A DNA stretch of 64,000 bases from positions 480,001 to 544,000 of the forward strand of contig CANJVR010000001.1 in assembly GCA_947478395.1 (NCBI GenBank). The letters run 5' to 3'. This DNA is from Opitutia bacterium. GTDB lineage: Bacteria > Verrucomicrobiota > Verrucomicrobiia > Opitutales > Opitutaceae. The position numbers were made by a program, and so were the translations under genes. Positions within the stretch are counted from its first letter, which is position 1; each line of letters starts with the position of its first letter. The notes under the pieces are model-generated. The model ran no database searches. It worked only from the letters and a program-made list of their open reading frames with translations, and was not told the DNA's origin. Shown here piece by piece: positions 1-64,000 of this stretch.

Positions 1-109
1 ACCTGGGGCGGCATGAGGACATTCCAGCCCATCGACCAGCACGCGGCAACGTGTCCGCCAGACTTGGATCGGGCCGCTGCAGCGTATCGCCGTCTTCCTC
101 GGCTACCTT

Positions 110-421
110 CTACTCGCCGACCGGCGGCGACAGTTTTTTCTTCGGTCGCGGTTCGGTCCATAACCGAATAATCAACTCCGCTAAATTCTTCATGCTGATG
201 CGCTGAAGGCCTTCGTGCATCGCCGCATCCTTAAAGGGTGCCGCGACCGCACTCCGCTCCAGATAGTAACGCCACAACTCTCCCTCCAGTTGCGATGTCG
301 CCACCCTGTCGTCACCCGTCTGGCGCACGATAGAGCGAACCTTTTCCACCCAAAAATGTCTCTCGTCGCGATGCCCTTCCCAATAATCGAACAACCGTTG
401 TTCAGATCGATTAAGACTCAT
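110..421 (-). CDS. Hypothetical protein (103 aa)
   Basis: ATG-started ORF with globular, protein-like composition, divergent from the next gene; no family recognised. Confidence 0.6.
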   Translation of the reverse strand: MSLNRSEQRLFDYWEGHRDERHFWVEKVRSIVRQTGDDRVATSQLEGELWRYYLERSAVAAPFKDAAMHEGLQRISMKNLAELIIRLWTEPRPKKKLSPPVGE

Positions 422-538
422 CCTGCCACCGTGCTTTCGCGCGCGTCGAAAACAACCGCAAAAAGCCTTTTGTCACAGTGGCGTTGCATTTAAGACGGCT
501 TCCTGAATAACCTTTCGCCCTTCAACCAACTTACTTCC

Positions 539-1351
539 ATGTGGCAAAAACTGAAAGAACAACTCCTCGTCATTCTAGTTATCGTAATCGTCGTCGTCGG
601 CTCGGCGTACTGGCTCAACCAAAAGACCATCCTCGACCTGAACACGCAGCAGGACCTGAAGCTGGCGCCACTCCGTGAACAAAATGACAAGCTTTCGGCC
701 GCCAACGAAGAAACGCGGCGGCAGCTGGATGCCACAAACAAGCTGCTCAAGGACGCCGTCGCCAAGCGCGAAGCCGATATGTTTCGCACCGATGAAGAAG
801 TCCAAAAGCTCAACGCCGAACGAATGAACGCCCTGGCTGACGCCATCGCGAAAAAAGTTCAGCCGTACAACCCAATGCCGAAATCCGCCGAGGAAGCGGA
901 GAAAATGCAGAACGACCAAGTGGACAAAGTGTCGTCCCGCATGGCCGACAAGATTCAGCCCATCCTCGCGGAAATGTCGAAGGACCAAAACCTCACCCGC
1001 GATTCCATCGCGAAGTACAGCGAACGCATTTCGGATCAAATCGGTTCCGTCCTCACTGCGGAACTAGCGAAAAATCAGCAGCTGAACAACAATCTGCAGC
1101 AAACCCAGGCCGCGGCGCAGGACGCGATGAAGCTTTCGCACGAAATCACCGCGCTCTATCTGAGTTCATTCAAGGATCAGGGTCTGATCACCCGTCTCCT
1201 CACGCTCCCAGCCAACATCGTACGTGATGCCGCCAGCATGAGCATCGTGTCGGGCAGCGACCGCAAAAAAATCGAAGAGGACATCGTGAAGAAGATGAAT
1301 CAGATCGAGAGCCGCCTCAGTGAAATTCAGGCGCAGGCGCCGAAGAAGTAA
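539..1351 (+). CDS. Membrane-anchored coiled-coil hypothetical protein
   Basis: N-terminal hydrophobic stretch LLVILVIVIVVVGSAYWL followed by Q/K/E/A-rich heptad-like sequence; followed by a terminator. Confidence 0.8.
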   Translation: MWQKLKEQLLVILVIVIVVVGSAYWLNQKTILDLNTQQDLKLAPLREQNDKLSAANEETRRQLDATNKLLKDAVAKREADMFRTDEEVQKLNAERMNALADAIAKKVQPYNPMPKSAEEAEKMQNDQVDKVSSRMADKIQPILAEMSKDQNLTRDSIAKYSERISDQIGSVLTAELAKNQQLNNNLQQTQAAAQDAMKLSHEITALYLSSFKDQGLITRLLTLPANIVRDAASMSIVSGSDRKKIEEDIVKKMNQIESRLSEIQAQAPKK

Positions 1352-1382
1352 GCGCGCTCCGAACCTCCAACTCATCACCCTC

Positions 1383-1414
1383 AGCCACGCGAATCGATCG
1401 CGTGGCTTTTTTTT
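1383..1414 (+). terminator. Rho-independent terminator
   Basis: Perfect 10-bp stem AGCCACGCGA/TCGCGTGGCT, 5-nt loop, then a T-run. Confidence 0.85.
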
Positions 1415-1429
1415 GCCCAAGTTCTAATC

Positions 1430-1600
1430 CGTGCTTACTACCAGCGCTGCGAAGAGATCCTCGCCGACGAATGTCCGATCGCACCCATCTATTTCAACCG
1501 CCGCAACAACCTGCGACTGCCCGCGGTGAAAGGATGGGACAACAACCTCCTAGACGTGCACATGCTCAAAGGCGTCTATCTCGATCCGACGGAGAAGTAG
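1430..1600 (+). pseudogene. C-terminal remnant of an OppA-like peptide ABC substrate-binding protein
   Basis: Manual translation RAYYQRCEEILADECPIAPIYFNRRNNLRLPAVKGWDNNLLDVHMLKGVYLDPTEK* resembles SBP family 5 C-termini; the N-terminal part is absent and it starts right after a terminator. Confidence 0.6.
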
Positions 1601-1656
1601 GCCAAGAAAGCGTTTAAAAAGATACTTTCCGTTAAGGGCGATTTGAGTTTTCCCAT

Positions 1657-1759
1657 GGCCGTTTTGTGGAGCGGCAGGCATCTCTGCCCGCCGGGTTCGG
1701 CATCCTCATTTAGGCAGGCCGGGACGCCTGCCATTACGCCATTAGCCGCGACGCTTTTG
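1657..1759. repeat. ~100-110 bp palindromic REP/MITE-like element, family B, copy 1
   Basis: GGCCGTTTTGTGGAGCGGCAGGC...GGGACGCCTGCC...ACGCTTTTG; reverse-complement match to 58205-58313 and similar to 32351-32433 and 38616-38735. Confidence 0.7.
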
Positions 1760-1768
1760 CTCTCGCGA

Positions 1769-1818
1769 AAGCCGTGAGGCTTTCGAGGCGCTTCCGCAAC
1801 GCTCACGCGTTCCGCTAC
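1769..1818. repeat. GTAG-type REP-like element, family A (partial, reverse orientation)
   Basis: AAGCCGTGAGGC...ACGCTCACGCGTTCCGCTAC is the reverse complement of the arms of the 44087-44145 element. Confidence 0.65.
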
Positions 1819-1858
1819 CGGGAAATTCGGATTCGAGACGTTCAGGCAGCGCCGACCG

Positions 1859-2524
1859 TCACTGCGTAATATAAAACGGGGCCGGCAGTTTGAACGCGCG
1901 CTCTGCGAATCCTCCGGCGAGATCGCTTTCCTGATCGCCCACGTTGGCGATGATGACGCGGCCCGCGGCCACGAGCTTTCTCCGCGTGTCCGTCTTGAAT
2001 TTTTCGGTGGTGTCCTTGGTCGCGTCCGGCTTGAGCAACAGCGCGGCGTAATCCGCATATCCGGCCGCCCGCAGATTTTTTTCCGTCCCAGGCCGGTCTC
2101 TTTCCCGCCGGCCCGAAATGAAAATCATTTCTACCCCGGCTTGGCGCGCCGCCCGATACAGAGCCAGTACCGGCCCGATGGCCGGGGCTTCGCCGCGCGC
2201 GACCCAAGCGTCCCACACTGGCGGAGTATACCCAAAATCATTGGCCAGCATCTGCGGCAGGTTGGACAGCGCGGTCTCGTCGATATCGAGCACAAGCGTG
2301 GGGCGTTCGCCCGGCACGCGCTGCGCCGCGCGTTCCTGAATCCACTTCATCGCCCGCGCGACCACCGTCTCCAACTCGCGGCCATAGTCGCCGGAATCGA
2401 CGTACGTTATAATCTCCTGCTTGAGCGCACTGAGGTTGCGTGGCTCCGCCAGCACGGCGATCGCCGCCAGCAGAAAACCGCACGTAAGAAACGGCCTGCG
2501 CATCCATCCGATCCGGTTTTTCAT
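1859..2524 (-). CDS. HAD superfamily IIIB (class B-like) acid phosphatase, secreted
   Basis: Motif I LDIDET, C-terminal VGDQESD, N-terminal signal-like segment. Confidence 0.85.
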   Translation of the reverse strand: MKNRIGWMRRPFLTCGFLLAAIAVLAEPRNLSALKQEIITYVDSGDYGRELETVVARAMKWIQERAAQRVPGERPTLVLDIDETALSNLPQMLANDFGYTPPVWDAWVARGEAPAIGPVLALYRAARQAGVEMIFISGRRERDRPGTEKNLRAAGYADYAALLLKPDATKDTTEKFKTDTRRKLVAAGRVIIANVGDQESDLAGGFAERAFKLPAPFYITQ

Positions 2525-2685
2525 GCGCCCCACGATGCCGCCGCGGGCGCAAAATACAATCGGAGGCTGCGCCGTTGGCCCCGTAGGCCCGTCCGCTCGC
2601 GGATGCTCCGGCGCCCGCCAGCGATCTGACCTACCTCGATTTCACGGACATCGTTCCGTAAAATCCCGACCCCCTCGCGGCCAAA

Positions 2686-4800
2686 TTAACGCAGGGCCAG
2701 ATCGACTGGTTTGACCGCTTTCACCGCCCATTTGGTCACGGTCAGTCCTTTCGCGCTGCGGGAACTGACCGGCACCGGCGTCAGGTCGAACGCGAACTCC
2801 CGCACGCGCGCGCCGCTCCGACCATCAAGCGATATCTGGAGTTTCTTCGGCATGGCTTTTTCGGTGGCACTCACATCCAGGTAAACGACCCGCGAGCCAT
2901 CGCTGGCCACGAGCGGATAAAGTTTGTCGCGGGAGAGTCCGCCGATTTGGAAACGTTTCGCGAAAGCTTTTCCGCTCGCGCCGTCCTGGTAGACCATCGT
3001 GTAGAAATTCTTGTCTCCATCGGCCGGAAACACCGCGCAGTGCAAAATGTCGCGACCCATGAAAACCTTGTCGGCCAACTTCGCCACTTTGAGCGAACCA
3101 TCGGCCATCAGGCAGAGCACGCTATCGAGGATCGTACATTCCTGCACGAACTCATGCTGGCGCCAGTTGAGTCCGACGAATCCTTCCGAGCGATTGACGT
3201 AAAGGCGCTGGTTCGCCGAGACGACCTGTGCGGCGTTGATTTGCTCAATTTCGTCGTAAGTGGTGCGCCGCTTATGCCCCTTGCCGTATTTTTCCTGCAG
3301 CGTCTCGAACCACTTCACCGCGTACTCCGTGAGATTTTTCAGGTGGCTCTTCACCTCTTTCATCTCGGCCTCAATTTTTTTCAACGCCTCGTCGGCCTGA
3401 AACCGATTGTACGCCGAGATGCGCTTGATGCGGATTTCGGTTAGCCGCGTGATGTCCTCGTCGGTCACAGGCCGGCGCAGCTGTTTAAGAAACGGCTCCA
3501 AGCCTTCGCGGATCTCGCTGAGCACGTTCTCCCAGGTTTTCGATTTCTCGATCCGGCGGTAAATACGCTCCTCGATGAAAATCCGCTCGAGGGAATCCCA
3601 ATGCCAGTGTTGCTCCAATTCACCCAGCCGGATCTCGAGCTCCTGTTTAAGCAACGCCTTCGTCCGCTCGACGCTGCGGCGCAGAATCTCCCGCACGCCG
3701 AGAAACTGAGGCTTGTCGCGCTCGATCACGCACGCGGCCGGCGAAAGCGCGAGCTGGCAGTTCGTGAAAACATAAAGCTGCTGAACAATCTGCTCTGCGT
3801 CCGCGCCGGCCGGCAGATGGACCAAAATCTCCACGGTGTCGGCCGTGTTGTCGTCGACGTGCTTGATCTTGATCTTGCCCTTCGCGTTCGCGGCCAAAAT
3901 CGACTCGATGAGTGACTCCGTGTTCGCGCCGTAGGGCAGTTCCGTGATCGCGAGCAGATATTTCGAGCGGACTTCGATCTTTGCGCGGACCTTCACTTTG
4001 CCGCCGCGTTCGCCGTCGTTGTATTCCGCAAAGTCCGCGATGCCGCCCGTGGGAAAATCCGGATAAATGCGAAACGTTTTTCCTTGGAGATGATTGATCG
4101 CCGCGCGGCAGAGATCGTTGAAATTATGCGGAAGAATCTTGGTCGAAAGCCCCACGGCGATTCCTTCCGTGCCTTCGAGCAACACGAGCGGAAATTTCGC
4201 CGGCAGCGTGACCGGCTCCTGCGCGCGGCCATCGTAGCTGAGCTGCCACGTCGTGGTCTTCGGATTGAAGAGCACGTCCTTCGCGAACGCCGTGAGCCGC
4301 GCCTCGATGTAACGCGGTGCGGCGGCATCGTCGCCGGTGAGCGTATTGCCAAAATTACCCTGCGGTTCGATGAGAAACGCCCGCTGACCGAGGCCCACCA
4401 ACGCGGCGCCGATCGAAGCGTCGCCATGCGGATGAAGCGACATGGCCCGGCCAACGACATTGGCGACCTTGTGGAAACGCCCGTCGTCCATGTCCCACAA
4501 CGTATGCAGAATCCGGCGCTGCACCGGCTTTAGGCCGTCGTCGATGTGCGGCACCGCGCGGTCGAGAATGACGTAGCTCGCGTACTCGAGAAACCACGAG
4601 CGGTAGTGTTTCACCAAGGGGGCGTCGTCGGCATTCTTCGCCGGAACCGCGATCACCACGGGAGCGGCCGGCGCGGATTCAGCCGGTGGGTTCGCGGCGG
4701 CCGCTGAAGGCGGAGGCGTGGGCGCCACCTCCGGCACCGGGGAACTCGAGAGAGGAAGTTCGGCTTGGTCGGACGTTTTGGCGGATTTCTTCTTGGACAT
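2686..4800 (-). CDS. parC: DNA topoisomerase IV subunit A
   Basis: DGLKPVQRRIL, HPHGDASI, catalytic AAAPRYIEARL; short C-terminal domain; co-oriented with the subunit B gene. Confidence 0.85.
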   Translation of the reverse strand: MSKKKSAKTSDQAELPLSSSPVPEVAPTPPPSAAAANPPAESAPAAPVVIAVPAKNADDAPLVKHYRSWFLEYASYVILDRAVPHIDDGLKPVQRRILHTLWDMDDGRFHKVANVVGRAMSLHPHGDASIGAALVGLGQRAFLIEPQGNFGNTLTGDDAAAPRYIEARLTAFAKDVLFNPKTTTWQLSYDGRAQEPVTLPAKFPLVLLEGTEGIAVGLSTKILPHNFNDLCRAAINHLQGKTFRIYPDFPTGGIADFAEYNDGERGGKVKVRAKIEVRSKYLLAITELPYGANTESLIESILAANAKGKIKIKHVDDNTADTVEILVHLPAGADAEQIVQQLYVFTNCQLALSPAACVIERDKPQFLGVREILRRSVERTKALLKQELEIRLGELEQHWHWDSLERIFIEERIYRRIEKSKTWENVLSEIREGLEPFLKQLRRPVTDEDITRLTEIRIKRISAYNRFQADEALKKIEAEMKEVKSHLKNLTEYAVKWFETLQEKYGKGHKRRTTYDEIEQINAAQVVSANQRLYVNRSEGFVGLNWRQHEFVQECTILDSVLCLMADGSLKVAKLADKVFMGRDILHCAVFPADGDKNFYTMVYQDGASGKAFAKRFQIGGLSRDKLYPLVASDGSRVVYLDVSATEKAMPKKLQISLDGRSGARVREFAFDLTPVPVSSRSAKGLTVTKWAVKAVKPVDLALR

Positions 4801-4855
4801 GCGTGGGAAAATTGGGGGCGATCGCGGCTGTAACCGGCGCTGGCCGGTAGATTTC

Positions 4856-6208
4856 TCAGGGGGCGGCGCCGATCACGTCAAGCGGCCAGACCTTGGAGGG
4901 CCGTGTCGCATTGGTGCTTTCAGCGGAGGGGAAACCATTAGGATTTTGCCGGTCTTCGCCCAAACGCGCCCGCATTCCACTGCTCGTAAGTGCCACCGGA
5001 TGCACCGCCGGCCTCAGCTCAAGCAGCGCAGCTTCGAGCTCGGGGTCGCGGCCCGCGCGCAAGTCCGCCAGCTTCGGCCATACCTCCACGTTGGGCGCGA
5101 CGCCCTCGCCCTCAAGTCTGCGACCGTCGACCCCGTGATAATCGAACATCGCCATCTGCAGCTTGCCTTCACCCGGCAACGGGAAAAAGAGCGATCCGAT
5201 CACCGCGCCGCTCGTCTTCTGCCCGACCAGCGTGGCCCGGCCGTGGGCTTTCATCACGTGAGCAAAAATCTCACTCGAACTCGCGCTCAACGGTCCGATC
5301 AAAACCGCCACGCGGCCGCTGAAATGGGCGGAAAGCCAGGTCAGCGAATCGTCCTCGCTGGGCCGGCCCCCGCGAAAAATGAAGGCACCGACCGGAACAT
5401 CGCCGGGGAAGAATTCGCTCACCACAAATCGCAGCGAGAACCATCCGCCACCGGGATTCAGGCGCAAATCGATCACGACGCCGGGCGCACTGGCGTGGGC
5501 TTTCAACTGCGCGCTTAGCCAGCGGCGCGACGCCACGTTGAACTCGTCGAACCGAAGGTACCAGATTCCACCCGCGAGTTCCCGCGCCTCGAGCCGCGGC
5601 TTGGTGGAGACCAAGCGTGCGTTTAACATCAAACTCCGCGGCTGATCGTTCTCGTCCAGAAACTCCGCCTTCACCTCCTGGCCTTCGCTAAAATGAAATG
5701 GGCCCTGATCCGGCGTCTTGCCGTTTAGCGTCAGTGCGATCCAGCCGGCGCGCACGCCGGCAGCCGCGGCCGGGCTATCCGGGATCACTTCGCGCACGAC
5801 CCACTTTCCATCGACGCGCTGATGGCGCAAACCGAGCATCGCGCGATGCTCGGTCCCGTGCTCGTAAGCGTCCTGCGGCGAGATCGCGCGGAGATGCGAC
5901 GACTTCAAGCGGTCGAGCATCGGATTCAACACCTGTTCATACAGATCCACGTCGTTGGCGGCCTTTTCCGCCTTCGGCCTGAATTCCGCGGTGACGGCCT
6001 TCCAGTCCACGCCGAGCAATTTGGCGTCGTAAAAACGGTTTTTGACCAACGTGGCAACGCGGTCGAAAACCCGGAGGTTGTGCGCCGGTCGTTCGCTGAC
6101 CGCGATCAAGGCCGGCGGATGATTCAGCGTCGGACCGGTGATGCAGCCGCCGGTCAATCCGGTGATACCGGCGAGCAGCAGCCAAAGTTGCACCGTCGCC
6201 GAGCGCAT
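4856..6208 (-). CDS. S41 family (tail-specific/CtpA-like) peptidase, putative lipoprotein
   Basis: Signal peptide ending in GGC, PDZ-like segment VIPDSPAAAAG, IDLRLNPGG, SASSSEIFA, EGEGVAPNV. Confidence 0.85.
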   Translation of the reverse strand: MRSATVQLWLLLAGITGLTGGCITGPTLNHPPALIAVSERPAHNLRVFDRVATLVKNRFYDAKLLGVDWKAVTAEFRPKAEKAANDVDLYEQVLNPMLDRLKSSHLRAISPQDAYEHGTEHRAMLGLRHQRVDGKWVVREVIPDSPAAAAGVRAGWIALTLNGKTPDQGPFHFSEGQEVKAEFLDENDQPRSLMLNARLVSTKPRLEARELAGGIWYLRFDEFNVASRRWLSAQLKAHASAPGVVIDLRLNPGGGWFSLRFVVSEFFPGDVPVGAFIFRGGRPSEDDSLTWLSAHFSGRVAVLIGPLSASSSEIFAHVMKAHGRATLVGQKTSGAVIGSLFFPLPGEGKLQMAMFDYHGVDGRRLEGEGVAPNVEVWPKLADLRAGRDPELEAALLELRPAVHPVALTSSGMRARLGEDRQNPNGFPSAESTNATRPSKVWPLDVIGAAP

Positions 6209-6211
6209 CGC

Positions 6212-8053
6212 TCAGACTTCGACGAGATCTTTTTCGACCCTCAGATTGCCAATGATAAAGTCCTGCCGCTCCGGCGTATTCTTACCCATGTAAAAGGAGA
6301 GGAGTTCGTCCGTGTTATGCAGGTGGTGCAGCGAAACCGGATCGAGCCGGATTTTTTCGCCGATGAAATCCTTGAATTCGTTCGCGGAAATTTCGCCGAG
6401 GCCTTTGAAGCGCGTGATCTCGTGGGTTGCGCCGAGCTCCGCGACTGCGGCCTGCTTCTCGCTTTCGTCGTAGCAATACATCGTCTTTTTTTTATTCCGC
6501 ACGCGGAAGAGCGGCGTCTCGAGAATGCTGAGATGCCCGCGGGCGATCAGGTCGGGGAAAAACTGGAGGAAAAATGAGAGCAGCAGCAGGCGGATGTGCA
6601 TGCCATCGACGTCGGCATCGGTGGCGATGACGACCTTGCCGTAGCGCAGACCGTCGAGGCCGTCCTCGATGTTAAGCGCCGACTGGAGCAGATGAAACTC
6701 CTCGTTCTCGTAGATAACTTTCTTCGAGAGCCCGTAGGTGTTGAGCGGTTTGCCCTTCAACGCGAAAACGGCCTGGGTCTGCACGTCGCGGCACGCGGTG
6801 AGCGAACCGGCCGCGCTGTCGCCCTCGACGATGAAGAGGCTGGACTGTTCGGCGCGTTCGTTGCGGTCGCCGAGGTGCAGGCGGCAGTCGCGGAGCTTGC
6901 GGTTGTGCAAGGAGGCTTTCTTCGCTCGTTCGCGGGCGATGTTGCGGATGCCGGCGAGCTCCTTGCGTTCATGTTCGCTCGCCTGAATTTTTTTCAGAAT
7001 CGCGTCAGCCGTCGCCGGATTCTTGTGCAGGTAAACGTCGAGCGTCTGCTGCACGAATTTTCCGATGAACTCCTTCACGCTCGGGCCACCCGGGCCCATG
7101 TCGGCGGAGCCGAGTTTGGTTTTTGTCTGCGACTCAAACACCGGCTCCTGCACCCGTACGGCGATGGCCGCCACGATGGATTGCCGGACATCCGCCGCCT
7201 CGAAATCTTTCTTGAAGAAATTCCGCACCGTTTCGACGACCGCCTCGCGAAACGCCGCCTGGTGCGTGCCGCCCATCGTGGTGTGCTGGCCATTAACGAA
7301 CGAGAAATATTCCTCTCCATAGTGCCCGCCGTGCGTCATCGCGAACTCGATGTCCTCGCCTTCGAGATGGATGATCGGATAAAGCGTTTCGCCAGTGAGA
7401 TTTTTCCGCAGCAGATCCTCGAGTCCGTGCTCGGACTTGAACGCCTTGCCGTTGAACGTGAGCGTGAGGCCGCGGTTCAGGAAGGCGTAGTTCCACAACA
7501 TGTCCTCGATGAACTCCGGCCGGAACTTGAAATCGGCCCCGAAGAGCGCGCCGTCGGGCGTGAACTCGATGGTCGTCCCGTTGCGCTCAGCGGACTTCGC
7601 AACTTTGTGCTCTTTCTTGAGTTTGCCCTGCGCAAACTCGACGAGCTTCGTCTCGCCATCGCGAAAGGCCTGCGCGCGATATTCGAGAGCGAGCGCGTTG
7701 ACGGCTTTCTGGCCAACGCCGTTAAGACCGACGGCTTTTTGAAACGTCTCGCTGTCGTATTTCGCGCCGGTGTTGATGATTGAGACGCAGTCGATGAGTT
7801 TGCCGAGCGGGATGCCGCGGCCATAATCGCGAACCCGCACGGTGCGGTCAGTGAGCTCGATTTCGATTTTTTTCCCCTGCCCCATCATGAATTCGTCGAT
7901 GGAATTATCGATCGTCTCTTTCAAGAGGACATAGATGCCGTCCTCCGCGTGGGTGCCGTTGCCGAGACGGCCGATGTACATGCCGGGGCGAAGCCGGATG
8001 TGTTCGAGCGACGAGAGGGTCTTGATGCTGGCTTCGGTGTAGTTGGACGCCAT
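6212..8053 (-). CDS. parE: DNA topoisomerase IV subunit B
   Basis: [17 protein letters not shown] motifs (DNSIDE, DYGRGIP, GLNGVG), TOPRIM EGDSA and DADVDG, RFKGLGE; start trimmed to MASNYTE. Confidence 0.88.
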
Positions 8054-8192
8054 GGGTAAAGTGCGCCCAGCGTCGGAGCGGCGCCTCGCGTGACAAGCGA
8101 AATTCCCGCGCGATCGGTATGAGCGAAGCGATTTGAAACCCAGCCTTGCCCGCGGTTCAAACGATCCTAGCTTCCCGCCACTCCGCCTCTTT

Positions 8193-8315
8193 ATGAAAAT
8201 CTTACTCGGCATCCTCGGTGTCCTTGCTGCGTTTATCGCCCGACCGGCCGCGGTGAACATCGGCGCGACCGGCGGAGCCGGCGCGATCACGGGTCTTTTC
8301 GGCGGCAAAAAGTAA
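8193..8315 (+). CDS. Small hydrophobic 40-aa protein or gene relic
   Basis: [40 protein letters not shown], ends 11 bp before the glycerate kinase start. Confidence 0.4.
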
Positions 8316-8326
8316 CCAACGCCAAG

Positions 8327-9499
8327 ATGCACATCCTCGTCGCGTTCGATAAACTCAAGGACTCCCTTACCGCGCCCGAGGCCTGCACGATCACGGCGGA
8401 GGCGTTGCGCGCGCGCCACGCCGATTGGACGTTCGATATCTGTCCGCTGACCGACGGGGGCGAAGGCTTCGGCGATATTCTCACCCACGCGGCCGGCGGC
8501 ACGCTTGAAACGCATCGCGTGACCGGGCCCTTGGGCGCACCGCTCGAGGCCCGGATAGGTTTCGTTTCGCTGGCGGCGATCGCGCCCGCTGCGCGCGCGT
8601 TGCTCGCGTTGCCCGAGCAACCGTCCGGCAACTGCATCGCCGTGGTGGAAATGGCCGCCGCCTCCGGGCTTGCGCTTGTGCCGACCGCGCGGCGCGACCC
8701 CTGGCGCACGACGAGTTTCGGTACCGGCGAGCTCATGCAGCTCGCCGCCCAGCGCGGCGTTGCCGCCATTCTCCTCGGCGTCGGCGGCAGCGCCACGCAC
8801 GATCTCGGTCTCGGCGCACTCAACGCGCTCGGGTTCGAATTTCCGACGACGGACCAGCGGAGTATTTCGCCGCCAATTCCGGCCGGGTGGTCGGCCATTT
8901 CCCGCGTGGAGGGCGGCATCAGCCCGGGGTTTCCACCGATCCGCATCGCCTGCGATGTCACGAATCCTCTCGTCGGACCGCGCGGAGCGGCCGCCACGTA
9001 TGGTCCGCAAAAAGGCCTGCAACCGGAGGATCTGGCGCGGCTCGATGGCGAAAGCGGACGTCTCGCGCGGCTGCTCTGTGCCCGGTGTGGCCAGCCCGAA
9101 TCAGTTATGGAAACGGCCGGGGCCGGAGCGGCCGGCGGGATCGCGTTTGGACTGATGGCGGCGGCGGGAGCGCGGTTGCTCTCCGGATTTGATCTCGTCT
9201 CCGCATGGCTGGATGTCGACGCGCGGCTCGCCCGCGCCGATCTCGTGATCACGGGCGAGGGCCGTTTCGACGCGAGTTCCTTCAACGGCAAAGGCCCCGG
9301 CGCGATCGCCGCCCGCGCGATCGCTCTCGGCAAATCTACGCACGTCTTCGCGGGGTCGCTCGGACATGGCCTCTCGTCCTCCAGCGACGAAAAGAAAAAC
9401 CTAACTTTGCACGCCATCAGTCCGCCGCACTTGGAGCTGGCCGACGCTTTACGCGCCGCGCCCGCCAATCTCGCCGCCGCCGTTCGCGCCGCTTTTTGA
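8327..9499 (+). CDS. glxK: Glycerate kinase
   Basis: [48 protein letters not shown] motifs. Confidence 0.9.
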
Positions 9500-9555
9500 T
9501 TTTGCACGATTCCTCCTCGACGGGGCGCCGGCGCCCCGCACAGTGAAATTTTCCC

Positions 9556-10959
9556 ATGGCCCGCACCCCGCGCGTCTCACCCTTCAAGCCCCTGATCGCG
9601 TTCGTCACCCTCGCGCTGGGGCTCCTCGGCTGCAGCGCGAGCCAACCCGTACCGCTGCCGAAAACCGACCCGGCCCCCGCCGCGCCAGGGTTTGAAGCCA
9701 AAACCGCGGCCCCGCTTTTCCAAGCTCAGCCGGCGCTGCCCAGCGTGATGCTGGGGATCGATGTGCTCGAGGCCGATGGTTTCGCCGCGGTGAAAGGAAA
9801 ACGCCTCGGACTCCTGACCAATCCGGCCGGCGTCAACCGACGCGGCGAGCGTACGATCGACGTGTTGCGGCGCGCGCCCGGAGTCAAACTCGTCGCCCTT
9901 TATGGACCGGAACACGGCATCAACGGCGACGCCCCGGCCGCCGCGTTGGTTCCAGACTCGATCGATCAACGCACCGGCCTGCCGACGTTTTCTGTCTACG
10001 GAAAATTTAAGAAGCCGACCAAGGCGATGCTGAAGGGCATCGATGCGATGGTCATCGACCTGCAGGACATCGGCACGCGGAGCTACACGTACGTCAACGC
10101 GATGAAGTGGACCACCGAAGCATGTTTCGAAAACAACATCGAAGTCATCATTCTCGACCGACCCAATCCACTGGGCGGACTCAAAACCGACGGCCCCCTG
10201 CTCGACGCACGACAGGCGACCAAAAACTCGGTCGGCGCTTTTCGCGTACCTTACGTGCACGGCCTCACGATCGGCGAACTGGCCCGCATGGCGAAAGACG
10301 AACGTCCGCCTGGCGGTCTGGACGTCACGGATGCCATTCGCGCCGCCGGCAAACTCACGGTCATTGCCATGCGCGGATGGCGCCGCGCGATGCGTTGGCC
10401 GGAGACCGGTCTCACGTGGGTCCCGACCTCGCCGGGCATTCAAACTTGGGAGGCAGTCCAAGGTTATCCCATGGTCGGGCTAGGCGCGTTTTGGGATCCG
10501 CCGCGCATCGACACCGGCTTCCGCCATGGCGTTGGGAAAAATTACATCTTTCGCGGGATCTCCCACATCAATATTCGCATCGAAGTCATCGAGAAGGAGC
10601 TGAATGCGCTGAAGTTGCCCGGACTGCGTTTCCAAAAAATTAGCGCGCCCAACAAAGACGGTAAACCGGCCACGGGCCTTTATATTGAGATCACCGACTA
10701 CGACGAGTGGCGGCCGACCGAACTGAACTTTTACCTGATGCGGCTGGCCTGCAAAATCGACCCGAAGAATCCCAATCCGTTTACGCCCGGGCCAAAACGC
10801 GACATGAGCGGGTTTCTCCATCATATGGGGTCGGAGGATTTTCTCGCGGCCCTGCAACGCGATGGTGCGAAGGTCGACGTCGAGGGCTATTTGCGGGACT
10901 GGCGGGAGAAAAATAAAATCTATCAACAGCAAAGCCGGCGCTACTGGCTGTATCAGTAG
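9556..10959 (+). CDS. DUF1343 / NamZ-like exo-beta-N-acetylmuramidase, lipoprotein
   Basis: Lipobox LLGC, GLLTNPAG, YGPEHG, DLQDIGTRSYTY, LDRPNPLGG, HGLTIGELA. Confidence 0.88.
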   Translation: MARTPRVSPFKPLIAFVTLALGLLGCSASQPVPLPKTDPAPAAPGFEAKTAAPLFQAQPALPSVMLGIDVLEADGFAAVKGKRLGLLTNPAGVNRRGERTIDVLRRAPGVKLVALYGPEHGINGDAPAAALVPDSIDQRTGLPTFSVYGKFKKPTKAMLKGIDAMVIDLQDIGTRSYTYVNAMKWTTEACFENNIEVIILDRPNPLGGLKTDGPLLDARQATKNSVGAFRVPYVHGLTIGELARMAKDERPPGGLDVTDAIRAAGKLTVIAMRGWRRAMRWPETGLTWVPTSPGIQTWEAVQGYPMVGLGAFWDPPRIDTGFRHGVGKNYIFRGISHINIRIEVIEKELNALKLPGLRFQKISAPNKDGKPATGLYIEITDYDEWRPTELNFYLMRLACKIDPKNPNPFTPGPKRDMSGFLHHMGSEDFLAALQRDGAKVDVEGYLRDWREKNKIYQQQSRRYWLYQ

Positions 10960-11304
10960 GCCCCGACCGGCCAGATCGGTTCTATCATCCGTTCGGCCGC
11001 TACGCCGCACCGCCCCGTCGGTCAATTTCAGCCCCGTGCTCGAGGGCCCGCACCGGTCCTTGGAACGTCACCGTTTCTCCGCGATCTTTGTCCGCGCAGA
11101 AGATGAACTCACTGCTGCCCAGCCTCGCCGATTCTTCCCGCCCAACCATAGCGTGAGCGCGCTCGCACGGCCCGGTGAAGGCGTCCCGGCCATTTTTCAA
11201 ACGGCGCCGCCAGCTCGGACGGCCCATCGTGGTCATGGTCCGCGAGGCTCACGCATTTCGCCTTTGCGCCTTCCTCCGGTTGCGTGAGCGTGTTGGTTCA
11301 ACGT

Positions 11305-13308
11305 ATGGATTTTGCCCTCGACCCAACCTCCGCTCCGCACGGCGTGCCGCCGATCGATTTCCGCAAGGAACTCAACGACGAGCAATTTGCAGCCGTCACC
11401 GCGCCCCCCGGACCGCTGCTCGTCCTGGCCGGCGCTGGCTCGGGCAAAACCCGCACGCTCACCTACCGCGTCGCCTACCTGCTCTCCCAAGGAGTCAGAC
11501 CGGGCGAAATCCTCCTGCTCACGTTCACCAACAAGGCCGCGAAGGAAATGCTCCACCGCGTGCAGGATCTGACTGGCGTCGAACCCGGACGCTTCTGGGG
11601 CGGCACCTTTCACAGCATCGGCCACCGCACGTTGCGCATGCACGGCGAAACCATCGGCCTGCCGCGCACGTTCACCATTCTCGACGCCGATGAATCGGAA
11701 AGTCTCCTGCGCGACGCGGTCGAATCCGCGGACAAGGCTTTCTTCAAAGATAAAACGCATCCACGTCCCGGCCCGTTGCACTCCGTGATCTCGATGGCGC
11801 GCAATACTCAGCTTTCCCTCAGCGAAACCGTCACGCGCTTCTTCCCGCAATACGACACGCTGATCGAGCGTCTCCCGCTCTTCGCCAAAAAATACGCCGA
11901 GGCGAAACGCCAGGCGAACGTCCTCGACTACGACGATCTCCTCGAGTTCTGGCTCGAGCTCCTGAAAAAATCGCCCGAAACCGCCGCCTATTTCTCGCAC
12001 CGGTTTCGCCACGTGCTGGTCGACGAATATCAGGACACCAACACGCTGCAGTCCCAGATCGTCGACGCCATCGGCGCGCACCACCAAGTCATGGCGGTCG
12101 GCGATGACGCGCAGTGCATCTACTCGTGGCGCGGCGCCAATTTCGAAAACATCCTGACTTTTCCCGACCGGCATCCCGGTACGGTGATGCATTACATCGA
12201 GACGAACTATCGCTCGACTCCGCAAATCCTCGCCCTGGCCAACGCCGTGCTGCTCGCGCAACCGAAGGGCCGTCACTTCGACAAGGAGCTGCGCCCGCAT
12301 CGCGCCAACTCCGAGAAACCGTATGTCGTCCAGTCGATGGACAGCCGCGAGCAGGCGCAGTTCATCGTGCAACGCATCCGCGGTCTCACCGACGAAGGCT
12401 GCGCCTTGTCCGACATCGCGATCCTCTACCGCGCACATTTTCAGGCGCTCGACATCCAGCTTGAGCTTTCGCGTCTCCAGATTCCCTACCAGATCACGAG
12501 CGGCGTTCGCTTTTTTGAACAAGCCCACGTGCGCGACCTGATCGCGTTGTTGCGCTTCGTCTACAATCCCTCCGACACGCTCGCCTGGAACCGACTCGTC
12601 GTACTGCTCCCGAAAGTCGGCGACAAGGGCGCGCAAAAAATCTACGCGGCCGCGCTCGACCACGCGAAGTTACTCCAGAAGAACTTCGTCGATGTGCTCG
12701 ATTCCGACGACGTACGTTCGCGCGTACCCAAGGACGCAAAGGAGGAGTGGCCCAAGCTCGTCACATCGCTCCAGCAGGTGGCCGAGGTGATGCGCACGAT
12801 GAAACCTTCGAACGCGATCGAGACGGCGATCGACGGTTGGTACGGCGACTACCTCAAAGGGGCTTTCGCCAACTACGTTTCCCGCCTCGACGACTTGAAA
12901 TCGCTCATCGGTTTCGCGACCCGGTTCGAGGACATGCAGGACATGCTCGCGCAGATCATGCTGCTCAACGGCGAAACCAGCAATCGCTCCGCCGATCCCG
13001 ACGCCGACGCGCTCCGTCTCACAACGGTGCACCAAGCAAAGGGACTCGAATACGCCGCGGTATTTTTAATCGGCCTCGCCGACGGCATGTTTCCCCTGCG
13101 CCGCTCGATCGAGGCCGGTGATGTCGAGGAAGAGCGGCGGCTGTTCTACGTCGCGGTCACGCGTGCGCGCGACGAGCTGTACCTCTGCTGGCCCAAGGTG
13201 AACACGAAAGGCGGCCCCGCGATGCTCATGACCCCCAGTCGTTTTCTGCAGGAAATTCCGGCCGATCTCTACCAGCCGCTGAAGATCAAGCGGAGCTACG
13301 GTTGGTAG
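11305..13308 (+). CDS. ATP-dependent DNA helicase, UvrD/PcrA family
   Basis: AGAGSGKT, TFTNKAA, VDEYQDTN, VGDDAQCIY, NYRST, TVHQAKGLE, EERRLFYVAVTRA. Confidence 0.92.
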   Translation: MDFALDPTSAPHGVPPIDFRKELNDEQFAAVTAPPGPLLVLAGAGSGKTRTLTYRVAYLLSQGVRPGEILLLTFTNKAAKEMLHRVQDLTGVEPGRFWGGTFHSIGHRTLRMHGETIGLPRTFTILDADESESLLRDAVESADKAFFKDKTHPRPGPLHSVISMARNTQLSLSETVTRFFPQYDTLIERLPLFAKKYAEAKRQANVLDYDDLLEFWLELLKKSPETAAYFSHRFRHVLVDEYQDTNTLQSQIVDAIGAHHQVMAVGDDAQCIYSWRGANFENILTFPDRHPGTVMHYIETNYRSTPQILALANAVLLAQPKGRHFDKELRPHRANSEKPYVVQSMDSREQAQFIVQRIRGLTDEGCALSDIAILYRAHFQALDIQLELSRLQIPYQITSGVRFFEQAHVRDLIALLRFVYNPSDTLAWNRLVVLLPKVGDKGAQKIYAAALDHAKLLQKNFVDVLDSDDVRSRVPKDAKEEWPKLVTSLQQVAEVMRTMKPSNAIETAIDGWYGDYLKGAFANYVSRLDDLKSLIGFATRFEDMQDMLAQIMLLNGETSNRSADPDADALRLTTVHQAKGLEYAAVFLIGLADGMFPLRRSIEAGDVEEERRLFYVAVTRARDELYLCWPKVNTKGGPAMLMTPSRFLQEIPADLYQPLKIKRSYGW

Positions 13309-13675
13309 CGGAACGCGCGAGCGTCTAGTGCTAAACGCCTAAACGTTTCGGCGCGTAAGCTAAGGTGAAATCGAAATGCCTTCGCCTGCTGCTAAACTTG
13401 GTCGGTGACCGCGAAGGCCCGTCCGCTTGCGGACGCTCGGGCACACTCAAGCGAGCTGACCCACCTTGATTTTAACTCTATTGTGCCGGCTTAAGCTCCC
13501 CACCCGTTCGTCCGCGCCGCGAACTCCTCACGCATCACGACGTGATATTTTTTCAACTCGCCGACCGTGCCGAGGCTCACGAGGCACCCGTCGCGGTAGC
13601 CCGGCACCAGATCTTTGCCCTGTACGGCCGAAATGCGGCCACCCAAATACGCTGCATTTCAGCGACCGTGTGGGC

Positions 13676-15865
13676 TCAGGCTGCAGAAACATTTATGCCC
13701 GGCAGCATCACGGGACTAATTCCGCCCGCGGCCCCCGAGTTGGTGCCATGGCGGGAAGGCGGATCGTCTGCCGCGAAGCGCTCGCCGGGTTCGATCGCAA
13801 CGATCCGGCCCTCGTCCATCCGCACAATCTGATCGGCGATCGCCAGCACCGTGGGATGATGGGCCGCGATGAGGATGGTTTTCCCTTCGTCCCGGAGCGT
13901 TTGGAGCAGCGCAAGAATGGTGGCTTCGGATGCCGGATCGAGAGCGGCCGTCGGTTCATCCAGCAGCAAAATCGGCGCGTCGACGTAAAGGGCGCGGACG
14001 AGAGCCAAGCGCTGACGTTGGCCGCCGGAAAGATTTACGCCGTTCTCGCCCAGATGAGTTAAGAATTTTTGCGGCAGCGTTTCGACGAACTCGAGAATTC
14101 CCACGTCCCGGCACAGGCGGAGCAGGCGTTCCATCTGCGGCTGCGGATCACCCGGCGCGAGGTTTTCGAGGATCGTACCCGACAACAGTACCGTCGCTTG
14201 GGGCACAACTGCGAGATGGCGACGGAGTGAATCGAGCGTGAAATACTGGACATCGATTCCGCCAAGACACACGCGGCCCTGTTCGGGGAGATAGAGTCGT
14301 TGCAGAAGCGCGAGCAGCGTGCTCTTACCGCAGCCAGAATTACCGGCGAGCACGGTGATTCGTCCGACGGGAACGGTGAGGTTGATGTCGCGCAGAGTCG
14401 CAAGTCGGCCGGCGTGATGAAACGAAACCTGTTCAAAGCACAGGTCGCACGCGTGCGCCGGGGTGAACTCAATCGTGCCGGTATTCTTTTCGAGTTCGAG
14501 GTCCATGATTTCGAAGAGCCGGTCCGTGGCGATCAGCGCCTCCTGAATCGAAGTATTGAGACCGATCAACGCAGCGAGCGGACCGGTCAAGTATCCGGCC
14601 AGCGTGTAACATGACATCAATTGCCCCGGCGTAAGGCGCGATTCGAGCACGAGCGAGGCGCCGAGCCACAACAGACCGATCAAATAGGCTTGAGTGAGCA
14701 AGGTGGCAGTGGTGCTGCATCCGAGCGACGCGATGGCCGCGCGATAGGCGGTCTTGAGCAATCGGACGAGGCGGATCTCGGTGCGCAGTTCGGCTGCCTC
14801 CTCGAGACGAAAGCGCCGGAGCGCCGGTTGAGCTTGAAGCGACTCCGTGAGCTGTGCGCTAAAATCGGCGCTGCGCTCCATCAGCTGGCGCTGGTACGTG
14901 CGGTTGCGCAGATTGACGAACCAGTACAGCAGGGCGTTCCCGGGCAGGAGGCCAAGTGAAAGCAGCGCGAGTTTCCATGAATAGAAAAACATGGCCGCGA
15001 TGGCGAAAATCAGGATGAGCGGATTGAGCAGCAGATTGACGAGGGCGTTGTTCAGGAAATTGCGGATCTTAACCGCGTCGCCGACCCGCGACGTGATTTC
15101 ACCGACGCGCATCGTATCGAAAAATGGCTGCGGCAGCCGAAGGAGGTGGCGGTAGTAGCCGAGGATAATCGCCGCATCGATGCGCTGGGCCGTGCGAAGC
15201 GATAACAGTGCTTGGAAAACCCCGAGCACCAGCCTGAACGCCAGCACCACGCCCATCGCCACACCGAGCAAATTGAGCAGCGAGTGGTTTCCATCGGGTA
15301 TGACCGAGTCCACAATTTTTTGCACATAGACCGACATGGCCAGAGCCAGGATGGTCGACAGGATGGCGCCCACCAAAGTTTGGGCGAGGACGGCATGATG
15401 CGGTTGTAGCAACTGCCAAAGGCGTCGCACCGGGGAAACTGTGGCGTCGCCGGGTTGGAAATGATCGCCGGGAGCGAGGATAATGAGCACGCCAGTCCAA
15501 TAGGATTTAAATTTTTCGTGCGACCATTTCTCCACCCGACCGACCGCCGGGTCCATCACTCGCGCGCACTTCGGCGTCCAAGCAACGAGCACCACGTAGT
15601 GCATGCGTTTATTGGCGATCAGGCAGTGCGCGATGGCAGGGCAAGGAGCATGCGGCAAAGCGGTCGCGGCACCCTTCACCGCTTTGGCGATCAGGCCGAA
15701 ATGAACCGCAGCTGCCGTCAAACCGAGCGCGGTAGAACCTTGCATGTTGGTGCCCGCCAGCTGGCGCAGCTTGGCGATCGGCACCGGCTTTCCGTAGTGA
15801 GCGGCGACGTAGCCCAGGCAGCAGGCGCCGCAGTCGGTGACATCACGTTGTTTGAAACGAGACAT
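13676..15865 (-). CDS. C39 peptidase-containing ABC transporter (double-glycine leader processing/export)
   Basis: QRDVTDCGACCL (catalytic Cys), HYVV, MDPA; transmembrane domain; Walker A GNSGCGKST, LSGGQRQR, LLLDEPT. Confidence 0.92.
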   Translation of the reverse strand: MSRFKQRDVTDCGACCLGYVAAHYGKPVPIAKLRQLAGTNMQGSTALGLTAAAVHFGLIAKAVKGAATALPHAPCPAIAHCLIANKRMHYVVLVAWTPKCARVMDPAVGRVEKWSHEKFKSYWTGVLIILAPGDHFQPGDATVSPVRRLWQLLQPHHAVLAQTLVGAILSTILALAMSVYVQKIVDSVIPDGNHSLLNLLGVAMGVVLAFRLVLGVFQALLSLRTAQRIDAAIILGYYRHLLRLPQPFFDTMRVGEITSRVGDAVKIRNFLNNALVNLLLNPLILIFAIAAMFFYSWKLALLSLGLLPGNALLYWFVNLRNRTYQRQLMERSADFSAQLTESLQAQPALRRFRLEEAAELRTEIRLVRLLKTAYRAAIASLGCSTTATLLTQAYLIGLLWLGASLVLESRLTPGQLMSCYTLAGYLTGPLAALIGLNTSIQEALIATDRLFEIMDLELEKNTGTIEFTPAHACDLCFEQVSFHHAGRLATLRDINLTVPVGRITVLAGNSGCGKSTLLALLQRLYLPEQGRVCLGGIDVQYFTLDSLRRHLAVVPQATVLLSGTILENLAPGDPQPQMERLLRLCRDVGILEFVETLPQKFLTHLGENGVNLSGGQRQRLALVRALYVDAPILLLDEPTAALDPASEATILALLQTLRDEGKTILIAAHHPTVLAIADQIVRMDEGRIVAIEPGERFAADDPPSRHGTNSGAAGGISPVMLPGINVSAA

Positions 15866-16015
15866 GTGATTTTCCGGTTTGGGTTTGGGGATCGGAGCAG
15901 ATCGAAAAAGCAGGGCACGATATCCCTAACGCGCCGTTGCGAGCCGGCTGACGCAAGGAGCGGTGCCTGACCGGCGGGTAAAGGATAACCCGCCCGACCC
16001 TCGGACGATCCGCTT

Positions 16016-16843
16016 TTACGGGCTCATCCGCGCCACACACCAGCCGTCGGGGGCTTGCCACAACCGACGAAGGACCGAACACCGGAACCACACGCCCTCC
16101 GCCGACCTACGCGGCAAGTCGACGCCTTTACGCCACGGGAAAGTATGACTGATGCGTTGGGGATCGACGCCCCAATCAGGCGGCAACTGCGAAAGCGCCT
16201 TCGCGGAAAAAATCAATGCATGGTCGGCAATCGTGCCAAGTTGGTGATAATTTAGCGCAGCAAGGTAGCTCTCATCATCCGAGCAGATCACGCAGATATC
16301 GGCGGTCGAGGTCCGCGCTTGTTTTAACTGGTACATGAAAGGCGGGGCGTACGCGGCGCGGTCGATGAATTTATACCGCGCTTTCAGGAAAGCGTTAAAC
16401 TCCCGCAGCATTTCGTCGAGCGATCCCTTGCTCAGCAGACCGGACGGCGTCGTGGGTGGCGTGAATCGGTAAATAAAATAGTCCATATCCGACAGAAACG
16501 GCTGGTTGCTGGTAACCCGGTAATCCCGATATTTTTCTTCGACGGAATAGATCCCGTTCGGACTCGTGAGCTCCGTCTTCTTTCCCAGCGGGGACACGAC
16601 AAATTTCTTCAACGGCAGATTCGACTGGCTCGTGACTTTTTTTTGCGGTGAGAAGCCGACGAACTGAAACGTCTTTGGGGCGATCGATTTATCAAAGTCC
16701 AGGTATTCGGAATACAACCGATAAAATCCGTACCCCTTCAGGGTTTTACTTTGCACCGCGACCGACTCCATTTGTTCAGCGGGCTCCGTTGCCGCGAGGC
16801 TCACCGATGCAACGATCAAAACTAAACAACAAAGATATTTCAT
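16016..16843 (-). CDS. Secreted hypothetical protein within the peptide export locus
   Basis: Signal peptide MKYLCCLVLIVASVSLAA; visibly lower GC than neighbours; no family recognised. Confidence 0.7.
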   Translation of the reverse strand: MKYLCCLVLIVASVSLAATEPAEQMESVAVQSKTLKGYGFYRLYSEYLDFDKSIAPKTFQFVGFSPQKKVTSQSNLPLKKFVVSPLGKKTELTSPNGIYSVEEKYRDYRVTSNQPFLSDMDYFIYRFTPPTTPSGLLSKGSLDEMLREFNAFLKARYKFIDRAAYAPPFMYQLKQARTSTADICVICSDDESYLAALNYHQLGTIADHALIFSAKALSQLPPDWGVDPQRISHTFPWRKGVDLPRRSAEGVWFRCSVLRRLWQAPDGWCVARMSP

Positions 16844-16883
16844 GGGGAAAACTCCTGCCTGGGTTGGAGGCAGGAGTGCTGAA

Positions 16884-17117
16884 TCAAGCAGCAAACGTTC
16901 CAGTAAGCGATTTGATTAGGCTCCAGAGGGCCGTTAGGTCCTCTCGCGTGTCCTCGGCGGCCGCAACGATATCTCCGCCCTCACGCAAGACGTTGTAGAG
17001 GAAATCCGCCAGAGAGACGCCAATGAGGACTCCCCAGAAGTCGCCGCCGTTGGTTGCTTGCATTTCGTGCGGGGCGAGTTCGTCGCCCCACATCATGGAT
17101 GGGTGTGTGTTTTTCAT
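16884..17117 (-). CDS. Double-glycine-leader peptide precursor 1 (bacteriocin-like)
   Basis: Leader ...DELAPHEMQATNGG fits L-x3-E-L/M-x4-GG; lies between HlyD and C39 transporter genes. Confidence 0.8.
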   Translation of the reverse strand: MKNTHPSMMWGDELAPHEMQATNGGDFWGVLIGVSLADFLYNVLREGGDIVAAAEDTREDLTALWSLIKSLTGTFAA

Positions 17118-17186
17118 AACAATCTAGTTTTGGTTTGTTGATATTTCTCCAGCGACATGCCGGAGAAAAGGCGCGTGAGGGTCCGA

Positions 17187-18467
17187 TCACGCCTGCGCTT
17201 GCGGGTTGAGCCAGGCGCTCACGTCCTCGTACAAAATTTGGAGCAGGCTGCGACGTGCGACGACGAACCGGGCCGTCAGCGTCATGCCTTTGCGGAGATG
17301 GCCGACCGGGCCGTTGGGCAGACTGAGCTGCGTGGCACTCGGAATGATGGTGACTTTAAAATTTCCTGAATTGTTCGCCGAGCCCGCCTGCGAATCGGCG
17401 GCGATGGCGGTCACTTCACCCTCGATAAAACCCCATTGAGTGTAGGGAAACGCGTCGACCTGGAGTCGGACGCTTTGCCCGCTGCGGACCAAGCCGACAT
17501 CATGCGGCGAGACCAATGTTTCCACGATCAGCCGGTCGTCAGGTGAAATGACCGCGACGGTCTGCCCAGCCGCCAGCCAGGTTCCCGGCGAAAGACCGCT
17601 GAGACCTTGCACCGCCCCAGTGAGGGGAGCGTTGATCGTAGTCTGGACATGTTCCTCTTCCAATCGCGCGGCTTCAGTTCGAAGCGCATCGAGATTCGAT
17701 TCCTCGTCTTGCAGTCGGGCGCACCATCGGGCCGTGGCCGCTTCCATTAAATTTGATCGTTCAAAATTTGCGGCGACGAGATCATCGCGGGCCTGGTCGA
17801 GGTCGCGCTCAGCCAGCAGACCTTTTAGGGCCAGTGCTTCCGCTCGCGCGAATTCCCGCTCGGACCGCGCGACCGCGCCACCACGATAAGCGGCCTGCGA
17901 TCGGACCGCGTTCGCATCAGCCCGAAGTTCCGCGGTGCGGAGAGCGAGTGACTGCGAGAACAGTTCGATCCGTTCCCGGGCAGTCGGCGAAGACTTGGAC
18001 TTTGGTGAGGCAGCGTCCGCGAAATCGTTCCCGGCCGAAACCATGTGGCCGGACTCCTGATCAGCCGAGTACGGAGCCGCGGATTTTGCCGCACTGAGTT
18101 CCCGCAAATCGGCGATCAATGCGGTTTTGTTTTCGACGCGGGATCGATTGAGCAGCCTTCGCTCCTCCAGATCGCGACTGCGCAAGACCAGGAGGCGCTG
18201 ACCGGCGGCGACGTGATCGTTGTCGTGCGCGAGCACCTGTTCGATTTGGGCGTTGATCGGGACGCGGATTTCCGCGCGCTCGGTCATCGGGCGAACGATT
18301 CCGGCCGCGCGGATGGTGACGTCGACGGTGATTAACGGCAGCGCACCCAGCGCGCAGGCCGTACCCGCCAACGCGAGTTGGTAAATCCACGCCTGCGATT
18401 TCCCGTGGATCGCATGCAGGCTTTCGACGGTATGCGGCGCGAGCGTAGCGGGAAGATAGTTCGTCAT
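17187..18467 (-). CDS. HlyD family membrane fusion (secretion adaptor) protein
   Basis: N-terminal TM segment, coiled coil, INAPLTG, VDAFPYTQWG, LRKGMTLTARF; start trimmed to MTNYLP. Confidence 0.9.
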   Translation of the reverse strand: MTNYLPATLAPHTVESLHAIHGKSQAWIYQLALAGTACALGALPLITVDVTIRAAGIVRPMTERAEIRVPINAQIEQVLAHDNDHVAAGQRLLVLRSRDLEERRLLNRSRVENKTALIADLRELSAAKSAAPYSADQESGHMVSAGNDFADAASPKSKSSPTARERIELFSQSLALRTAELRADANAVRSQAAYRGGAVARSEREFARAEALALKGLLAERDLDQARDDLVAANFERSNLMEAATARWCARLQDEESNLDALRTEAARLEEEHVQTTINAPLTGAVQGLSGLSPGTWLAAGQTVAVISPDDRLIVETLVSPHDVGLVRSGQSVRLQVDAFPYTQWGFIEGEVTAIAADSQAGSANNSGNFKVTIIPSATQLSLPNGPVGHLRKGMTLTARFVVARRSLLQILYEDVSAWLNPQAQA

Positions 18468-18566
18468 GAGGTGAAAAGCGCGGCGGGTGAAAGGCTGCGG
18501 CACGGCGCAAGGTCGTCCGCTTTGGGTCGATTGGCGGCTGCTGTTAGTCGGCACCAAGAAGGCTGC

Positions 18567-18641
18567 GTAGCCGAATTTCCGAGTCCTAGTAAGCGTGAGC
18601 GTTTTGGAGGATACGGACGAAAGCCTCACGGCTTCCGCTAC
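18567..18641. repeat. GTAG-type REP-like element, family A
   Basis: GTAGCCGAA...GCGTGAGCGTTT...AGCCTCACGGCTTCCGCTAC; matches 44087-44145 with a short insertion. Confidence 0.7.
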
Positions 18642-18761
18642 GCTGAAATCTTTTATCGATGTCCGCTCCACGGCCGTCGGCCGGGAGCAGAAAGAGTCTA
18701 CGTGAGAACGGAGAGGAGCGGAGACGATAAACGCAACGGGTGGTGCATCGACCTGGTGCGA

Positions 18762-18938
18762 TCAGGCCTCGGAAATGTTGAGCAACCAGATCAGTTCGTT
18801 CACCGACATTCTCCGAGGATTTCGAGTAAGGCTGTAGTCGCGTTGTTCTGCGGCGAAGTAAGTGATCATACCGGGATAGATCTGATCGTCTTCACCGCCG
18901 ACGATAGACTGGGCTTCTGCTGGAGTGATAGGCTGCAT
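18762..18938 (-). CDS. Double-glycine-leader peptide precursor 2 (58 aa, absent from ORF track)
   Basis: Manual translation MQPITPAEAQSIVGG|EDDQIYPGMITYFAAEQRDYSLTRNPRRMSVNELIWLLNISEA*; same strand as, and upstream of, the HlyD gene. Confidence 0.7.
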   Translation of the reverse strand: MQPITPAEAQSIVGGEDDQIYPGMITYFAAEQRDYSLTRNPRRMSVNELIWLLNISEA

Positions 18939-19234
18939 GATAAGTGGTGTGGTTGAGGGTGCGGACCAAGGTAAGGGCTGACGGGTTGGATTAAGGTTTG
19001 AATCGAGAATTGCGGGACACGTTGGTTGTGCGCCGCACGGGTTTTATCCGCTAGTTTCAGCACGTAATATTTCGGTAACCGCTCGTCTAGATTCAGCATT
19101 CGCCCGTGAGAAATTCTCGCGTATCGACCGGGAAACCTAAGCGCTCGGAAACCCGATGAGTTCAAACCGCCGGCGCGGGGACCAAATCTACGGTCCCATT
19201 CTCGCATTGATGCGCGCGCCAGGCGCTTTCATTG

Positions 19235-22200
19235 ATGCGCAGAATGCCGGCCGCGCCCCAAACCTCGAAAGACGCCAGTGTGCCAGCGGCACTGGGTCGC
19301 GTCCGTTTCAGACGTGGCCTTGCGGCGGTCGCATTCATGCTGGTGGTTGGGGCCTTGGGACTCCGCTGGCTGGCGGAAACCGAAACCGACCTTCCGCCGA
19401 TGGCCGATTTTTTGCGCGACGCCAGCGACCTTTATCTGCCGGCAGCCCAGGGAGAAATCGCCGGCACCGCCCCGGAGCAGAATCACACACCGGGAGCGCG
19501 GGCGTGGGTGCTGACGGGGTTGAAGGTAAACGGCCATTGGGACGCGCGAGTCCTCGCTGTCGCGCACCTTGCCCTACTCGTCATCGGATTCGGGGTTCTG
19601 GCGGCAATCTTGGAACGCTGCGTTTCCGGCGCCTGGAAAATCGGGCTGACGGTGGGAGGGATCGTTTTGATCCTCATCGTGCCGCTCGTGCCTATAGGGA
19701 CACTCGAAGCACTGAGCTCCGGCGGGCTCGTGGTGCTCTCGTTGTTGCACCTGGGTTTGATGTCACGCTCACGTCCGTCCCGGTGGCTGACGACGCTGGG
19801 GTTTTTCTGCGGCCTGTTGAACGTCTTGGGGTCGACCGCCGGCCTGGCGGCGCCCACCGCATTGGTGATCTGGAGTGGGATTCTCGGTCGGCGAGACCAG
19901 GGCGATGGTCGGGCCCAGCGATCGGTACTTTGGCTGAATTTCTTGCTCGTGAGCATCGGGGTGGGGCTCGCCGTGGTGCGATCGAGTCCATCGACGATGG
20001 ATCCAGCCTTTCTCGCCGCGTTGCCGGTGCTGCTGGCGTGGCCATTTCAAAGTGCGGGCTGGGCCGGCGTCGTATGGGCGCCAGCGTTTTTCGGCCTCCG
20101 GCAAATGGGGCGCCAAACGCAACGCGGCGCGTGGGCGAACCTCTCGTTGCTCGTGCTGTGGGTGCCGGTGCAACTCGTCGTGCTGGCCGCGCTCCACGTC
20201 GGTACCCCGGCTGCCGCGCGGGAGATTCTCCTCGTCGGGCTTTTGGCAAATGCGGCGTGCTTCGCCGTTTTCGCCGTTGAGAATCGGCGCGGGTCGGCGT
20301 GGAAGCAGGTGCTGCTCGGACTTTGGGCGATCGCGATCGTGAACGCGTTGCTCTATCCGGCAACGATCCTGCGCGACAGCGCCAACGCGGGTCCAGCCCT
20401 CGAAGCGCCTCTGACGGCTGCGCTGCGCCGCGCGGCGTTCGACGGCGATGCAACTTTGCTCCGAGCGTCCGGGGCGGTGAGCGAAATCGAACAACGCGAA
20501 TGGCTGAAATTGTTTTCCGACAAAAATCTCCGGCGCATTTTACCGGGTTCAATCCGGCCTCCGCTGCCGATTGCCTCCACCGCGAACGTCGAAAACGGAT
20601 TTCGAGTCGACGGCACGCCAACGCTTCCGGGCCGCGACGGATTGCCGGCGTGGGGCACGTGGTCGGTTTCGACAGCGGGTTTGGGCACCGGCGATTTTGT
20701 GAGCCAACCAATCGAAACGCGCGCGCCGTTTTTACAGATTCGCGTGAACGGAGCGCTGCGACCCCCAGCAACAACGCTCCGGCTGCGAACGGCGGATGGC
20801 CGTGAAATCGCGCCGATGGAGGAAGCGTTTGCCGCCGAGGATCGATGGAAACGCGTGAACTTCATGGCCCCGCGCGGTGCGTTTCAGATCATCGCGCACG
20901 ATGCCAGCCCGACGGCGTGGCTCGCGTTTACGGCCCCGCAAGAGGTGGGCCGGCTCACTTGGCTCGCCGGTAAAATAGTGCGGGCGTGGCCGTGGTGGCT
21001 GGCGGCCGGATTGATGGCAACCGGAACTGCGATGGCGCTGGGCTGGCGCGCGCCCGCCGATTCTTCCACGCAGCCCGTGCGCCGTTCGAACGCGGCTGTT
21101 TCCGGAGTGGCATGGCCGGCGCTGCCGTGGCTCGCGGTGATCGCGTATGCCGTTTTCTTTTCCCACCACATCGACGCGACCGCGGGACCAAACGATTCCG
21201 GCGGATATCTCAATTCCGCGAAGTTGCTCGTCGAGGGGCACGTGACGGGTTCGCCGCGTCTGATTTTCGGCGCGGCGGCGGGCGAGACGGACATCGCACC
21301 TTACCTCCCAACGACGTTTCGCGAGACAGGCGAGGGCCGGATGGCGCCCGAGTATCCGGTGGGTTTTCCGTTGGAAGTCTGGGCCGTCGCGAAACTCAGC
21401 TCGCTCGCGACCGCGGTGCCGGTCGTGATCCTCCTCCAGCTCGTGCTCGGGGTCCTATTCACGCGATGGCTTGCCGGCGCGGTCGGGTTGCCCGACGGCT
21501 GGTCCTGGCTGGCGAGCGGCATCATCGGACTCAGCCCCGTATATCTTTTTCAAGGGTTACAACCGCAGAGCGACGGACCAGCGATGGTGTGGGTGACAGC
21601 CGCGATTTATTGGGCGTGGTCGAGTCGCGAAAAACCGGGGCGCGCCTGGCTCGCGGGTCTGGCGACAGCGCTGGCGGTGATGATCCGCCCATCGAATGCG
21701 TTGGTCGTGGTGCCACTGTTGATTTGTTTCGCGGGACATAGGCGGCAACTGACGGCGTGGGTGCTCGCGGGGCTGCCCGCCGCGGGCTGGCTGCTTTGGT
21801 ACAATCACACGCTTTACGGGAACGCGTTCACGACGGGCTACGGCGAAATCGGCACCGGTTTCGCGCTGCGCTTCGCGCCGCTGACGTGGGGTTCGTACGT
21901 CCGCTGGCTGCCGGTGATGCTGACGCCGGTCGTGGGATTGGCGGCGATGGCGCCGGCGATGAAATCGATTCCAGTCCGATTACGCGTGATGCTGAGCGCA
22001 TGGGTGGCCGTGTTCGTGGGTTTCTACACGTTTTATTGGTGCACCTACGACAACTGGTACAACATGCGCTTCGTGCTGCCCGCGGCGCCGGCGATGGTGA
22101 TCCTTGGTTTGTTCGTGGTGCGCGGGCTGACGGAGCGGATGGGGTTCGCGCTGTTTTCGCGCGGGACGATGGGGCGCGCGACGGTTCCGTCGGTTGTCCT

Positions 22201-22603
22201 CGTCGCAGGGCTGTTGGCTGTGGTCGTGGCGGACACGTGGCGGCGGGACGTGATTTACTGGATGCACGCCAATCGGAATTACGCCGTGGCCGGCGAATGG
22301 GCGCGGACTCACTTCCCAGCCAATGCCGTCGTGTTTGCGAAGCCGATCACGGGACCGCTGGTATATTATACGGATTTAGTGATTGTGCGTTCCGATCATC
22401 CCCAAGCGCAGTCGCGCGAATGGTTGGATCGGATTGCGCGCACTGGGCGCCCAATTTTTGCGGTCACCTCGCACTGGGAGCGGAAAGGATTCAAGTGGGG
22501 TGCGGGCCGCGGCGACGGCTACCCGGATATACCGGGCCGGTGGGAACGACTCGCATCATTGTGCGGCGGAGAAATTCTGACGTGGGCGTGGCGGCCGGAC
22601 TAA
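19235..22603 (+). CDS. Large multi-pass membrane protein with C-terminal GT-C (ArnT/PMT-like) glycosyltransferase-like module
   Basis: Two multi-TM blocks separated by a soluble domain; DSGGY, YPVGFP, SDGP, IRPSN and RFVLP motifs in the second block. Confidence 0.65.
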   Translation: MRRMPAAPQTSKDASVPAALGRVRFRRGLAAVAFMLVVGALGLRWLAETETDLPPMADFLRDASDLYLPAAQGEIAGTAPEQNHTPGARAWVLTGLKVNGHWDARVLAVAHLALLVIGFGVLAAILERCVSGAWKIGLTVGGIVLILIVPLVPIGTLEALSSGGLVVLSLLHLGLMSRSRPSRWLTTLGFFCGLLNVLGSTAGLAAPTALVIWSGILGRRDQGDGRAQRSVLWLNFLLVSIGVGLAVVRSSPSTMDPAFLAALPVLLAWPFQSAGWAGVVWAPAFFGLRQMGRQTQRGAWANLSLLVLWVPVQLVVLAALHVGTPAAAREILLVGLLANAACFAVFAVENRRGSAWKQVLLGLWAIAIVNALLYPATILRDSANAGPALEAPLTAALRRAAFDGDATLLRASGAVSEIEQREWLKLFSDKNLRRILPGSIRPPLPIASTANVENGFRVDGTPTLPGRDGLPAWGTWSVSTAGLGTGDFVSQPIETRAPFLQIRVNGALRPPATTLRLRTADGREIAPMEEAFAAEDRWKRVNFMAPRGAFQIIAHDASPTAWLAFTAPQEVGRLTWLAGKIVRAWPWWLAAGLMATGTAMALGWRAPADSSTQPVRRSNAAVSGVAWPALPWLAVIAYAVFFSHHIDATAGPNDSGGYLNSAKLLVEGHVTGSPRLIFGAAAGETDIAPYLPTTFRETGEGRMAPEYPVGFPLEVWAVAKLSSLATAVPVVILLQLVLGVLFTRWLAGAVGLPDGWSWLASGIIGLSPVYLFQGLQPQSDGPAMVWVTAAIYWAWSSREKPGRAWLAGLATALAVMIRPSNALVVVPLLICFAGHRRQLTAWVLAGLPAAGWLLWYNHTLYGNAFTTGYGEIGTGFALRFAPLTWGSYVRWLPVMLTPVVGLAAMAPAMKSIPVRLRVMLSAWVAVFVGFYTFYWCTYDNWYNMRFVLPAAPAMVILGLFVVRGLTERMGFALFSRGTMGRATVPSVVLVAGLLAVVVADTWRRDVIYWMHANRNYAVAGEWARTHFPANAVVFAKPITGPLVYYTDLVIVRSDHPQAQSREWLDRIARTGRPIFAVTSHWERKGFKWGAGRGDGYPDIPGRWERLASLCGGEILTWAWRPD

Positions 22604-22814
22604 GTTCAAATTTTTGGCCACGAAAAGGCCAAAACCTTTCTTCCCCTTCGGGCTCGGCTCGATTGCGCCGATCGGCGCGCAGGAGATGCGCAGCGGAGCC
22701 GAATTTATCACTGAGTCTTTTCGTGGCCGAAATTATGAATTTTAGAAACGGCCTCGCTCCGGTTGACGTGGCTTTCGGCTTGGCGTTTCCGCGCGCGGCT
22801 GAGAAACCCATCGC

Positions 22815-24176
22815 ATGGCGACCACTCCCGGGGACTCCGGTCCAAAATCGTTTCGGCTCAACCTAGCGCAGCAAATTTTCCTGGCACTCGTGGTCGGCAC
22901 CCTGCTCGGCTGGTGGCTCAACACTCATTTTAACGCGGCGGGTCTGGTCGCCGCCGATCGGACGGCGTTGCTGGCGCGCAAAAAAATCTGGCTCGATTGG
23001 ATCACGCTGCCGCGCGACGTTTTTCTCCACCTGATCAAGGCGATGATCGCGCCGTTGGTTTTTGCGAGCGTGGTGCAAGGCATCGCGGGCACCGGCGACT
23101 TGCGACGCGTGGGCCGCGTGGGAGCAAAGGCGCTGATCTATTTTGAGATTGTGACCGCCGCCGCGCTAGCAATCGGGCTCTTGATGGTGAACCTGATCAA
23201 ACCCGGCGTCGGCATTGTACTCCAAGGCGCAGAGGTGGGTGCGCTCGGCGCGGCGGCCAACACGCAGCCGCTCACCATGGTTGAGACTCTCCTCCATGTT
23301 TTTCCAACGAGCGTCATCGACGCGATGGCACGCGGCGATGTGCTGCAGATCGTCGCGTTTTCCGTGCTCTTCGCGCTCGGCGTGATTGCCGCGGGCGACG
23401 TCGGGCGGCCGATGCTCGGGTGGTGCGAGTCGCTCACGCAGGTGATGTTTAAGTTTGCTGGCATCGTGATGAAACTCGCGCCGGTGGGCGTGGGCGCGGC
23501 GATCGCCGTGACAGTCGGACATCAGGGCATCAGCGTGCTGCTCAATCTCGGTAAACTTGTCTTCACGCTTTATGTGGCGCTCGCGATCTTCATCGTGTTC
23601 GTGCTCGGCGCGGCGATTCGCATCGCGCGGGTGCCGCTGAAGCCATTTGTGCGTGCGGTGCGCGAGCCGTTCACGATCGCGTTCGCCACGGCGAACAGCG
23701 AATCGGCGCTGCCGAAGGCGTTCGAGGCGATGGAACGCCTCGGCGTACCGCGCGGCATCGTAGGCTTTGTGCTGCCGGCGGGTTACACGTTCAATCTCGA
23801 CGGCTCGACGCTGCATCTGGCCGTGGCCTCGGTGTTCGTGGCGCAGGCGGCGGAGGCGACCTCGGGCGTGCATTTTGGCCTCGGGCAGCAGCTCACGTTG
23901 ATGCTCATCCTGATGGTAACGTCGAAAGGCGTAGCCGCCGTGCCGCGCGCGTCACTCGTCGTGCTGATCGCAGCGCTGCATCAGTTCAACCTACCCATCG
24001 AAGGCGCGGCCGTGATTTTCGCGGTCGACGAACTCCTAGACATGGCGCGCACCTCGGTAAACGTGCTGGGCAATTGTCTCGCGAGCGTGGTCGTGGCGCG
24101 GTGGGAAGGAGAATTCGACGACGCAAAAGCGGAGGCGAATTTTGGCGACGCGTCGGTGGCGGCGAGGCGGGTTTGA
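22815..24176 (+). CDS. Cation:dicarboxylate/glutamate symporter (DAACS family)
   Basis: FLHLIKAMIAPLVF, AFATANSESALP, GYTFNLDGS, TSKGVAAVPRAS, DMARTSVNV. Confidence 0.9.
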   Translation: MATTPGDSGPKSFRLNLAQQIFLALVVGTLLGWWLNTHFNAAGLVAADRTALLARKKIWLDWITLPRDVFLHLIKAMIAPLVFASVVQGIAGTGDLRRVGRVGAKALIYFEIVTAAALAIGLLMVNLIKPGVGIVLQGAEVGALGAAANTQPLTMVETLLHVFPTSVIDAMARGDVLQIVAFSVLFALGVIAAGDVGRPMLGWCESLTQVMFKFAGIVMKLAPVGVGAAIAVTVGHQGISVLLNLGKLVFTLYVALAIFIVFVLGAAIRIARVPLKPFVRAVREPFTIAFATANSESALPKAFEAMERLGVPRGIVGFVLPAGYTFNLDGSTLHLAVASVFVAQAAEATSGVHFGLGQQLTLMLILMVTSKGVAAVPRASLVVLIAALHQFNLPIEGAAVIFAVDELLDMARTSVNVLGNCLASVVVARWEGEFDDAKAEANFGDASVAARRV

Positions 24177-24215
24177 GGCCAAGGCGAGCGAACCGCCGGG
24201 AAACCCAAATCACCG

Positions 24216-24857
24216 TTACGCGTACCGGTCTTCAGTCCACGGATCGGCGGTATTGGAATATCCGCGCACTTCCCAGAACCCCAATTTGTCCTCGGTGAGA
24301 AACGCGATCGCCTTGATAAATTTCGCGCCCTTCCACGCGTAGAGTTTCGGAATAATCACGCGCGCCGGCCCGCCGTGTTCACGTGCAACGGGAGCGCCTT
24401 CAAAGGAGGTCGCGATCAGGACGTCGTCATCGAGACACTGGTCGAGGGCGACATTCGTCGTGTAGCCGTCGTAGCTGGTGAAATAAACATGCGTCGCGTC
24501 GGCCTTCGGCTGGACGAGTTCGTAGAGCGTGGTAAACGCGACTCCGCTCCACCGGCAGTCGTATTTGCTCCACGTGGTCACACAGTGAAAATCGCTCACG
24601 TCCTCCACCTGAGGCAGCGCATGAAACTGCGCCCAGCTCAATCTCGCGGGCTTTTCCACCGCGCCGCCTACCGTCAGTTCCCAGTCCGCCGTGGCAATCA
24701 GCGGTTGAATACCGAGGTCGAGCACCGGAAATCCCGCGGTCAGTTTTTGCCCGGGCGGCAGGCGATCGGTCGATCGCGTCGGACGGGCGGAAACGCCGCG
24801 CTCCTTTTGTTTTTCCGCCCATTTTTGTTTCGCCTCGATGTAGCGCGCTTTCGACAT
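24216..24857 (-). CDS. Sulfite oxidase-like molybdopterin-binding oxidoreductase
   Basis: RLPPGQ, DFHCVTTWS, HGGPARVIIP, YAWKGAK, GFWEVRGY. Confidence 0.88.
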   Translation of the reverse strand: MSKARYIEAKQKWAEKQKERGVSARPTRSTDRLPPGQKLTAGFPVLDLGIQPLIATADWELTVGGAVEKPARLSWAQFHALPQVEDVSDFHCVTTWSKYDCRWSGVAFTTLYELVQPKADATHVYFTSYDGYTTNVALDQCLDDDVLIATSFEGAPVAREHGGPARVIIPKLYAWKGAKFIKAIAFLTEDKLGFWEVRGYSNTADPWTEDRYA

Positions 24858-25022
24858 GACGGCACGCTACGGGGACGGAGCGCTCGCGCAAGGATGCGAA
24901 ACGCCATGCCTAAGCTTAGAGCCGGCGAGCGGCGGTCCTGCCTCCGAACGCACCCTCCCGCTGGCGCGTTGTTCCAACGGGCCGGGTGCGTTCAGTCCCG
25001 GCGCCCCCTTTGCGCGCGAAAA

Positions 25023-25595
25023 CTATTTTCCGTCGTCAATGAACTTCACCTTCGGGCGGCTGCGTACGCCTTCGATCTGAAGGAAAAAACTACCGAGAAC
25101 GCCGGGCACGATCGTGACTTTGTGCGGTCCTGCCTCCGGGCCGGTGGAATAGCTGCTTTCAATCACCCGCCAGCGCTGCCCGTTTTCCAGTGCGAAGATG
25201 GTGCCGACTTTCCAGCCTTGAAAATCTCCCACCAGCCGCGTTTCCACTTTCGTGTATTCGATCTCGGTGCCGGGTTTCAGGAGGACCTTGGCCCCCGCCA
25301 GGAAACCGATCCCGGATTCTTTTTCCTTCACCGCCGCGGCGGCCTTGACGTTTTGCCCTTCGCGTTGCGCCGCGACAGGTTTATTCGCTAGCGCCGCAGG
25401 ATCCGACGACGAAGCACGGCTGCGGTATAGTTCGACGAGCGCATCGAGGCGGGCGCGTTCCTCGACCGTCAGTTTGCCCAAGCCGGCCGCCGCGTAGTCT
25501 TCCGGACGCACGACCTGTGAAAATTTTTCCTGCGCGCGTCCGGTTGGTAAGAGGAGCAGTCCGAGGACGAGTCCGGCGAACACCGATCGATTCAT
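25023..25595 (-). CDS. Secreted hypothetical protein
   Basis: Signal peptide; AAAGLGKLT and FQGW...FALENGQRW segments; function unknown. Confidence 0.75.
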   Translation of the reverse strand: MNRSVFAGLVLGLLLLPTGRAQEKFSQVVRPEDYAAAGLGKLTVEERARLDALVELYRSRASSSDPAALANKPVAAQREGQNVKAAAAVKEKESGIGFLAGAKVLLKPGTEIEYTKVETRLVGDFQGWKVGTIFALENGQRWRVIESSYSTGPEAGPHKVTIVPGVLGSFFLQIEGVRSRPKVKFIDDGK

Positions 25596-25705
25596 GATGG
25601 CGACACGAACTTAGAGTCCGATTACCCGCAATGTCATTTCCGCCCTTGCCAACCGATTTGGGGGAGCCTCACTTGCCGCCACCTTTACCCGCAACGACTG
25701 CTCGC

Positions 25706-26191
25706 ATGGCCGGAAAAATATCCTCGCTCCTCGACCCTTCCAGGATCGCGCTCAAAGTGCAAAGCACCCAAAGGACTGCGGCCCTTAATGAAGTGGCCCG
25801 GCTGGTCGCCGCTCACCCGGCCGTCACGAATTTCGATGGTTTTTACCGCGAGCTGCTGGCACGTGATCGGTTGGAAACGACCTGCATCGGTCATGGCGTC
25901 GCCCTTCCCCACGCCCGCACCGAGCACGTGAATTCGATCGCGTTGGTGATTGGCCGCAGCGACACCGGAATTCATTTTGGCGACAAGCCGGATGAAAACG
26001 TCCGGCTACTTTTTATGCTCGGCACGCCGAAGACCAACCCCGGCGACTACCTCGCGGTGGTGAGTGCTTTGTGCAAGCTGCTCAAGGCCGAGGCCAACCG
26101 CACCGCATTTTTTGCCGCTGCCACGCCGGAAGAATTCATCGCGGCGGTCGTCGACGCCGAATCGAAACTGGCTCTGCCGGCGGGCGCGTGA
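25706..26191 (+). CDS. PTS IIA (Fru/Ntr-type) domain protein
   Basis: RDRLETTCIGHGVALPHAR phospho-His motif. Confidence 0.88.
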   Translation: MAGKISSLLDPSRIALKVQSTQRTAALNEVARLVAAHPAVTNFDGFYRELLARDRLETTCIGHGVALPHARTEHVNSIALVIGRSDTGIHFGDKPDENVRLLFMLGTPKTNPGDYLAVVSALCKLLKAEANRTAFFAAATPEEFIAAVVDAESKLALPAGA

Positions 26192-26498
26192 AGGCTGGTA
26201 TCGCGCGGTGTTTCAGGCGGCATTTTTGCAGTTTTGAAACCCAGGCTAAAGCGCCGCGCGCGATGTTCGCGCCGCCGCCTCAAATCGCATCGAAGCCGAT
26301 GCTAAACAGCAGGCGCAAGCTCCGGCAAAGTTCGGGCTGAATCCGAGGTCGAACGGTAGCCACCGAGCCGAAGCACCGGCTCATTTGCCTCGCCGACGCG
26401 ATCGTTGTCCCGACTATCCGTGCCATATTTCCCATGCCGGCCCGCTCATTATCGGCTCGCGTGAATATCATCACCCAACCCATCCCCGCTCCCGCGCC

Positions 26499-27464
26499 AT
26501 GATCCATTCGTTCATTTTCAGCGAAGGCAAACTGGTCAGCCGCGATCTTGAAATCGAAGCGCTGCGGCTCGTGCATGGCGACAAAGGCCTCGTCCTTTGG
26601 GTTGATCTGGATCAACCCACCGACGAAGAAAGCAAGGCGATCCTTGAGGGCGTTTTCGCGTTTCACCCGCTGGCCATCGAGGACTGCCTGACCCCGAGCC
26701 CGCTGCCGAAAATCGAGGATTACGACGACTACCTCTTCATGGTGACGCATGCGGTCGACTTTTCGCGCACCGACAAGTTCGCCACCACCGAGCTCGACCT
26801 TTTTCTCGGCAAGGAATTTCTCGTCACCTTTCACCGCTCACCGCTCCGGTCCGTCACGAGCGCGCTCGAACGCGTGGCCAAAAGTACCGCCCGCGGTCCC
26901 GACCGGCTCGCGCATACCTTGCTCGACCATTTGGTAGACAACTACCAGCCGGTCATGGACGAACTCCGCGGGGAATTGGAAGAGCTCGAGGAAAACGTGC
27001 TTTCCCAAGCGTCCGCCCAGAAAAAACTGGTCAATGAACTGCTGGCCGTCCGCGGCGATTTCTCGCGGTTGCGCCACATCGTGCGTCCGCAACGCGACGT
27101 CATCGACCGGCTGGCCCGCGGTGACAGCAAATTCATCCGCCCGGTCCTGCTCCCGTATTATCGCGATCTGCGCGACAACCTCGCCCGGCTCGAGGACACC
27201 GCGATGAATTATCACGAGCGCCTCATGATGGCCTTCGACATTTACCTTAACAAAGCCGCGTTCGAGGCCAACGAAGGCATCAAGTTTCTCACCGCGCTCA
27301 CCGCCGTCACGCTGCCCGCGGTACTCGTCGGCGGGTGGTACGGGATGAACTTCGACTCGATGCCCGAACTGAAATCGCCCCACGGCTACCTTTACGCGTG
27401 CGCCCTGACCTTAGTTTCAACGCTGCTGATGATCGTTTATTTGAAGAAGAAAAAGTGGTTCTAG
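26499..27464 (+). CDS. corA: CorA-family Mg2+/Co2+ transporter
   Basis: FHPLAIEDC, PKIEDY, YGMNF..MPEL signature with two C-terminal TM helices. Confidence 0.92.
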   Translation: MIHSFIFSEGKLVSRDLEIEALRLVHGDKGLVLWVDLDQPTDEESKAILEGVFAFHPLAIEDCLTPSPLPKIEDYDDYLFMVTHAVDFSRTDKFATTELDLFLGKEFLVTFHRSPLRSVTSALERVAKSTARGPDRLAHTLLDHLVDNYQPVMDELRGELEELEENVLSQASAQKKLVNELLAVRGDFSRLRHIVRPQRDVIDRLARGDSKFIRPVLLPYYRDLRDNLARLEDTAMNYHERLMMAFDIYLNKAAFEANEGIKFLTALTAVTLPAVLVGGWYGMNFDSMPELKSPHGYLYACALTLVSTLLMIVYLKKKKWF

Positions 27465-27545
27465 GATCTTCGGGGAAAGTCTAGCGGCGGCGCTGGTCGC
27501 GGAGATGAAGAAGGCCGCGCGATCGGCTCCCGTCAGAACACGGCT

Positions 27546-28370
27546 TCACGCCGGGACGACGGCCGGCCCCAAAGCTTCGCCGGCGCCGCGGTTGACGGCC
27601 TGACCGGCGGCCACCGGCTCTAGCGGCCACACGGCGACGTCCGCGGCGTTCGAGCTCACGACGTGATCCGGCGCACCACCAGCGCCCTTCAGGCCGGCGA
27701 GATCCAGCATCGTATCGTCCCAGACGGGCACGACGGCGGCGCCGATTTGATAGGGAGCGTGGTGCACACGCCCCGTGAGCAACCGCCCTTGGGGAGCGTC
27801 CCACGCGAAAAGCCGGTAACGTTCCACCAAGAAAAATTCCAAGCTGCCGGGCTGGGCCTCGTGACGTTCATGGGCCGGCGGACCGCGATATACGAACCGA
27901 GTCGCGGACTCGACCGGCCCGGCCCGCCGAGTAGCCCGGAAGTCCACTTCGCCCGTCGCCGGGTCGATCGTCGCGCTCATCGCCGCGTGTTCGTAGGGCA
28001 GATGAAACAACGTTCGCGCCACTTTCACGGCAAGCCACCGATTGCAATCGAGCGAGTAGAACCAAACGCCGGGCCGACCTTCGGCGTCGTGAACGTAAGT
28101 GCGCACATTTAGCTCCAGAAAATCCGAAAAAAACGGAACGGCAGGCAGTCCCCGCGGCCGGACCCGCTGCATAAAAAACGGCACCACGCCGATCCACGCG
28201 CGACCGTCGTGGACATCGACCCTCAATCCCGGCGGGAGCGTGCGTTGAATTTCAACTGGGTCCCAAGCCCAGTGCAGAAACAAAAGATGCCCCCAGGACT
28301 GTCGCATGACCGGCTCTCCGTGGGGACGTGTCCGCTCGGCGAGACGTTGGTCTAGAGTCGGCGTGGCCAT
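27546..28370 (-). CDS. DUF2071 / YqjF family protein
   Basis: MRQSWGHLLFLHW, FLELNVRTYV, GVWFYSLD, FLVERY. Confidence 0.85.
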   Translation of the reverse strand: MATPTLDQRLAERTRPHGEPVMRQSWGHLLFLHWAWDPVEIQRTLPPGLRVDVHDGRAWIGVVPFFMQRVRPRGLPAVPFFSDFLELNVRTYVHDAEGRPGVWFYSLDCNRWLAVKVARTLFHLPYEHAAMSATIDPATGEVDFRATRRAGPVESATRFVYRGPPAHERHEAQPGSLEFFLVERYRLFAWDAPQGRLLTGRVHHAPYQIGAAVVPVWDDTMLDLAGLKGAGGAPDHVVSSNAADVAVWPLEPVAAGQAVNRGAGEALGPAVVPA

Positions 28371-28612
28371 GACGCTAGTGAGACCAATTTTGGCCGAGGT
28401 CGCAACCGGTAGTCGGGTTAATTGTGAGACCTTGAGCGCCTCGAACGAGGTCGGGGGGCGTTAGCCCTCACGCCCCGGCGGGGCCCGCCGGCGTGGTGGG
28501 CAGCGGCGCAATAACCATCCCTCCCTTCGGGACGTTTCCTGCTGAAGAACCTGATGCGGCGATCGTCACACCTGTTCTTGCCGCGCGGGGCGGGCGACTT
28601 ACAACTCAAGCG

Positions 28613-29206
28613 ATGATCGGACTTCAGGAAGGAGCTTCGGCCCGTAAAAAGAAACCCGCTGAACGGGTCTACGCTCTCCGCCTTGCGGTGGTGGGAGCGG
28701 AGCCACGCATCTGGCGACGTTTGCTCGTGCGCGAAACGATGTGGCTCTCCCGCCTGCACGATAGCATCCAGATCGTGTTCGACTGGTTCGACTATCAAAC
28801 CCACGCGTTCAATCTCGACGACCTCCGTTTCGGAAATCCGTTGAAGCGAGAGGACATTAACATCGAGGACGATCGCGATGTCGCGCTCGCAGATCTGGAT
28901 CCGGAGACCCGCGAGCGTTTCACCTACAGTTATCATTTCGGCGAAGGCTGGCAGGTGGAGATAAAAATTGAAAAGGCCCTCGCGCTCGCGAAGGGCCAGT
29001 CCTACCCGGCCTGCCTAGCCGGTGAACGCGCGGGTCCGCCGGAAGATTGCGGCGGACTTGAAGCCTACCACGACATGCTCGCGTGCTTGAAAGAGCCCGA
29101 CACCGACCTCGGCCGGGAATGGCGCGAATGGGTCGGCCCCGACTACGATGCCGCGTCGTGCGATCTGGAAAAAATCAACAAGGCGCTGAAGCGCTTGGGC
29201 AAGTAA
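28613..29206 (+). CDS. pRiA4b ORF-3 family protein
   Basis: PRIWRRLLV, LHDSIQIVFDW, YHFGEGW, GERAGPPEDCGG. Confidence 0.85.
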   Translation: MIGLQEGASARKKKPAERVYALRLAVVGAEPRIWRRLLVRETMWLSRLHDSIQIVFDWFDYQTHAFNLDDLRFGNPLKREDINIEDDRDVALADLDPETRERFTYSYHFGEGWQVEIKIEKALALAKGQSYPACLAGERAGPPEDCGGLEAYHDMLACLKEPDTDLGREWREWVGPDYDAASCDLEKINKALKRLGK

Positions 29207-29631
29207 GGACGCGGTCCGCGACCAGCTCCGAACCTGCGGAGCGTTGCGCGACGGACGCGCTTTGACCCGCCCCTACAACGGTTCAATCAAAAGCGCGTCG
29301 GCGAACGACGTGACCGCAGGCGTCCCGGCCCGCCGCCGCACGAAACGGCCGTGCGTCGATTCAGCTCCAGTCGGTTTTTGGCCACCACGCATCAGTCCCC
29401 ACGAGCGCGATCGACCAGAAAGATAAAGACCCATCCGGATTTTCAAAATTCATCTAAGAATCGGCGAGGTCTTCAATTCCATTTGCCGTCAAGAAATAGC
29501 CGCGCTGAGCCACCGACCCCAGTCCGCGCGTCGAACCGCCTCACGACAAAATATGAGGCCGCCAGCCGCCCAGAGAGTTAAAGATCAATTCTGGTTGTCG
29601 CCCGATGCCAGTCGCGTGACCTTGCCCCGTC

Positions 29632-30870
29632 ATGACGATCGACTCCGCCGACTTGCTCGAACGTTTTCTGCGCTACGTCCAAATCGACACCCGCAGCGAT
29701 GCCCATGCAACGACCACGCCGAGCACGCCCGGCCAATGGAATCTGTTGCGGCTGCTCGCGGCCGAACTGCGCACGCTCGGCGCTGAGGAAATCACGCTCA
29801 CGCCCCACGGTTACGTCCTCGCGACGATTCCCGCGACCTCCCCTCGCCCCGTGCCGGTGATCGCTTGGTGCGCGCACGTGGACACCGCCACCAACCTGCC
29901 GGGCGCCGCGAAGCCGATCGTCCACCGCAACTATTCGGGCCAGCCGATCGTGCTCCCCGACGATCCGGCGCAACAACTCACGCTCGAAACCACGCCCCAT
30001 CTGCGCGGAGCACTGGGTCACGATCTCATCACCGCCAGCGGCACCACCCTCCTCGGCGCCGACGACAAAGCTGGCGTCGCGACGGTCATGTCCGCCGTGC
30101 GCCACCTGCTGCATCATCCCGAAATTCCGCACGGGCGCATCCGGGTGTGCTTCAATCCCGACGAGGAAATCGCCGCCGGCATGGCGCACCTCGACCTGGC
30201 CGAACTTGCCGCCAGCGTGGCGTACACGCTCGACGGCGAATCTCCGGGAGAAATCGACTACGAGACGTTTAGCGCCGACGGCGCACGGCTGGAAATCCAC
30301 GGGGTCGCCGCGCACCCTGGCTGGGCGCGTGGCACCATGATCAACGCGCTCCGCCTCGCAGGCCGGTTTCTCGCCGCGCTTCCCGCCGAGCTCTCGCCAG
30401 AGCGGACCGGTGAACGCGACGGATTTATCCATCCGGTCGAATGCAATGGCTCAGCCGAACACGCGACCGTCGAGCTGATCCTGCGCGACTTCGAACTGAC
30501 GGGCCTCGCGCAACAGCACAAGGTGCTCGAAGAAATCGTCGCCGAATTGCGCGCCGCCGCGCCCCGCGCGCAACTCAAGCTCACGTTCACCGAGCAGTAC
30601 CGCAACATGCGTTACGGTCTCGAGCGCGACATGCGTCCAGTTGAATTCGCCCGTGAAGCCCTGCTTCGGGCGGGCCTCACACCGCGGTCGCAGGCCATCC
30701 GCGGCGGCACCGATGGCTCCAACCTGACCGCGCGCGGCCTCCCCACGCCGAATCTTTTTTGCGGCATGCACGAAGTCCACAGTCCCCGCGAATGGGTCAG
30801 TTTGCAGGACATGACCAAATCGGTCGAAACCCTGGTGCACCTCTCGCAAGTGTGGGCCGAACGCGGTTAG
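29632..30870 (+). CDS. pepT: Peptidase T (M20B tripeptidase)
   Basis: RFLRYVQIDT, AHVDT, LLGADDKAG, PDEEI, IRGGTDG, HSPREW. Confidence 0.93.
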   Translation: MTIDSADLLERFLRYVQIDTRSDAHATTTPSTPGQWNLLRLLAAELRTLGAEEITLTPHGYVLATIPATSPRPVPVIAWCAHVDTATNLPGAAKPIVHRNYSGQPIVLPDDPAQQLTLETTPHLRGALGHDLITASGTTLLGADDKAGVATVMSAVRHLLHHPEIPHGRIRVCFNPDEEIAAGMAHLDLAELAASVAYTLDGESPGEIDYETFSADGARLEIHGVAAHPGWARGTMINALRLAGRFLAALPAELSPERTGERDGFIHPVECNGSAEHATVELILRDFELTGLAQQHKVLEEIVAELRAAAPRAQLKLTFTEQYRNMRYGLERDMRPVEFAREALLRAGLTPRSQAIRGGTDGSNLTARGLPTPNLFCGMHEVHSPREWVSLQDMTKSVETLVHLSQVWAERG

Positions 30871-30975
30871 AGCCTGGCCGAAAAACCCTCCGCCCGCAGG
30901 TCCGCGCACTTGCGCGCGCCCTTCGACCCGGAGCGCGCGCCGGGGGCGGGGTGTCGGCCTCAACCGCCGCAAAAT

Positions 30976-32076
30976 TCAGCGCCGCACTGCCGCCGCGAGC
31001 TCCGTGAGCAAACGCTCGTTTTGCTCCGGCGTACCCACCGTGATGCGCACCCACTCCGGTAGACCGTACATCTTCACCGGCCGCACGATTACGCCCTTCG
31101 CCTGCAAAGCGCCGAACACCCGCATCCCATCGCCCACTTTCACCAAAACAAAATTCGCGGCACTCGGCACCCACTCCAATCCCAACGCGCGGAAGCCCGC
31201 CTCCAGGCGCGCCATGCCCGCGCGATTTTCCCGGGCGCATTTTTCGGCAAACTCGCCGTCGTCGAGCGCGGCGAGCGCCGCAGCTTGGGCGATCGCGTTC
31301 ACGTTGAACGGCTGGCGCACGCGATTGAGCAACGCCACCAGTTCTGCACTCGCATAGCCGTACCCGACCCGCAGCGATGCGAGCCCGTAGATCTTAGAAA
31401 ACGTGCGCAGCCCGATCACCTTTCGGCCCTCGGCGATCAAGGGCCGCAAATCCATCGCGTCGGCCGGCGCGACAAATTCCGCGTAGGCCTCGTCAAAAAC
31501 CGCGATCACATGCGGTGGCAGCGCACGAGCAAACGCCAGCAGGTCCGCCGCCGAATTGATCGTACCCGTGGGATTGTTGGGGCTGGCGACAAAGACCAGC
31601 TTCGTCCGCGGCGTGATCGCCCGCGCCATCGCCGGCAGATCGTGCGCCCAGTTCTTTAACGGCACCTCCACCACCTTCGCTCCGAACAGCAACGTCACCA
31701 GCTTGTAGACCACAAAAGCCGGACCACCGAAAACCACGTCATCGTCCGCACCGAGAAACACGTGGCCCAACAATTCGATGATCTCATTCGAGCCGTTGCC
31801 CACGACGAACTGGTCGGCACCGAGTCCGCGGACGGCGGCGAGCTTTTGCCGCAGCGCAAAGCAACCGCCGTCTGGATAGAGTTCACCGTGATCGAGCGCG
31901 TGCTTCGCGGCCGCGATCGCTCTTGGCGACGGACCCCACGGATTTTCGTTCGACGCCAGCTTGATAATACCCGCCGGGTCGAGTCCCAGCTCGCGCGCCA
32001 CATCCTCAATGGGCTTGCCCGGTTCATAGACCGGTTGCGTGAGCACGGAGGGTTTGACCAGCGCTTCGAGTTTCAT
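30976..32076 (-). CDS. hisC: Histidinol-phosphate aminotransferase
   Basis: YEPGKP, KLASNENP, GNGSNE, PNNPTG, DEAYAEF, RTFSKIYGLASLRVGY. Confidence 0.92.
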   Translation of the reverse strand: MKLEALVKPSVLTQPVYEPGKPIEDVARELGLDPAGIIKLASNENPWGPSPRAIAAAKHALDHGELYPDGGCFALRQKLAAVRGLGADQFVVGNGSNEIIELLGHVFLGADDDVVFGGPAFVVYKLVTLLFGAKVVEVPLKNWAHDLPAMARAITPRTKLVFVASPNNPTGTINSAADLLAFARALPPHVIAVFDEAYAEFVAPADAMDLRPLIAEGRKVIGLRTFSKIYGLASLRVGYGYASAELVALLNRVRQPFNVNAIAQAAALAALDDGEFAEKCARENRAGMARLEAGFRALGLEWVPSAANFVLVKVGDGMRVFGALQAKGVIVRPVKMYGLPEWVRITVGTPEQNERLLTELAAAVRR

Positions 32077-32350
32077 CCCCTCAGACGAACACCATTCGAC
32101 TCCCACGCGAAAGCCCGAAATGAAGCGCATAGGCAGCGCCGCCTGAATCGGCTGCTGGGCGCCGCGTCCGTGACGCCTTGACCGCGGCGAAATCGGCGGC
32201 GCGACTCGCCTTAAAAATTCTCCTCAACCAGGGTGGAATTGGAGCCGAACGCGATTCAGGTTTCGACGCGGCCACGTTCGCGGTCGATGCCGCATTTTCG
32301 CTCGAGGAATCCAATTTCACGCGGGCCCTTTGCGTTCAGCCGCAGACGAC

Positions 32351-32433
32351 GTAGCGGCCGGCGGCCCTGCCTGCCGGGTTAGGCGGCCTCGTTTCGGCCG
32401 GCCGGGACGCCGGCTGCTACAGAAACCGGCCAC
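32351..32433. repeat. Palindromic REP/MITE-like element, family B, copy 2
   Basis: GTAGCGGCCGGCGGCCCTGCCTGCC...GGCCGGCCGGGACGCCGGCTGCTAC followed by AAACCGGCCAC, as in the 58.2-kb copy. Confidence 0.7.
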
Positions 32434-32451
32434 GGAAATACCTAAAACGCG

Positions 32452-33045
32452 CTAAACCTTCCGACTCGCCACGCGCACCCATTGCATGCCCGCCGCCTCG
32501 GCTGCGCGCATTCCGGGCTCCGCGTCTTCGAACACCAGGCAACGCGCAGGCGCGACGCCCATGCGTTGCGCCGCGAGTAAAAACATATCGGGCGCCGGCT
32601 TGCCATGCGTCACATCGTCAGCCGAAACCACGATGGGAAAAAGGTCCGATAAGCCGCTGCACTGAAGAGACTGCCGGACCACGTTGCGCGGTCCGCCCGA
32701 CGCGATGGCCGTCGGATGCGTTTTCGCCACCTGACGGGCAAACGCAACTACGGGCTCAATCAAGCGCACCGCCGCCAGCTTCTCGACGAAGAGCCTTTCT
32801 TTTTCATGAAACACCGCCTCGGTGTCGATCGTGAGCTGGTAGTGCGCCGCGAACAGATCGGCGACGCGGCGCGTCGGCACGCCGCCGAGCGCATAAAACA
32901 AATCCTCGCTCAAGGTTTCCTTCAGACCCGCGCGCTGCATCGCCGCATCCCATGCAAGATAATGCACGGGCATCGAATCGATGAGCGTGCCATCGAGATC
33001 GAAAATATAGCCCGCGAATTCTCCGGCCGGAATCTCCAGATGCAT
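32452..33045 (-). CDS. HAD IA family phosphatase (beta-PGM/YqaB-like)
   Basis: FDLDGTLIDS, GKPAPD, FEDAEPG. Confidence 0.88.
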   Translation of the reverse strand: MHLEIPAGEFAGYIFDLDGTLIDSMPVHYLAWDAAMQRAGLKETLSEDLFYALGGVPTRRVADLFAAHYQLTIDTEAVFHEKERLFVEKLAAVRLIEPVVAFARQVAKTHPTAIASGGPRNVVRQSLQCSGLSDLFPIVVSADDVTHGKPAPDMFLLAAQRMGVAPARCLVFEDAEPGMRAAEAAGMQWVRVASRKV

Positions 33046-33292
33046 AAAGGCGCGGACGCTCGCACGCCCACTCCCACTTTCAATCCTCAACTTCGAGCAC
33101 GCCAAGGACTCCCGGAGGGCGGAGCTTCAAGCGCCTATCCGAATAACGAGTCCACGTCGGCCCACGCGCTGCCTCAAGGACGGCAAAACGCACACTCTGC
33201 GCCACCAAATCTTCGTTGGCCTGATACAGCGGACTCGGTCAACCGAGATGAATGCGGTTGCGCGTCCCGGCTCGAATCCTAGCTGTTCAGGG

Positions 33293-35914
33293 ATGTCCGC
33301 CACCACTGAACCCGCCGCTATGCCGACGCAGGCCGCTGCACCGCTGCAGCGTCCGGTCGCGCGACCGGAGTTACTCGCTCCCGCCGGCGACTGGGAATGC
33401 GCGCGCGCGGCCGTGGAAAATGGCGCCGATGCGATCTATTTCGGCCTCGAGCGGTTCAACGCCCGCATGCGCGCGAAAAACTTCACGCAGGCGGATCTGC
33501 CGGCGCTGATGACGTTCCTCCACCGACGCGGCGTGCGCGGCTACGTCACGTTCAACACGCTCGTTTTCACCCAGGAACTTCCCGACGCCGAAGAATATCT
33601 CCGTACAATCATCGCCGCAGGCGTCGACGCCGCGATTGTCCAGGACGTCGGCATCTGCCGCATGATTCGCGCGCTCTCACCGGATTTCCCGATCCATACG
33701 TCGACGCAAATGACCGTGACCAGCGCCGCCGGCGTAGACTTCGCCCGCGACCTCGGCGCCAACCTTGTCGTCCTTGCGCGCGAGAATTCGATCGCCGAGA
33801 TCGAGAAAATCCAAGCCGCGCAAATCTCCGCCGCCGCTGCGCTTCCGCTGGAAGTGTTCGTGCACGGCGCCCTCTGCGTGGCGTACTCCGGCCAATGCCT
33901 CACAAGCGAATCCCTCGGTGGCCGCTCGGCCAATCGCGGCGAATGCGCCCAAGCCTGTCGCCTGCCTTACGATCTCATTTCGGACGGTGAGAAAGTCGAT
34001 CTCGGCGACCGCCGTTACCTGCTCAGCCCGCAAGATCTCGCGGGGCTCGATGTCTTGCCCGAACTCGTCCGCGTCGGGATCGCGTCGTTGAAAATCGAAG
34101 GCCGGCTGAAATCACCCGAGTACGTCGCAAGCATCACGCGCGTGTACCGCCAAGCCTTGGACAAGGTCATGCTCGAACGCGGGAGCGCCGCCCCCGCATC
34201 GCCCGCCTCCGACCGCGCCCACTACGAACTCCAGATGGCGTTCTCCCGCGGCCAGTACACCGGCTGGTTTCGCGGGATCAATAACCAGGAACTCGCGCAC
34301 GGCCGGTTCGGGACGAAGCGCGGCGTACTCCTCGGCGAAATCAGACGCGTGGCCGGCGAATCGATTTCCCTCGCCCTCGCCGCTCCACTGAAGCCCGGCG
34401 ACGGCGTGGTCTTCGATGCCGGCAATCCCGCAGAACGCGAGGAAGGCGGCCGCGTTTATCAAGTCGAGGCCGCCCGCGATGCCGCGGGCGAAACCTCCCT
34501 GCGCTTCGGTCAGGGCGACATCGACTGGCGTCGCGTGCGCGCCGGCCAGCTGGTCTGGAAAACCAACGACCCCGCACTCGACCGCGAGCTGCGGGGCACG
34601 TTCGAAGGCGAAAAAATCCGCTTCCAACGCCCGATCGATCTCGAAGTCCATGGTCACGCCGGTTCACCGCTCACGCTCATCGCGCGCGACGCGCACGGCC
34701 ACGTCGCACAAAGCACCTCCGCGCTTCCGCTGACTGCCGCGGAAAACCAGCCGCTCACCACCGAACGGCTTCGCGATCAACTCGGCCGGCTCGGCGCCAC
34801 GCCGTTCGCACTTGGCGCGTTGAAAAATCTCCTCGAGGGCGAAGTCATCCTTCCCGTCAGCGAACTCAACCGTCTCCGCCGCGAAACCATCGCCGCGCTC
34901 GAAACGCTCGCCGCCCAGCCCACGCGCTGGGCCCTCGCCCCTCGGACCCCGCAGCCTTCGCCTTCCCGCGTTCAAAATGGTGCCGCGCCGACGGACGCGT
35001 CGCCCGAACTGGTCATCGTCGTTCGCAGTCTCGAACAGCTCGATGCCGCGCTCACCTGCCCGGGCATCGTCACGGTGTACTGCGAATTCGAAAACCCGAA
35101 GCACTACCGCGACGCAGTCCAACGCTTCCGCGCCTGGCAAACTCAAGGCGGCGAAAACCAGCAGACCAACGCCGAACCTTCGCGTGCGCCGAGCAGCATC
35201 TGGGTCGCGGCGCCACGGATCTTCAAACCGGGCGAGGAATGGATCCTCAAGCAGGTGCGTTCGTCGGAGGCCGACGGTTATCTCGTCCGCAACTACGATC
35301 ATCTCGCGTTTTTTGCCGCCGACCGCAAACGCGGCGATTTCTCGCTCAACGTCGCGAACCCGCTCACCGCCGCGCATTTTATCGAGCGCCACGGACTCGA
35401 GCGCGTGACGGCCAGCTACGATCTTAACATCACTCAGCTCGAAGCGCTGCTCGGCGCGGCGCCGGGCCACTGGTTCGACCTCACGATTCACCAGCACATG
35501 CCGATGTTTCACATGGAGCACTGCGTGTTCTGCGCGTTTCTCTCCTCGGGCAAGGACTACCGCGACTGCGGCCGCCCGTGCGACACGCACCGCGTGGCCT
35601 TGCGCGATCGCGTCGGCGCGGATCTTCCACTCAAGGCCGACGCCGGCTGCCGCAACACCGTCTACAACAACCGGGCTCAAACCGGCGCCGACTACGTGGC
35701 CCGCCTGATCGAACTCGGCGCGCGCCATTTCCGGGTCGAGTTTGTAAATGAACGTCCCGACGACGTGGTCCGCACGATCACGCGCTACCAGCAACTCATC
35801 CGCGGCGAAATCACCGGCGCCGATGTCTGGCGCGAACTAAAATTGATCAACCAGCTCGGCGTCACCCGCGGCCAGATGGAAACCGCACCGCAGTTCATCG
35901 CGAAGAAAAAGTAG
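33293..35914 (+). CDS. U32 family protein with DUF3656 (RlhA-like rRNA hydroxylase candidate)
   Basis: PELLAPAG, GADAIYFG, HGALCVAYSGQC, NRGECAQACR, LKIEGRLK, second degenerate U32 domain with Cys cluster. Confidence 0.85.
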   Translation: MSATTEPAAMPTQAAAPLQRPVARPELLAPAGDWECARAAVENGADAIYFGLERFNARMRAKNFTQADLPALMTFLHRRGVRGYVTFNTLVFTQELPDAEEYLRTIIAAGVDAAIVQDVGICRMIRALSPDFPIHTSTQMTVTSAAGVDFARDLGANLVVLARENSIAEIEKIQAAQISAAAALPLEVFVHGALCVAYSGQCLTSESLGGRSANRGECAQACRLPYDLISDGEKVDLGDRRYLLSPQDLAGLDVLPELVRVGIASLKIEGRLKSPEYVASITRVYRQALDKVMLERGSAAPASPASDRAHYELQMAFSRGQYTGWFRGINNQELAHGRFGTKRGVLLGEIRRVAGESISLALAAPLKPGDGVVFDAGNPAEREEGGRVYQVEAARDAAGETSLRFGQGDIDWRRVRAGQLVWKTNDPALDRELRGTFEGEKIRFQRPIDLEVHGHAGSPLTLIARDAHGHVAQSTSALPLTAAENQPLTTERLRDQLGRLGATPFALGALKNLLEGEVILPVSELNRLRRETIAALETLAAQPTRWALAPRTPQPSPSRVQNGAAPTDASPELVIVVRSLEQLDAALTCPGIVTVYCEFENPKHYRDAVQRFRAWQTQGGENQQTNAEPSRAPSSIWVAAPRIFKPGEEWILKQVRSSEADGYLVRNYDHLAFFAADRKRGDFSLNVANPLTAAHFIERHGLERVTASYDLNITQLEALLGAAPGHWFDLTIHQHMPMFHMEHCVFCAFLSSGKDYRDCGRPCDTHRVALRDRVGADLPLKADAGCRNTVYNNRAQTGADYVARLIELGARHFRVEFVNERPDDVVRTITRYQQLIRGEITGADVWRELKLINQLGVTRGQMETAPQFIAKKK

Positions 35915-35924
35915 GAGGGCCGAT

Positions 35925-35997
35925 TAGCGCGGCGCATCAGACCGCGCTCCGGATGCGAACCCGTCCAACTCGGAGCGCGGTCTGACGCCTCGCGCTA
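35925..35997. repeat. Long GC-rich hairpin between convergent genes (REP-like or bidirectional terminator)
   Basis: TAGCGCG...TCAGACCGCGCTCCG / CGGAGCGCGGTCTGA...CGCGCTA inverted repeat. Confidence 0.6.
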
Positions 35998-36014
35998 CGT
36001 CGCAAATCGCCGGC

Positions 36015-36395
36015 TCACTTCGGACGCTGGATCAACTCCACTTCGTAGCCTTCCGGCGCGTCGATAAAGGCGATCACGCCGCCGTTCTTCATCGGCGTCG
36101 GTCCATCGCTCAGCGGATAACCTTTCCTCGTCATCTCGGCCGCGTACGCCACCAGATCATCGACCTCGAACGCGAGGTGCATCAGATCGGACTGCACCTG
36201 CACCGCCGGTGAGCCGGGCGGCATCTGACACAGCTCGATTTCCTCGTCGCTATTCGGCGTCGCAAGGAACGCGAGCTGGGCCCCGCGCGGCGACGTATTC
36301 CGGCGCGCGACTTTCAAGCCGAGCGCCTCGTAGAATTTCACCGTGCGCTCCAGATCGTTGACGCGCATGCGCGTGTGCAGAAGTTTTTTGATCAT
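36015..36395 (-). CDS. VOC family protein, lactoylglutathione lyase-like
   Basis: LLHTRMRVNDLERTVKFY, HLAFEVDD, AFIDAPEGYEVELIQ. Confidence 0.88.
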   Translation of the reverse strand: MIKKLLHTRMRVNDLERTVKFYEALGLKVARRNTSPRGAQLAFLATPNSDEEIELCQMPPGSPAVQVQSDLMHLAFEVDDLVAYAAEMTRKGYPLSDGPTPMKNGGVIAFIDAPEGYEVELIQRPK

Positions 36396-36470
36396 GACGA
36401 TCCGAGGCTGAAAACTTTCTTCCGCGTCGCCAACGTCATTTCTCGCGCCCACGTTTTTCCGCTCCACCCC

Positions 36471-38588
36471 ATGCGCTTTTTCCCTGCTTGTCTGCTCGCC
36501 GCCACGCTCGGCCTCGGTCTCCACGCTGCGCCGATCGACCGCCAGGCCCTCGTCAGCCGGCACAATCCCGTGATCACCGACGTCGATCCTTGGGCCCCGC
36601 TATCGGTGGGCAACGGCCGGTTCGCGTTCACGGCCGATGTCACCGGTCTCCAGACCTTCGGCGATGACTACTACGCGAAGGGCATTCCGCTCGAAACGCT
36701 CGCGCGTTGGGCCTGGCACACCAACGCGAATCCAAACGGTTACCAACTCTCCGACGCGAACCACGACTACACCTCGTACGGAAAAACCGTCGGTTACCCG
36801 ATGGTCCAAAGCGGGCCCGCCGGCATGTGGCTCCGCGAGAATCCGCAGGACGTGCCCATCGGCCAGCTCGCGCTCGACTTCACCCGCGACTCCGGGGCCC
36901 CGCTCGCGCCGAACGATATCAGCGCGATCAACCAAACGCTCGATCTCTGGTCCGGCACAACCACGAGCCATTACACGCTCGCCGGCGCGCCGGTCACCGT
37001 CGTGGTCGCATGCGATCCAGCCAGCGACACCATCGCCGTCCGCCTGAGTTCACCGTTGGTGGCCGCGGGTAAACTCGGCGTGCGCGTGGCCTTTCCCCGG
37101 GCGCATGACATTCGCACGAAAAATAATCCGGCGCTCGATTGGACCAAGCCGGAGGCGCACACCACCACGGTGGTCCGTCAAACCGATCGCGCCCTCAACC
37201 TTTCACGCGCGATCGACGCCACTCACTACCAATCGTCCATCGTCGCGACCGGCCCCGTGAATTTCACCGCGGATGGCCCGCACGCCTTTCGGATTCGTTC
37301 GGTTTCCGGCGACACGCTCGAGTTCACCCTCGGATTTGTCGCCGAAGGAACGTTGGCCGCCGTGACTCCGAGTTCCATTCGGACCGCCAGCGCCCAATAT
37401 TGGGAAAAATTTTGGCGCTCGGGCGGCGCCATCGATTTCTCCGGCAGCAAGGATCTGCGCGCGAGCGAACTCGAGCGGCGCGTCGTGCTCTCGCAATATC
37501 TGACCGCGATCCAGTTCGCCGGCGATTTCCCGCCCCAGGAAAGCGGGCTCACCAACAGCACGTGGTACGGCAAGCATCACACCGAGATGATCTGGTGGCA
37601 CGCCGCGCACTTCGCGCTCTGGGGCCGCGACTCATTTCTCGCGAAAAATCTCGAATGGTACCAACGGAGCCTACCGGTCGCCCGCGCCATCGCCGAGGGG
37701 CGAGGTCTGCGCGGCGCGCGCTGGCCGAAGATGATCGGACCCGACGGACGCGAAAGCCCCGGTGGCAACCCGCTCATAATCTGGAATCAACCCCACGTCA
37801 TCCATCTCTCCGAACTCCTGTACCGCAACACGCCCGCGCCGGCCACGCTCGCGCGTTATCGCGAGCTCGTGTTCGAGACGGCCGAGTGCATGGCGTCGAT
37901 GCTGCATTGGGACGAAAAGCGCGGGTGTTATCTCCTCGGGCCGCCGCTTTGGATCGCGCAGGAAATCTACGATCAGGCGACCAGCATGAATCCAACCTAC
38001 GAGCTCAGCTACTGGGCGCGCGGACTGGAAATCGCGCAGCAATGGCGCGAGCGACTCGGCCTCCCGCGGAATCCCGAATGGGAAAAAATGCGCACGCATA
38101 TGGCGCCGCTACCGCAAAAGGACGGACGTTACGTCGCACTCGAATCCACGCCGGATACGTGGGACAACAAAGACAGCCGTCACGACCATCCATCGTTTCT
38201 GATGGCGCTGGGCCAGCTGCCGGGCGACGGCGTGGATCGCGCCGTCATGCGCCGCACGCTCGACGCCACGCTCGCGACGTGGGATTGGGAAACGAAAATC
38301 TGGGGCTGGGATTATCCGATGATCGCAATGACCGCCGCGCGACTCGGCGCGCCGCAGCAAGCCGTCGACATCCTGCTCAAGAATGGCCCGAACAACGCCT
38401 ACAAGGCCAACGGCCACAATCCGCAGCGCGGCGATCTGCCGGTCTATCTGCCGGGCAATGGCGCGTTGCTCGCGGCCGTCGCCCTCATGGCCGGCGGCTG
38501 GGATGGCGCGCCCGCCGGCGATGCGCCAGGATTTCCACGCGACGGTTCGTGGGTCGTACACGCCGAAGGCTTGCATCCGCTGCCTTGA
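36471..38588 (+). CDS. Secreted six-hairpin glycoside hydrolase (GH65-like)
   Basis: Signal peptide, IDRQALVSRHN, LSVGNGRFAFTADVTGLQT, PQESGL, WYGKHH, WGWDYP, YLPGNG. Confidence 0.7.
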   Translation: MRFFPACLLAATLGLGLHAAPIDRQALVSRHNPVITDVDPWAPLSVGNGRFAFTADVTGLQTFGDDYYAKGIPLETLARWAWHTNANPNGYQLSDANHDYTSYGKTVGYPMVQSGPAGMWLRENPQDVPIGQLALDFTRDSGAPLAPNDISAINQTLDLWSGTTTSHYTLAGAPVTVVVACDPASDTIAVRLSSPLVAAGKLGVRVAFPRAHDIRTKNNPALDWTKPEAHTTTVVRQTDRALNLSRAIDATHYQSSIVATGPVNFTADGPHAFRIRSVSGDTLEFTLGFVAEGTLAAVTPSSIRTASAQYWEKFWRSGGAIDFSGSKDLRASELERRVVLSQYLTAIQFAGDFPPQESGLTNSTWYGKHHTEMIWWHAAHFALWGRDSFLAKNLEWYQRSLPVARAIAEGRGLRGARWPKMIGPDGRESPGGNPLIIWNQPHVIHLSELLYRNTPAPATLARYRELVFETAECMASMLHWDEKRGCYLLGPPLWIAQEIYDQATSMNPTYELSYWARGLEIAQQWRERLGLPRNPEWEKMRTHMAPLPQKDGRYVALESTPDTWDNKDSRHDHPSFLMALGQLPGDGVDRAVMRRTLDATLATWDWETKIWGWDYPMIAMTAARLGAPQQAVDILLKNGPNNAYKANGHNPQRGDLPVYLPGNGALLAAVALMAGGWDGAPAGDAPGFPRDGSWVVHAEGLHPLP

Positions 38589-38615
38589 AGGCCCGCGCCC
38601 CGCGGTAGAGCCGTG

Positions 38616-38735
38616 TGGCCATAAAACGGTTTAGGGTCGCGGCCGGCGTCTCGGCCTGCCGGGCACGGCGTTCGCGTTTCCGCAGGCCGGGACGCCTGCT
38701 ACTACTTCGATAGCGGCTACGCTTTTGATTAAACC
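38616..38735. repeat. Palindromic REP/MITE-like element, family B, copy 3
   Basis: GCAGGCCGGGACGCCTGCTACTAC then TAGCGGCTACGCTTTTGATTAAACC, matching the reverse complement of 58205-58240. Confidence 0.7.
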
Positions 38736-38883
38736 GCCCTGGAACTGGCGCGATAACGACGACGGGCTCTACCTCACGGAGCACTGGTTCGGTTACGTTT
38801 GCGCTACAGCCGAATTAAAACTCGTTTTGCCCAGCTGGGGAAATAGCCTACTCCCTTTCGTCGTCCCCTCCTGTCGCAACCGC

Positions 38884-40977
38884 ATGGCCTCGCGCTCCAA
38901 AAAGAAATCCTCGCCGCCGGCCCCCGTCTTTTTCGACCGTGAGCTGAGCTGGCTGGCTTTTAATCAACGCGTCCTCGCCCAGGCACAAAGCGACCGACAT
39001 CCGCTGCTCGAACGCGTCCGTTTCCTCGCCATCGTCAGCTCCAACCTCGACGAATTTTTCGAGATTCGCGTCGCCGGACTCATTCAACAGACCGATTCCG
39101 GCCTCATCGAACCGAGTTCGGATGGCATGTCGCCCGGGGAGGCCCTGCGCCAGATCCACACCCTCGTCACCGAGATGGTGCGCCAGCAATACAACTGCTG
39201 GCACGACCAGCTTCTCCCCGCGCTCGCCGCCCAAGGCGTGCATTTTACCTCCGCCAAAGATCTTTCGCCGGCGGAACTCAAATGGGTTCGCGCCTATTTC
39301 CGTGACCAGGTTTATCCGGTCCTGACGCCGCTCGCGCTCGATCAGGCGCATCCGTTTCCGCAGCTCGGTAACAAGACGCTCAACGTCATCGTTTCGCTCG
39401 ATAACCCCGACTCCCCGGAGATCGAAAAACTCATCGCGATCCTGCCCGTGCCGCGCATTTTGCCGCGCCTGGTCGTCATCGCCCCGAAAAAAGACGGACC
39501 GCAGCGCACCATTTTTCTCAGCGAGATCATCAAGCTCTGTGCGGGTGAACTTTTTCCCGGTTACACCGTCACCAGCGCCCACGCCTTCCGCGTCACCCGC
39601 AACAGCGATCTCTACATCGACGAGGAAGAATCCGCCAATCTCCTCAAAAAAATCGAAGACGAGCTGCGCAATCTCCGACGCGGCGCGGCCGTGCGGCTTG
39701 AGATTGAGGACGGCGTCGACGCCGAGATCTTTGCGAAATTGTGCGAGCATCTCGCCCTCGCCCAGGAATATGTTTTCCGCATCAACGGTCCGGTCAATCT
39801 GCTGCGGCTGCAGAGCCTCGCCGACATCGAGCGCTCCGACCTGAAATATCCGCCCTTTACGCCCGCCAACGCCACGCCGCTGGCGGATACCACGCGCATC
39901 TTCGATACGCTGCGCGACCAGGATGTGCTGCTGCACCATCCCTACGATTCGTTTCAACCCGTCGTCGATTTCGTCGAGCAGGCCGCGCGTGATCCCCAAG
40001 TGTTCGCCATCAAACAGACGTTCTATCGCACCAGCGGCGACTCGCCCTTGGTTCGCGCGCTCATCGAGGCCTCGAAAAACGGCAAGCAGGTCACCGCCCT
40101 AGTCGAACTGAAAGCCCGCTTTGACGAAGCGAACAATATTCAGTGGGCGAAGCAGCTCGAAGAAGCCGGCGTGCACGTCGTCTACGGTCTCGTCGGTCAC
40201 AAGACGCACTGCAAACTCTGTCTCGTCGTCCGCCGCGAAGGCCGGCGGATGAAACACTACGCTCATCTGGGGACCGGCAACTACAACCCGCGTACGGCCC
40301 GGCTCTACACCGATCTCAGCTACTTCACCACGCGCGCCGGCATCACGAAGGACGTCGCGCAGCTGTTCAACACGCTCACCGGGTTTGGTCGTTCTCCCGT
40401 TTTCCGCCACCTGCTTGTGGCGCCCTACAATCTTCACCGGCGCATCGGCGAACTCATCCAACGCGAGGCGAAGAACGCCGCCGCCGGCAAACCCGCGCGC
40501 ATCATCGCAAAGATGAACGCGCTCGTCGACCAAGCGACGATCGAATCCCTCTACGCCGCCTCCCAGGCCGGCGTGAAGATCGACCTCATTGTTCGCGGCG
40601 TCTGCTGTCTCGTCCCCGGCGTGAAGGGGCTCAGCGAAAACATCCGCGTTCGCAGTCTTGTCGGCCGTTTCCTCGAACACGCCCGCGCGATCTATTTCGA
40701 AAACGCCGGCGGCGAACCACTCATTCTTGCCGGCAGTGCCGACTGGATGCCGCGTAATTTTTTCCGCCGCATCGAAGTGGTCTTCCCGATCGACGATCCC
40801 GCATTGCGCCATTGGATGATCCGCGAATTTTTCCCAACCGAACTGCGCGACACGGCGAACGCCTATATCCTGCACGCCAGCGGCGCCTACTCACCGGCGC
40901 GGCACCGCCCGGGCGAGCCCGCCTTTTCCGTCCAGGCCCGCTGTATGGCGGCCGCGAGCAAACGCGCCGGCGGCTGA
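38884..40977 (+). CDS. ppk1: Polyphosphate kinase 1
   Basis: DRELSWLAFNQRVL, SNLDEFFEIRV, LLHHPYDSF, ELKARFDE, KTHCK, GTGNYN, GRFLEH, SADWMPRN. Confidence 0.95.
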   Translation: MASRSKKKSSPPAPVFFDRELSWLAFNQRVLAQAQSDRHPLLERVRFLAIVSSNLDEFFEIRVAGLIQQTDSGLIEPSSDGMSPGEALRQIHTLVTEMVRQQYNCWHDQLLPALAAQGVHFTSAKDLSPAELKWVRAYFRDQVYPVLTPLALDQAHPFPQLGNKTLNVIVSLDNPDSPEIEKLIAILPVPRILPRLVVIAPKKDGPQRTIFLSEIIKLCAGELFPGYTVTSAHAFRVTRNSDLYIDEEESANLLKKIEDELRNLRRGAAVRLEIEDGVDAEIFAKLCEHLALAQEYVFRINGPVNLLRLQSLADIERSDLKYPPFTPANATPLADTTRIFDTLRDQDVLLHHPYDSFQPVVDFVEQAARDPQVFAIKQTFYRTSGDSPLVRALIEASKNGKQVTALVELKARFDEANNIQWAKQLEEAGVHVVYGLVGHKTHCKLCLVVRREGRRMKHYAHLGTGNYNPRTARLYTDLSYFTTRAGITKDVAQLFNTLTGFGRSPVFRHLLVAPYNLHRRIGELIQREAKNAAAGKPARIIAKMNALVDQATIESLYAASQAGVKIDLIVRGVCCLVPGVKGLSENIRVRSLVGRFLEHARAIYFENAGGEPLILAGSADWMPRNFFRRIEVVFPIDDPALRHWMIREFFPTELRDTANAYILHASGAYSPARHRPGEPAFSVQARCMAAASKRAGG

Positions 40978-41278
40978 GCAGGTGCGTTTGCGGCGTAGAG
41001 CGCCTTTGCTCACGAGCTAGCGGGCGACTGGTTGTTGGCGGGGTGCCCTCACCCCGCAGCGGCGTCGCAAATGATCTCACGTCACGCGGGGTGCTGGATG
41101 AATCCGCCTCCATTTTAGCCCAATCGATCCGTCCGCCTTGGGCTTGGTTGCAGCCTCATTTTCGATCGCCGGAATCCCAATCACCCCGCGATCCTTCCGT
41201 TCTCAACGTCACGTCGTCAGCGCGTTTCATTCCAAATCCTGTTTTGCGCCCCACCACGGTCCAATTCCCCTCCTTCTC

Positions 41279-44083
41279 ATGCAACCGAAACCCCGCCGCT
41301 TTCTTTCTCTCTCTTTCGTTGTGCTTGGTCTCGCCGCCTCGGGCGCCCGCGCCGCCTCCGATCCTGTCGTCCCCGTCGGCTGGCTCGGCGGAACGCCCGC
41401 GCCCCTTCCAACCGGCGTCAGCTTCGGCGTTCCATGGCCGCGCGGCACGATGCCGAAAACGCAAGCGTTCGCGCTGACGACCGCCGACGGGAAATCGCTC
41501 CCGGTTCAAACCTGGCCGCTCGCCTACTGGCCCGACGGCTCACTGAAGTGGAGCGGCATCGCCACCGTCGCCGGCCCGACCAACCCAGGTGATTTCAAGC
41601 TCACGCCCGTCGCCGGCAACGTGGCCCCGGCCGCCACTAATCTCGGCGCGATCAAAGTCGTCACGAGCGACAACGCCTACGAAATCGACTCCGGCCGCGC
41701 CAAAATCCGTATTCCCAAAACCGGCGATCGTTTCATCGAATCGATTATCGTCGATGGCCGCGAAGTCGCCCGCGATGCGCGCCTCGTCTGCATCCTCCAA
41801 AACGGGCCGGACGGCGACGTCGATGCGGTGATGCCACGCGAACGCTACACGACCCACGTCCAAAACGTAACGCTCGAGCAATCGGGGCCCGTGCGCGCCG
41901 TCGTTAAAATCGAGGGTCAGCACCGTGGCACAAAAAGTCAGCGCGCTTGGCTGCCGTTCGTCGTGCGACTCTACGTTTATGCCGGACAGGAATCGGTGCG
42001 GATGGTGCACTCGTTTGTCTACGACGGCGACCAGGAGAAAGATTTTATTCGCGGCCTCGGCGTTACCTTCGCCGTACCGATGCGCGAAGAAGTGCAAAAC
42101 CGCCACGTGCGTTTTTCCGGCGAAGGTCAGGGACTTTGGTCCGAGCCGATTCAACCGATGATCGGACGTGGCGGACGCTTCGTCGCCGATCCCGCCACGG
42201 GCGCCGACGTATATCCGACGCAAATCGACGGCCGGCGCGTGCCGAACAAAGCGCAGGTCGACCGACGCGGCCAAGGCTTTCTGAACGACTGGGCAGTGTG
42301 GGATGATTTCAAACTCATCCAGCCAAACGCCGATGGTTTCACCCTCGTCAAACGCACGAACCCCGCCAGCACGTGGCTCGCCGCCGGCTCGGGCAAACGG
42401 GCCTCCGGCTTGGTGTTTGTCGGCGACGTCAGCGGCGGACTCGGCGTGAGTTTGAAGAATTTCTGGCAATCCTATCCCGCCTCGCTCGAGGTGCAGAAAG
42501 CCAGTTCGCCCGCCGCGGAACTCACGGTGTGGCTCTGGTCGCCGGACGCACCCGCGATGGACATGCGCCACTACGATATTCGGGCGCACGGCCTCGAGGC
42601 CGTTTACGAAGATGTGCAACCGGGCTTCAGCACCGCAACCGGCGTGGCCCGCACCAGCGAGTTGACGATTTTCCCGACCGCCGCCGTTCCATCCAAGGAA
42701 GATACCGCAAAAATAGCCCAGATCGGCGCCGCGCCACCCTTGCTTCTCTGCACGCCGCAATATCTGCACGAGGCGCGCGCCTTCGGCGACTGGGGACTCG
42801 AGGATCGCTCGACGCCGGTAAAATCCGCGATCGAGCAACGCCTCGCCGCCACGCTTAATTTTTATCTCACGCAGCCCGGCCAGCACAATTGGTACGGTTT
42901 CTGGGATTTCGGCGACGTCATGCATTCGTACGACGATGAACGCCACACCTGGCGCTACGACCTCGGTGGCATGGCCTGGGACAACTCGGAACTCGGGACC
43001 GACATGTGGCTCTGGTACAGTTTCCTTCGCACCGGCCGCGCCGATGTGTTTCGCATGGCCGAGGCCATGACCCGTCACACCGGCGAAGTAGATTGTTATC
43101 ACCTCGGCCAATTCGCCGGCTTGGGCTCACGTCACAACGTGCGCCACTGGGGCTGCGGCGCGAAGGAAGCGCGCATCAGCCAGGCGGCCTATCGGCGCTT
43201 CTATTATTATCTCACCACGGACGAGCGCGTGGGCGACGTGATGCGTGAAATGCTCAACGCCGATTACAAGACCGTCGACTACGACCCGATGCGGTTAGCG
43301 CAGCCGATTACGGCAGCCGAAAAGAAAATCGCTCCAACGCGGGTGCGCCTCGGGCCGGACTGGTTTGCGTTTGTCGGCAACTGGATGACCGAATGGGAAC
43401 GCACCGGCGACACGAAGTGGCGCGATAAAATTATTGCCGGTGTGGAGAGCTTGAACGCGATGCCGCTCGGCCTCCGCAGCGGCAAGAATCTTGTCTACGG
43501 CTACGATCCCGCGACCGGAAAACTTTATCAGCTCAGCGCTGACGTCGGCACGTACAATCTGGCCACGATCATGGGCGGGGCGGAAGTCGTGTTTGAACTG
43601 AACATGATGCTCGACGATGCCCGCTGGAAAAAACTCTTCCTGCAATACTGCCGCCTCTACAGCGCCCCGAAGGACACGATCCTGCGCGACATGATCAGCG
43701 GCACCGAAGGTGCCGATGCTTCCTTCGTGCGCGACGGACGGCTCGCTTCCTACGTTTACCACGAGACCAAGAATGCCGCTTTCCTCCAAGCCGGCATCGA
43801 CGCGTTGGTGCAAACCGGCCGCGGTGAACGCGCGCGCCCGGTACGACGCGTCGAAGGCGTCGCAACGCTGGAGCCGGTCGACGAAGGCCCGGGCAACACC
43901 AATGGCGCGGCGCAAACCGGTTTGGAAACCATCGCGATGCTCGGCCTAGTCGGAGATCGTTTGCCCACAAATTTTCCGCCCGCGCCGGAAGCCGGCAACA
44001 CACCGGGACGCGGAGCACGGGGTCGCGGACGCGCCAGCCCGCCGCCGGCTGCGCCAATTCCGCCCCAGCCTGTCGCTCCATAA
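41279..44083 (+). CDS. Secreted exo-rhamnogalacturonan lyase-like protein (PL26/YetA-like)
   Basis: GVSFGVPWPRG, WPLAYWPDGSLKW, WYGFWDFGDVMH, AWDNSE, GSRHNVRHWGCGAKE. Confidence 0.75.
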   Translation: MQPKPRRFLSLSFVVLGLAASGARAASDPVVPVGWLGGTPAPLPTGVSFGVPWPRGTMPKTQAFALTTADGKSLPVQTWPLAYWPDGSLKWSGIATVAGPTNPGDFKLTPVAGNVAPAATNLGAIKVVTSDNAYEIDSGRAKIRIPKTGDRFIESIIVDGREVARDARLVCILQNGPDGDVDAVMPRERYTTHVQNVTLEQSGPVRAVVKIEGQHRGTKSQRAWLPFVVRLYVYAGQESVRMVHSFVYDGDQEKDFIRGLGVTFAVPMREEVQNRHVRFSGEGQGLWSEPIQPMIGRGGRFVADPATGADVYPTQIDGRRVPNKAQVDRRGQGFLNDWAVWDDFKLIQPNADGFTLVKRTNPASTWLAAGSGKRASGLVFVGDVSGGLGVSLKNFWQSYPASLEVQKASSPAAELTVWLWSPDAPAMDMRHYDIRAHGLEAVYEDVQPGFSTATGVARTSELTIFPTAAVPSKEDTAKIAQIGAAPPLLLCTPQYLHEARAFGDWGLEDRSTPVKSAIEQRLAATLNFYLTQPGQHNWYGFWDFGDVMHSYDDERHTWRYDLGGMAWDNSELGTDMWLWYSFLRTGRADVFRMAEAMTRHTGEVDCYHLGQFAGLGSRHNVRHWGCGAKEARISQAAYRRFYYYLTTDERVGDVMREMLNADYKTVDYDPMRLAQPITAAEKKIAPTRVRLGPDWFAFVGNWMTEWERTGDTKWRDKIIAGVESLNAMPLGLRSGKNLVYGYDPATGKLYQLSADVGTYNLATIMGGAEVVFELNMMLDDARWKKLFLQYCRLYSAPKDTILRDMISGTEGADASFVRDGRLASYVYHETKNAAFLQAGIDALVQTGRGERARPVRRVEGVATLEPVDEGPGNTNGAAQTGLETIAMLGLVGDRLPTNFPPAPEAGNTPGRGARGRGRASPPPAAPIPPQPVAP

Positions 44084-44086
44084 TAA

Positions 44087-44145
44087 GTAGCGGAACGCGT
44101 GAGCGTTTCGTAGGAGATACGCCCCAGCCTCACGGCTTCCGCTAC
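44087..44145. repeat. GTAG-type REP-like element, family A (complete)
   Basis: GTAGCGGAACGCGTGAG...CTCACGGCTTCCGCTAC imperfect palindrome. Confidence 0.7.
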
Positions 44146-44204
44146 GCCCCAAACGTCCTTTTTAGACGCCCCACCCTAAAATCCAACCGCACCTCTTTTC
44201 AGCG

Positions 44205-47081
44205 ATGACCCTTAAACTCCCTTCACGCGCCGCGGCGCTCGTCATTTTTTTTGGTGGCGCCGCGGCTTTCGCCCAGCCCACGCCTCCACCCGAATTGCAA
44301 TGGCCTGCAGTCACCTCGGTCACCAAACCGTGGTCGCGCTGGTGGTGGCTTGGGAGTATCTCGACCGAAGCGGGCATGCGATCCGAGATGAAGAAATATG
44401 CGGACGCCGGGCTTGGCGGTCTTGAGATCACGCCGATCTACGGCGTTCGCGGCTACGAGCCACAGTTCATCAATTATCTTTCTTCGGCCTGGGTCGACCG
44501 GTTGAGCTTCGTCCTAAAAGAAGCGAAGACGCTCGACCTCGGCGTCGACATGTCCACCGGCACCGGCTGGCCGTTCGGCGGGACCTGGGTCGACGACGCA
44601 GACGCCGCAAAATATCTTGCCCACAAAAGTTTCACCGTCGCCGCCGGCCAGCGCCTCGCGGAACCCATCGCGCTCAAACAGGAGCAAATCCTGACTTTCG
44701 CCGGGCCCACCAAAGTTGAGATCACCGAGCTCAAACGCCCCCTGCGCACGAATCCCAATCTCCCCGAACTCGCGCTCAACCAAGTGCGTTTTCCGGACCT
44801 GTTGCCGTTGAAACTGCTGATGGCCTTTCCCGAAAAGGGCGGAGCGCCGGTCGATCTTACAAGCCGCGTGAACGGCAATGGCCAGCTCGACTGGACCGCG
44901 CCCGCCGACGCCGGCACGTGGACGCTCCATGGCGTTTTTACCGGCCTGCACGGCAAGATGGTCGAACGCGCCGGCCCCGGCTCCGAGGGCCCCGCGATCG
45001 ATCACTTCTCGCAAGAGGCCCTGCAAAAATACTTAAAGCATTTTGAGGACGCCTTCGTCGGGCACGACGTCAGCGGCCTGCGCGGCTACTTCAACGACTC
45101 CTACGAAGTCGACGACGCCAGCGGCGAGTCGAACTTCACCCCGCATTTCTTCGAGGAGTTTCAGCGCCGGCGCGGCTACGATCTGCGTTTGGAATTGCCC
45201 GCGCTCTTCGCCACCGATGGCGGCGAAAAATCCTCCCGCGTGACGAGCGACTACCGCGAAACGGTCTCCGACCTGCTGCTCGATGAGTTTACAGTTCCAT
45301 GGCGCAAATGGGCGGAAAGCCGCGGTGCGATCACGCGCAACCAGGCGCACGGTTCGCCGGCCAACATTCTTGATCTCTACGCCGCGAGTAGCATTCCCGA
45401 ACAGGAAGGCTCGGACATCATCGGCATGAAACTCGCGTCGTCGGCCGCGCACGTCACCGGCAAGCGGCTCGCGTCGGCCGAAGCCGCAACGTGGCTCAAC
45501 GAGCATTTCATCGGCACGCTCGGCGAAGTGAAACGCGTCGTGGACGCATTCTTTCTCGGGGGCATCAATCATAATTGCTACCACGGCACCGCCTATTCTC
45601 CGCCTGACGATCCGTGGCCCGGCTTCCACTTTTACGCCGCGGTCGAACTCAATCCCAGCAACTCGTATTGGGATCACTTTCACGCGTTGAACAGTTATGT
45701 GACGCGCGCCCAGTCGTTTCTCCAGTACGGCCAGCCCGACGAAGACGTGCTGCTCTATTACAACATCCACGACCGTTGGGCGGTTCGCGGGAATGGCGCG
45801 ATGCCGCATTTCAACGGACGCACGGCCGATGGCGGATCGTATCGCTCGGCCCAAGCCTTGATGGGCGCCGGCTACGGTTTTGATTTCGCAAGCGATCGCC
45901 TGCTCACCGGCGTGACGTTTACCAACGGCGCGCTACGCACGGGCGGAGTTTCGTACAAAGCTCTTGTGCTGCCTCCGACGCAGTTGATCCCGCTCGAAAC
46001 GATGAAGAAAGTTTTCGCCCTCGCCGAGCAAGGCGCGACGATCGTCATCGAAGGTGAACCGCCCGCGGACGTTCCGGGCTTCGGTCAGCTCGATGCACGG
46101 CGGGCGGAGTTTAAAAAATTACGCGCGACGTTCGAACAAATCCCCGCGGCGGAAAGAGCGGCCGGGATTGGGCAACTTATTTGGGGCAAGGGCCGTATTT
46201 TGGTCGGAGCGAATCTGCCCGCCCTGCTGGCGCGAGCCGGCATCGCGCGCGAAACGATGGTCGACCAGCATCTGGCTTTTGTCCGCCGTAGCGAAGGCAC
46301 CGGACACCACTACTTCATCATCAACCGCGGCGAAGCGGCATTCAACGGCTGGGTCACCATCGCGACGCCCGCAAAAGCGACGGCGGTTTTCGATCTGATG
46401 AGCGGCGCGAGCGGAGTCGGCGCCACCCGCACGAACGCCGACGGCAGCAGCGCGGTGTTTCTCCAACTCGCTCCCGGCGCTTCGTACGTAGTGCGCACAT
46501 TGTCCGCGGCGCCCAGCGCGCCTCGCTGGGCAAATTGGCAACCGCACGGCGAAGCCCACCCCCTGCAGGGCGAATGGAACGTCACCTTCATCAAGGGCGG
46601 GCCCACGTTGCCTCCAGCCTTCCGCACGACCGAACTCAAATCTTGGACGGAGCTGGGCGCCGATGAAACCAAGGCGTTTTCCGGGCAGGGACGGTACACC
46701 TTGAACTTCGCGCGTCCGAGCGGAGAAAATCCTGCGTGGGCGCTCGACTTGGGCGTGGTCGCAGAGAGCGCACAGGTCGTACTGAACGGCCACGCTCTCG
46801 GCACCCTGTTCACCCCGCCCTATCGCGTCACTGTGCCCCGTGCGTGGTTGCAGGAGCGCAACACGATCGAAATCACGGTGGCGAACGTGATGGCCAATCG
46901 CATTGCCGATATGGATCGCCGCGGCGTGCCGTGGAAAAAATTCTACGATACGAATATGCCAGCGCGTCGCCGGGAGAACGCCGGTGCGGACGGGCTTTTC
47001 AGCGCCGCCGCCTGGAAGCCCCGCCCGTCAGGCTTGCTTGGTCCTGTGACGCTAACCGCGCTCGACGAGCAAGCGCCGTAG
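44205..47081 (+). CDS. Glycoside hydrolase, GH106 alpha-L-rhamnosidase-like
   Basis: Signal peptide, KPWSRWWWLG, GLGGLEITPIYG, GTGWPFGG, FNDSYEV, QAHGSP, PSGLLGPV. Confidence 0.8.
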   Translation: MTLKLPSRAAALVIFFGGAAAFAQPTPPPELQWPAVTSVTKPWSRWWWLGSISTEAGMRSEMKKYADAGLGGLEITPIYGVRGYEPQFINYLSSAWVDRLSFVLKEAKTLDLGVDMSTGTGWPFGGTWVDDADAAKYLAHKSFTVAAGQRLAEPIALKQEQILTFAGPTKVEITELKRPLRTNPNLPELALNQVRFPDLLPLKLLMAFPEKGGAPVDLTSRVNGNGQLDWTAPADAGTWTLHGVFTGLHGKMVERAGPGSEGPAIDHFSQEALQKYLKHFEDAFVGHDVSGLRGYFNDSYEVDDASGESNFTPHFFEEFQRRRGYDLRLELPALFATDGGEKSSRVTSDYRETVSDLLLDEFTVPWRKWAESRGAITRNQAHGSPANILDLYAASSIPEQEGSDIIGMKLASSAAHVTGKRLASAEAATWLNEHFIGTLGEVKRVVDAFFLGGINHNCYHGTAYSPPDDPWPGFHFYAAVELNPSNSYWDHFHALNSYVTRAQSFLQYGQPDEDVLLYYNIHDRWAVRGNGAMPHFNGRTADGGSYRSAQALMGAGYGFDFASDRLLTGVTFTNGALRTGGVSYKALVLPPTQLIPLETMKKVFALAEQGATIVIEGEPPADVPGFGQLDARRAEFKKLRATFEQIPAAERAAGIGQLIWGKGRILVGANLPALLARAGIARETMVDQHLAFVRRSEGTGHHYFIINRGEAAFNGWVTIATPAKATAVFDLMSGASGVGATRTNADGSSAVFLQLAPGASYVVRTLSAAPSAPRWANWQPHGEAHPLQGEWNVTFIKGGPTLPPAFRTTELKSWTELGADETKAFSGQGRYTLNFARPSGENPAWALDLGVVAESAQVVLNGHALGTLFTPPYRVTVPRAWLQERNTIEITVANVMANRIADMDRRGVPWKKFYDTNMPARRRENAGADGLFSAAAWKPRPSGLLGPVTLTALDEQAP

Positions 47082-47439
47082 GGATTTTGAGCGCCGGCGC
47101 GAGCCAGCCCAAAAGAATCATGCCTGAATCAAGCAGAGGCATGATTCACCGATTTCACGGAGCCGAAACCCAGAGCGGCAGAGGATGCCCGCGTCTTTGG
47201 CTCCGCGAACGCTAGGTCCGAGCCCCGTACGCACTGTGGCGAAAAATTCCTCACGGAAAGCGTGCTCGGTGCGGACCAGCTCGCGCTCGGAAAGAACTCA
47301 AAAGCCTAGGTTTGGAATCCGTGGTCAGATTGAGCCCCGAAATTTAGAAATAATCCTTCGCTGGGCCGCGACTCGCTAAATTTTTCCGCTCTCTGGCCGT
47401 TGTTCTCGGCGGACTCGCGCAGGTGCTCACGACGTGGGC

Positions 47440-47638
47440 CGCGCAGGGACGGCGCGGCGGCTGGACGCCAGTTAAAGCGCCTCGAATTGAAAGCCGGCTT
47501 TTCCCCGGCGGCGGCATCCTCCCGGCTCTTACAGTTGCGGCGGATGCGGACGCCGTTGAGGTCGCCATCGACGCGAAACGATAAGACCGCCTTCCGGTAC
47601 TTAAACCGGCTGACCGCAAACCTAGGTTAGAGGAGCAT
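47440..47638 (-). pseudogene. Decayed N-terminal fragment of a tyrosine integrase homologous to 56029-57276
   Basis: MLL*PRFAVSRFKYRKAVLSFRVDGDLNGVRIRRNCKSREDAAA aligns by eye to FTVTRFLNRNGVTSWRVDGRLHGLRIRRNFKTREEAGA; stop at codon 4 and a later frameshift. Confidence 0.8.
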
Positions 47639-47701
47639 GCTTAGGTTACCGCGCCAACTGGGCAACCTAGCTTCGGATCTTATCCCCTCGGCGGCGAAAA
47701 A

Positions 47702-47726
47702 TGGCGGAGAGGGAGGGATTCGAACC
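47702..47726 (-). repeat. att site: 25-bp duplication of the tRNA-Ser 3' end
   Basis: TGGCGGAGAGGGAGGGATTCGAACC is identical at 47702-47726 and 57341-57365. Confidence 0.95.
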
Positions 47727-47892
47727 TGAATCTCCGCTGCCAGCTAAGTTCCGGATTAACGCGGACTTAGTTGATGGTTAGTGGTTTAGAACGTGAAGAG
47801 AGAAGCAGATAAATGCGGAAAAGTGAAGGCAAAAACAGCGGATTGGACAACCTTTTGGCAACCTGATCGGTGGCAATTTACGCGGCTGTTGG

Positions 47893-48312
47893 TCACGTGT
47901 TCGCGACGCGATACGTTGGCTTGAAAAAGCCCACTGCACCTTTGCATTCGCGGAAGGGCAAAGGGCGGGCGTCTTCCAATACCCACCCCCACGGGGAGGT
48001 GTCTTTCCAGACCGAGCCATGCCGCCGCACGCAGGCCGTGATCGTGGCGACGCCGACGATGCCGCCGATGTCGTGCTCAAGCGGGATTTTGCGCCCGGCC
48101 CACGCGTTCCACTGCGTCCAGTCTTCTTCGTCGATGGCGGGGAACGTGGACGAGGCGTGGATGAGCACGCGTTTGGGCAACGTGACGAGGCGATAGGAGC
48201 GGTTTTCGATGTCCTTGATGCCTTGGGCAATCAGCCACGCCCACGGCTGGCGCACACTGAGGGCCATCAGGGATTTTTTGTCGTCGTTCCAGGTCGCGGT
48301 GCGGGAGTTCAT
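47893..48312 (-). CDS. ASCH domain protein
   Basis: ALSVRQPWAWLIAQGIKDIENR (GxKxxExR), LIHAS, GGIVG, KGAVGFF. Confidence 0.88.
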   Translation of the reverse strand: MNSRTATWNDDKKSLMALSVRQPWAWLIAQGIKDIENRSYRLVTLPKRVLIHASSTFPAIDEEDWTQWNAWAGRKIPLEHDIGGIVGVATITACVRRHGSVWKDTSPWGWVLEDARPLPFRECKGAVGFFKPTYRVANT

Positions 48313-48404
48313 GAGTTGTTGGAGATGGTGCCGACTTCGATCATATGGTCGGATCCAACGATATGATCGTCCGCGCTAACGGTCGATGTGAAGCAGGCAT
48401 GGTT

Positions 48405-51071
48405 CTACACCTTCGCCGCCGAATCCGTCCAGGCGTAGCCGTTGACCGGAAGCCCCACCGCCGCGAAGTGCTTCTTGCCGCACGCGATTTTCTGCCGCTC
48501 GTCCGCGTCGAGTTCTTCCAAGCGGGTCGCTCCTTTGGTTTCGCGCACGAGATAAAGGCGCGGCGGCTCGCCGGGCACTTCCTTCACAATCGCCCAGTCC
48601 GGATTGTAGGTGCCGACCGGCGTCTCCACTTGGAACCACCAGGGCAACTTCACAAAAAGCTTCACGTCCTGCCGCGCTTCCAGATCTTGCGCGAATTTGC
48701 GCTCCACTTCGGAATCGCACTCCACGCCGTCGTATAAACCGGCGCGGGGCGTCGTTTGCACGCGCGCGAGGTAGGGCTCCAGCTCCTTGTCGCGGAACCA
48801 CATCATTTCCCACGCGGCATCCGTGCCGCCGAGGCGCTCGTATTGCACGCCTTCAACCAGCAGGGCGCGTTTCTTCATCTCGATTTCGGAGGCGGCGATT
48901 TCGATCAGCCGTTGGGGATTGATCGCTGCCTCGTGGAGTCGGCCGCTCTCGCGCAAGATGGCGGCGAGCGTGGTGCGGGTGAGTTCGGTGCGGCGTTGCA
49001 GCTCGGTGAGGAAATCCGGCAGCGCCACCGGTGCCGCCACGCGGCCCGCGTCGTAAGTGCTGTGCACTTCCTCCACGACACCGTCGCGCGTGGGCTGGAT
49101 GGCCGCGCTCGCCACCGTGATGCGCCCGGCCTCGATCGTCTCGGGCCGCGCCCGAATTGCCGCCGCCGCCTCGGTTATAAGGCGCGGCGTCGCGTAGGTG
49201 ACGGCGTAGCGGGTGCGGTGTTTGATGCGCTCCCACAGGGCGAGAAACTCCGGGTCGGCGTCCCAGCCTTTGCGCAGTTTTAGCTTTTTGCGCTTCCGGG
49301 CGTTGTTGATGAGTCGCGCGTTGAAACGCACCCCGGCGTCCTCGAACTCGGCTTGCAGGCCGCGCGCGAAATCCTCGAAGGCTTCGCTCGCGATGAGCGT
49401 GAGCCGGTTGAGCGCGGCGTCGTGGCAACGCGTGCCGTCCTCGCGCACCGGCAGGCGCAGGCCGCGGCCGATGGTCTGGCGGCGTTCGCGCTCGGTGCCC
49501 ATCTCGCGCAGGGAGCAAATTTGAAACACGTTGGGGTTGTCCCAGCCTTCGCGCAGCGCCGAGTGGCTGAAGATGAACCGCACCGGCTCCTCCGCCGAGA
49601 GCAGGCGCTCTTTGCCGCGCATGATGAGCGCGAAAGCCTCGTCGTCGGCCTGCGTGCTTTTCTCCTTCGAGTCCACCGCTTGGCCCGCGCGTTCGGCGAA
49701 GTAGCCTTTATGCACCTGTGCCACTGGCGGCAGCGCGAGCGTGGAAAACTCCGGCGACACGCGCAGCGCCTCGTATTCGGCCTCGAACCACACGCGCACC
49801 TTGCCCTCCGCTTCCGCGTAGTGGGCCACGCGGTCGAGGAAGAAGAGCGACAACACTTTCATGCGCTGGCCGGCCGGGAGCTTCGCGATGGCCAGTTCCT
49901 TTTCAAAATGCCGGCGAATGGTCTGCCGCACTTGCACGCGCTGGATCGCGTCGTCGAGCGCGCCGCTGCCTTCGCCGAGGCCGAGGGAAAACTGGCCGAG
50001 GTCGATACGTTCGCGCCCCGGTTGGGCGTCGATGCCACGCACGAGCAGGCCGGCGTAGAGGGCGCGGTTGGCCTTGGCGGCGAGGTCGTCGCCGTGCTTC
50101 ACCGTCACGTCCTTGCGCTCGATGCCCTTCGCCGTCTGCACGTCGAGTTCCAGCTTGGCGGTGATGCCGCGCGCGCCGGGGATCGCTTTCTTGAACCGCA
50201 CGTAGGGTCGGTTGAAATCCCCCTCTTCGCGCACGCTGTCCACCTCGATGGCTTTCACGAGGCGCAGCTCGAAGGCGCGCACCGGGTCGAGTTGGTAAAC
50301 CAGATTGTAGGCGTATTTGTGGGTGGCGGAGTAGCGCAGCGTGCAGAGCGGATCGAGGCTGGCGATGGCGGCGCGGGCGCCTTCGCTTTCCAGATTCTGC
50401 GGCTCATCAAGGACGACCACGGGACGCGCCGCTTGCAGGAACTCGATGGGGCGTTGGCCGCCGAGGCGGTCGTGCGGGTTGTTGAGGATGTTCGACGCCT
50501 TGTCGAAGGCCTGGATGTTGAGCACCAGAATCTGCAGGCCGGGGCTGGTGTGAAAATGCCGGAGGCGGGAGACCTGCGCCGAATCGTAAACCCACGCCTC
50601 CAGCGGCGCGTTGTCGTAGAGCGCGCGGAAGTGATCCCGCATGAGGTCGATGCTCGTCATCACGCCTTCGCGGATGGCCACGCTGGGCACGACGACGATG
50701 AACTTGCGCCAACCGTAGCGGGCGTGGAGTTCGAGGATGGTGCGCAGGTAAACGTAGGTTTTGCCCGTGCCGGTCTCCATCTCGACCGAGAAGTGCGACC
50801 CGGCCCACGGTGTCTCGGCCAGTTCGGCGCGAGCCGTGTCGGCATGGGTGGCGAAGGTGCGGGCCTGCACCGCGCGGAGGTTGGCCTCCAGCCGAGTGGT
50901 ATCGAGATCGAGCCGGTTGCCCGCGCCCAGCTCGGTGATGAGTTGATCAACCGCTGCCAGCGGCTGCGCCTCAAACGCCCCGCCCGCCGGGCGCTGGCCG
51001 TCGAAGAGCTCGACCACGGCGCGGATGGCGTCGGCTTGGAAGGCTTGCGAGGGGTCGAACTGGATTTTCAT
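48405..51071 (-). CDS. res: Type III restriction enzyme Res subunit
   Basis: EMETGTGKT, LDEPQ, LRYSATH, FIFSHSALREGWDNPNVFQIC, QTIGRGLR, nuclease YNPDW...ETKG; start overlaps the RhuM stop (ATGA). Confidence 0.93.
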   Translation of the reverse strand: MKIQFDPSQAFQADAIRAVVELFDGQRPAGGAFEAQPLAAVDQLITELGAGNRLDLDTTRLEANLRAVQARTFATHADTARAELAETPWAGSHFSVEMETGTGKTYVYLRTILELHARYGWRKFIVVVPSVAIREGVMTSIDLMRDHFRALYDNAPLEAWVYDSAQVSRLRHFHTSPGLQILVLNIQAFDKASNILNNPHDRLGGQRPIEFLQAARPVVVLDEPQNLESEGARAAIASLDPLCTLRYSATHKYAYNLVYQLDPVRAFELRLVKAIEVDSVREEGDFNRPYVRFKKAIPGARGITAKLELDVQTAKGIERKDVTVKHGDDLAAKANRALYAGLLVRGIDAQPGRERIDLGQFSLGLGEGSGALDDAIQRVQVRQTIRRHFEKELAIAKLPAGQRMKVLSLFFLDRVAHYAEAEGKVRVWFEAEYEALRVSPEFSTLALPPVAQVHKGYFAERAGQAVDSKEKSTQADDEAFALIMRGKERLLSAEEPVRFIFSHSALREGWDNPNVFQICSLREMGTERERRQTIGRGLRLPVREDGTRCHDAALNRLTLIASEAFEDFARGLQAEFEDAGVRFNARLINNARKRKKLKLRKGWDADPEFLALWERIKHRTRYAVTYATPRLITEAAAAIRARPETIEAGRITVASAAIQPTRDGVVEEVHSTYDAGRVAAPVALPDFLTELQRRTELTRTTLAAILRESGRLHEAAINPQRLIEIAASEIEMKKRALLVEGVQYERLGGTDAAWEMMWFRDKELEPYLARVQTTPRAGLYDGVECDSEVERKFAQDLEARQDVKLFVKLPWWFQVETPVGTYNPDWAIVKEVPGEPPRLYLVRETKGATRLEELDADERQKIACGKKHFAAVGLPVNGYAWTDSAAKV

Positions 51072-52126
51072 GCGGCGGGGTCTTCGTCGGGCTTGCCGGG
51101 TTTCTTGGGCGGCAAGCGCTCGGCCTTCTTCAAGCGGCGCACGTGCTCCTCGAAATCTTTTTCCACCGGCGTCAATTCCGCCCCCGCAGCAAGCTGGCGC
51201 TGGCGGTATTTCTGCCACTCCCGTGCGGCCAGTTCTTGCGCGAGCTGGGCCGAAACCTTGCCGAGCCCGGGAAGGATGTCGCGGTCGTTGACCGTGAGGA
51301 AGGCATCGAGCTTCCGGTTCCAGTCCGCCATGCGCATGGTCTTCTTCGACATGGCTTGGAGTTCGCCGAAATCGATGAACTGCGAGACGAGGCGCTCCAG
51401 GATTTCCAGCTCCTCCTTGGTGAGGTAGTTTTTGGCCACGCCCACGTCTTCACGACGCGGTTTGGGGCCCTTCCACGTCATCAGCCCGGCGTAGGGTTTT
51501 TCGGCGCTGACGCGCTCGGCGATCAACTCGGCGGCGGTGTGCCCGTGCGTCGCCCAGTGGAGCTTGTTTTGCACGCGGGCGAAGAAGTGATCCGCCTCGG
51601 CCGTCTTACGGTCGTAGTCCACGCTGGTGGAAAACAGATCGAGCACCTTTTGATAAAACACCCGCTCTTCGAGCCGGATCGCCCGGATGCGCCGGAGCAA
51701 CTCCTCGAAGTAAGGGTTGCCCTGCTTCATGCGTTCATCGTCCAAGGCAAACCCCTTGAGGATATACTCGCGCAGGGTCTTGGTCGCCCAGATGCGGAAC
51801 TGCGTGCCGCGCGGCGACTTTACCCGGTAGCCCACCGAGATGATGACATCGAGGTTGTAGAACTCGATCTTGCGCAGCACCTCGCGCCCGCCCTCGGTTT
51901 GAACTGTTGCAAATTCTGCAACAGTTCCCGCCTGCTCCAACTCCTTCTCTTCGTAAACATTACTGATGTGGCGGGAGATCACAGACTTATCACGGTCAAA
52001 CAACTCCGCCAGCTGGTTAAGGCTCAGCCACACCGTGTCGCCTTGGAGAACGACATCCACCTTCACCGCGCCGTCTTCGGAGCGGTAAAAAATGATTTGG
52101 GATTCGGGGGGCGGTTGGTCGGGCAT
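51068..52126 (-). CDS. RhuM family protein
   Basis: VWLSLNQLAELF, YNLDVIISVGYRVKS, FRIWATKTL, VQNKLHWATHGHTAAELI, AKNYL. Confidence 0.9.
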   Translation of the reverse strand: MPDQPPPESQIIFYRSEDGAVKVDVVLQGDTVWLSLNQLAELFDRDKSVISRHISNVYEEKELEQAGTVAEFATVQTEGGREVLRKIEFYNLDVIISVGYRVKSPRGTQFRIWATKTLREYILKGFALDDERMKQGNPYFEELLRRIRAIRLEERVFYQKVLDLFSTSVDYDRKTAEADHFFARVQNKLHWATHGHTAAELIAERVSAEKPYAGLMTWKGPKPRREDVGVAKNYLTKEELEILERLVSQFIDFGELQAMSKKTMRMADWNRKLDAFLTVNDRDILPGLGKVSAQLAQELAAREWQKYRQRQLAAGAELTPVEKDFEEHVRRLKKAERLPPKKPGKPDEDPAA

Positions 52127-52138
52127 GGTGGCGAGCGC

Positions 52139-54040
52139 TTACACCGTTTGGAACTGGATGCCGTGGCTTTTCATTTCGAGCACGGTGTTCGTCTTGAGCT
52201 CGTCGTTGCCGTGGAAACCCACGTCGAGGCAGAGCACGCGCTTGGGCGCGAGGGCGATGACGCCGCGCAAGCCTTCGCGGGTGAGCGTGCGGCCGAGGCA
52301 GATGACGAGTGCGCCCGCCGCGAGCAGGTGAACGGGCTGACCCGCCACGGTGCGCACCTCCACCGGCGAGCCGAGGGTGATGCCGGGGTGGCCGCACTTG
52401 AGGAGGATCTCCGCGAGGAGGTCTTCATCGCTGCGGCCGTCGTGGACGTTGTGGGCCATGAGTTCGAGCTGCCGGGCGAGCCCCTCGCCGTCGCGCGGCG
52501 CGGCCTCGCCGTCCCACACTTTGAAGTTGGACTCGTCGAGACGGTAGGCACGAAAACCCTCGGCGCGGGTGCCGCCGGTGGCGAGGTCGGCCTGGCGGCG
52601 TGCGATCACCCGGCGCACGCGCTCGCGGGTGATGTCGGCGATGGTCGGGAAATCGGTGCGCCCGGTTTTTTCGGGGAGCTGCACGAGGATGAATTTGCGG
52701 TCGCCGCCGTCCTGGCGGTTCAGCTCCAAAACGGCCTGCGCCGTCGTGCCGCTGCCGCCGAAGAAATCGAGGATCAGGTCGTCGGGTTTGCCGAGCTGAA
52801 GCAAAGTTTGAAGTAGCGCCACAGGCTTTGGCGCTTGGAACAGACCCGGCTTCACCAAATCATCGAAAACTGCCTGACCCTTCTCGGTGTGGAAGTCTCG
52901 GTCGATGAAAATGGTTTTAAGCTTTTTGCGCACGACTTCTCCATCGGCGTTAACTGGTCTTGCTTTGCGATATACCTTCCATCGCCCGTTTACCTGCCGA
53001 GCGTAAAGGTCGGCGCTTTCGGATTTCACTTTTGGCTCACCCCATGTCCAGCAACCTTCAAACCCGTCTTCCCACTTGGGCCAAATTTCAATGGGAGTTT
53101 CACTGCTGTGCTCTAACGAAACTTTGCCCGTGCTGGGGTTCGCGAAAATAGCATACCAAAGTTTGCGACGATTATGTCGGCCAAACTGACGATGCGTATT
53201 GCGCAATTCTAGAGAGCGGAAGGCTCCCTTCTCGTCGAACTCATCGAACTCATCGCGGATTTGATCGGCTGATTTCTCCACTCCTAAATCCTCTTCGAGA
53301 TACCCCTTGGAATATATGAGAACTAAATCATGGGTTCGTGCGAAATGAGGATCCAGGACACGACCTTTGGGGTTGGTTTGAACCGTTACCTGCGCCACGA
53401 AATTCTCCTCCCCGAACACCTCGTCCATGAGCAGGCGGAGGTTGTGGACCTCGTGGTCGTCGATGGAGACGAAGATGACGCCGTCGTCGCGCAGGAGATT
53501 GCGGGCGAGGGCGAGGCGCGGGTGCATGAGCTTCAGCCAATCGCTGTGGTAGCGGCCGCTGGTCTCGGCATTGGTCGAGAGCGTTTGCCCGGTGATTTCT
53601 TTGTAGTGGGCCACGCCGGCGCGGAAATCGTCGGGGTAAACGAAGTCGTTACCGGTGTTATACGGCGGGTCGATGTAGATGAGTTTCACCGCGCCGGCGT
53701 AGGCCGACTGGAGCAGTTTGAGGACGTGCAGGTTGTCGCCCTCGATGATGAGGTTTTCCGTCGCATCCCACGCGACCGAGGCGGCGGCATCGGGTCGCAA
53801 GGTGCCGTGACTGGGGGCGAGCGTCTCGCGCAGGGCCTCGGCGCGACCGGCGTAGGAGAGCCCGTAGCGTTCGGGCGAGGACGATACGGCGGCGGCGCCA
53901 ACCAGCTCGGCGAGGCGGGCGGGCACGAGTTTACCCTCGGCAAAAGCGCCGGGCAGAAGCTCGCGAAGACGAGCGAGGCGCTCGGCGGCGAGATCGGGTG
54001 AAGTGAGGGGCAGGCGCGCGGGCTTGGCAGAGTCACTCAT
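52139..54040 (-). CDS. mod: Type III R-M Mod subunit (amino-methyltransferase, probably N6-adenine)
   Basis: IEGDNL, IYIDPPYNTG, PKPV, LDFFGGSGTTA in beta-class order; upstream of res. Confidence 0.93.
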   Translation of the reverse strand: MSDSAKPARLPLTSPDLAAERLARLRELLPGAFAEGKLVPARLAELVGAAAVSSSPERYGLSYAGRAEALRETLAPSHGTLRPDAAASVAWDATENLIIEGDNLHVLKLLQSAYAGAVKLIYIDPPYNTGNDFVYPDDFRAGVAHYKEITGQTLSTNAETSGRYHSDWLKLMHPRLALARNLLRDDGVIFVSIDDHEVHNLRLLMDEVFGEENFVAQVTVQTNPKGRVLDPHFARTHDLVLIYSKGYLEEDLGVEKSADQIRDEFDEFDEKGAFRSLELRNTHRQFGRHNRRKLWYAIFANPSTGKVSLEHSSETPIEIWPKWEDGFEGCWTWGEPKVKSESADLYARQVNGRWKVYRKARPVNADGEVVRKKLKTIFIDRDFHTEKGQAVFDDLVKPGLFQAPKPVALLQTLLQLGKPDDLILDFFGGSGTTAQAVLELNRQDGGDRKFILVQLPEKTGRTDFPTIADITRERVRRVIARRQADLATGGTRAEGFRAYRLDESNFKVWDGEAAPRDGEGLARQLELMAHNVHDGRSDEDLLAEILLKCGHPGITLGSPVEVRTVAGQPVHLLAAGALVICLGRTLTREGLRGVIALAPKRVLCLDVGFHGNDELKTNTVLEMKSHGIQFQTV

Positions 54041-54144
54041 TTGTAAAAGCCGATAAAACAGACGGATGACCGAGGCCGTCAACGCTGCGCGCGGGCGAAT
54101 TTGCCGATGCATCAAAACGCGCGTGAATGGCGGTCGTTGCATCG

Positions 54145-54950
54145 CGCCGGGGGCTAGGCCCGGCGCAAGGCCGGAGCGGGAGCGCAGGCCGGGCGCTTCG
54201 CGACGGCGGCGGAGATCCGCGCTAGCGGGTCGGAGACGACGCCGCGAGGCGTAGGGGCAACCCCGACTAAGTCGGGGGCGCAGCCGCGACGTGTCGAGGC
54301 GGAGTGCCGGGGCGCGGGGGGCGGAGGAAGCGCCTTTTCACGCCGGAACGGTCGGCGTCGGCTCGGAGCGCAGCTCTTAGGCGTAGCGGAGAGGCGACGG
54401 CGTCCGTGGAGGCGTTTCGATCAGGACGTGGAATGTGGGTGACCGCGCGCAGCGCCGCCCCGGCCTGACCGGGGCGAGCGCGCGGGCACCGCGAGAGCCG
54501 GGCCATGCGGACCCGGCCGTAGGTCGCGCCAGCGACCGGAGCCGCAGGCCGAGACGTGAGCGCAGCGAACGCGAGCGGGCACGCCGACCCGCCGCCACGG
54601 CGCAGAGCGTGAGCGAACGCCGTGGTTTGCGCGGCGGTTGAGGCGAGCCCGGTAGCCTGCCGGGCGCAGCGGGGTCCCCGCCGGTCTGAACAGGACGGGC
54701 GCGACTCAGGCGTCGGGAGCGTAGCGGACGACGGCTGTGACGCGACGGCGCGGGCCCACGGAGCGCCGCTTCGCGCGGGCCACTGCACCGCGCAGGCCGT
54801 CCCCGGCGGGGTTGCACTCCAGAGGACGGAGCGGCTTGGCCCGGAGCGCGCGAGCGCGGAGGGCTGGGCGGGCCGGAGGCGCGACCACCGCGGAGGAGCA
54901 AGCAGACGGCGTGACAGGCCGGAGGCTCGGCGCAGGGCTGGCGCGACGTG
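54145..54950 (+). other. Non-coding, hairpin-dense region with strand-biased GCG(C/T)AGC mini-hairpins (putative single-strand origin/primosome site or structured RNA)
   Basis: Seven GCGYAGC on + strand in 54278-54725 and many adjacent stem-loops; overlapping ORFs are low-complexity R/A/P/G. Confidence 0.55.
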
Positions 54951-54999
54951 TGCCGCTTGGTTGATTGGGCGGTTTTTCGCGGGCGATTTCGACTCGCCG

Positions 55000-55195
55000 A
55001 ATACCACCGCGTGTCCCACCGGAATACCACCCGGTATCCCGTCCCCTAGCACCTGGGACACGAACCCGGGTGCTAGACCGGGACATATCCCGGGATCTAT
55101 TCTTCTAAAGAAGAAGGGGGAGAGCATCGCTATCGCTCTCCCCACTTCTTTCGGCGGGACAGACAAACCGCGCGGCGTCGAGGTCGGTGTCCCAG
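55000..55195 (+). repeat. Origin-like module 1: GGGAYA/TRTCCC repeats + 21-bp core + hairpin
   Basis: Core CTATTCTTCTAAAGAAGAAGG at 55097-55117; repeats at 55011, 55034, 55055, 55080, 55085, 55187. Confidence 0.8.
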
Positions 55196-55233
55196 GCGGC
55201 GGCATGGCGTGGGTTGCGCCGTGTGCGCGCCCG

Positions 55234-55380
55234 GAGTCACCTGACACTAAGCGTCACTTTTGCCGAGGTGACGCTAAGGGCGACACTAGCGACTGACACT
55301 ATTCTTCTAAAGAAGAAGGGAGCGAGCTACGCTATCGCTCGCCTCCCTTCTTTCGACGGGACGGAGCCGAGCCGCGCGCG
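55234..55380 (+). repeat. Origin-like module 2: YGACRCT repeats + 21-bp core + hairpin
   Basis: Core at 55299-55319; repeats at 55242, 55250 (inverted), 55269, 55281, 55294. Confidence 0.8.
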
Positions 55381-55816
55381 TCGTGCGGAGTGGTTGGCTA
55401 CGTTGTGGCGCGAGGTGGCGCGGCGCGACGTGGTTGGCCTTGGGTAACCCACGAAGGACGGCGAGGCGGCGTGGGTGACGAAACGAGGTAGGGCGCAAAC
55501 TGCACCTGTCTTCACCTGCTTGCATCTAGCTACTCAATAGCGTTTTGCGGGCGATTTAAGCCGTCGATTTCGAGGCGGGCGGCGTTGCGGCAACCATGTA
55601 TCCCCTGCCTCCTTTGCGTGGCGTAAAACGAACGCGCGGGCCATTGGGCGCGATTCTGGAAGCCGGGTTGCGGGCGCGATTCGTTGCGTCGGTTTGAGGG
55701 TTGGGTGGCAGGCGTCGCGGTGCACCACGGCGGGTGCGTGGTGGGGTTTGCGCGGTGTGTGCGACGGGACGCGGCATGGGGGCGGCGTGGCCTGGCTGGG
55801 TCATGAACCACGGCGG

Positions 55817-56022
55817 CGCGCGCGGCTTTTCCGTTTGCCCGTCGAAAGAAGGTGGGGGAGGAGCAAAGCGATCTCCTCCCCACCTTCTTCTTTAGAAGAA
55901 TAGCACCAGGTGCTGCACCAGTCTTAGCACCACCCCCATTTCACTGGTGCTTAGAACTGGGGTGGTGCCGGGAAAAACCACCTCGGCGCCACCCTGGTGC
56001 TCGCGGTGGTGCCGGGTGGCGC
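55817..56022 (-). repeat. Origin-like module 3 (inverted): TGGTGC/GCACCA repeats + 21-bp core + hairpin
   Basis: Reverse-complement core at 55883-55903; repeats at 55903, 55915, 55927, 55945, 55963, 55995, 56007. Confidence 0.8.
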
Positions 56023-56028
56023 GGGAGG

Positions 56029-57276
56029 TCACGCCGCCCGCGAAAGCGGCGCGGTTTCGGCAGAGCGGTCACACGTGACCGGATCGACGTGGGCGGCTGC
56101 GGGTTGGACGTGCATGGCGGGCGCGGTCGAGGCGGGGACGATGTTGAAAAACGCCTCGGCTTCGGCGGGCGTTTTTAGGTCGAGGTAGTGTTTGCGGATG
56201 ATCGACTCGGAGTTGCCCGCCTGGAGCGCGGCCTCGCCCATCGAACGATACTTGGCGACGTGCATCGAGATGAACGTGTGCCGCATGATGTCGTGCGAGA
56301 GCGTGAACTTTTCCGCGACGGCGGCGCGGGTGTGTTGCAGGTTGGCGGGGATGATCGGGAAGCGGTCGAGCGGGTAAGCGCGGAGCCACGCGGCGAGGTT
56401 GGGCTGGATGGTGACGGCGCGTTTCATGCGGACTTTCGAGACCTCGGGTTCGATGAGGATGACGCCGGTATCAAGGCGCACGTGTTCGGGGCGGAGTTTG
56501 AGGATCTCCCCCGTGCGCACGCAGGGGCGGATTCCTGCGAAGAGGGCGAGGGCGAAGAACGGCACGAGCGAGCCGCCGTCGATCTGTTCAACGTGGTGCA
56601 TGAGTGCGGTGGCTTGCGCGGCGCTGAGCGTGGTCGCGGAGCCGCGCCGGTGGGCGATGCGGAGGTGGGGGACTTTTTCGAGGGGGTTGGCGGCGACCCA
56701 GTCTTGGCAGAACGCGAATTTGAAGAACGTGAAGAGCACGCCGCGACGGTTGTTAAACGTCTTGGGCTTCGGGTTGCCCAGCTGGCAATGCGCGGCAAGG
56801 GCTTCGCGGGAGAGCGTGGAGAGCGGCTGGCCGGGGAAGGCGGAGACGAGGTTTTCCAGGCGGATGCGGATGTCCTTGAGTTGGCAGGTGGAGAGCATGC
56901 CTTGCGCCTCCTCTTTTTTCTTGGACGCGAGATAAGCGGTGACGGCGGCATCGACGGTGATCTCGCGCTCGGGGGCGCGGTAGTTGGCGAGGGCGTAGTC
57001 GAGGTAGAACGCGAGGGGCTTGGGCGCGTCGGCGAGGCGGCGAAACGCGGCCTCGGATTGGCGGAGCTGGTCGTCGGTGAGGAAGGTGGAGGCGCTGCGG
57101 ACGTTGCTGGCGGCTTGCGCGGCCTTGGCTTCGAGGGCGGCGCGTTCGGCTCCGGCCTCCTCGCGGGTTTTGAAGTTCCGGCGGATGCGGAGGCCGTGAA
57201 GACGGCCATCGACTCGCCAAGAGGTGACGCCGTTGCGGTTGAGAAACCGGGTAACGGTGAATGCGGACTGCGGCAT
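56029..57276 (-). CDS. int: Tyrosine recombinase / site-specific integrase
   Basis: AGIRP (R), SKV (K), HDIMRHT (HxxR), KHY (Y); N-terminal arm-binding-like domain; next to the tRNA att. Confidence 0.9.
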   Translation of the reverse strand: MPQSAFTVTRFLNRNGVTSWRVDGRLHGLRIRRNFKTREEAGAERAALEAKAAQAASNVRSASTFLTDDQLRQSEAAFRRLADAPKPLAFYLDYALANYRAPEREITVDAAVTAYLASKKKEEAQGMLSTCQLKDIRIRLENLVSAFPGQPLSTLSREALAAHCQLGNPKPKTFNNRRGVLFTFFKFAFCQDWVAANPLEKVPHLRIAHRRGSATTLSAAQATALMHHVEQIDGGSLVPFFALALFAGIRPCVRTGEILKLRPEHVRLDTGVILIEPEVSKVRMKRAVTIQPNLAAWLRAYPLDRFPIIPANLQHTRAAVAEKFTLSHDIMRHTFISMHVAKYRSMGEAALQAGNSESIIRKHYLDLKTPAEAEAFFNIVPASTAPAMHVQPAAAHVDPVTCDRSAETAPLSRAA

Positions 57277-57315
57277 GTGTTAGGTTGCCACGTCAACTGG
57301 GCAACCTAGCGGGCG

Positions 57316-57339
57316 AAAACTCCTCGTCAGAGGAGAAAA
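57316..57339 (-). terminator. Short hairpin with T-run downstream of tRNA-Ser, supplied by the island
   Basis: Minus strand CTCCTC-TGAC-GAGGAG-TTTT. Confidence 0.5.
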
Positions 57340-57340
57340 C

Positions 57341-57430
57341 TGGCGGAGAGGGAGGGATTCGAACCCCCGGTGACCTTTCGGCCACACCTGATTTCGAGTC
57401 AGGCGCGTTAGACCACTCTGCCACCTCTCC
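57341..57430 (-). tRNA. tRNA-Ser (CGA)
   Basis: GGAGAGG...CCTGA-CT-CGA-AA-TCAGG anticodon arm, long variable arm, GGTTCGAATCC T-arm, encoded CCA; 90 nt. Confidence 0.97.
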
Positions 57431-57702
57431 GGCACGCGAACGCGGCAACGTAGGCCACACCCTCGAAAACGGAAGCCGAAAATCAGCCGCCACCTACAAC
57501 TCCCCTATTTGAGTCCAGTCAGGGATACGTCGGCGGCCCATCGCGGATTACCGGCCGCGAGAGGACCTGCAAAACGAGATCACAATCGGAAACGGCGTGT
57601 AAACTGAATGTCCGACCGGAGTGTAACGTATCACGCTAAACTCGACGATCGCAGCGAAAGCAGCGGACACCCTGGGCTCACGCCAAAGATGAGAAACGCG
57701 AC

Positions 57703-58116
57703 TCAAAGGTTCTCGTCGTCCCCGCGACCGGCCTCGGTCTGATTGGCCGGGAGATGATGGGGCAGAACCAAATAATAATTCATCAGCCACCAGCTGCGGG
57801 ACGAACGGTAAAATAAAATCGGAAAAACGATCGCCCCTACGCCAGCGAGGATGGTCGCACCGCGGCCGGAGATGACGCCGGAAAGATAGCACACGAGCAC
57901 CGGCACCAAAAATCCGGCGATCGTCACACCGTAATTTAACGACATCGAGCCGAGGAAAAACCCCTCGTCGTTCGCGCGCTCGATCTTGAGACCACACTCA
58001 CCACATTCACGGTTCACTTGGAAAAGAGTGTCTTCCTTGAAGAGGGTGCGCGCCCCACAGTTGGGGCAACGATTGGTGAGACCTCGGGTGATAATTTGGC
58101 CACGCGTGACTTTCAT
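57703..58116 (-). CDS. DUF983 family membrane protein
   Basis: RCPNCG and CGECG Cys pairs followed by two TM segments. Confidence 0.8.
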   Translation of the reverse strand: MKVTRGQIITRGLTNRCPNCGARTLFKEDTLFQVNRECGECGLKIERANDEGFFLGSMSLNYGVTIAGFLVPVLVCYLSGVISGRGATILAGVGAIVFPILFYRSSRSWWLMNYYLVLPHHLPANQTEAGRGDDENL

Positions 58117-58204
58117 GCTGATAGACGAGTCGACGACTAACCACGGAATGCACGGATCACACGGATAAAAATGCCACCGGCCGAAAAAGCGGCGTGTTAG
58201 AGCG

Positions 58205-58313
58205 GTTTAACCAAAAGCGTAGCCGCTAACGACGTAGCGGCAGGCGTCCCTGCCTGCCGATACGAGAACGCGGAACCCGGCAGGCAGGGACGCCTGCCGC
58301 TCCACAAAACGGC
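58205..58313. repeat. Palindromic REP/MITE-like element, family B, copy 4 (best preserved)
   Basis: AGCGGCAGGCGTCCCTGCCTGCCG / CGGCAGGCAGGGACGCCTGCCGCT perfect arms. Confidence 0.75.
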
Positions 58314-58389
58314 CACAGAAAAAGATAAACCTCTCCAGCGAGTCGCCCAGCGCTTCACCCGTGTTGCGATGAACACCTAGAGGATTCAG

Positions 58390-58454
58390 GTGGGCGGGGG
58401 CCCTCACCCGCGTGGGCTCATTCCAAAAAAACAGCGTGAGGGCACCCCGCCCAC
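58390..58454. repeat. REP-like element, family C
   Basis: GTGGGCGGGGGCCCTCAC / GTGAGGGCACCCCGCCCAC; a related half copy at 41034-41057. Confidence 0.6.
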
Positions 58455-58482
58455 AGCTCTGCGGAATCCAAAACTCACCGAC

Positions 58483-58515
58483 AAAAAAGGCGCTGCGCCC
58501 GGAAGCGCAGCGCCT
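58483..58515 (-). terminator. Rho-independent terminator of rpsB-tsf
   Basis: Minus strand AGGCGCTGCGC-loop-GCGCAGCGCCTTTTTT just after the tsf stop. Confidence 0.85.
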
Positions 58516-58541
58516 GTAAGAGCAATTGCAATCAACCCGGC

Positions 58542-59141
58542 TTAGCCGCCGAGTTGGAAGCGGATGAAACGGCGGACGATGATATTCTCACCCGTTTTGA
58601 CGGTATTTTCCGTGAGCATTTCCTTCACGGTTTTCTCCGGCTGCTTCACGAAGGGCTGATCCACGAGGCACACGGTGGAGTAGAATTTCTCCAGTTTGCC
58701 CTCGACGATCTTTTGGACGGCGGCCGGCGGCTTGCCGACGACTTGGGCCGCGGCGATCTCGCGTTCCTTGGCCACATCGGCCTCGGGCACTTGATCGCGC
58801 GTCACGTACAGCGGGCTGGCGGCGGCAATTTGAAGACAGATGTCTTTCGCAAACGCACGGAACTCGTCGTTGCGGGCGACAAAATCCGTCTCGCAGTTGA
58901 CCTCGATCATCACGCCGACTTTGCCGCCGACGTGAATATAGCTCTCGATGAGGCCTTCCTTGGCGACGCGGTCAGCCTTCTTGGCGGCCGACGCCGCGCC
59001 TTTTTTGCGCAGCAGCGTGACGGCTTCCTCGACGTTACCGTTGGTTTCAACCAGGGCGCGTTTGCAGTCCATGAGACCCGCACCTGTGTTGGTGCGCAGC
59101 TCATTGACCATTTGGGCAGAGATAGGGACGGGAGTGCTCAT
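58542..59141 (-). CDS. tsf: Elongation factor Ts (short form)
   Basis: [28 protein letters not shown]; follows rpsB. Confidence 0.97.
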
Positions 59142-59167
59142 TCCGGGTAAAATTTACGGGGAAAAAC

Positions 59168-60046
59168 TTATTCCGCCTTCACCGGCGCTTTGCGCGGACG
59201 GACGACTTTCTTCACGACGGCGGGTTGCTCGACATCGCCTTCGACCACGGCAGCAACGCCGGCGGGAAGTTCAACCTTCGAAAGATCGATTTCGGAGGCC
59301 GACACCGGCGCGTGGGCGGCGGCTTGAGCGCCCGCACCGCGCTCGGCGCGACGCGTGTCGCGCTGCGCCAGACCGGCCTGAATCGCAGCGACGATGGTGT
59401 CGACGATGATGCGGACGGACTTCACGGCGTCATCGTTGCCCGGGATGGGATGAGAAACAGTGCTAGGATCGGAGTTCGTGTCGACGAGACCGATGCACGG
59501 GATACCCGAGCGGGCCGCTTCGGCGCAGGCGATGGCTTCGTGGTTCACGTCGACGACGAACATCGCGTTTGGCAGTCCGGGCATGTCGACGATGCCGCTG
59601 AAGTTCTTCTGCATGCGAACCATCTCGCGCTTGATCGCGGATTCTTCCTTGCGGGAGAACTTCGAGAGTTCGCCGGCCGTCTCCATCGCCTGATATTTCT
59701 TATACTTGGCGATCGATTTCTTGACGGTCTCGTAATTGGTGAGCGTTCCGCCGAGCCAGCGGTCGACGCAGAAAGGCATGTTGGTGGCCGCCGCGGCTTC
59801 GCGGACGATTTCCTTGGCCTGGCGCTTGGTGCCGACGAGAAGGACGTTGCCGCCGCCGGCGACTTTGTCTTCGAGGAAAGCGCAGGCTTTTTCGAGGGCG
59901 GCATGGGTCTTGCCGAGATCGATGATCGTGATGCCCTGGCGGTGATCGAAGATGAAAGGCTTCGAACGCGGATTCCAACGCTTGGTCTGGTGGCCGAAGT
60001 GAACGCCGGCGTCGAGGAGGTCTTTGGGACTGATGCTAATGCTCAT
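59168..60046 (-). CDS. rpsB: 30S ribosomal protein S2
   Basis: LLDAGVHFGHQTKRWNP, VGTKRQA, RWLGGTLTN, DTNSDP, IPGNDDA. Confidence 0.98.
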   Translation of the reverse strand: MSISISPKDLLDAGVHFGHQTKRWNPRSKPFIFDHRQGITIIDLGKTHAALEKACAFLEDKVAGGGNVLLVGTKRQAKEIVREAAAATNMPFCVDRWLGGTLTNYETVKKSIAKYKKYQAMETAGELSKFSRKEESAIKREMVRMQKNFSGIVDMPGLPNAMFVVDVNHEAIACAEAARSGIPCIGLVDTNSDPSTVSHPIPGNDDAVKSVRIIVDTIVAAIQAGLAQRDTRRAERGAGAQAAAHAPVSASEIDLSKVELPAGVAAVVEGDVEQPAVVKKVVRPRKAPVKAE

Positions 60047-60581
60047 AATGATCTATGTATCTACGTACACAGGTCGGCCAGTGGGCCGCCTTGCGATCGT
60101 GGGATGGTTGATGGTTTGATTTGCCCCTGCCGGATGGCAGAGCGGTCGAAAACACCGGACGACAGCCCAGCTGGCAAGAGCGAATTCGCGCGGAAGCGGA
60201 AAAGCGGACACCCCCACCCTACCGCCCCTTTCTCCAGCCGGAACGATGCATGGCGTTGAACTTCGTCACCATCTCGACGCCATCCCCTAGGGTCCTCCTG
60301 CAAAGTTCCAGGGTCCGCGCGTAACCCTCAGAAGCGGCAAAACCAACGGCGATGCGCCCAGCTCCGCCACGCTCGAAAGGTACCCGTTCTGCCGCCGGGC
60401 GCTCACCGCCCAAAAAACAACGGGCCGAGCGATACCACGTCGATGGATTTACGCATGTTGATCGTGCGGGACCGCTCCGGGCAGGCTGTTCCGCGTCACG
60501 GCGATCAAGCAGGCGGGACCCGCGCCGTTCATTCTGGCGCCGCAAGCGCGATAATTTTCCAACGGCTTTCCTCGACGCAAA

Positions 60582-61328
60582 CTAGCCGCGACGCCGGGCG
60601 ACCAGCACCAGGCTCACGCCAAAAGGAAATGGCACACGCCACATCGCCAAGCGGACGAAGATGGCGCGCAGGAGATCGTTGATCGGCCGGGCCGGCTCCC
60701 GATCTTCCGAACGACCCGCCGGCGCCGGCCGGCCCAGACGTTTCTGCAGCGTCCGCAATTTTCGCACCCACCAGACGGCCGGATAAACGACGACGTTGGT
60801 GTAGTTAACGTGGATCAGTTCCCACCTATCGCTGGTAAAAAGCGCCCGCAGTTGCGGCCGCCTATAACGTCGAAAATGATGCAGCGCCTCGTCCCAGTCG
60901 CTCCACAAAGCCATACTCGCCGGCACCGTCACGAGGGCGATCCCGCCCGGGCTCAGCAGCCGATGAAAACCGCGCACCATCGCCGCGTCGTCCGGCACAT
61001 GTTCGAGCACATCGAGCGCGGTCACGAAATCGAGCGAAGCATCGGGCAGCGGCACGGCATCGCCCGCGAGGCTCAGAATTTGCTCGGGCCGGAAGCGAGT
61101 CCGGAGCAAGCGCAACGCCTCCGCATGATCGTCGAGGACTAGCACGCGGCAATGAGCCTCCATTTCCTTCGCGAAAATTCCCGTGCCCGCACCGCAGTCG
61201 AGCAACACGTCGGTCGGTTGCGGCGGGCGCGCCCGCTGCAGCCAAGCCCGGACCAGAGCGCGTTTGCCGGAGTAGTACCAGTGCGTGCGTTCGACGCATT
61301 CGAGGTTGCTGTATTCATCGGCGTTCAT
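60582..61328 (-). CDS. Class I SAM-dependent methyltransferase
   Basis: LLDCGAGTG, ALDVLEHV, TVPA...WSDWDEALHHFRRY; start trimmed to MNADEY. Confidence 0.88.
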   Translation of the reverse strand: MNADEYSNLECVERTHWYYSGKRALVRAWLQRARPPQPTDVLLDCGAGTGIFAKEMEAHCRVLVLDDHAEALRLLRTRFRPEQILSLAGDAVPLPDASLDFVTALDVLEHVPDDAAMVRGFHRLLSPGGIALVTVPASMALWSDWDEALHHFRRYRRPQLRALFTSDRWELIHVNYTNVVVYPAVWWVRKLRTLQKRLGRPAPAGRSEDREPARPINDLLRAIFVRLAMWRVPFPFGVSLVLVARRRG

Positions 61329-61394
61329 GCGGCGGGTTCGGACTTGTGGGAGCGTCAGCGCGCCCCGAGATTGAGTCCACGATTTTGTCCCGTA

Positions 61395-63425
61395 ATGCCT
61401 GAACCCGCCCTCCGGCTGCGTCGCCAGCTTATCGTTTTCTCCGTCGCCGCCATTCTGGCGCTGCACTTCGTCCTGGCGGTCGCGAGCAAGCGGCAAGAAA
61501 GCACCACCGCCGACGAGATCGCGCACCTCACCGCCGGCTTCGCGTACTGGCAATTCGACGACTACCGACTGCAGCCGGAAAACGGCAATCTGCCGCAACG
61601 CTGGGCCGCGCTGCCGACGTGGCTGAGCGGCGCCACGTTTCCAAAATTAGCGGACAACAACTACTGGCGCACGAGCGATGCGTGGGGCGTCGGCCACCAG
61701 TTTTTTTATGAAACGGGCGAAGACCATTTCCCGCGGTTGATGGCCGGGCGCGCGATGATCGCACTGTTTAGTGTCGGCACCGGGTTGATTATTTTTATTT
61801 GGTCGCGGCGTTTTTTCGGGACGGCCGGCGGCTTTGTTTCACTTTTATTCTATGCGTTCTGTCCCAACTTTCTCGCCCACGGAGCGCTGGTGACCTCGGA
61901 TGCGTGTATCACGTTTTTTATGCTCGCGAGCGTCGGAGCGTGGTGGCGCCAGCTGCACGACGGACGGAGGCGCGCGTGGTGGATGAGCGCCGCGATTTTC
62001 AGCCTCGCGTGCATCGCCAAGTATTCCGCGGTGCTGCTGATTCCGATGCTCGTTCTTCTGGGAACGGCGCGAATGCTAGGATCAGCGCCTCTTACTATTT
62101 GGGGCCGCACGTTTGTTACTCGCCGGAAAAAAATCGGCGCGCTCGTCGTGTCGGCGCTCGGTCATGGCGTTTTGGCCATCGCGACGATCTGGGCCGCTTT
62201 CGGTTTTCGCTATTCGGGATTCAGCCCGGCGCTGCCCGCTGCCGCGCATTTCCTTCAGCCGTTTGAAAGCGCCGTTGCCAGCATGGGCGCGCAAGGTCCG
62301 GTGGTGACCGTGCTCGCCGCATGGCACGCCCTGCCCGAGGCATTCCTCTACGGCTACGCATTCGTGCTCGAGATGTCGCAGCAACGCGCCGCCTACCTCG
62401 ACGGCGACTACAGTCTCACCGGCTGGGTGCGGTTTTTCCCGCTGGCCTTTCTTTACAAGAGCACGCCCGCGCTGCTCGTAGCGCTCCCGTTGGCCGGGTT
62501 GGTGGCGCGGCGCCGGCGATCAGACGCGGAGTCTGAGTCGTCGAAATCTCCGCGCGCCGCCCTCTACTCGGCGCTGCCGCTGCTCGTGCTCGTGGGCGTT
62601 TACGGCGCGTTTTCCCTGACGAGCCATCTCAACATCGGACACCGCCATCTGCTGCCGATTTATCCCGCGCTCTTCATTGCGACCGGCGCGCTCGGAGCGT
62701 GGGCGGCCAAACGGCGCGGCTTCGCGGTAGCGGTCGTCGCGCTACTGCTCTCGCTTCAAGGTGGAACCGCGTGGCGGATCTATCCGCACTACCTCGCCTA
62801 TTTCAATTTCATCGGCGAAGGCCCGGAGTTCGGCTGGCGGCACCTCAGCGACAGCTCGCACGATTGGGGCCAAGATTTACCCGGCCTCAAAACCTGGGCC
62901 ACGACCAACGTGCGCGTCGGCGAGCCCTTCTATCTCGCTTACGCGGGCTCGGGCGAACCCGACTACTACCAACTACCCGTACGCCGCCTGCTCATGGTAA
63001 ATGGTTTTCACCAGCCGCAGCCGTACCTCGAGCTCGAGCCCGGAACCTACGCCATCGGCACCACCGTGCTCTCCCACGTGTACGGCCAGGTGCGCGGACC
63101 GTGGACCCTCGAATGGGAAACCGAATACCAAAAGCTCCGCGCCCTCGAGCCGCTCTTTGCCGGCTATCACCGCGAGCCAAATCGCCGCGCCGAATTGTTG
63201 AAAGAGGCCCCGGCCGAAATTTGGGAGAGCGGCTGGAAGCGTTACAACCAACTGCGGTTCGCCCGGCTCTGTCACTACCTTCGCGTGCGTGCGCCCGAGG
63301 CCAACATCGGTCACTCCATCCTGATCTACCGGCTCAACGCCGATGAAATCAAAGCGGCGACGGCTGGTTCGCTGGCGGATTGGAGCGCGTTGATGGAGCG
63401 CACGATCAACGCGCGGCAGCCGTGA
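61395..63425 (+). CDS. GT-C fold (GT39/ArnT-like) membrane glycosyltransferase
   Basis: TADEIAH, LAHGALVTSD, AKYS, NIGHRHLLP, YLAYFN, DWGQDL with multiple TM helices. Confidence 0.8.
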   Translation: MPEPALRLRRQLIVFSVAAILALHFVLAVASKRQESTTADEIAHLTAGFAYWQFDDYRLQPENGNLPQRWAALPTWLSGATFPKLADNNYWRTSDAWGVGHQFFYETGEDHFPRLMAGRAMIALFSVGTGLIIFIWSRRFFGTAGGFVSLLFYAFCPNFLAHGALVTSDACITFFMLASVGAWWRQLHDGRRRAWWMSAAIFSLACIAKYSAVLLIPMLVLLGTARMLGSAPLTIWGRTFVTRRKKIGALVVSALGHGVLAIATIWAAFGFRYSGFSPALPAAAHFLQPFESAVASMGAQGPVVTVLAAWHALPEAFLYGYAFVLEMSQQRAAYLDGDYSLTGWVRFFPLAFLYKSTPALLVALPLAGLVARRRRSDAESESSKSPRAALYSALPLLVLVGVYGAFSLTSHLNIGHRHLLPIYPALFIATGALGAWAAKRRGFAVAVVALLLSLQGGTAWRIYPHYLAYFNFIGEGPEFGWRHLSDSSHDWGQDLPGLKTWATTNVRVGEPFYLAYAGSGEPDYYQLPVRRLLMVNGFHQPQPYLELEPGTYAIGTTVLSHVYGQVRGPWTLEWETEYQKLRALEPLFAGYHREPNRRAELLKEAPAEIWESGWKRYNQLRFARLCHYLRVRAPEANIGHSILIYRLNADEIKAATAGSLADWSALMERTINARQP

Positions 63426-63517
63426 AGGCGATGGCGAGGCCCACGCGAAATCACAGCCGACCACTCCGATGGAGAACCACCCGATTCAACGAGCGTCGTG
63501 CACCAGGCCCGGCGGCA

Positions 63518-64000
63518 TCATGGCGCCAGTTCCAACACCGCCGGCGGCTCCGGATCGACCGCGATCAGCCGGCTGAGCCGCGCCCAGCGTCCGCCGAAGC
63601 GTTTCTCGGCCAAGGTCTCGAGGTGAAAATTCGCCGGCAGATCGTCCTCGGGATCGACGCCGCGATCGCCCTCCGACGAAATTGGACGCAAAGCCTGCGC
63701 CACGATCACTTCCTTGAAGGTGCCCTGGAGTAGATGATACGCGATCTGGGGTCCGCGTTTCGCTCCGACCGTCGTGAGGATCGTCGGGATGCGCCAAAGG
63801 ACGAAGGGAATCGTTGATTTGTTGGAGAGAAACAGGATCGGTCCGCGGTGGCGCGTGAGGATATCGTGCTCCCATTCCACTTCGCGCATCAAGAGGTTCT
63901 CATCGGTGTACGATCGTTTCGCGATGACGGGTAGCGTGCCGATAAAAAGCCACGCGAGTAAACCGATGCCGGCGACCCGCAATCCCCACAGCTGCCAGCG
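63518..64000 (-). CDS. C-terminal part of a hypothetical membrane protein (runs off the window end)
   Basis: Frame open from 64000 to a stop at 63518; one TM segment followed by a soluble tail. Confidence 0.6.
   Translation of the reverse strand, partial: RWQLWGLRVAGIGLLAWLFIGTLPVIAKRSYTDENLLMREVEWEHDILTRHRGPILFLSNKSTIPFVLWRIPTILTTVGAKRGPQIAYHLLQGTFKEVIVAQALRPISSEGDRGVDPEDDLPANFHLETLAEKRFGGRWARLSRLIAVDPEPPAVLELAP

Follow-up and report, generated by a model that had tools for sequence, protein, structure and literature searches.

A Rep-less and capsid-less defence island of an Opitutia bacterium carries three origin-like modules resembling those of different helper classes

According to the accessible parts of the published accounts, the characterised integrative phage satellites compared here (PICI, cfPICI and PLE cores) encode their own replicase (PMC10085698), and SaPI Rep proteins use a C-terminal winged-helix domain (WHD) to bind iterons located directly behind rep (PMC9371898; 10.64898/2026.10.17.759575). 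Among conjugative systems, the pWBG749 family is described, in the portion of the source available, as having non-autonomous elements that carry mimics of several oriT subtypes (PMC8136818). Multi-subtype mimicry is documented for transfer origins, and a Rep-less island with multiple origins would extend it to replication. Literature searches, mostly without subscription papers, returned nothing on the Opitutaceae elements considered here and no account of a bacterial satellite that is Rep-less and has multiple origins.

The island, of 9.6 kb (47702..57365), comes from a freshwater bacterium and is located in a window of 64,000 nt, by which the whole stretch analysed is meant (GCA_947478395.1, contig CANJVR010000001.1, positions 480,001 to 544,000). 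It is bordered by an att duplication of 25 bp, the left att core (47702..47726, minus strand) being identical to the right one (57341-57365), and this core is the 3' end of tRNA-Ser(CGA), the integration site (57341..57430, minus strand), which was alone in reaching the gathering score in an Rfam search. Tandem CAACCT repeats in the left att arm (47846..47864, plus strand), a region common to other integrase loci, are likely integrase arm-type sites, and the hexamer recurs in a palindrome upstream of int (57280..57310), which is conserved in many integrase loci and may be an arm-type or regulatory site. ORFs and Pfam/PADLOC matches agree with the five genes named in the first-pass annotation, all on the minus strand, namely an ASCH-domain cargo protein (47893..48312; Pfam PF04266 at E 0.0015, below cut-off; phrog_3193), the 888-aa type III restriction subunit Res (48405..51071; PADLOC REase_III, E 1e-255; Pfam ResIII and RE_endonuc), a RhuM-family protein (51068..52126; PADLOC candidate PDC-S05), the 633-aa type III methyltransferase Mod (52139..54040; PADLOC MTase_III, E 2e-160) and a 415-aa tyrosine integrase (56029..57276). 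Adjacent full-length Mod and Res ORFs are present, as in type III R-M systems, and such a system is predicted. Run X9 contains the same integrase and cargo with different flanks, so that this element occurs in a second chromosomal setting, and there the middle part of Mod, likely the target-recognition region, is swapped, with 539 different letters in place of 52786-53395. The X9 element also has a 1.37-kb insert, which may be a truncated helicase of the L002 type.

Like PICIs, the island possesses an integrase and an att duplication, and its integration at a tRNA, its length of about 10 kb, its defence cargo and its presumed helper-dependent packaging resemble SaPIs and PICIs as far as the source available describes them (PMC10085698). 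Unlike these satellites, it lacks a primase-replicase, a regulator, terS and a capsid-morphogenesis gene, and holds three predicted origins of different specificity. No gene and no alpA/merR/stl-type regulation module was detected from 54041 to 56028, and the HTH_17-type gene that is located behind the integrase at most related loci is missing, so that no excisionase gene follows the integrase. The earlier statement that excisionase, initiator or primase and packaging genes are absent was upheld by tblastn, in which the excisionase, primase-helicase, terS/terL, portal and capsid of the helper family described below had no match in the island or in the whole 98.8%-complete assembly (G000). As well, the helper HTH_17 gene had no match in G000, and neither G000 nor G128 yielded a helper with a replicase of the module-linked family.

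The non-coding block between Mod and the integrase carries the three core and iteron modules that had been read from the letters at first pass, each consisting of its own repeats, a 21-bp core downstream of them and a hairpin behind the core. Exact copies of the core lie at 55097(+), 55299(+) and 55883-55903(-), no further copy was present in the 3.3 Mb genome at up to 4 mismatches, and windows over the modules gave folding z values of -2.5 to -7.2. The first module (54975..55165, plus strand), with RTCCC and AATACC iterons, shares 88% identity over 179 nt with helper L021 and scores 49-106 against class A/A2 helpers and -2 or lower against other helpers. The second (55233..55365, plus strand), with GTCAC iterons, scores 47-65 against class B helpers and 26 or lower against the others. 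The third (55836..56015, minus strand), with GCACCAC iterons, scores 26-49 against C/C2/D helpers and no higher than 0 against A and B helpers; in 13 helpers the proximal spacer is 1 nt longer than here, and gapped comparison was used for all class assignments, because an ungapped one misassigns this module through the 1-nt offset. On these comparisons, the island carries one module per specificity class, three different classes in all. A protein-coding origin of the block was rejected, as its four long ORFs had no Pfam match, a codon model gave just one marginal 61-aa frame, and many of the indels by which the islands differ have lengths not divisible by three. Annotated phages gave no match, and 61 short Ralstonia plasmid matches (40-47 nt) were unrelated and were discarded.

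Against one of the refuting conditions named at first pass, replicase-encoding helpers do carry the 21-bp core, in single modules directly behind their primase-helicase gene. Altogether, 22 distinct exact-core modules have on one side the gene for a primase/AAA_25 helicase of ~668 aa and on the other a RusA-like (resolvase) gene, a count for which the resolvase gene behind was required and from which L084/L087, L086 and L092 (low-GC, unrelated, chance matches) had been dropped beforehand. A protein search added six helicases of 45-61% identity, with iterons and a compensated palindrome in 6/6 and the hairpin in 5/6, and one helicase at 34% identity shows the same module plan. The invariance of the core is partly a matter of ascertainment, because most helper modules were found through the exact core. 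The helper modules consist of inverted iterons, a palindromic AT-rich core and a hairpin, and in the parts of the sources available the pri-rep-ori arrangement of SaPIs and PICIs is similar in having the origin directly downstream of the primase-helicase ORF, an AT-rich segment and short, partly inverted iterons, which are read there by a C-terminal winged helix (PMC9371898; 10.64898/2026.10.17.759575). In contrast to SaPIs and PICIs, the helper helicase is a RecA-fold AAA_25 protein, not SF3/MCM, and iterons were observed only at one side of the core. An AAA_25 helicase working with a primase is also found in IncQ plasmids (RSF1010), in which RepA and RepB' act with ssi hairpin sites, but these plasmids have a separate RepC initiator.

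In 22/22 close helpers, the module can also be read as an ORF of 72-95 aa, which overlaps the end of the helicase gene with its start codon and the following ATG with its stop codon, and the island modules descend from a stretch doubling as an ORF in this way. This overlap with both neighbours would fit a reading of the modules as pieces of either a small gene or an element that couples transcription and translation, acting as RNA-level or regulatory signals instead of origins, which we regard as very improbable. The N-terminal half of the peptide merely mirrors the iteron repeats, and the distant helpers have stops in the equivalent frames, while their DNA symmetry is preserved by compensatory changes. 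Moreover, the ORF is lost in the island as in the distant helpers, and the island modules have no ATG and two of them point away from any gene.

The iteron sequence follows, in the sequences compared, the residues of one C-terminal helix of the replicase, as the helix xxIRQP pairs with ACCAC iterons, HTIRHP with GCGCCAC, xTIRRP with GTCAC and xY(I/M)RKS with RTCCC/AATACC. Over 55 pairs, which are not independent of one another, origin identity correlates with the C-terminal domain (rho 0.76) and not with the N-terminal part (rho -0.02); this co-variation is partly linkage, because domain and origin are adjacent. L083 and L082 are 98% identical in the N-terminal part, yet belong to different classes, and L083 and L110 share 86% of the C-domain and differ in helix and class. 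In the AlphaFold model (pLDDT about 80), this domain is arranged as helix-helix-helix-strand-strand with the variable helix third; its best structural neighbours are mostly winged-helix domains, although the match is weak (Z 3.3-5.0), and the variable helix is predicted to belong to a winged-helix domain. Foldseek neighbours of the replicase were only RecA-fold and primase-helicase proteins. The helper set provides a natural code that links the residues at a few sites of a single helix to the iteron sequence. The pWBG749 mimics are similar in combining a conserved core with variable specificity sites, with specificity set by few residues of a DNA-binding protein, according to the part of the source available (PMC8136818). 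The island likewise holds several specificity subtypes with a common core, which are matched, by sequence co-variation, to a variable DNA-binding protein of the helpers, and its best reading is as a replication-level analogue of oriT mimics. Its sites differ in being predicted replication origins of phage-like helpers and not transfer origins, no relaxase or conjugation link was found for them, and an integrative island would need the helper for replication itself.

The helpers are ~20-kb integrative elements, of which the right-hand att ends were mostly not located; one of them, L118, occupies the same tRNA as the island, beside tsf-rpsB. Their genes include an integrase, a regulator/excisionase, a Sak4/exonuclease/SSB/helicase/RusA module and, by PHROGs/Pfam, terS, terL, portal, protease and capsid among 24, 16 and 26 selected ORFs, in which no tail family was detected. 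Together with the primase-helicase, this gene set resembles that of cf-PICIs as given in the available portion of their description (PMC10085698). In contrast to cf-PICIs, the head genes are Mu-like, the Sak4-to-RusA module is present and the size is about 20 kb; no head-tail adaptor or connector was detected, the capsid gene being followed only by two ~65-aa ORFs without family matches. The earlier proposal of three different helpers stands in that there are three specificity classes, but these belong to one tail-less prophage-like family, not to ICEs or plasmids. The integrases of four islands cluster with that of L002 (100/98) within the helper integrases, and the island integrase descends from this family.

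Taken together, the island is Rep-less and capsid-less, and its modules probably serve as origins that any incoming helper of matching class replicates in trans. As it has no replication or packaging genes and carries modules of three helper classes, it is likely to depend on such a helper for its replication and probably also for its packaging. The helper excisionase would assist island excision, the helper primase-helicase would load on the module of matching class, and the helper terminase would recognise a copied pre-terS motif (see below) and package the island circle, so that the type III R-M cargo would spread by hitching and protect the host. Begomovirus betasatellites of plants, which are ssDNA elements, are likewise Rep-less and trans-replicated by several helpers, but have one origin. 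The broader proposal, held with a little less than even confidence, is a 'master-key' hitcher, which outsources excision, replication and packaging, keeps an origin for each major helper class, has its origins retuned as the helper winged helix drifts and carries in addition a cis element of the unrelated DnaG-XerD-Rhs cassettes; if so, the helpers themselves would form a new family of integrative elements of Opitutaceae, with Mu-like heads and no tails. The hitching reading, if true, would explain how integrase-plus-defence islands move without visible mobility genes, and gene-based satellite finders would miss such islands. Helper origins may have diversified as an escape from hitchers, or because several helpers can share a genome, which is the case in G096 and G298. 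If the helpers need a tail donor, the island would be a satellite of satellites; a second tier of dependency among satellites is known from SaPI3, for which the accessible part of the source describes dependency for induction, whereas that of the island would concern replication and packaging (PMC11389934).

The block is retained in three related islands (L001, L133 and L140) that differ in cargo or att site, so that its absence from related islands, a refuting condition of the first-pass annotation, does not apply. In these islands, the core and hairpin differ at 10/612 positions versus 428/5175 elsewhere, a roughly fivefold stronger conservation, although frames are broken. This conservation, and a layout that persists across different att sites and cargo, argue against an inert remnant, in which the modules would be passengers in a deletion or recombination product of several helpers at the same tRNA. 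Tandem integration at tRNA-Ser is common in these genomes (an integrase remnant lies at 47506-47620, and G298 has tandem elements), L002 with its primase-less helicase and one module is an intermediate, and module C has its 1-nt deletion, all of which would suit a remnant. Only the ~190-nt modules are retained, without a trace of the flanking helicase and resolvase genes, there is one module per class and two are inverted, and a remnant is therefore considered distinctly unlikely. The island L140, located at tRNA-Ser(GGA) with PLD-SNF2 cargo, has its iterons shifted to A2 and C2. Such retuning would also suit decoys, in which case the modules and the pre-terS motif would stay chromosomal and either titrate an invader's replicase and terminase, misdirect them, or trigger the cargo, with the island itself unreplicated. 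The decoy role, which is not mutually exclusive with hitching, is unlikely but agrees with three classes spanning the main helper specificities, with cargo of defence type and with a contig depth similar to that of the flanks in three runs (possibly the source samples), where no amplification was seen and no attP joint was listed among the assembled contigs. On the other hand, a single copy per class would be a weak sink against a replicating invader, the conservation covers the whole module beyond the iterons, and an element that occurs in differing chromosomal contexts has retained its integrase together with the att arms on both sides.

The earlier idea of helper-specific origin mimics is supported for the modules, which are found singly behind primase-helicases, follow the helix in their class and represent three classes, but not for the mini-hairpin array, which comes from another element family. 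The array, a conserved structured non-coding element of ~830 nt (54136..54967, minus strand), is real: the interval 54170-54970 contains seven stem-3 hairpins of the form C(GNA)G, compared with a mean of 1.2 and a maximum of 5 in 200 shuffles, and a maximum of 5 per 800-nt tile among 4133 genome tiles. It is present in 80/401 family genomes, 41/115 predicted pairs are changed on both sides, and elsewhere it adjoins XRE-DnaG-like-XerD-Rhs cassettes, to whose family it belongs. Its full length in the island, and the full and partial direct copies flanking XRE-DnaG-like-XerD cassettes in L226, L227 and L232, are compatible with its being the main mobility signal, served by these cassettes, or with the block holding oriT mimics for conjugative helpers. 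We consider either scarcely credible, as the helper loci read show no relaxase or T4SS gene next to a module, the plasmid matches are short and unrelated, annotated phages gave none, and G000 has no large DnaG-like cassette gene beyond a zinc-finger match. No oriT, relaxase or ICE link was found. Phased A/T tracts, another early suggestion, were not substantiated, since the best period of 11.25 was equalled by 17-30% of 500 shuffles in three windows; the segment itself is a conserved spacer (55480..55700, minus strand), with ~70% identity to L002 and also present in L128.

Finally, the block contains a copy of the helpers' pre-terS motif (54073..54168, minus strand; tightest part 54087-54127), which is 72-79% identical to the sequence immediately preceding helper terS, a gene identified by PHROGs. 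It is a candidate packaging or regulatory site and could alternatively be a promoter or regulator site; an order-wide search gave weak matches at most. The array of the island and the helpers' own 1.5-kb non-coding region are alignable over the last ~100 nt and short motifs only. A 10-nt likeness of the motif to the very end of the HK97 record (its final ten bases), which precedes HK97 terS by 49 nt, is a lead only, weakened by the Mu-like head genes of the helpers.

The island is bounded by an att duplication (47702-47726 and 57341-57365), which is the 3' end of tRNA-Ser(CGA), and encodes the integrase, type III Mod and Res, RhuM and ASCH protein named in the first-pass annotation, every gene on the minus strand. 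Scoring of 54041-56028 with a codon model gave no credible gene; in this stretch the 21-bp core occurs as the three copies already proposed, all exact, and it is absent elsewhere in the genome with up to 4 mismatches allowed. Mini-hairpins are indeed enriched (7 versus a shuffle mean of 1.2); the suggested phasing of A/T tracts was not recovered by a periodicity test. The 80 closest integrase loci bear record titles of Verrucomicrobiota in nearly all cases, mostly Opitutaceae. As well, four high-GC Opitutaceae-type loci (L001, L004, L015 and L019) carry Akkermansia muciniphila titles and look mislabelled. Beyond the left att, an older island at this tRNA-Ser has left traces at 47506-47671: the 5' part of another integrase gene, together with a palindromic arm site belonging to it.

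The 21-bp core was present in 4/80 integrase loci, 10/401 family genomes (the window's own genome counted), seven viral-contig stretches and 13 metagenome stretches; four matches in low-GC, unrelated DNA were dropped. It occurs in three kinds of context. In the first, a gene for a ~668-aa primase/AAA_25 helicase is followed, 99-135 nt after its stop, by a single module and then by a RusA-like gene; elements that encode a replicase, for which a search had been suggested, do carry single modules. The second comprises reduced elements in which a helicase without primase accompanies one module (L002, and L128, which is cut off at a contig edge), and the third is a three-module block right after an integrase 95-97% identical to that of the window (islands L001, L133 and L140). 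In L002:1360-2526, and probably in record 27 of run X9, the replicase is reduced to its AAA and C-terminal domains, without primase, and accompanied by one origin module; such an element is a possible intermediate, which would provide origin recognition and borrow priming.

In three genomes (G096, G298 and G038), the helpers share the gene order integrase, HTH_17 gene, two unknown genes, Sak4, exonuclease, SSB, helicase, primase-helicase, module, RusA-like gene, two ORFs, ~1.5 kb of non-coding DNA, terS, terL, Mu-type portal, Mu-type protease, scaffold/decoration, major head protein, two ~65-aa ORFs and cargo. Among the helper ORFs scanned, which were a subset, none matched a tail or head-tail connector family; few far att ends were located. 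Helpers are integrated at tRNA-Ser and tRNA-Glu, and helper locus L118 shares the window's site, tRNA-Ser(CGA) beside tsf-rpsB. The ~20-kb family (L117-L122, L109-L116 and L126, in the three genomes and G332), with several members of differing origin classes per genome, combines Mu-like head genes with a full replication/recombination module and may represent a group not yet described, either cf-PICI-like or of tail-less viruses. The helper capsid protein matched in 34/401 family genomes, at 80% identity or more in 16 of those, and had no match in the window's assembly, G000. Helpers of a second type pair this head module with a different primase-helicase pair; behind their helicase lies an origin-like stretch (L007:16305-16460, also L015, L040, L155 and L158) with ACCCC repeats and a CCCCTAT..AGGGG palindrome, of which no copy was seen in the window.

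The iteron class tracks the residues of one helix close to the replicase C-terminus: xxIRQP accompanies ACCAC repeats, HTIRHP accompanies GCGCCAC, xTIRRP accompanies GTCAC, and xY(I/M)RKS accompanies RTCCC or AATACC. Across 11 full-length replicases (55 non-independent pairs), origin identity correlated with C-domain identity (rho 0.76) and not with that of the N-terminal part (rho -0.02). Two pairs show a pattern that, at the level of sequence, exceeds simple linkage: with C-domains 86% identical, L083 and L110 have different helices and classes, whereas L083 and L020, at 70%, match in helix as well as class. A protein search with the replicase, which is free of exact-core bias, matched nine of the 401 genomes and yielded five new replicases. 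The four with D(N/S)IRQP have ACCAC iterons and a compensated palindrome (4/4) and mostly the hairpin (3/4), and the fifth, 34% identical, has the same plan with different repeats. AlphaFold predicted three helices and a two-strand wing at the C-terminus, the variable helix being the third; its structural neighbours are mostly winged helices, a weak match (Z ≤5). According to PMC9371898 and 10.64898/2026.10.17.759575, SaPI Rep carries a C-terminal WHD and iterons lie directly behind rep, a plan which the helper replicase, with its predicted WHD, and its module appear to share. From position, architecture, helix co-variation and this precedent, we infer that the modules are origins.

That the block is instead a decayed gene, as had been considered, gains from close helper modules, where an ORF of 72-95 codons spans the module and joins the helicase to the next gene (22/22), and loses from distant helpers, where the ORF is absent and the DNA symmetry is retained. 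We read this ORF, whose start is lost in the window, as a putative coupling frame over a DNA signal, and give a gene-fragment or regulatory role little chance.

In gapped comparison against 15 helpers, module 55097 scored 49-106 with class A/A2 helpers (all others ≤-2), module 55299 scored 47-65 with class B (all others ≤26), and module 55903 scored 26-49 with C, C2 and D (A and B ≤0). In L140, module 1 is pure A2 and module 3 leans to C2; therefore, iterons vary while the block frame persists. The expectation of a conserved block with varying cargo was borne out, since L140, at tRNA-Ser(GGA), keeps the block with a PLD-SNF2 cargo; L001 departs from the window's sequence immediately past the pre-terS motif. 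In run X9, which belongs to a different study, the island's integrase, array and cargo recur with different flanks, the middle part of Mod is replaced, and the origin block has one matching core plus 1.37 kb of unmatched DNA, with spacing resembling that of L002. The part replaced there corresponds to 52786-53395 in the window, of lower GC, and probably reflects target-recognition-domain exchange. The integrases of the four islands cluster with that of L002 (100/98) among helper integrases, which would fit reduction from a helper through an L002-like stage. Such an island might now be an inert remnant, and module C is 1 nt short beside its core; across three island comparisons, core and hairpin differ at 10/612 positions and the remaining block at 428/5175, and we regard inertness as quite improbable.

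With reasonable, far from full, confidence, we infer helper-assisted excision, replication and packaging. A helper would enter or be induced, and its excisionase would aid the island integrase in excision; the helper primase-helicase would load at the module of matching class, and the helper terminase would package the island circle. Island depth was close to flank depth in runs X1, X3 and X6, which is expected without a helper (the helper replicase was not found in G000 or genome G128), yet gives no support to the hitcher reading. The modules could instead act as decoys for helpers, which we consider unlikely, though less so than the other alternatives. By the core definitions in PMC10085698, the island is not a PICI, being without replicase, regulator and terS. 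Nor is it an oriT mimic as presented in PMC8136818, but it would work like one at the replication level. Satellites needing helpers to replicate, and the second-tier dependency of SaPI3, are mentioned in a review (PMC11389934). Our literature search found no paper describing Rep-less bacterial islands with several origins, or these Opitutaceae helpers.

Window 54073-54168 matches the DNA immediately upstream of terS in helpers, and when 25 distinct terS upstream regions were compared, most had this motif within 150 nt. A packaging or a regulatory function is possible; the island copy stands ahead of the cargo operon, and the motif's similarity to the end of the HK97 genome is no more than a lead. 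In nearly all helpers (25 distinct loci), TTGACA stands 12-13 nt ahead of the terS start codon, too near for a normal -35 box.

The mini-hairpin array at 54136-54967 belongs to a separate element of ~830 nt, here in full length, which is present in 80/401 family genomes, lacks an Rfam match and often neighbours XRE, a ~1000-aa DnaG-like protein, a XerD-type recombinase and Rhs genes. At L226, L227, L232 and L237, a full copy precedes XRE-DnaG-like-XerD and a partial direct copy follows XerD, with Rhs adjoining. Mobilisation of the island by such a DnaG cassette, or by conjugation, seems highly improbable. Both-side changes affected 41/115 predicted pairs among nine copies (shuffles 19, slid controls 8-17), which favours structure, of either RNA or ssDNA, as support and not proof, because the structure was taken from the alignment tested. 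Finally, the ~1.5 kb of non-coding DNA that precedes terS in helpers (L120:1907-3423; also L007, L015, L040, L114, L115, L121, L155 and L158) is rich in hairpins, with many C(TTC)G loops, and 70-93% conserved over both helper replication types; it may act as a large structured RNA or as an ssDNA signal.

Follow-up and report, generated by a model that had tools for sequence, protein, structure and literature searches.

Does a GC-rich region of an Opitutaceae genomic island act as folded single-stranded DNA (ssDNA), as a structured RNA, or merely as a repeat? The region occupies positions 54145–54950 of the 64,000-nucleotide stretch analyzed here (hereafter, the window), and a first-pass annotation had described it as an array of hairpins carrying GCGYAGC mini-hairpins on one strand. 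The array was proposed to fold as ssDNA, in the manner of an sso/pas site or an ssDNA promoter, implying an ssDNA stage in the life cycle of the island; a large non-coding RNA (ncRNA) was offered as the alternative.

Motifs and Folding Energy of the Region

The region contains 77% G+C, with 361 G, 261 C, 115 A, and 69 T residues on the + strand. The back-to-back stems originally listed are all present: CCCCGAC-TAA-GTCGGGG at 54261, CGCCCCGG/CCGGGGCG at 54456–54476, GGTCGC-GCCA-GCGACC at 54522, CCACGGCG/CGCCGTGG at 54595–54625, and GCCCGG/CCGGGC at 54647–54665. So are the seven GCGYAGC words on the + strand (54278, 54368, 54381, 54447, 54560, 54664, and 54719). Their number exceeds the 0.92 ± 0.94 found in 2000 dinucleotide-preserving shuffles of the 806-nt region, none of which reached seven, and this enrichment speaks for a function as ssDNA. 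The word is mildly enriched across the whole window (57 versus 42.9 ± 6.0). Its absence from the − strand of the region, also noted at first, is unremarkable, with 0.40 occurrences expected and zero likewise seen in 1324 of the 2000 shuffles. The 11-mer GAGCGCAGCGA, at 54558, was said in the first-pass annotation to occur also in the ColE1/pBR322 primosome assembly region, a PriA-dependent site.

GC-GNA-GC tips form very stable DNA mini-hairpins, a property that counts against an RNA product. The consensus fold described below forms such a tip at 54719–54725 only, that is, for one of the seven words, which does not bear out the proposed series of mini-hairpins and argues against a function as ssDNA. 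The word at 54560 falls in a variable unpaired stretch, and the other five lie in other helices or junctions. Homologues show GNA or GNRA loops at the equivalent tips.

The predicted folding was better than that of 80 shuffles, just modestly so, with z = −1.79 under RNA parameters (3 of 80 shuffles as low) and z = −2.89 under DNA parameters (0 of 80). The RNA value, being closer to the shuffles, counts against an RNA product, and the DNA value favors folded DNA. The − strand folded worse than the + strand under both parameter sets (20 shuffles).

Extent and Conserved Structure of the Element

Comparison with other genomes disclosed that the region is one copy of a conserved, folded element of 570–850 nt, termed element E, and not a loose array. 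Collinear homologues, profile HMMs, and covariation delimit a full-length copy at 54140–54968 on the + strand, as are all features of the element given below. The original bounds are corrected to a unit running from ~54140 (leader from 54096) to 54968 (tail to ~54985). Collinear, full-length homologues of 566–845 nt occur in 16 other loci, and members of the family begin with a defined hairpin at the 5′ side and close with a defined stem-loop at the 3′ side.

A conserved leader (54096–54143), which may contain a promoter or transcript start, precedes the 5′ hairpin. It aligns closely with a sister island (L090, genome G166) and with a remnant (L004, genome G004); upstream of ~54095, the window, L090, and L004 sequences all differ. 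The 5′ hairpin itself, GCGCCGGG-GGCTAGG-CCCGGCGC (54144–54166; helix 1 of alignment A4), has eight pairs, four of them changed on both sides, and 95.5% of its cells are paired. It is followed by a 5′ multi-helix domain (54190–54591; A4 helices 3–20), for which a long-range closing helix, 54190–54193/54588–54591, is predicted; this helix is weakly supported because just one of its pairs has changed on both sides. Among the inner helices of the domain, 54348–54364/54391–54407 has five covarying pairs and 54438–54450/54478–54490 has eight.

The 3′ half (54620–54968; alignment A2) is, according to a coverage histogram, the part kept most often in truncated copies. It includes a junction domain (54676–54811) whose closing helix, 54676–54684/54803–54811 with the sequence CCCCGCCGG/CCGGCGGGG (A2 helix 6), has six of nine pairs changed on both sides; another sequence class carries GGGCCGGGC/GCCCGGCCC at this helix. 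Further downstream, a ~55-nt insertion with extra hairpins (54834–54888) is absent from most family members, appearing as a gap in most rows of alignments A1 and A2, and metagenome contig X19 skips it, with eight other letters in its place. The terminal stem-loop, or 3′ module (54902–54953; A2 helices 17–18), is the most widely conserved piece of the element and combines a conserved stem interrupted by 1 × 1 purine mismatches with a U-G pair that is also conserved and a tip varying from 5 to ~40 nt among copies. Similarity to other copies ends with a conserved tail, TTGGnTnATTG... (54969–54985), and in a contig of run X20 the match to the element ends at 54967.

Covariation across homologues provided ~190 supported pairs (192 predicted), 82 of them changed on both sides and some long-range. 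In A2, with 28 sequences and 86 pairs, 87.2% of cells were paired compared with 34–47% when partners were slid, and 44 pairs had changed on both sides, a number not reached in any of 500 shuffles. The corresponding values for A4 were 88.8% versus 32–43%, with 38 of 106 pairs changed on both sides and again none of 500 shuffles as high. The resulting structure of ~830 nt has ~39 helices; some that covary span ~130 nt, and predicted ones reach 290–400 nt. Because RNAalifold was applied to MAFFT alignments to obtain the consensus folds, individual helices may be wrong. With more than 500 nt and many covariation-supported helices, element E has the dimensions of a large ornate ncRNA.

Cells with G-U outnumbered those with A-C (132 versus 38), an excess indicating that folding takes place on the + strand. 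Consensus-fold energy likewise favored the + over the − strand in three alignments, and the unpaired columns were 62% purine. The covariation and the G-U excess thus uphold the claim that this strand folds as a single strand.

The Island Carrying the Element in the Window

In the window, element E lies on an island next to a tRNA gene. Divergent from it is a Type III restriction-modification methylase gene (52139–54040, − strand; PF01555, E = 8.5e-35), whose start is likely the ATG at 54040–54038, although the listed open reading frame reaches 54142; this start was chosen because of the sequence and because of the element leader at 54096–54143. Approximately 1 kb past the 3′ end of the element is the tyrosine integrase of the island (56029–57276, − strand; phrog_1 integrase, E = 3.2e-21, and a weak PF00589 match). 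The integration site is a tRNA-Ser(CGA) gene (57341–57430, − strand), 2.4 kb from the element. Its 3′ part (57335–57365) is repeated at 47696–47726 (31 nt, 97% identical), and these direct repeats place the island limits at ~47.7–57.3 kb (9.6 kb).

The island carries the integrase and a Type III restriction system, and Pfam revealed neither a rolling-circle Rep nor a relaxase among its open reading frames, which argues against an ssDNA stage. No XRE gene and no toxin cassette accompany this copy, yet it keeps every domain. A link between the element and the adjoining repeat modules (55000–56022) was rejected: the modules recur only in the sister island (L077/L090) and lie beside no other copy.

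Distribution and Coding Potential

Element E was detected in 90 of 401 sampled Opitutaceae genomes and in none of the 365 genomes representing 70 further families of its phylum. Its distribution is therefore patchy and limited to one family, with freshwater carriers, and it is carried on mobile DNA, namely the tRNA-Ser island and elements encoding an XRE protein, a primase, and an integrase. Profile HMMs of both halves found exactly one copy in the genome of the window, and other genomes have 1–5 matches. Copies are frequently positioned at contig ends.

No Rfam 15 model matched the element (cmscan, E up to 1, window 52000–58000), the models including GOLLD, ROOL, OLE, HEARO, raiA, group I/II introns, RNase P, and tmRNA; the known-family check called for by the original annotation returned only a tRNA and chance matches outside the element. 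The same scan of nine homologous loci (E up to 1) gave nothing but one tRNA. With the whole element as query, blastn in distant mode found no matches in 72,556 plasmids and 50,697 phage records, and a degenerate pattern of the 3′ module had no matches in IMG/VR viral contigs. We found no description of the element in the literature on structured or noncoding RNA of Opitutaceae or Verrucomicrobia, nor in that on orphan Rhs, immunity, and integrase genes; a passage search of PMC11109978 found no mention of Opitutaceae, Verrucomicrobia, or Rhs.

The element is not protein-coding. The open reading frames 54267–55247 (−) and 54622–55296 (+) have no Pfam family, the variable tip shifts the frame, and close variants differ by many 1-nt indels. 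A small peptide read from the GTG within GTGACAG was rejected because the conserved letters fall in different frames among copies.

A scan for sigma-70 consensus promoters at the element found none, and no convincing terminator was seen at its 3′ end; both results count against an RNA product, and the latter would suit a transcript that runs on into the neighboring sequence. No RNA run was listed as containing the stretch, which also counts against an RNA product. Matching sequences from libraries labeled RNA-Seq (X19, X20), flagged as probably DNA, were short contigs from relatives at 85–95% identity, and one 165-nt contig, 99% identical over 54854–54967, came from a library with the same label and flag.

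Neighbors and Truncated Copies in Other Loci

Full copies elsewhere lie directly behind an XRE gene and next to genes for a zinc-ribbon/Toprim primase and an Xer-like tyrosine integrase. The XRE stop codon precedes the 5′ hairpin by 8–50 nt on the same strand in L031, L040, L045 (twice), L099/L125, and L103/L119, a hint of a shared transcription unit. At one further locus, L127, a TrwC relaxase gene lies close to a partial copy, and RAYT-like Y1 transposase genes are next to 7 of 44 loci. According to a comparison of genome lists, 14 of 34 primase-positive genomes have the element, and only one of five additional XRE-primase elements that have 2 kb or more of downstream sequence carries it. 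The element was thus rejected as an essential part of XRE-primase elements, most of those checked being without it.

Truncated copies lack the 5′ part and keep the constant 3′ stem-loop. In the collected loci, a set biased by its 19-mer bait, we counted 25 5′ ends and 110 3′ ends, and the same skew appeared in a search with the whole element as query. In L125 and L119, 3′ parts form direct repeats around an integrated element with XRE, primase, integrase, and orphan Rhs-CT genes; in L119, ~270 nt are shared within alignment A3, which is 80% identical overall. The integrase-bearing island of the window is bounded by tRNA-Ser repeats instead.

To the 3′ side, an Rhs core end detected by tblastn lies within 3 kb on the opposite strand at 16 of 46 3′ ends, compared with none on the same strand and none in the 31 cases inspected upstream. 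The facing cassettes at these 16 ends encode an immunity protein and an Rhs toxin.

Element E as a Candidate Large RNA

We consider it probable, with room for doubt, that 54140–54968 holds in full a conserved mobile-DNA element of Opitutaceae that folds on one strand and is likely transcribed into a large structured ncRNA. Element E is likely a new large ncRNA of mobile elements, and the alternative named in the first-pass annotation fits the data better than the sso/pas reading that it preferred. In other elements, the RNA would be co-transcribed with the XRE gene or would start just after it; in the window, transcription could begin from the conserved leader at 54096–54143. The product may be accessory cargo acting in trans, comparable to the large ornate phage and prophage RNAs.

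A second role, as a recombination or attachment site, is probable for the 3′ stem-loop domain. It would account for the constant 3′ end of the many 5′-truncated copies, for the 3′ sequence that is directly repeated on either side of two integrated elements, and for the orientation of the 3′ end towards immunity/Rhs-toxin cassettes. The case for attachment comes from other loci; the integrase of the window island is a different one, and its target is a tRNA gene.

The main rival, which we regard as unlikely, is that the element works as folded ssDNA exposed during replication or transfer, either as an initiation signal for a DnaG-type primase or as a recombination site for an Xer-like integrase, comparable to integron attC or CTX attP. 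Beyond the GCGYAGC words and the folding energies, it draws on the strand-specific folding, on the primase and integrase neighbors and the relaxase at L127, and on the position at cassette boundaries, which together with the Xer-like integrase recalls folded-DNA recombination sites and so counts against an RNA. The strand that folds runs antisense to the neighboring toxin-immunity cassettes, and cassette ends are marked by truncated copies; attC sites likewise fold on the strand antisense to their cassettes and lie at cassette ends. Single-strand DNA signals are, however, local hairpins of ~60–330 nt, whereas element E has 570–850 nt, ~39 helices, and covarying multi-way junctions. The conserved U-G pair and the 132 G-U cells are also unfavorable to this explanation, as is the absence of the element from most primase elements.

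Known sso/ssi sites include ssoA of rolling-circle plasmids, the complementary-strand origins of phages G4 and phiX174, ColE1 pas, and Frpo of the F plasmid. Element E shares with them orientation-specific folding of one strand, GC-GNA-GC-type tips, and a nearby DnaG-type primase in some loci; it differs in being 3 to 10 times longer, in its covarying multi-way junctions in place of compact local hairpins, and in an island without Rep or relaxase. The claim of single-strand folding thus stands, and that of an ssDNA stage of the island is not supported by these same features or by the lone mini-hairpin. Integron attC sites have R″/R′ boxes (RYYYAAC ... GTTRRRY), extrahelical bases, and lengths of 57–141 nt. 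The 3′ module resembles them in its irregular conserved stem, variable-length tip, nearby Xer-like integrase, and cassette-end position. In contrast, inspection by eye found no R-box-like GTTRRRY/RYYYAAC pair in it, its 1 × 1 purine mismatches are symmetric rather than extrahelical, it ends a much larger conserved fold, and the neighboring integrase is Xer-like, with no IntI type seen.

Alternatively, the RNA could act in cis, either as a structured 3′ UTR of the XRE gene or as the leading part of an antisense RNA reaching into the convergent immunity-toxin cassette (in the window, towards the integrase) and regulating it. The tight, same-strand spacing between XRE gene and element, the lack of a terminator-like site at the 3′ end, and the convergent immunity/Rhs-CT cassettes behind 16 of 46 3′ ends agree with this proposal. 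We find it quite improbable, as the window copy keeps every domain without XRE gene or cassette, an Rhs core end is missing behind 30 of the 46 3′ ends, and the conserved fold appears more elaborate than a 3′ UTR or an antisense start would need.

A plain double-stranded repeat with functionless structure, whether it serves in attachment, provides homology for the exchange of toxin cassettes, or is selfish in the manner of MITE/REP repeats, would accommodate the truncated copies, the frequent contig-end positions, the direct repeats around integrated elements, and the RAYT-like genes, and is nevertheless highly implausible, given that 82 compensatory pairs with the G-U/A-C asymmetry require selection on a folded single strand, that the genome of the window has a single copy, and that terminal inverted repeats and target duplications did not turn up in an unsystematic look. 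Repeats of the MITE or REP-RAYT kind, which are short and present in many copies per genome, were rejected on grounds of number (one copy here, 1–5 elsewhere) and length (570–850 nt).

Comparison with Known Structured RNAs

GOLLD and ROOL are associated with prophages and tRNA genes. Element E resembles GOLLD, ROOL, and OLE in its size class (~0.6–0.85 kb), its many conserved helices, its accessory nature and patchy occurrence, its location on mobile DNA, a function not obvious from its neighbors, and its proximity to tRNA genes (2.4 kb in the window; ~140 nt in L109). GOLLD, ROOL, and OLE are reported to form homo-oligomeric RNA-only complexes (PMC12286853). Unlike these RNAs, element E matches no Rfam 15 model, has 77% G+C, and comes from Verrucomicrobiota (Opitutaceae). 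It also has a constant 3′ stem-loop that survives in truncated relics beside Rhs toxin cassettes; we know of no such relics for GOLLD, ROOL, or OLE.

The tRNA and tmRNA genes used as integration targets are similar in being structured RNA genes whose 3′ part occurs twice, flanking a tyrosine-integrase element, as in L125 and L119. The order of partial copy, element, and full copy indicates that the full element E travels with the mobile element, unlike those chromosomal targets. Element E is also accessory and those genes are core, and the window island itself uses a real tRNA-Ser gene. The ColE1 replication primer RNA II is a long, G-rich, structured transcript, as element E would be, and the window copy adjoins repeat modules; yet the modules accompany no copy outside the sister island, and neither an antisense partner like RNA I nor an origin was seen.

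Significance for Opitutaceae

Few bacterial ncRNAs exceed 500 nt and have complex conserved folds, and the majority of them have turned out to be mechanistically remarkable, as the ribosome, RNase P, group I/II introns, and recently GOLLD, ROOL, and OLE illustrate. Element E is a candidate for a further class, from a phylum that has received little study, and its covariation support is sufficient for the immediate design of structure-probing or cryo-EM constructs. For annotation, it accounts for a 0.8 kb "empty" GC-rich gap and for many contig breaks in Opitutaceae assemblies. Tentatively, element E could represent a new class of large ornate RNA on integrative elements whose 3′ stem-loop is a recombination target, so that primase/integrase elements would use that site to place orphan Rhs cassettes for toxin and immunity behind toxin genes already resident, and the RNA gene would organize the exchange of polymorphic toxin cassettes, leaving 5′-truncated relics. 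The oriented association with toxin-immunity cassettes of the Rhs and other polymorphic kinds, together with the small primase-integrase elements carrying orphan toxin tips, offers a testable route for the exchange of toxin repertoires.

Sequence composition, motifs and folding energy

The span 54145–54950 has a G+C content of 77%, and its + strand is purine-rich (G 361, C 261, A 115, T 69). The first-pass annotation had reported strand-biased GCGYAGC mini-hairpins in this span, and the seven + strand copies are a clear excess (0.92 ± 0.94 expected; 0 of 2000 dinucleotide-preserving shuffles reach seven). Their absence from the − strand was confirmed but is unremarkable, the expectation being 0.40 and 1324 of 2000 shuffles also having none. 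All five stems named alongside the motif were found in the sequence. The mini-hairpin interpretation held for one copy only: in the consensus fold, GCGYAGC at 54719 forms a GC-GNA-GC tip, the copy at 54560 falls in an unpaired stretch that varies, and the other five belong to other helices or junctions. The equivalent hairpin tips of homologues are GNA triloops or GNRA tetraloops, situated between purine-rich GNA/GNA internal loops.

Strong folding is expected of any shuffle at 77% G+C. Compared with 80 shuffles, the + strand folded better, though only modestly so; its minimum free energy gave z = −1.79 with RNA parameters (3/80 shuffles equally low) and z = −2.89 with DNA parameters (0/80). 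The − strand folded more weakly than the + strand under RNA and DNA parameters alike (20 shuffles).

A conserved fold on the + strand

The element folds, and the folding strand is +. Consensus structures were obtained with RNAalifold on MAFFT alignments, and individual helices may therefore be wrong. In the 3′ half (28 sequences, 86 pairs), 87.2% of cells were paired, compared with 34–47% when slid by 1–3 columns, and 44 pairs had changed on both sides; in the 5′ half (14 sequences, 106 pairs), the corresponding values were 88.8%, 32–43% and 38 pairs. None of 500 shuffles scored as high in either half. In the helix 54676–54684/54803–54811, where covariation is clearest, one class of copies has CCCCGCCGG/CCGGCGGGG and a second has GGGCCGGGC/GCCCGGCCC. 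Two very long-range helices, 54190–54193/54588–54591 and 54668–54671/54954–54957, are predicted with little covariation. Consensus-fold energies favoured the + strand over the − strand in all three alignments (−387 versus −343, −171 versus −155, and −230 versus −216).

A protein-coding element was ruled out. The tip of the terminal stem-loop (54902–54953) varies from 5 to about 40 nt across copies, which places its conserved flanks in differing frames; among close variants from lake metagenomes, 1-nt indels are numerous, and the long GC-rich ORFs over the region match no Pfam family.

Boundaries and distribution of the family

Blastn of the region against relatives revealed collinear blocks in other Opitutaceae genomes. 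A species-representative genome collection was searched for exact matches to a 19-base bait taken from the 3′ end; of the 76 stretches retrieved, 44 also carry the upstream part of the 3′ module by a script criterion. By lineage name, 42 of these 44 are Verrucomicrobiota (Opitutaceae, Lacunisphaera, Rariglobus, Opitutus and others) and two are only "bacterium". The other 32 are mostly bare chance matches in unrelated high-GC taxa, and a few, also named Verrucomicrobiota, resemble additional truncated copies. A whole-element query matched 90 of 401 sampled Opitutaceae genomes, in 32 of 63 genera (E ≤ 1e-5). In a phylum-wide sample it matched 9 of 35 Opitutaceae genomes and was not found in the 365 sampled genomes of 70 other families, these counts describing only the genomes searched.

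Sixteen additional full-length copies were recovered (566–845 nt), sharing the 5′ hairpin GCGCCGGG-GGCTAGG-CCCGGCGC, or compensated variants of it, and a common 3′ stem-loop. The window's genome holds exactly one copy, at 54138–54957 according to profile HMMs of both halves, in agreement with blastn. A conserved leader (54096–54143) runs up to the left edge of this copy and is common to a sister island (L090) and to a remnant in a different genome of this genus (L004); the DNA upstream of the leader differs among all three. Truncation is one-sided: 25 5′ ends compared with 110 3′ ends were counted in a set of loci biased by the 3′ bait, and the whole-element query gives the same skew. Separately, a lake-metagenome contig joins 54668 directly to 54806, indicating a natural variant without the 137-nt junction domain (54669–54805). 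At L031, a lower-GC insertion interrupts the element at about 390–720 and ends like the 3′ end of a RAYT-like gene. Next to 7 of 44 loci (L003, L009, L016, L062, L065, L074 and L083), upstream and on the opposite strand, lies a gene for a RAYT-like Y1 (HUH) transposase whose C-terminal extension is long.

The tRNA-associated island in the window

The 3′ part of tRNA-Ser(CGA), 31 nt at 57335–57365, is repeated directly at 47696–47726, delimiting a 9.6 kb island (47696–57365) at this tRNA; a second 31-nt repeat lies at 47641–47671 and 57280–57310. On the − strand the island carries a small ORF and a Type III restriction-modification cargo in which a RhuM-family gene sits between res, the restriction enzyme, and mod, the methylase. 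These are followed by the element (+), about 1 kb of repeat modules and a tyrosine integrase. Three related modules of about 85 nt occupy the − strand between element and integrase (55097–55180, 55299–55383 and 55819–55903); they adjoin the element only here and in the sister island (L077/L090), and in no other copies.

Gene neighbourhoods at other loci

The cleanest case is L125. Along the element strand, a 5′-truncated element copy comes first and is followed by an orphan Rhs C-terminal toxin piece, encoded in the opposite direction; next are a tyrosine integrase of Xer-like type (PF00589 and SAM-like N-terminal domains) and a primase of 1044 aa (with CHC2 zinc ribbon, DnaG core and Toprim). 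An XRE helix-turn-helix gene in the orientation of the element then leads to a full element about 30 nt past it, and last come a convergent small gene, presumably for immunity, and the C-terminal end of a resident Rhs gene. The gene order at L119 is the same, and its two element copies align over their last ~270 nt; identity across the whole alignment is 80%. A 2078-aa ORF at L119 was rejected as an artefact of frame errors and an A run of about 1.4 kb; this run (L119:15265–16631) fuses several genes and is probably an assembly or gap artefact. The small integrative elements L125:7134–12945 and L119:10562–17863, with XRE gene, 1044-aa primase and Xer-like integrase, each carry an orphan Rhs C-terminal toxin piece beginning at the conserved core end.

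Among the loci compared by tblastn, the XRE protein occurs in 12, the primase in 10, the L125-type integrase in 6 and Rhs C-terminal pieces in 29–30; the same search found none of the four in the window. Behind XRE genes, the element begins 8–50 nt after the stop codon, in a constant same-strand position. Opposite-strand Rhs core ends lie within 3 kb downstream of 16 of the 46 non-identical 3′ ends for which 1.5 kb or more of downstream sequence was available (62–1638 nt away, mostly about 1–1.2 kb); no 3′ end has one downstream on the same strand, and none was found within 3 kb upstream (0/31). That the element is essential to XRE-primase elements was ruled out: it was found in 14 of at least 34 primase-bearing genomes among 401 (comparison of match lists) and, as a diverged copy, in only one of five other XRE-primase regions followed by 2 kb or more of sequence.

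Other neighbours were observed at single loci or small groups. An RCC1-repeat/PT-HINT polymorphic toxin with a SUKH-1 immunity gene (L126:575–4137) has truncated element copies on both flanks, and one full copy is preceded, at about 140 nt and on the same strand, by a tRNA gene (L109:1144–1215). About 3 kb separates a TrwC-type relaxase and a ParA-like gene (L127:1165–3933) from an AHH-nuclease Rhs toxin and a partial copy of the element, which places the element near conjugative or mobilisable DNA as well. At L007, L008, L010/L053, L042, L062, L119:18110–18170 and L123:9815–9860, arrays of a short motif (AACAAAC...GGCCAGACCCCTTCGGCTCGG and variants) sit immediately against the 5′ break of truncated copies, at differing positions in the element; they resemble the terminus of some other mobile or recombination unit.

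RNA or single-stranded DNA

Judged from sequence, the element probably acts as RNA, trans- and cis-acting readings taken together, and a large RNA acting in trans is the reading towards which we lean. The search of sequencing runs listed no RNA run with this stretch. The first-pass annotation had preferred folding as single-stranded DNA (sso, pas or promoter), with a large ncRNA as the alternative. Hairpins of the d(GC-GNA-GC) type are known for their stability and occur in phage single-strand origins. Together with strand-specific folding, a z-score that is stronger under DNA parameters, the adjoining genes for a DnaG-type primase and a Xer-like integrase at other loci, and the element's attC-like placement antisense to cassettes, this is consistent with a single-stranded DNA function. 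We nevertheless consider that function unlikely. The size of the element and its covarying multi-way junctions favour RNA, as do frequent and partly conserved G-U pairs: in the 3′ half, G-U cells number 132 versus 38 A-C cells, and 25 of 28 sequences retain one particular U-G pair in the terminal stem. Purine-rich unpaired positions (62% purine) and GNRA/GNA tips point the same way, as does the constant same-strand place 8–50 nt behind the XRE stop. The complete fold is also retained in the window's island, where Pfam found no Rep, relaxase or primase. The large ncRNA alternative is thus favoured, if unproven, over the single-stranded DNA reading. An RNA acting in cis appears improbable, and a purely double-stranded repeat very improbable. 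The feature first noticed is in any case real and interesting.

No Rfam family matches the element, nothing in plasmid, phage or IMG/VR collections does, and a full-text literature search returned no description of it. In the defining features tested, the element departs from several known classes: from single-strand origins in size and partner gene, from attC sites in their boxes, and from MITE/REP repeats in length and copy number. Nearest in kind are the large ornate RNAs GOLLD, ROOL and OLE (PMC12286853), from which the element differs in phylum, composition, absent model match, and association with relics and cassettes.

Proposed mechanism

The mechanism we propose starts from the observed strand-specific conserved fold, carriage by mobile elements, one-sided truncation, 3′-part direct repeats around two integrated elements, and the directional association with toxin-immunity cassettes. 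Transcription, from the XRE unit elsewhere and from the conserved leader in the window, would yield a large RNA that may serve the mobile element in trans. The terminal stem-loop region could be a site for recombination with a resident copy or relic, which would leave a full copy beside the resident cassette and a relic beside the incoming orphan cassette, the order seen at L125 and L119. In the window only the RNA role would apply, because the island uses the tRNA instead. At Rhs loci, the arrangement suggests that small XRE-primase-integrase elements ferry toxin tips from one locus to another.

Follow-up and report, generated by a model that had tools for sequence, protein, structure and literature searches.

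An integrative island of Opitutaceae without a replication gene carries three origin-like modules that match three types of primase-helicase

The window analysed here is a stretch of 64,000 nucleotides from a freshwater Opitutia bacterium of the Opitutaceae (contig CANJVR010000001.1, positions 480,001 to 544,000). It contains a 9.7-kb island, from 47696 to 57365, that is integrated at tRNA-Ser(CGA) and flanked by 31-bp direct repeats of the tRNA 3' end (Table 1); integration of this kind, by an integrase acting at a tRNA-type att site and with direct repeats at the ends, is a trait of PICI/SaPI-type elements. The large ORFs of the island are the integrase and the restriction-modification cargo, and shadow ORFs that overlap the three modules described below were assigned to no family. 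Searches of the island and of the 3.3-Mb genome for a primase-helicase, an initiator, head genes, an excisionase or Mu-like tail genes found none, the single match being to a distant SF2 helicase on another contig. An AlpA/Stl-type regulator and a small terminase were also not found in the island (tblastn with xis and terS; Pfam on 10 ORFs of at least 60 aa), and of the PICMI core genes int alone is present, without alpA or prim, the target being tRNA-Ser and not fis. A contig from a public run (X3, perhaps the window's own source) covers 51836-57001 with zero differences, and the triple set of modules is therefore not a misassembly. In this run the depth of the island contig equals that of the flank (38.8 and 40.3), and no circular junction, excised circle or amplification was seen among the joints listed for the contigs, as is expected without a helper; this result is uninformative.

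Table 1. Features of the island and its integration site, in window coordinates
Feature	Position	Strand	Match or remark
att direct repeat, 31 bp, far end of island	47696..47726	-	30/31 match with tRNA-Ser 3' end
Cargo, ASCH-domain protein	47893..48312	-	PF04266 E 0.0015, weaker than curated cutoff
Cargo, type III restriction enzyme Res	48405..51218	-	REase_III E 1.8e-255
Cargo, RhuM-family protein (PDC-S05)	51068..52126	-	
Cargo, type III methyltransferase Mod	52139..54037	-	MTase_III E 1.8e-160
Segment of ~70 bp resembling DNA directly upstream of helper terS; edge of conserved island core	54073..54145	-	
GC-rich non-coding region with strand-biased GCGNAGC mini-hairpin motifs, common to other mobile elements of the family	54140..54990	.	
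Module 1 repeat array, GGGAYA class, RKS-type helpers	54997..55096	+	87% over 195 nt to G051 element origin
Core 1, 21 bp, 67% A+T, internal 7-bp inverted repeat	55097..55117	+	
Hairpin and tail 1	55111..55175	+	
Module 2 repeat array, TGACAC class, RRP-type helpers	55237..55298	+	88% over 150 nt to G038 element origin
Core 2	55299..55319	+	
Hairpin and tail 2	55313..55380	+	
Non-coding spacer, homologous to DNA downstream of L029 and L027 origins	55381..55812	.	70% over 200 nt to L029
Hairpin and tail 3, nearest L029, L027 and L043	55813..55889	-	
Core 3	55883..55903	-	
Module 3 repeat array, TGGTGC class, RQP-type helpers; directly after integrase stop codon	55904..56022	-	
Tyrosine integrase	56029..57276	-	phrog_1 E 3e-21
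tRNA-Ser(CGA), integration target	57341..57430	-	att core 57335-57365

The three modules are built on the 21-bp core CTATTCTTCTAAAGAAGAAGG, which occurs twice on the forward strand and once inverted. Shuffled sequences gave a mean of 0.01 matches to this core and three copies in 0 of 100 shuffles, and a search of the whole 3.3-Mb genome that allowed up to four mismatches found no further copy. After each core come a hairpin, CTTCTTTCGRCGGG and a CCGCGCG tail; the hairpins fold as DNA with -19 to -20 kcal/mol (z -2.8 to -4.5, both strands). The repeats that precede the core differ by module: GGGAYA (5 copies) occurs exclusively in module 1, YGACRCT (5 copies) exclusively in module 2 and TGGTGC (7 copies) exclusively in module 3, each count being reached in 0 of 2000 shuffles. 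In modules 2 and 3 the core is preceded by three direct copies, which begin at distances of 5, 17-18 and 29-30 bp, and by an inverted partner at 47-49; repeats of both orientations are confined to one flank of the core, and the hairpin occupies the other. The original prediction, made from the letters of the window, had described this identical core with one inverted copy, the hairpin, CTTCTTTCGRCGGG and tail behind it, and a separate repeat family for each module, and all of this was confirmed. Among Rfam families, the tRNA alone reached the threshold.

The core was found in 4 of 200 genomes of the family, always in mobile elements, and the possibility, raised together with the original prediction, that it is a common intergenic chromosomal repeat unlinked to mobile elements was therefore rejected. 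A gapped pattern located a true module at 11 of 24 loci from the genome collection, 4 of 5 viral loci and 14 of 15 metagenome loci; the remaining matches (13 of 24, 1 of 5 and 1 of 15) were dropped as chance matches in A+T-rich DNA. Chance was also assigned to the exact 21-mer matches in viral contigs, all three of which lie inside ORFs without repeats or hairpin. Outside the family, an order-wide pattern search gave merely one-mismatch matches, at about the level of a reversed-pattern control; annotated phages gave no match, and the plasmid matches (61 short Ralstonia matches) all fell on a 40-nt GC-rich spacer and not on a module. Named records that carry the module are from Verrucomicrobiota, including Rariglobus (Opitutaceae), with the exception of a 4-kb contig in a Sandaracinus bin, the module of which is equal to that of a helper and which is probably misbinned.

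Single modules occupy a constant position, filling the gap between the gene of a 668-aa primase-helicase and that of a RusA-like resolvase. The module lies directly after the primase-helicase stop codon in 27 of 27 distinct pairs, a pair being a distinct combination of C-terminus and downstream DNA; 6 pairs were reached through a protein search and not through the core pattern, and the cores have at most two mismatches in 24 pairs and in 3 are a variant that was added to the pattern after being seen. The upstream side of two single modules (L027 and L057) is cut by contig ends. Single modules near initiator or primase-helicase genes had been anticipated, and the proposal of three origins of different protein specificity that lack a cognate gene is supported by the absence of a primase-helicase from both island and genome.

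The elements that carry the single modules, referred to here as helpers, are integrated elements of ~20 kb with head genes, in which tail genes were not found. Their gene set comprises integrase, excisionase, Sak4, exonuclease, SF2 helicase, DUF3102, terS, terL and Mu-like portal, protease and capsid, and head and terminase genes (capsid, portal, protease, terminases) in the apparent absence of tail genes are a cf-PICI-type trait. Of 87 ORFs listed beyond the capsid gene in nine copies, 66 entered the tail scan, after removal of duplicates, shadow frames, capsid genes, ORFs already scanned and those outside a copy. These ORFs are mostly defence and cargo genes; one gave a tail-class match, to part of a profile, and has what we take to be a metallo-beta-lactamase fold, and a Mu-like prophage used as a control gave clear tail matches. 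No match to a connector-class or head-tail adaptor protein was obtained in the helper ORFs scanned, and four small family-less ORFs follow the capsid gene, one of which may encode a divergent adaptor. Judged by their genes, the helpers resemble capsid-forming satellites without a recognisable adaptor. Elements of this family integrate in tandem at tRNA genes. In one of them (L014, 16079-18416), two adjacent ORFs of 385 and 402 aa after the excisionase belong to no Pfam, PHROG or NCBIfam family, the longer having many unnamed relatives in phages and bacteria. One genome (G298) contains five head-only elements with at least three origin types, a sixth that lacks head genes, and two Mu-like prophages with tails and a related capsid protein (46-48% identity); tail borrowing and origin incompatibility could be studied there in a natural setting.

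The helper primase-helicase is a single polypeptide in which a RepB'-like primase is joined to a helicase resembling RSF1010 RepA and, at the C-terminus, to a winged-helix-like domain. RSF1010 RepA was the best PDB match of the ATPase part by sequence (E 1.1e-5) and was matched by fold as well, and the middle part is RepB_primase-like by language-model features (0.93), with a match to PrimPol AEP at E 0.03. The last 80 residues were modelled as three helices and a beta hairpin; fold matches of this domain are weak, many of them to winged-helix domains (Z 5.3 at best), and Foldseek gave no match under E 0.001. We propose, from sequence comparison, that this domain reads the repeats, as iterons, type by type. 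One helper copy (L141/L049) lacks ~27 residues of the domain and represents either a defective initiator or an assembly slip.

The repeat class agrees with a three-residue signature in the third helix of this C-terminal domain in 27 of 27 pairs, with one signature per class: RKS for GGGAYA (n = 6) and GGTATT (n = 5), RRP for TGACAC (n = 6), RQP for TGGTGC (n = 5) and TGGTTC (n = 4), and RHP for TGGCGC (n = 1), classes being labelled from the top hexamers with the protein known to the labeller, and many of the 27 rows being close kin. The predicted link between repeat type and putative DNA-binding domain is thus seen, and the repeat families have an associated, putatively trans-acting partner in the C-terminal domain of the primase-helicase. 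On trees of 17 rows, which leave out L141, rows without the ATPase start and identical bodies, 5 class changes (the minimum) are needed on the C-terminal tree vs 8 on the helicase-body tree, and GGGAYA and TGACAC each occur on both sides of a well-supported split in the helicase body. Among 11 elements, identity of the C-terminal domain is 0.85 within classes and 0.60 between them, with a between-class maximum of 0.87, whereas in 12 other genes or domains the between-class identity reaches 0.89-1.00; only the C-terminal domain separates the classes. As this domain is physically adjacent to the repeats, part of the co-variation is linkage. It should be noted, however, that the hairpin type, 20 bp from the repeats, exchanges between repeat classes, and proximity alone is therefore insufficient to explain the link between repeats and C-terminal domain. 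When the island modules were compared with helpers, module 1 scored 0.83 with the RKS type against 0.23, module 2 scored 0.77 with the RRP type against 0.63, and module 3 scored 0.68 with the RQP type against 0.61, a narrow assignment.

The same three modules are present in three sister islands (L048, which is the same DNA as L025 and was counted once, L060 and L068) at tRNA-Ser(CGA) or (GGA). At the position of the window's cargo, L048 and L068 have other DNA and L060 ends; the sister islands end at the equivalents of 54088-54094, and two further runs, from other studies, contain 54088-57366 without cargo or host flanks. The sisters differ in genus (the G128 island is from another genus), tRNA site and cargo, the integrase being the sole gene conserved across the family. 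All four islands keep the same module order and orientation, and their cores differ by 1 substitution in 189 positions (the search itself required one core per island) vs 88 in 659 (13%) integrase four-fold sites. Between islands the repeat arrays diverge by 2-25%, with concerted change where the divergence is large: module 1 of L068 has switched to the GGTATT subtype, as in helpers L056, L058 and L066, and its module 3 leans towards TGGCGC, such that the core is kept with other repeat subtypes that again match known helpers. Pairing in the hairpin is kept through two-sided changes at 4 pairs, a comparison in which related sequences inflate the controls. A further island (L065), with a distant integrase at tmRNA, has two opposed modules and is cut by the contig end. 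On the integrase tree the sister to the four islands is L029 (support 99), in which the order is integrase, a helicase with the C-terminal domain and without the primase part, origin and the island's spacer, a spacer that has no strong match within helper elements. L029 would be the best model for the island's ancestor, if the direction of change is as we infer. In L068, tblastn with C-terminal domains gave weak matches that fall within the cargo gene and are regarded as chance. A triple island and a helper were never found together in one genome: the window's genome (G000) has no helper, and G128 is not among the 27 genomes positive in the corresponding search.

Three segments near the island's edges deserve mention. 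A 70%-identical remnant of the integrase 5' region lies directly outside the far att repeat (47506-47726), left by an earlier and now degraded tandem insertion of an element of this family. Directly inside this repeat, 47742-47864 recurs at the far ends of helper elements and probably represents integrase arm sites. The ~70-bp segment at the edge of the conserved core was confined, among the loci compared, to islands and to sites 10-273 bp upstream of terS in helpers (79-81% identity), with no match in the five head-only copies of G298; it is a candidate packaging or late-control site, a packaging role being a guess.

Based on these results, the island is probably a variant of the non-autonomous satellite with an unusual mechanism, and its modules are real, non-random and conserved. 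We consider it probable, with appreciable doubt, that primase-helicases from helpers of three types replicate it in trans. The steps that we infer, from binding and firing to excision and packaging, would be the following. Each module would be a complete replication origin from integrated, head-encoding, apparently tailless phage-like elements of Opitutaceae, in which the repeats recruit the cognate protein through its C-terminal domain and the A+T-rich constant core and the hairpin form the melting and priming site for the common helicase and primase domains, the core melting and the hairpin strand being primed. An ancestor like L029, with integrase, helicase and origin, would have lost the helicase gene, and the island would now carry origins with three different specificities. 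Once a helper of one of these types is induced or enters, its protein would fire the matching origin, and the island, probably copied by whichever helper variant enters the cell, would be amplified after excision or in place and then probably packaged by the helper terminase and head. We tentatively extend this, at somewhat less than even chances, to a general scheme in which integrase-only satellites without replication genes collect and update origins for helper types while the helper is itself a tailless satellite of a Mu-like phage, forming a three-tier parasite chain in which specificity switching by helpers and origin collection by islands drive each other.

Several other explanations could account for the triple array. 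The origins may act as decoys that titrate or misdirect the initiators of the three incoming types, a defence made of DNA only, without productive replication of the island. Iteron titration is a source of incompatibility, the restriction system shows that the island carries defence cargo, and all three common helper types are covered, with sister islands tracking helper subtypes. For titration, however, the repeats alone would suffice, yet the core and hairpin are best conserved; a single origin per type would titrate little; and an intact integrase, att sites and the segment resembling pre-terS DNA are kept in an island that moves between genera. We therefore regard a purely defensive role as unlikely. 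Tandem integration at tRNA genes, the decayed integrase directly outside the island and the location of module 3 at the expected ancestral origin position would also agree with modules that are functionless relics of deleted, tandemly integrated helpers. Such a history is highly improbable given that modules 1 and 2 match helpers across the intergenic origin only, without flanking coding DNA, that order and orientation are kept in four islands at 13% synonymous divergence with nearly invariant cores, and that the same opposed arrangement accompanies the distant tmRNA integrase of L065.

In helpers the module sits between two co-oriented genes, and the hairpin of module 1 is terminator-like on the reverse strand, as might be expected of a transcription control unit, with operator repeats and a terminator hairpin between early and late genes, through which the island senses helper proteins. 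This is very unlikely in our view: the 3 terminator-like sites compare with 1.2 +/- 1.1 in shuffles, no promoter-like site was found, no gene lies downstream of island modules 2 or 3, and the co-varying partner is a replicative primase-helicase and not a separate regulator. The identity of this partner also bears on conjugative oriT mimicry, to which we assign almost no probability, since no relaxase or conjugation family was found for the genes of the G038 element (two of its ORFs being family-less), even though a constant core with variable repeats, in three copies on both strands, recalls the staphylococcal oriT mimics as far as they are described in the excerpted report (PMC4652767). The original prediction had named the oriT-mimic layout as a parallel, and the constant core with subtype repeats stands; oriT function does not, no relaxase having been found, and the likeness is one of analogy only.

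The other parallel it had drawn, to lambdoid and plasmid origins, failed for the lambdoid type and held for a SaPI/IncQ-like layout, with the origin after the primase-helicase gene. Published systems are compared here as represented in excerpts of the cited papers. SaPI Reps read iterons downstream of their own gene via a C-terminal winged helix (PMC9371898), and the origins of SaPI/PICI Rep or Pri-Rep proteins resemble those described here in lying directly downstream of the (primase-)helicase gene and in their type-specific opposed short repeats (PMC9371898); a winged-helix-like C-terminal domain would read them here. Unlike the island, which has no Rep and three origin types, a SaPI encodes its own Rep (PMC9371898); the helper helicase also differs in being RecA-fold and RSF1010 RepA-like, and SaPI-type opposed iterons flank an AT-rich centre, whereas here the repeats are on one side and the hairpin on the other. 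IncQ plasmids (RSF1010) share iterons, unwinding and primase sites, a RepA-like helicase and a RepB'-like primase (PMC6925257), and their laboratory-evolved satellites have arisen by deletion, retain the origin and need the complete element (PMC6925257); these are, however, transient plasmids with a single origin and three separate proteins, whereas the island belongs to a natural lineage that is integrated, has three specificities and would use a single, fused protein of the helper. Staphylococcus aureus plasmids with oriT mimics of the pWBG749 family are likewise non-autonomous elements, which collect as many as three cis sites; these sites have the same core, differ in their repeats by subtype and do not all lie on one strand, and there too helper specificity switches independently of helper phylogeny (PMC4652767, PMC8136818). 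Those sites are transfer origins for relaxase and SmpO, whereas the island has replication-type origins tied to the primase-helicase of phage-like elements; by analogy, the best reading of the island is as a replication counterpart of the staphylococcal oriT mimics.

Satellites of other kinds share some of these traits. PICMI are small integrated islands with few genes, defence cargo and no capsid-remodelling gene in the excerpted description, but have AlpA and primase as core genes (PMC10803314); the island, which lacks the replication and regulator genes of PICI and PICMI, therefore lies outside both. The helpers resemble cf-PICI in integrase, primase-helicase, terminase, portal, protease and capsid, with tail genes not found (PMC10085698), and differ in having no detected head-tail adaptor or connector, Mu-like head genes and a Verrucomicrobiota host. 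Begomovirus DNA satellites are replicated in trans through resemblance of origin or iterons to those of the helper (PMC12193555, PMC10745424), but are plant ssDNA rolling-circle elements with one origin and unrelated proteins. Excerpts of two further reports describe integrase-plus-defence islands moved by a jumbo phage, where the excerpt contains no analysis of origins (PMC12595487), and a different satellite class (PMC12822802). Searches of the main texts of the open literature uncovered no description of a prokaryotic element that combines several replication origins, each specific to a helper. In the excerpts consulted, satellite families have a primase or replicase of their own among the core genes (PMC10085698, PMC10803314). 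Search tools model satellites with their own replicase, and if our reading is true, an island with borrowed origins would be invisible to those models; it would also suggest that some integrase-plus-defence islands without mobility genes may have cis-only replication, and would extend the oriT-mimic strategy from conjugation to vegetative replication. The three types would form a compact 3 x 3 system for how three recognition-helix residues set origin specificity, and escape from freeloaders would be a possible reason why such initiators diversify.

The region between the cargo and module 1 (54140-54990) is of separate interest. Its GCGNAGC mini-hairpin motifs are enriched about ten-fold and strand-biased, with no Rfam match, and 54040-56030 used as a query matched 100 of 400 family genomes, mostly via this GC-rich part, whose neighbours, inspected by eye, are often XRE-type HTH and CHC2-zinc-finger primase-like genes. 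The helpers have their own 1.5-kb GC-rich non-coding region before terS (L014 6880-8436 and equivalents; 80-97% identical between elements) with the same motif bias, and homology between it and the island region was rejected beyond the 70-bp end and one short patch. The island region is possibly a single-strand DNA structure element common to several mobile families. Finally, short opposed repeats around a small hairpin of the CTAAAG/CCTAAGG type were seen by eye downstream of distant AAA_25 helicases with 28-41% identity (L086, L088, L091, L104, L105, L106 and L109), and the origin layout of repeats and hairpin therefore appears to be widespread.
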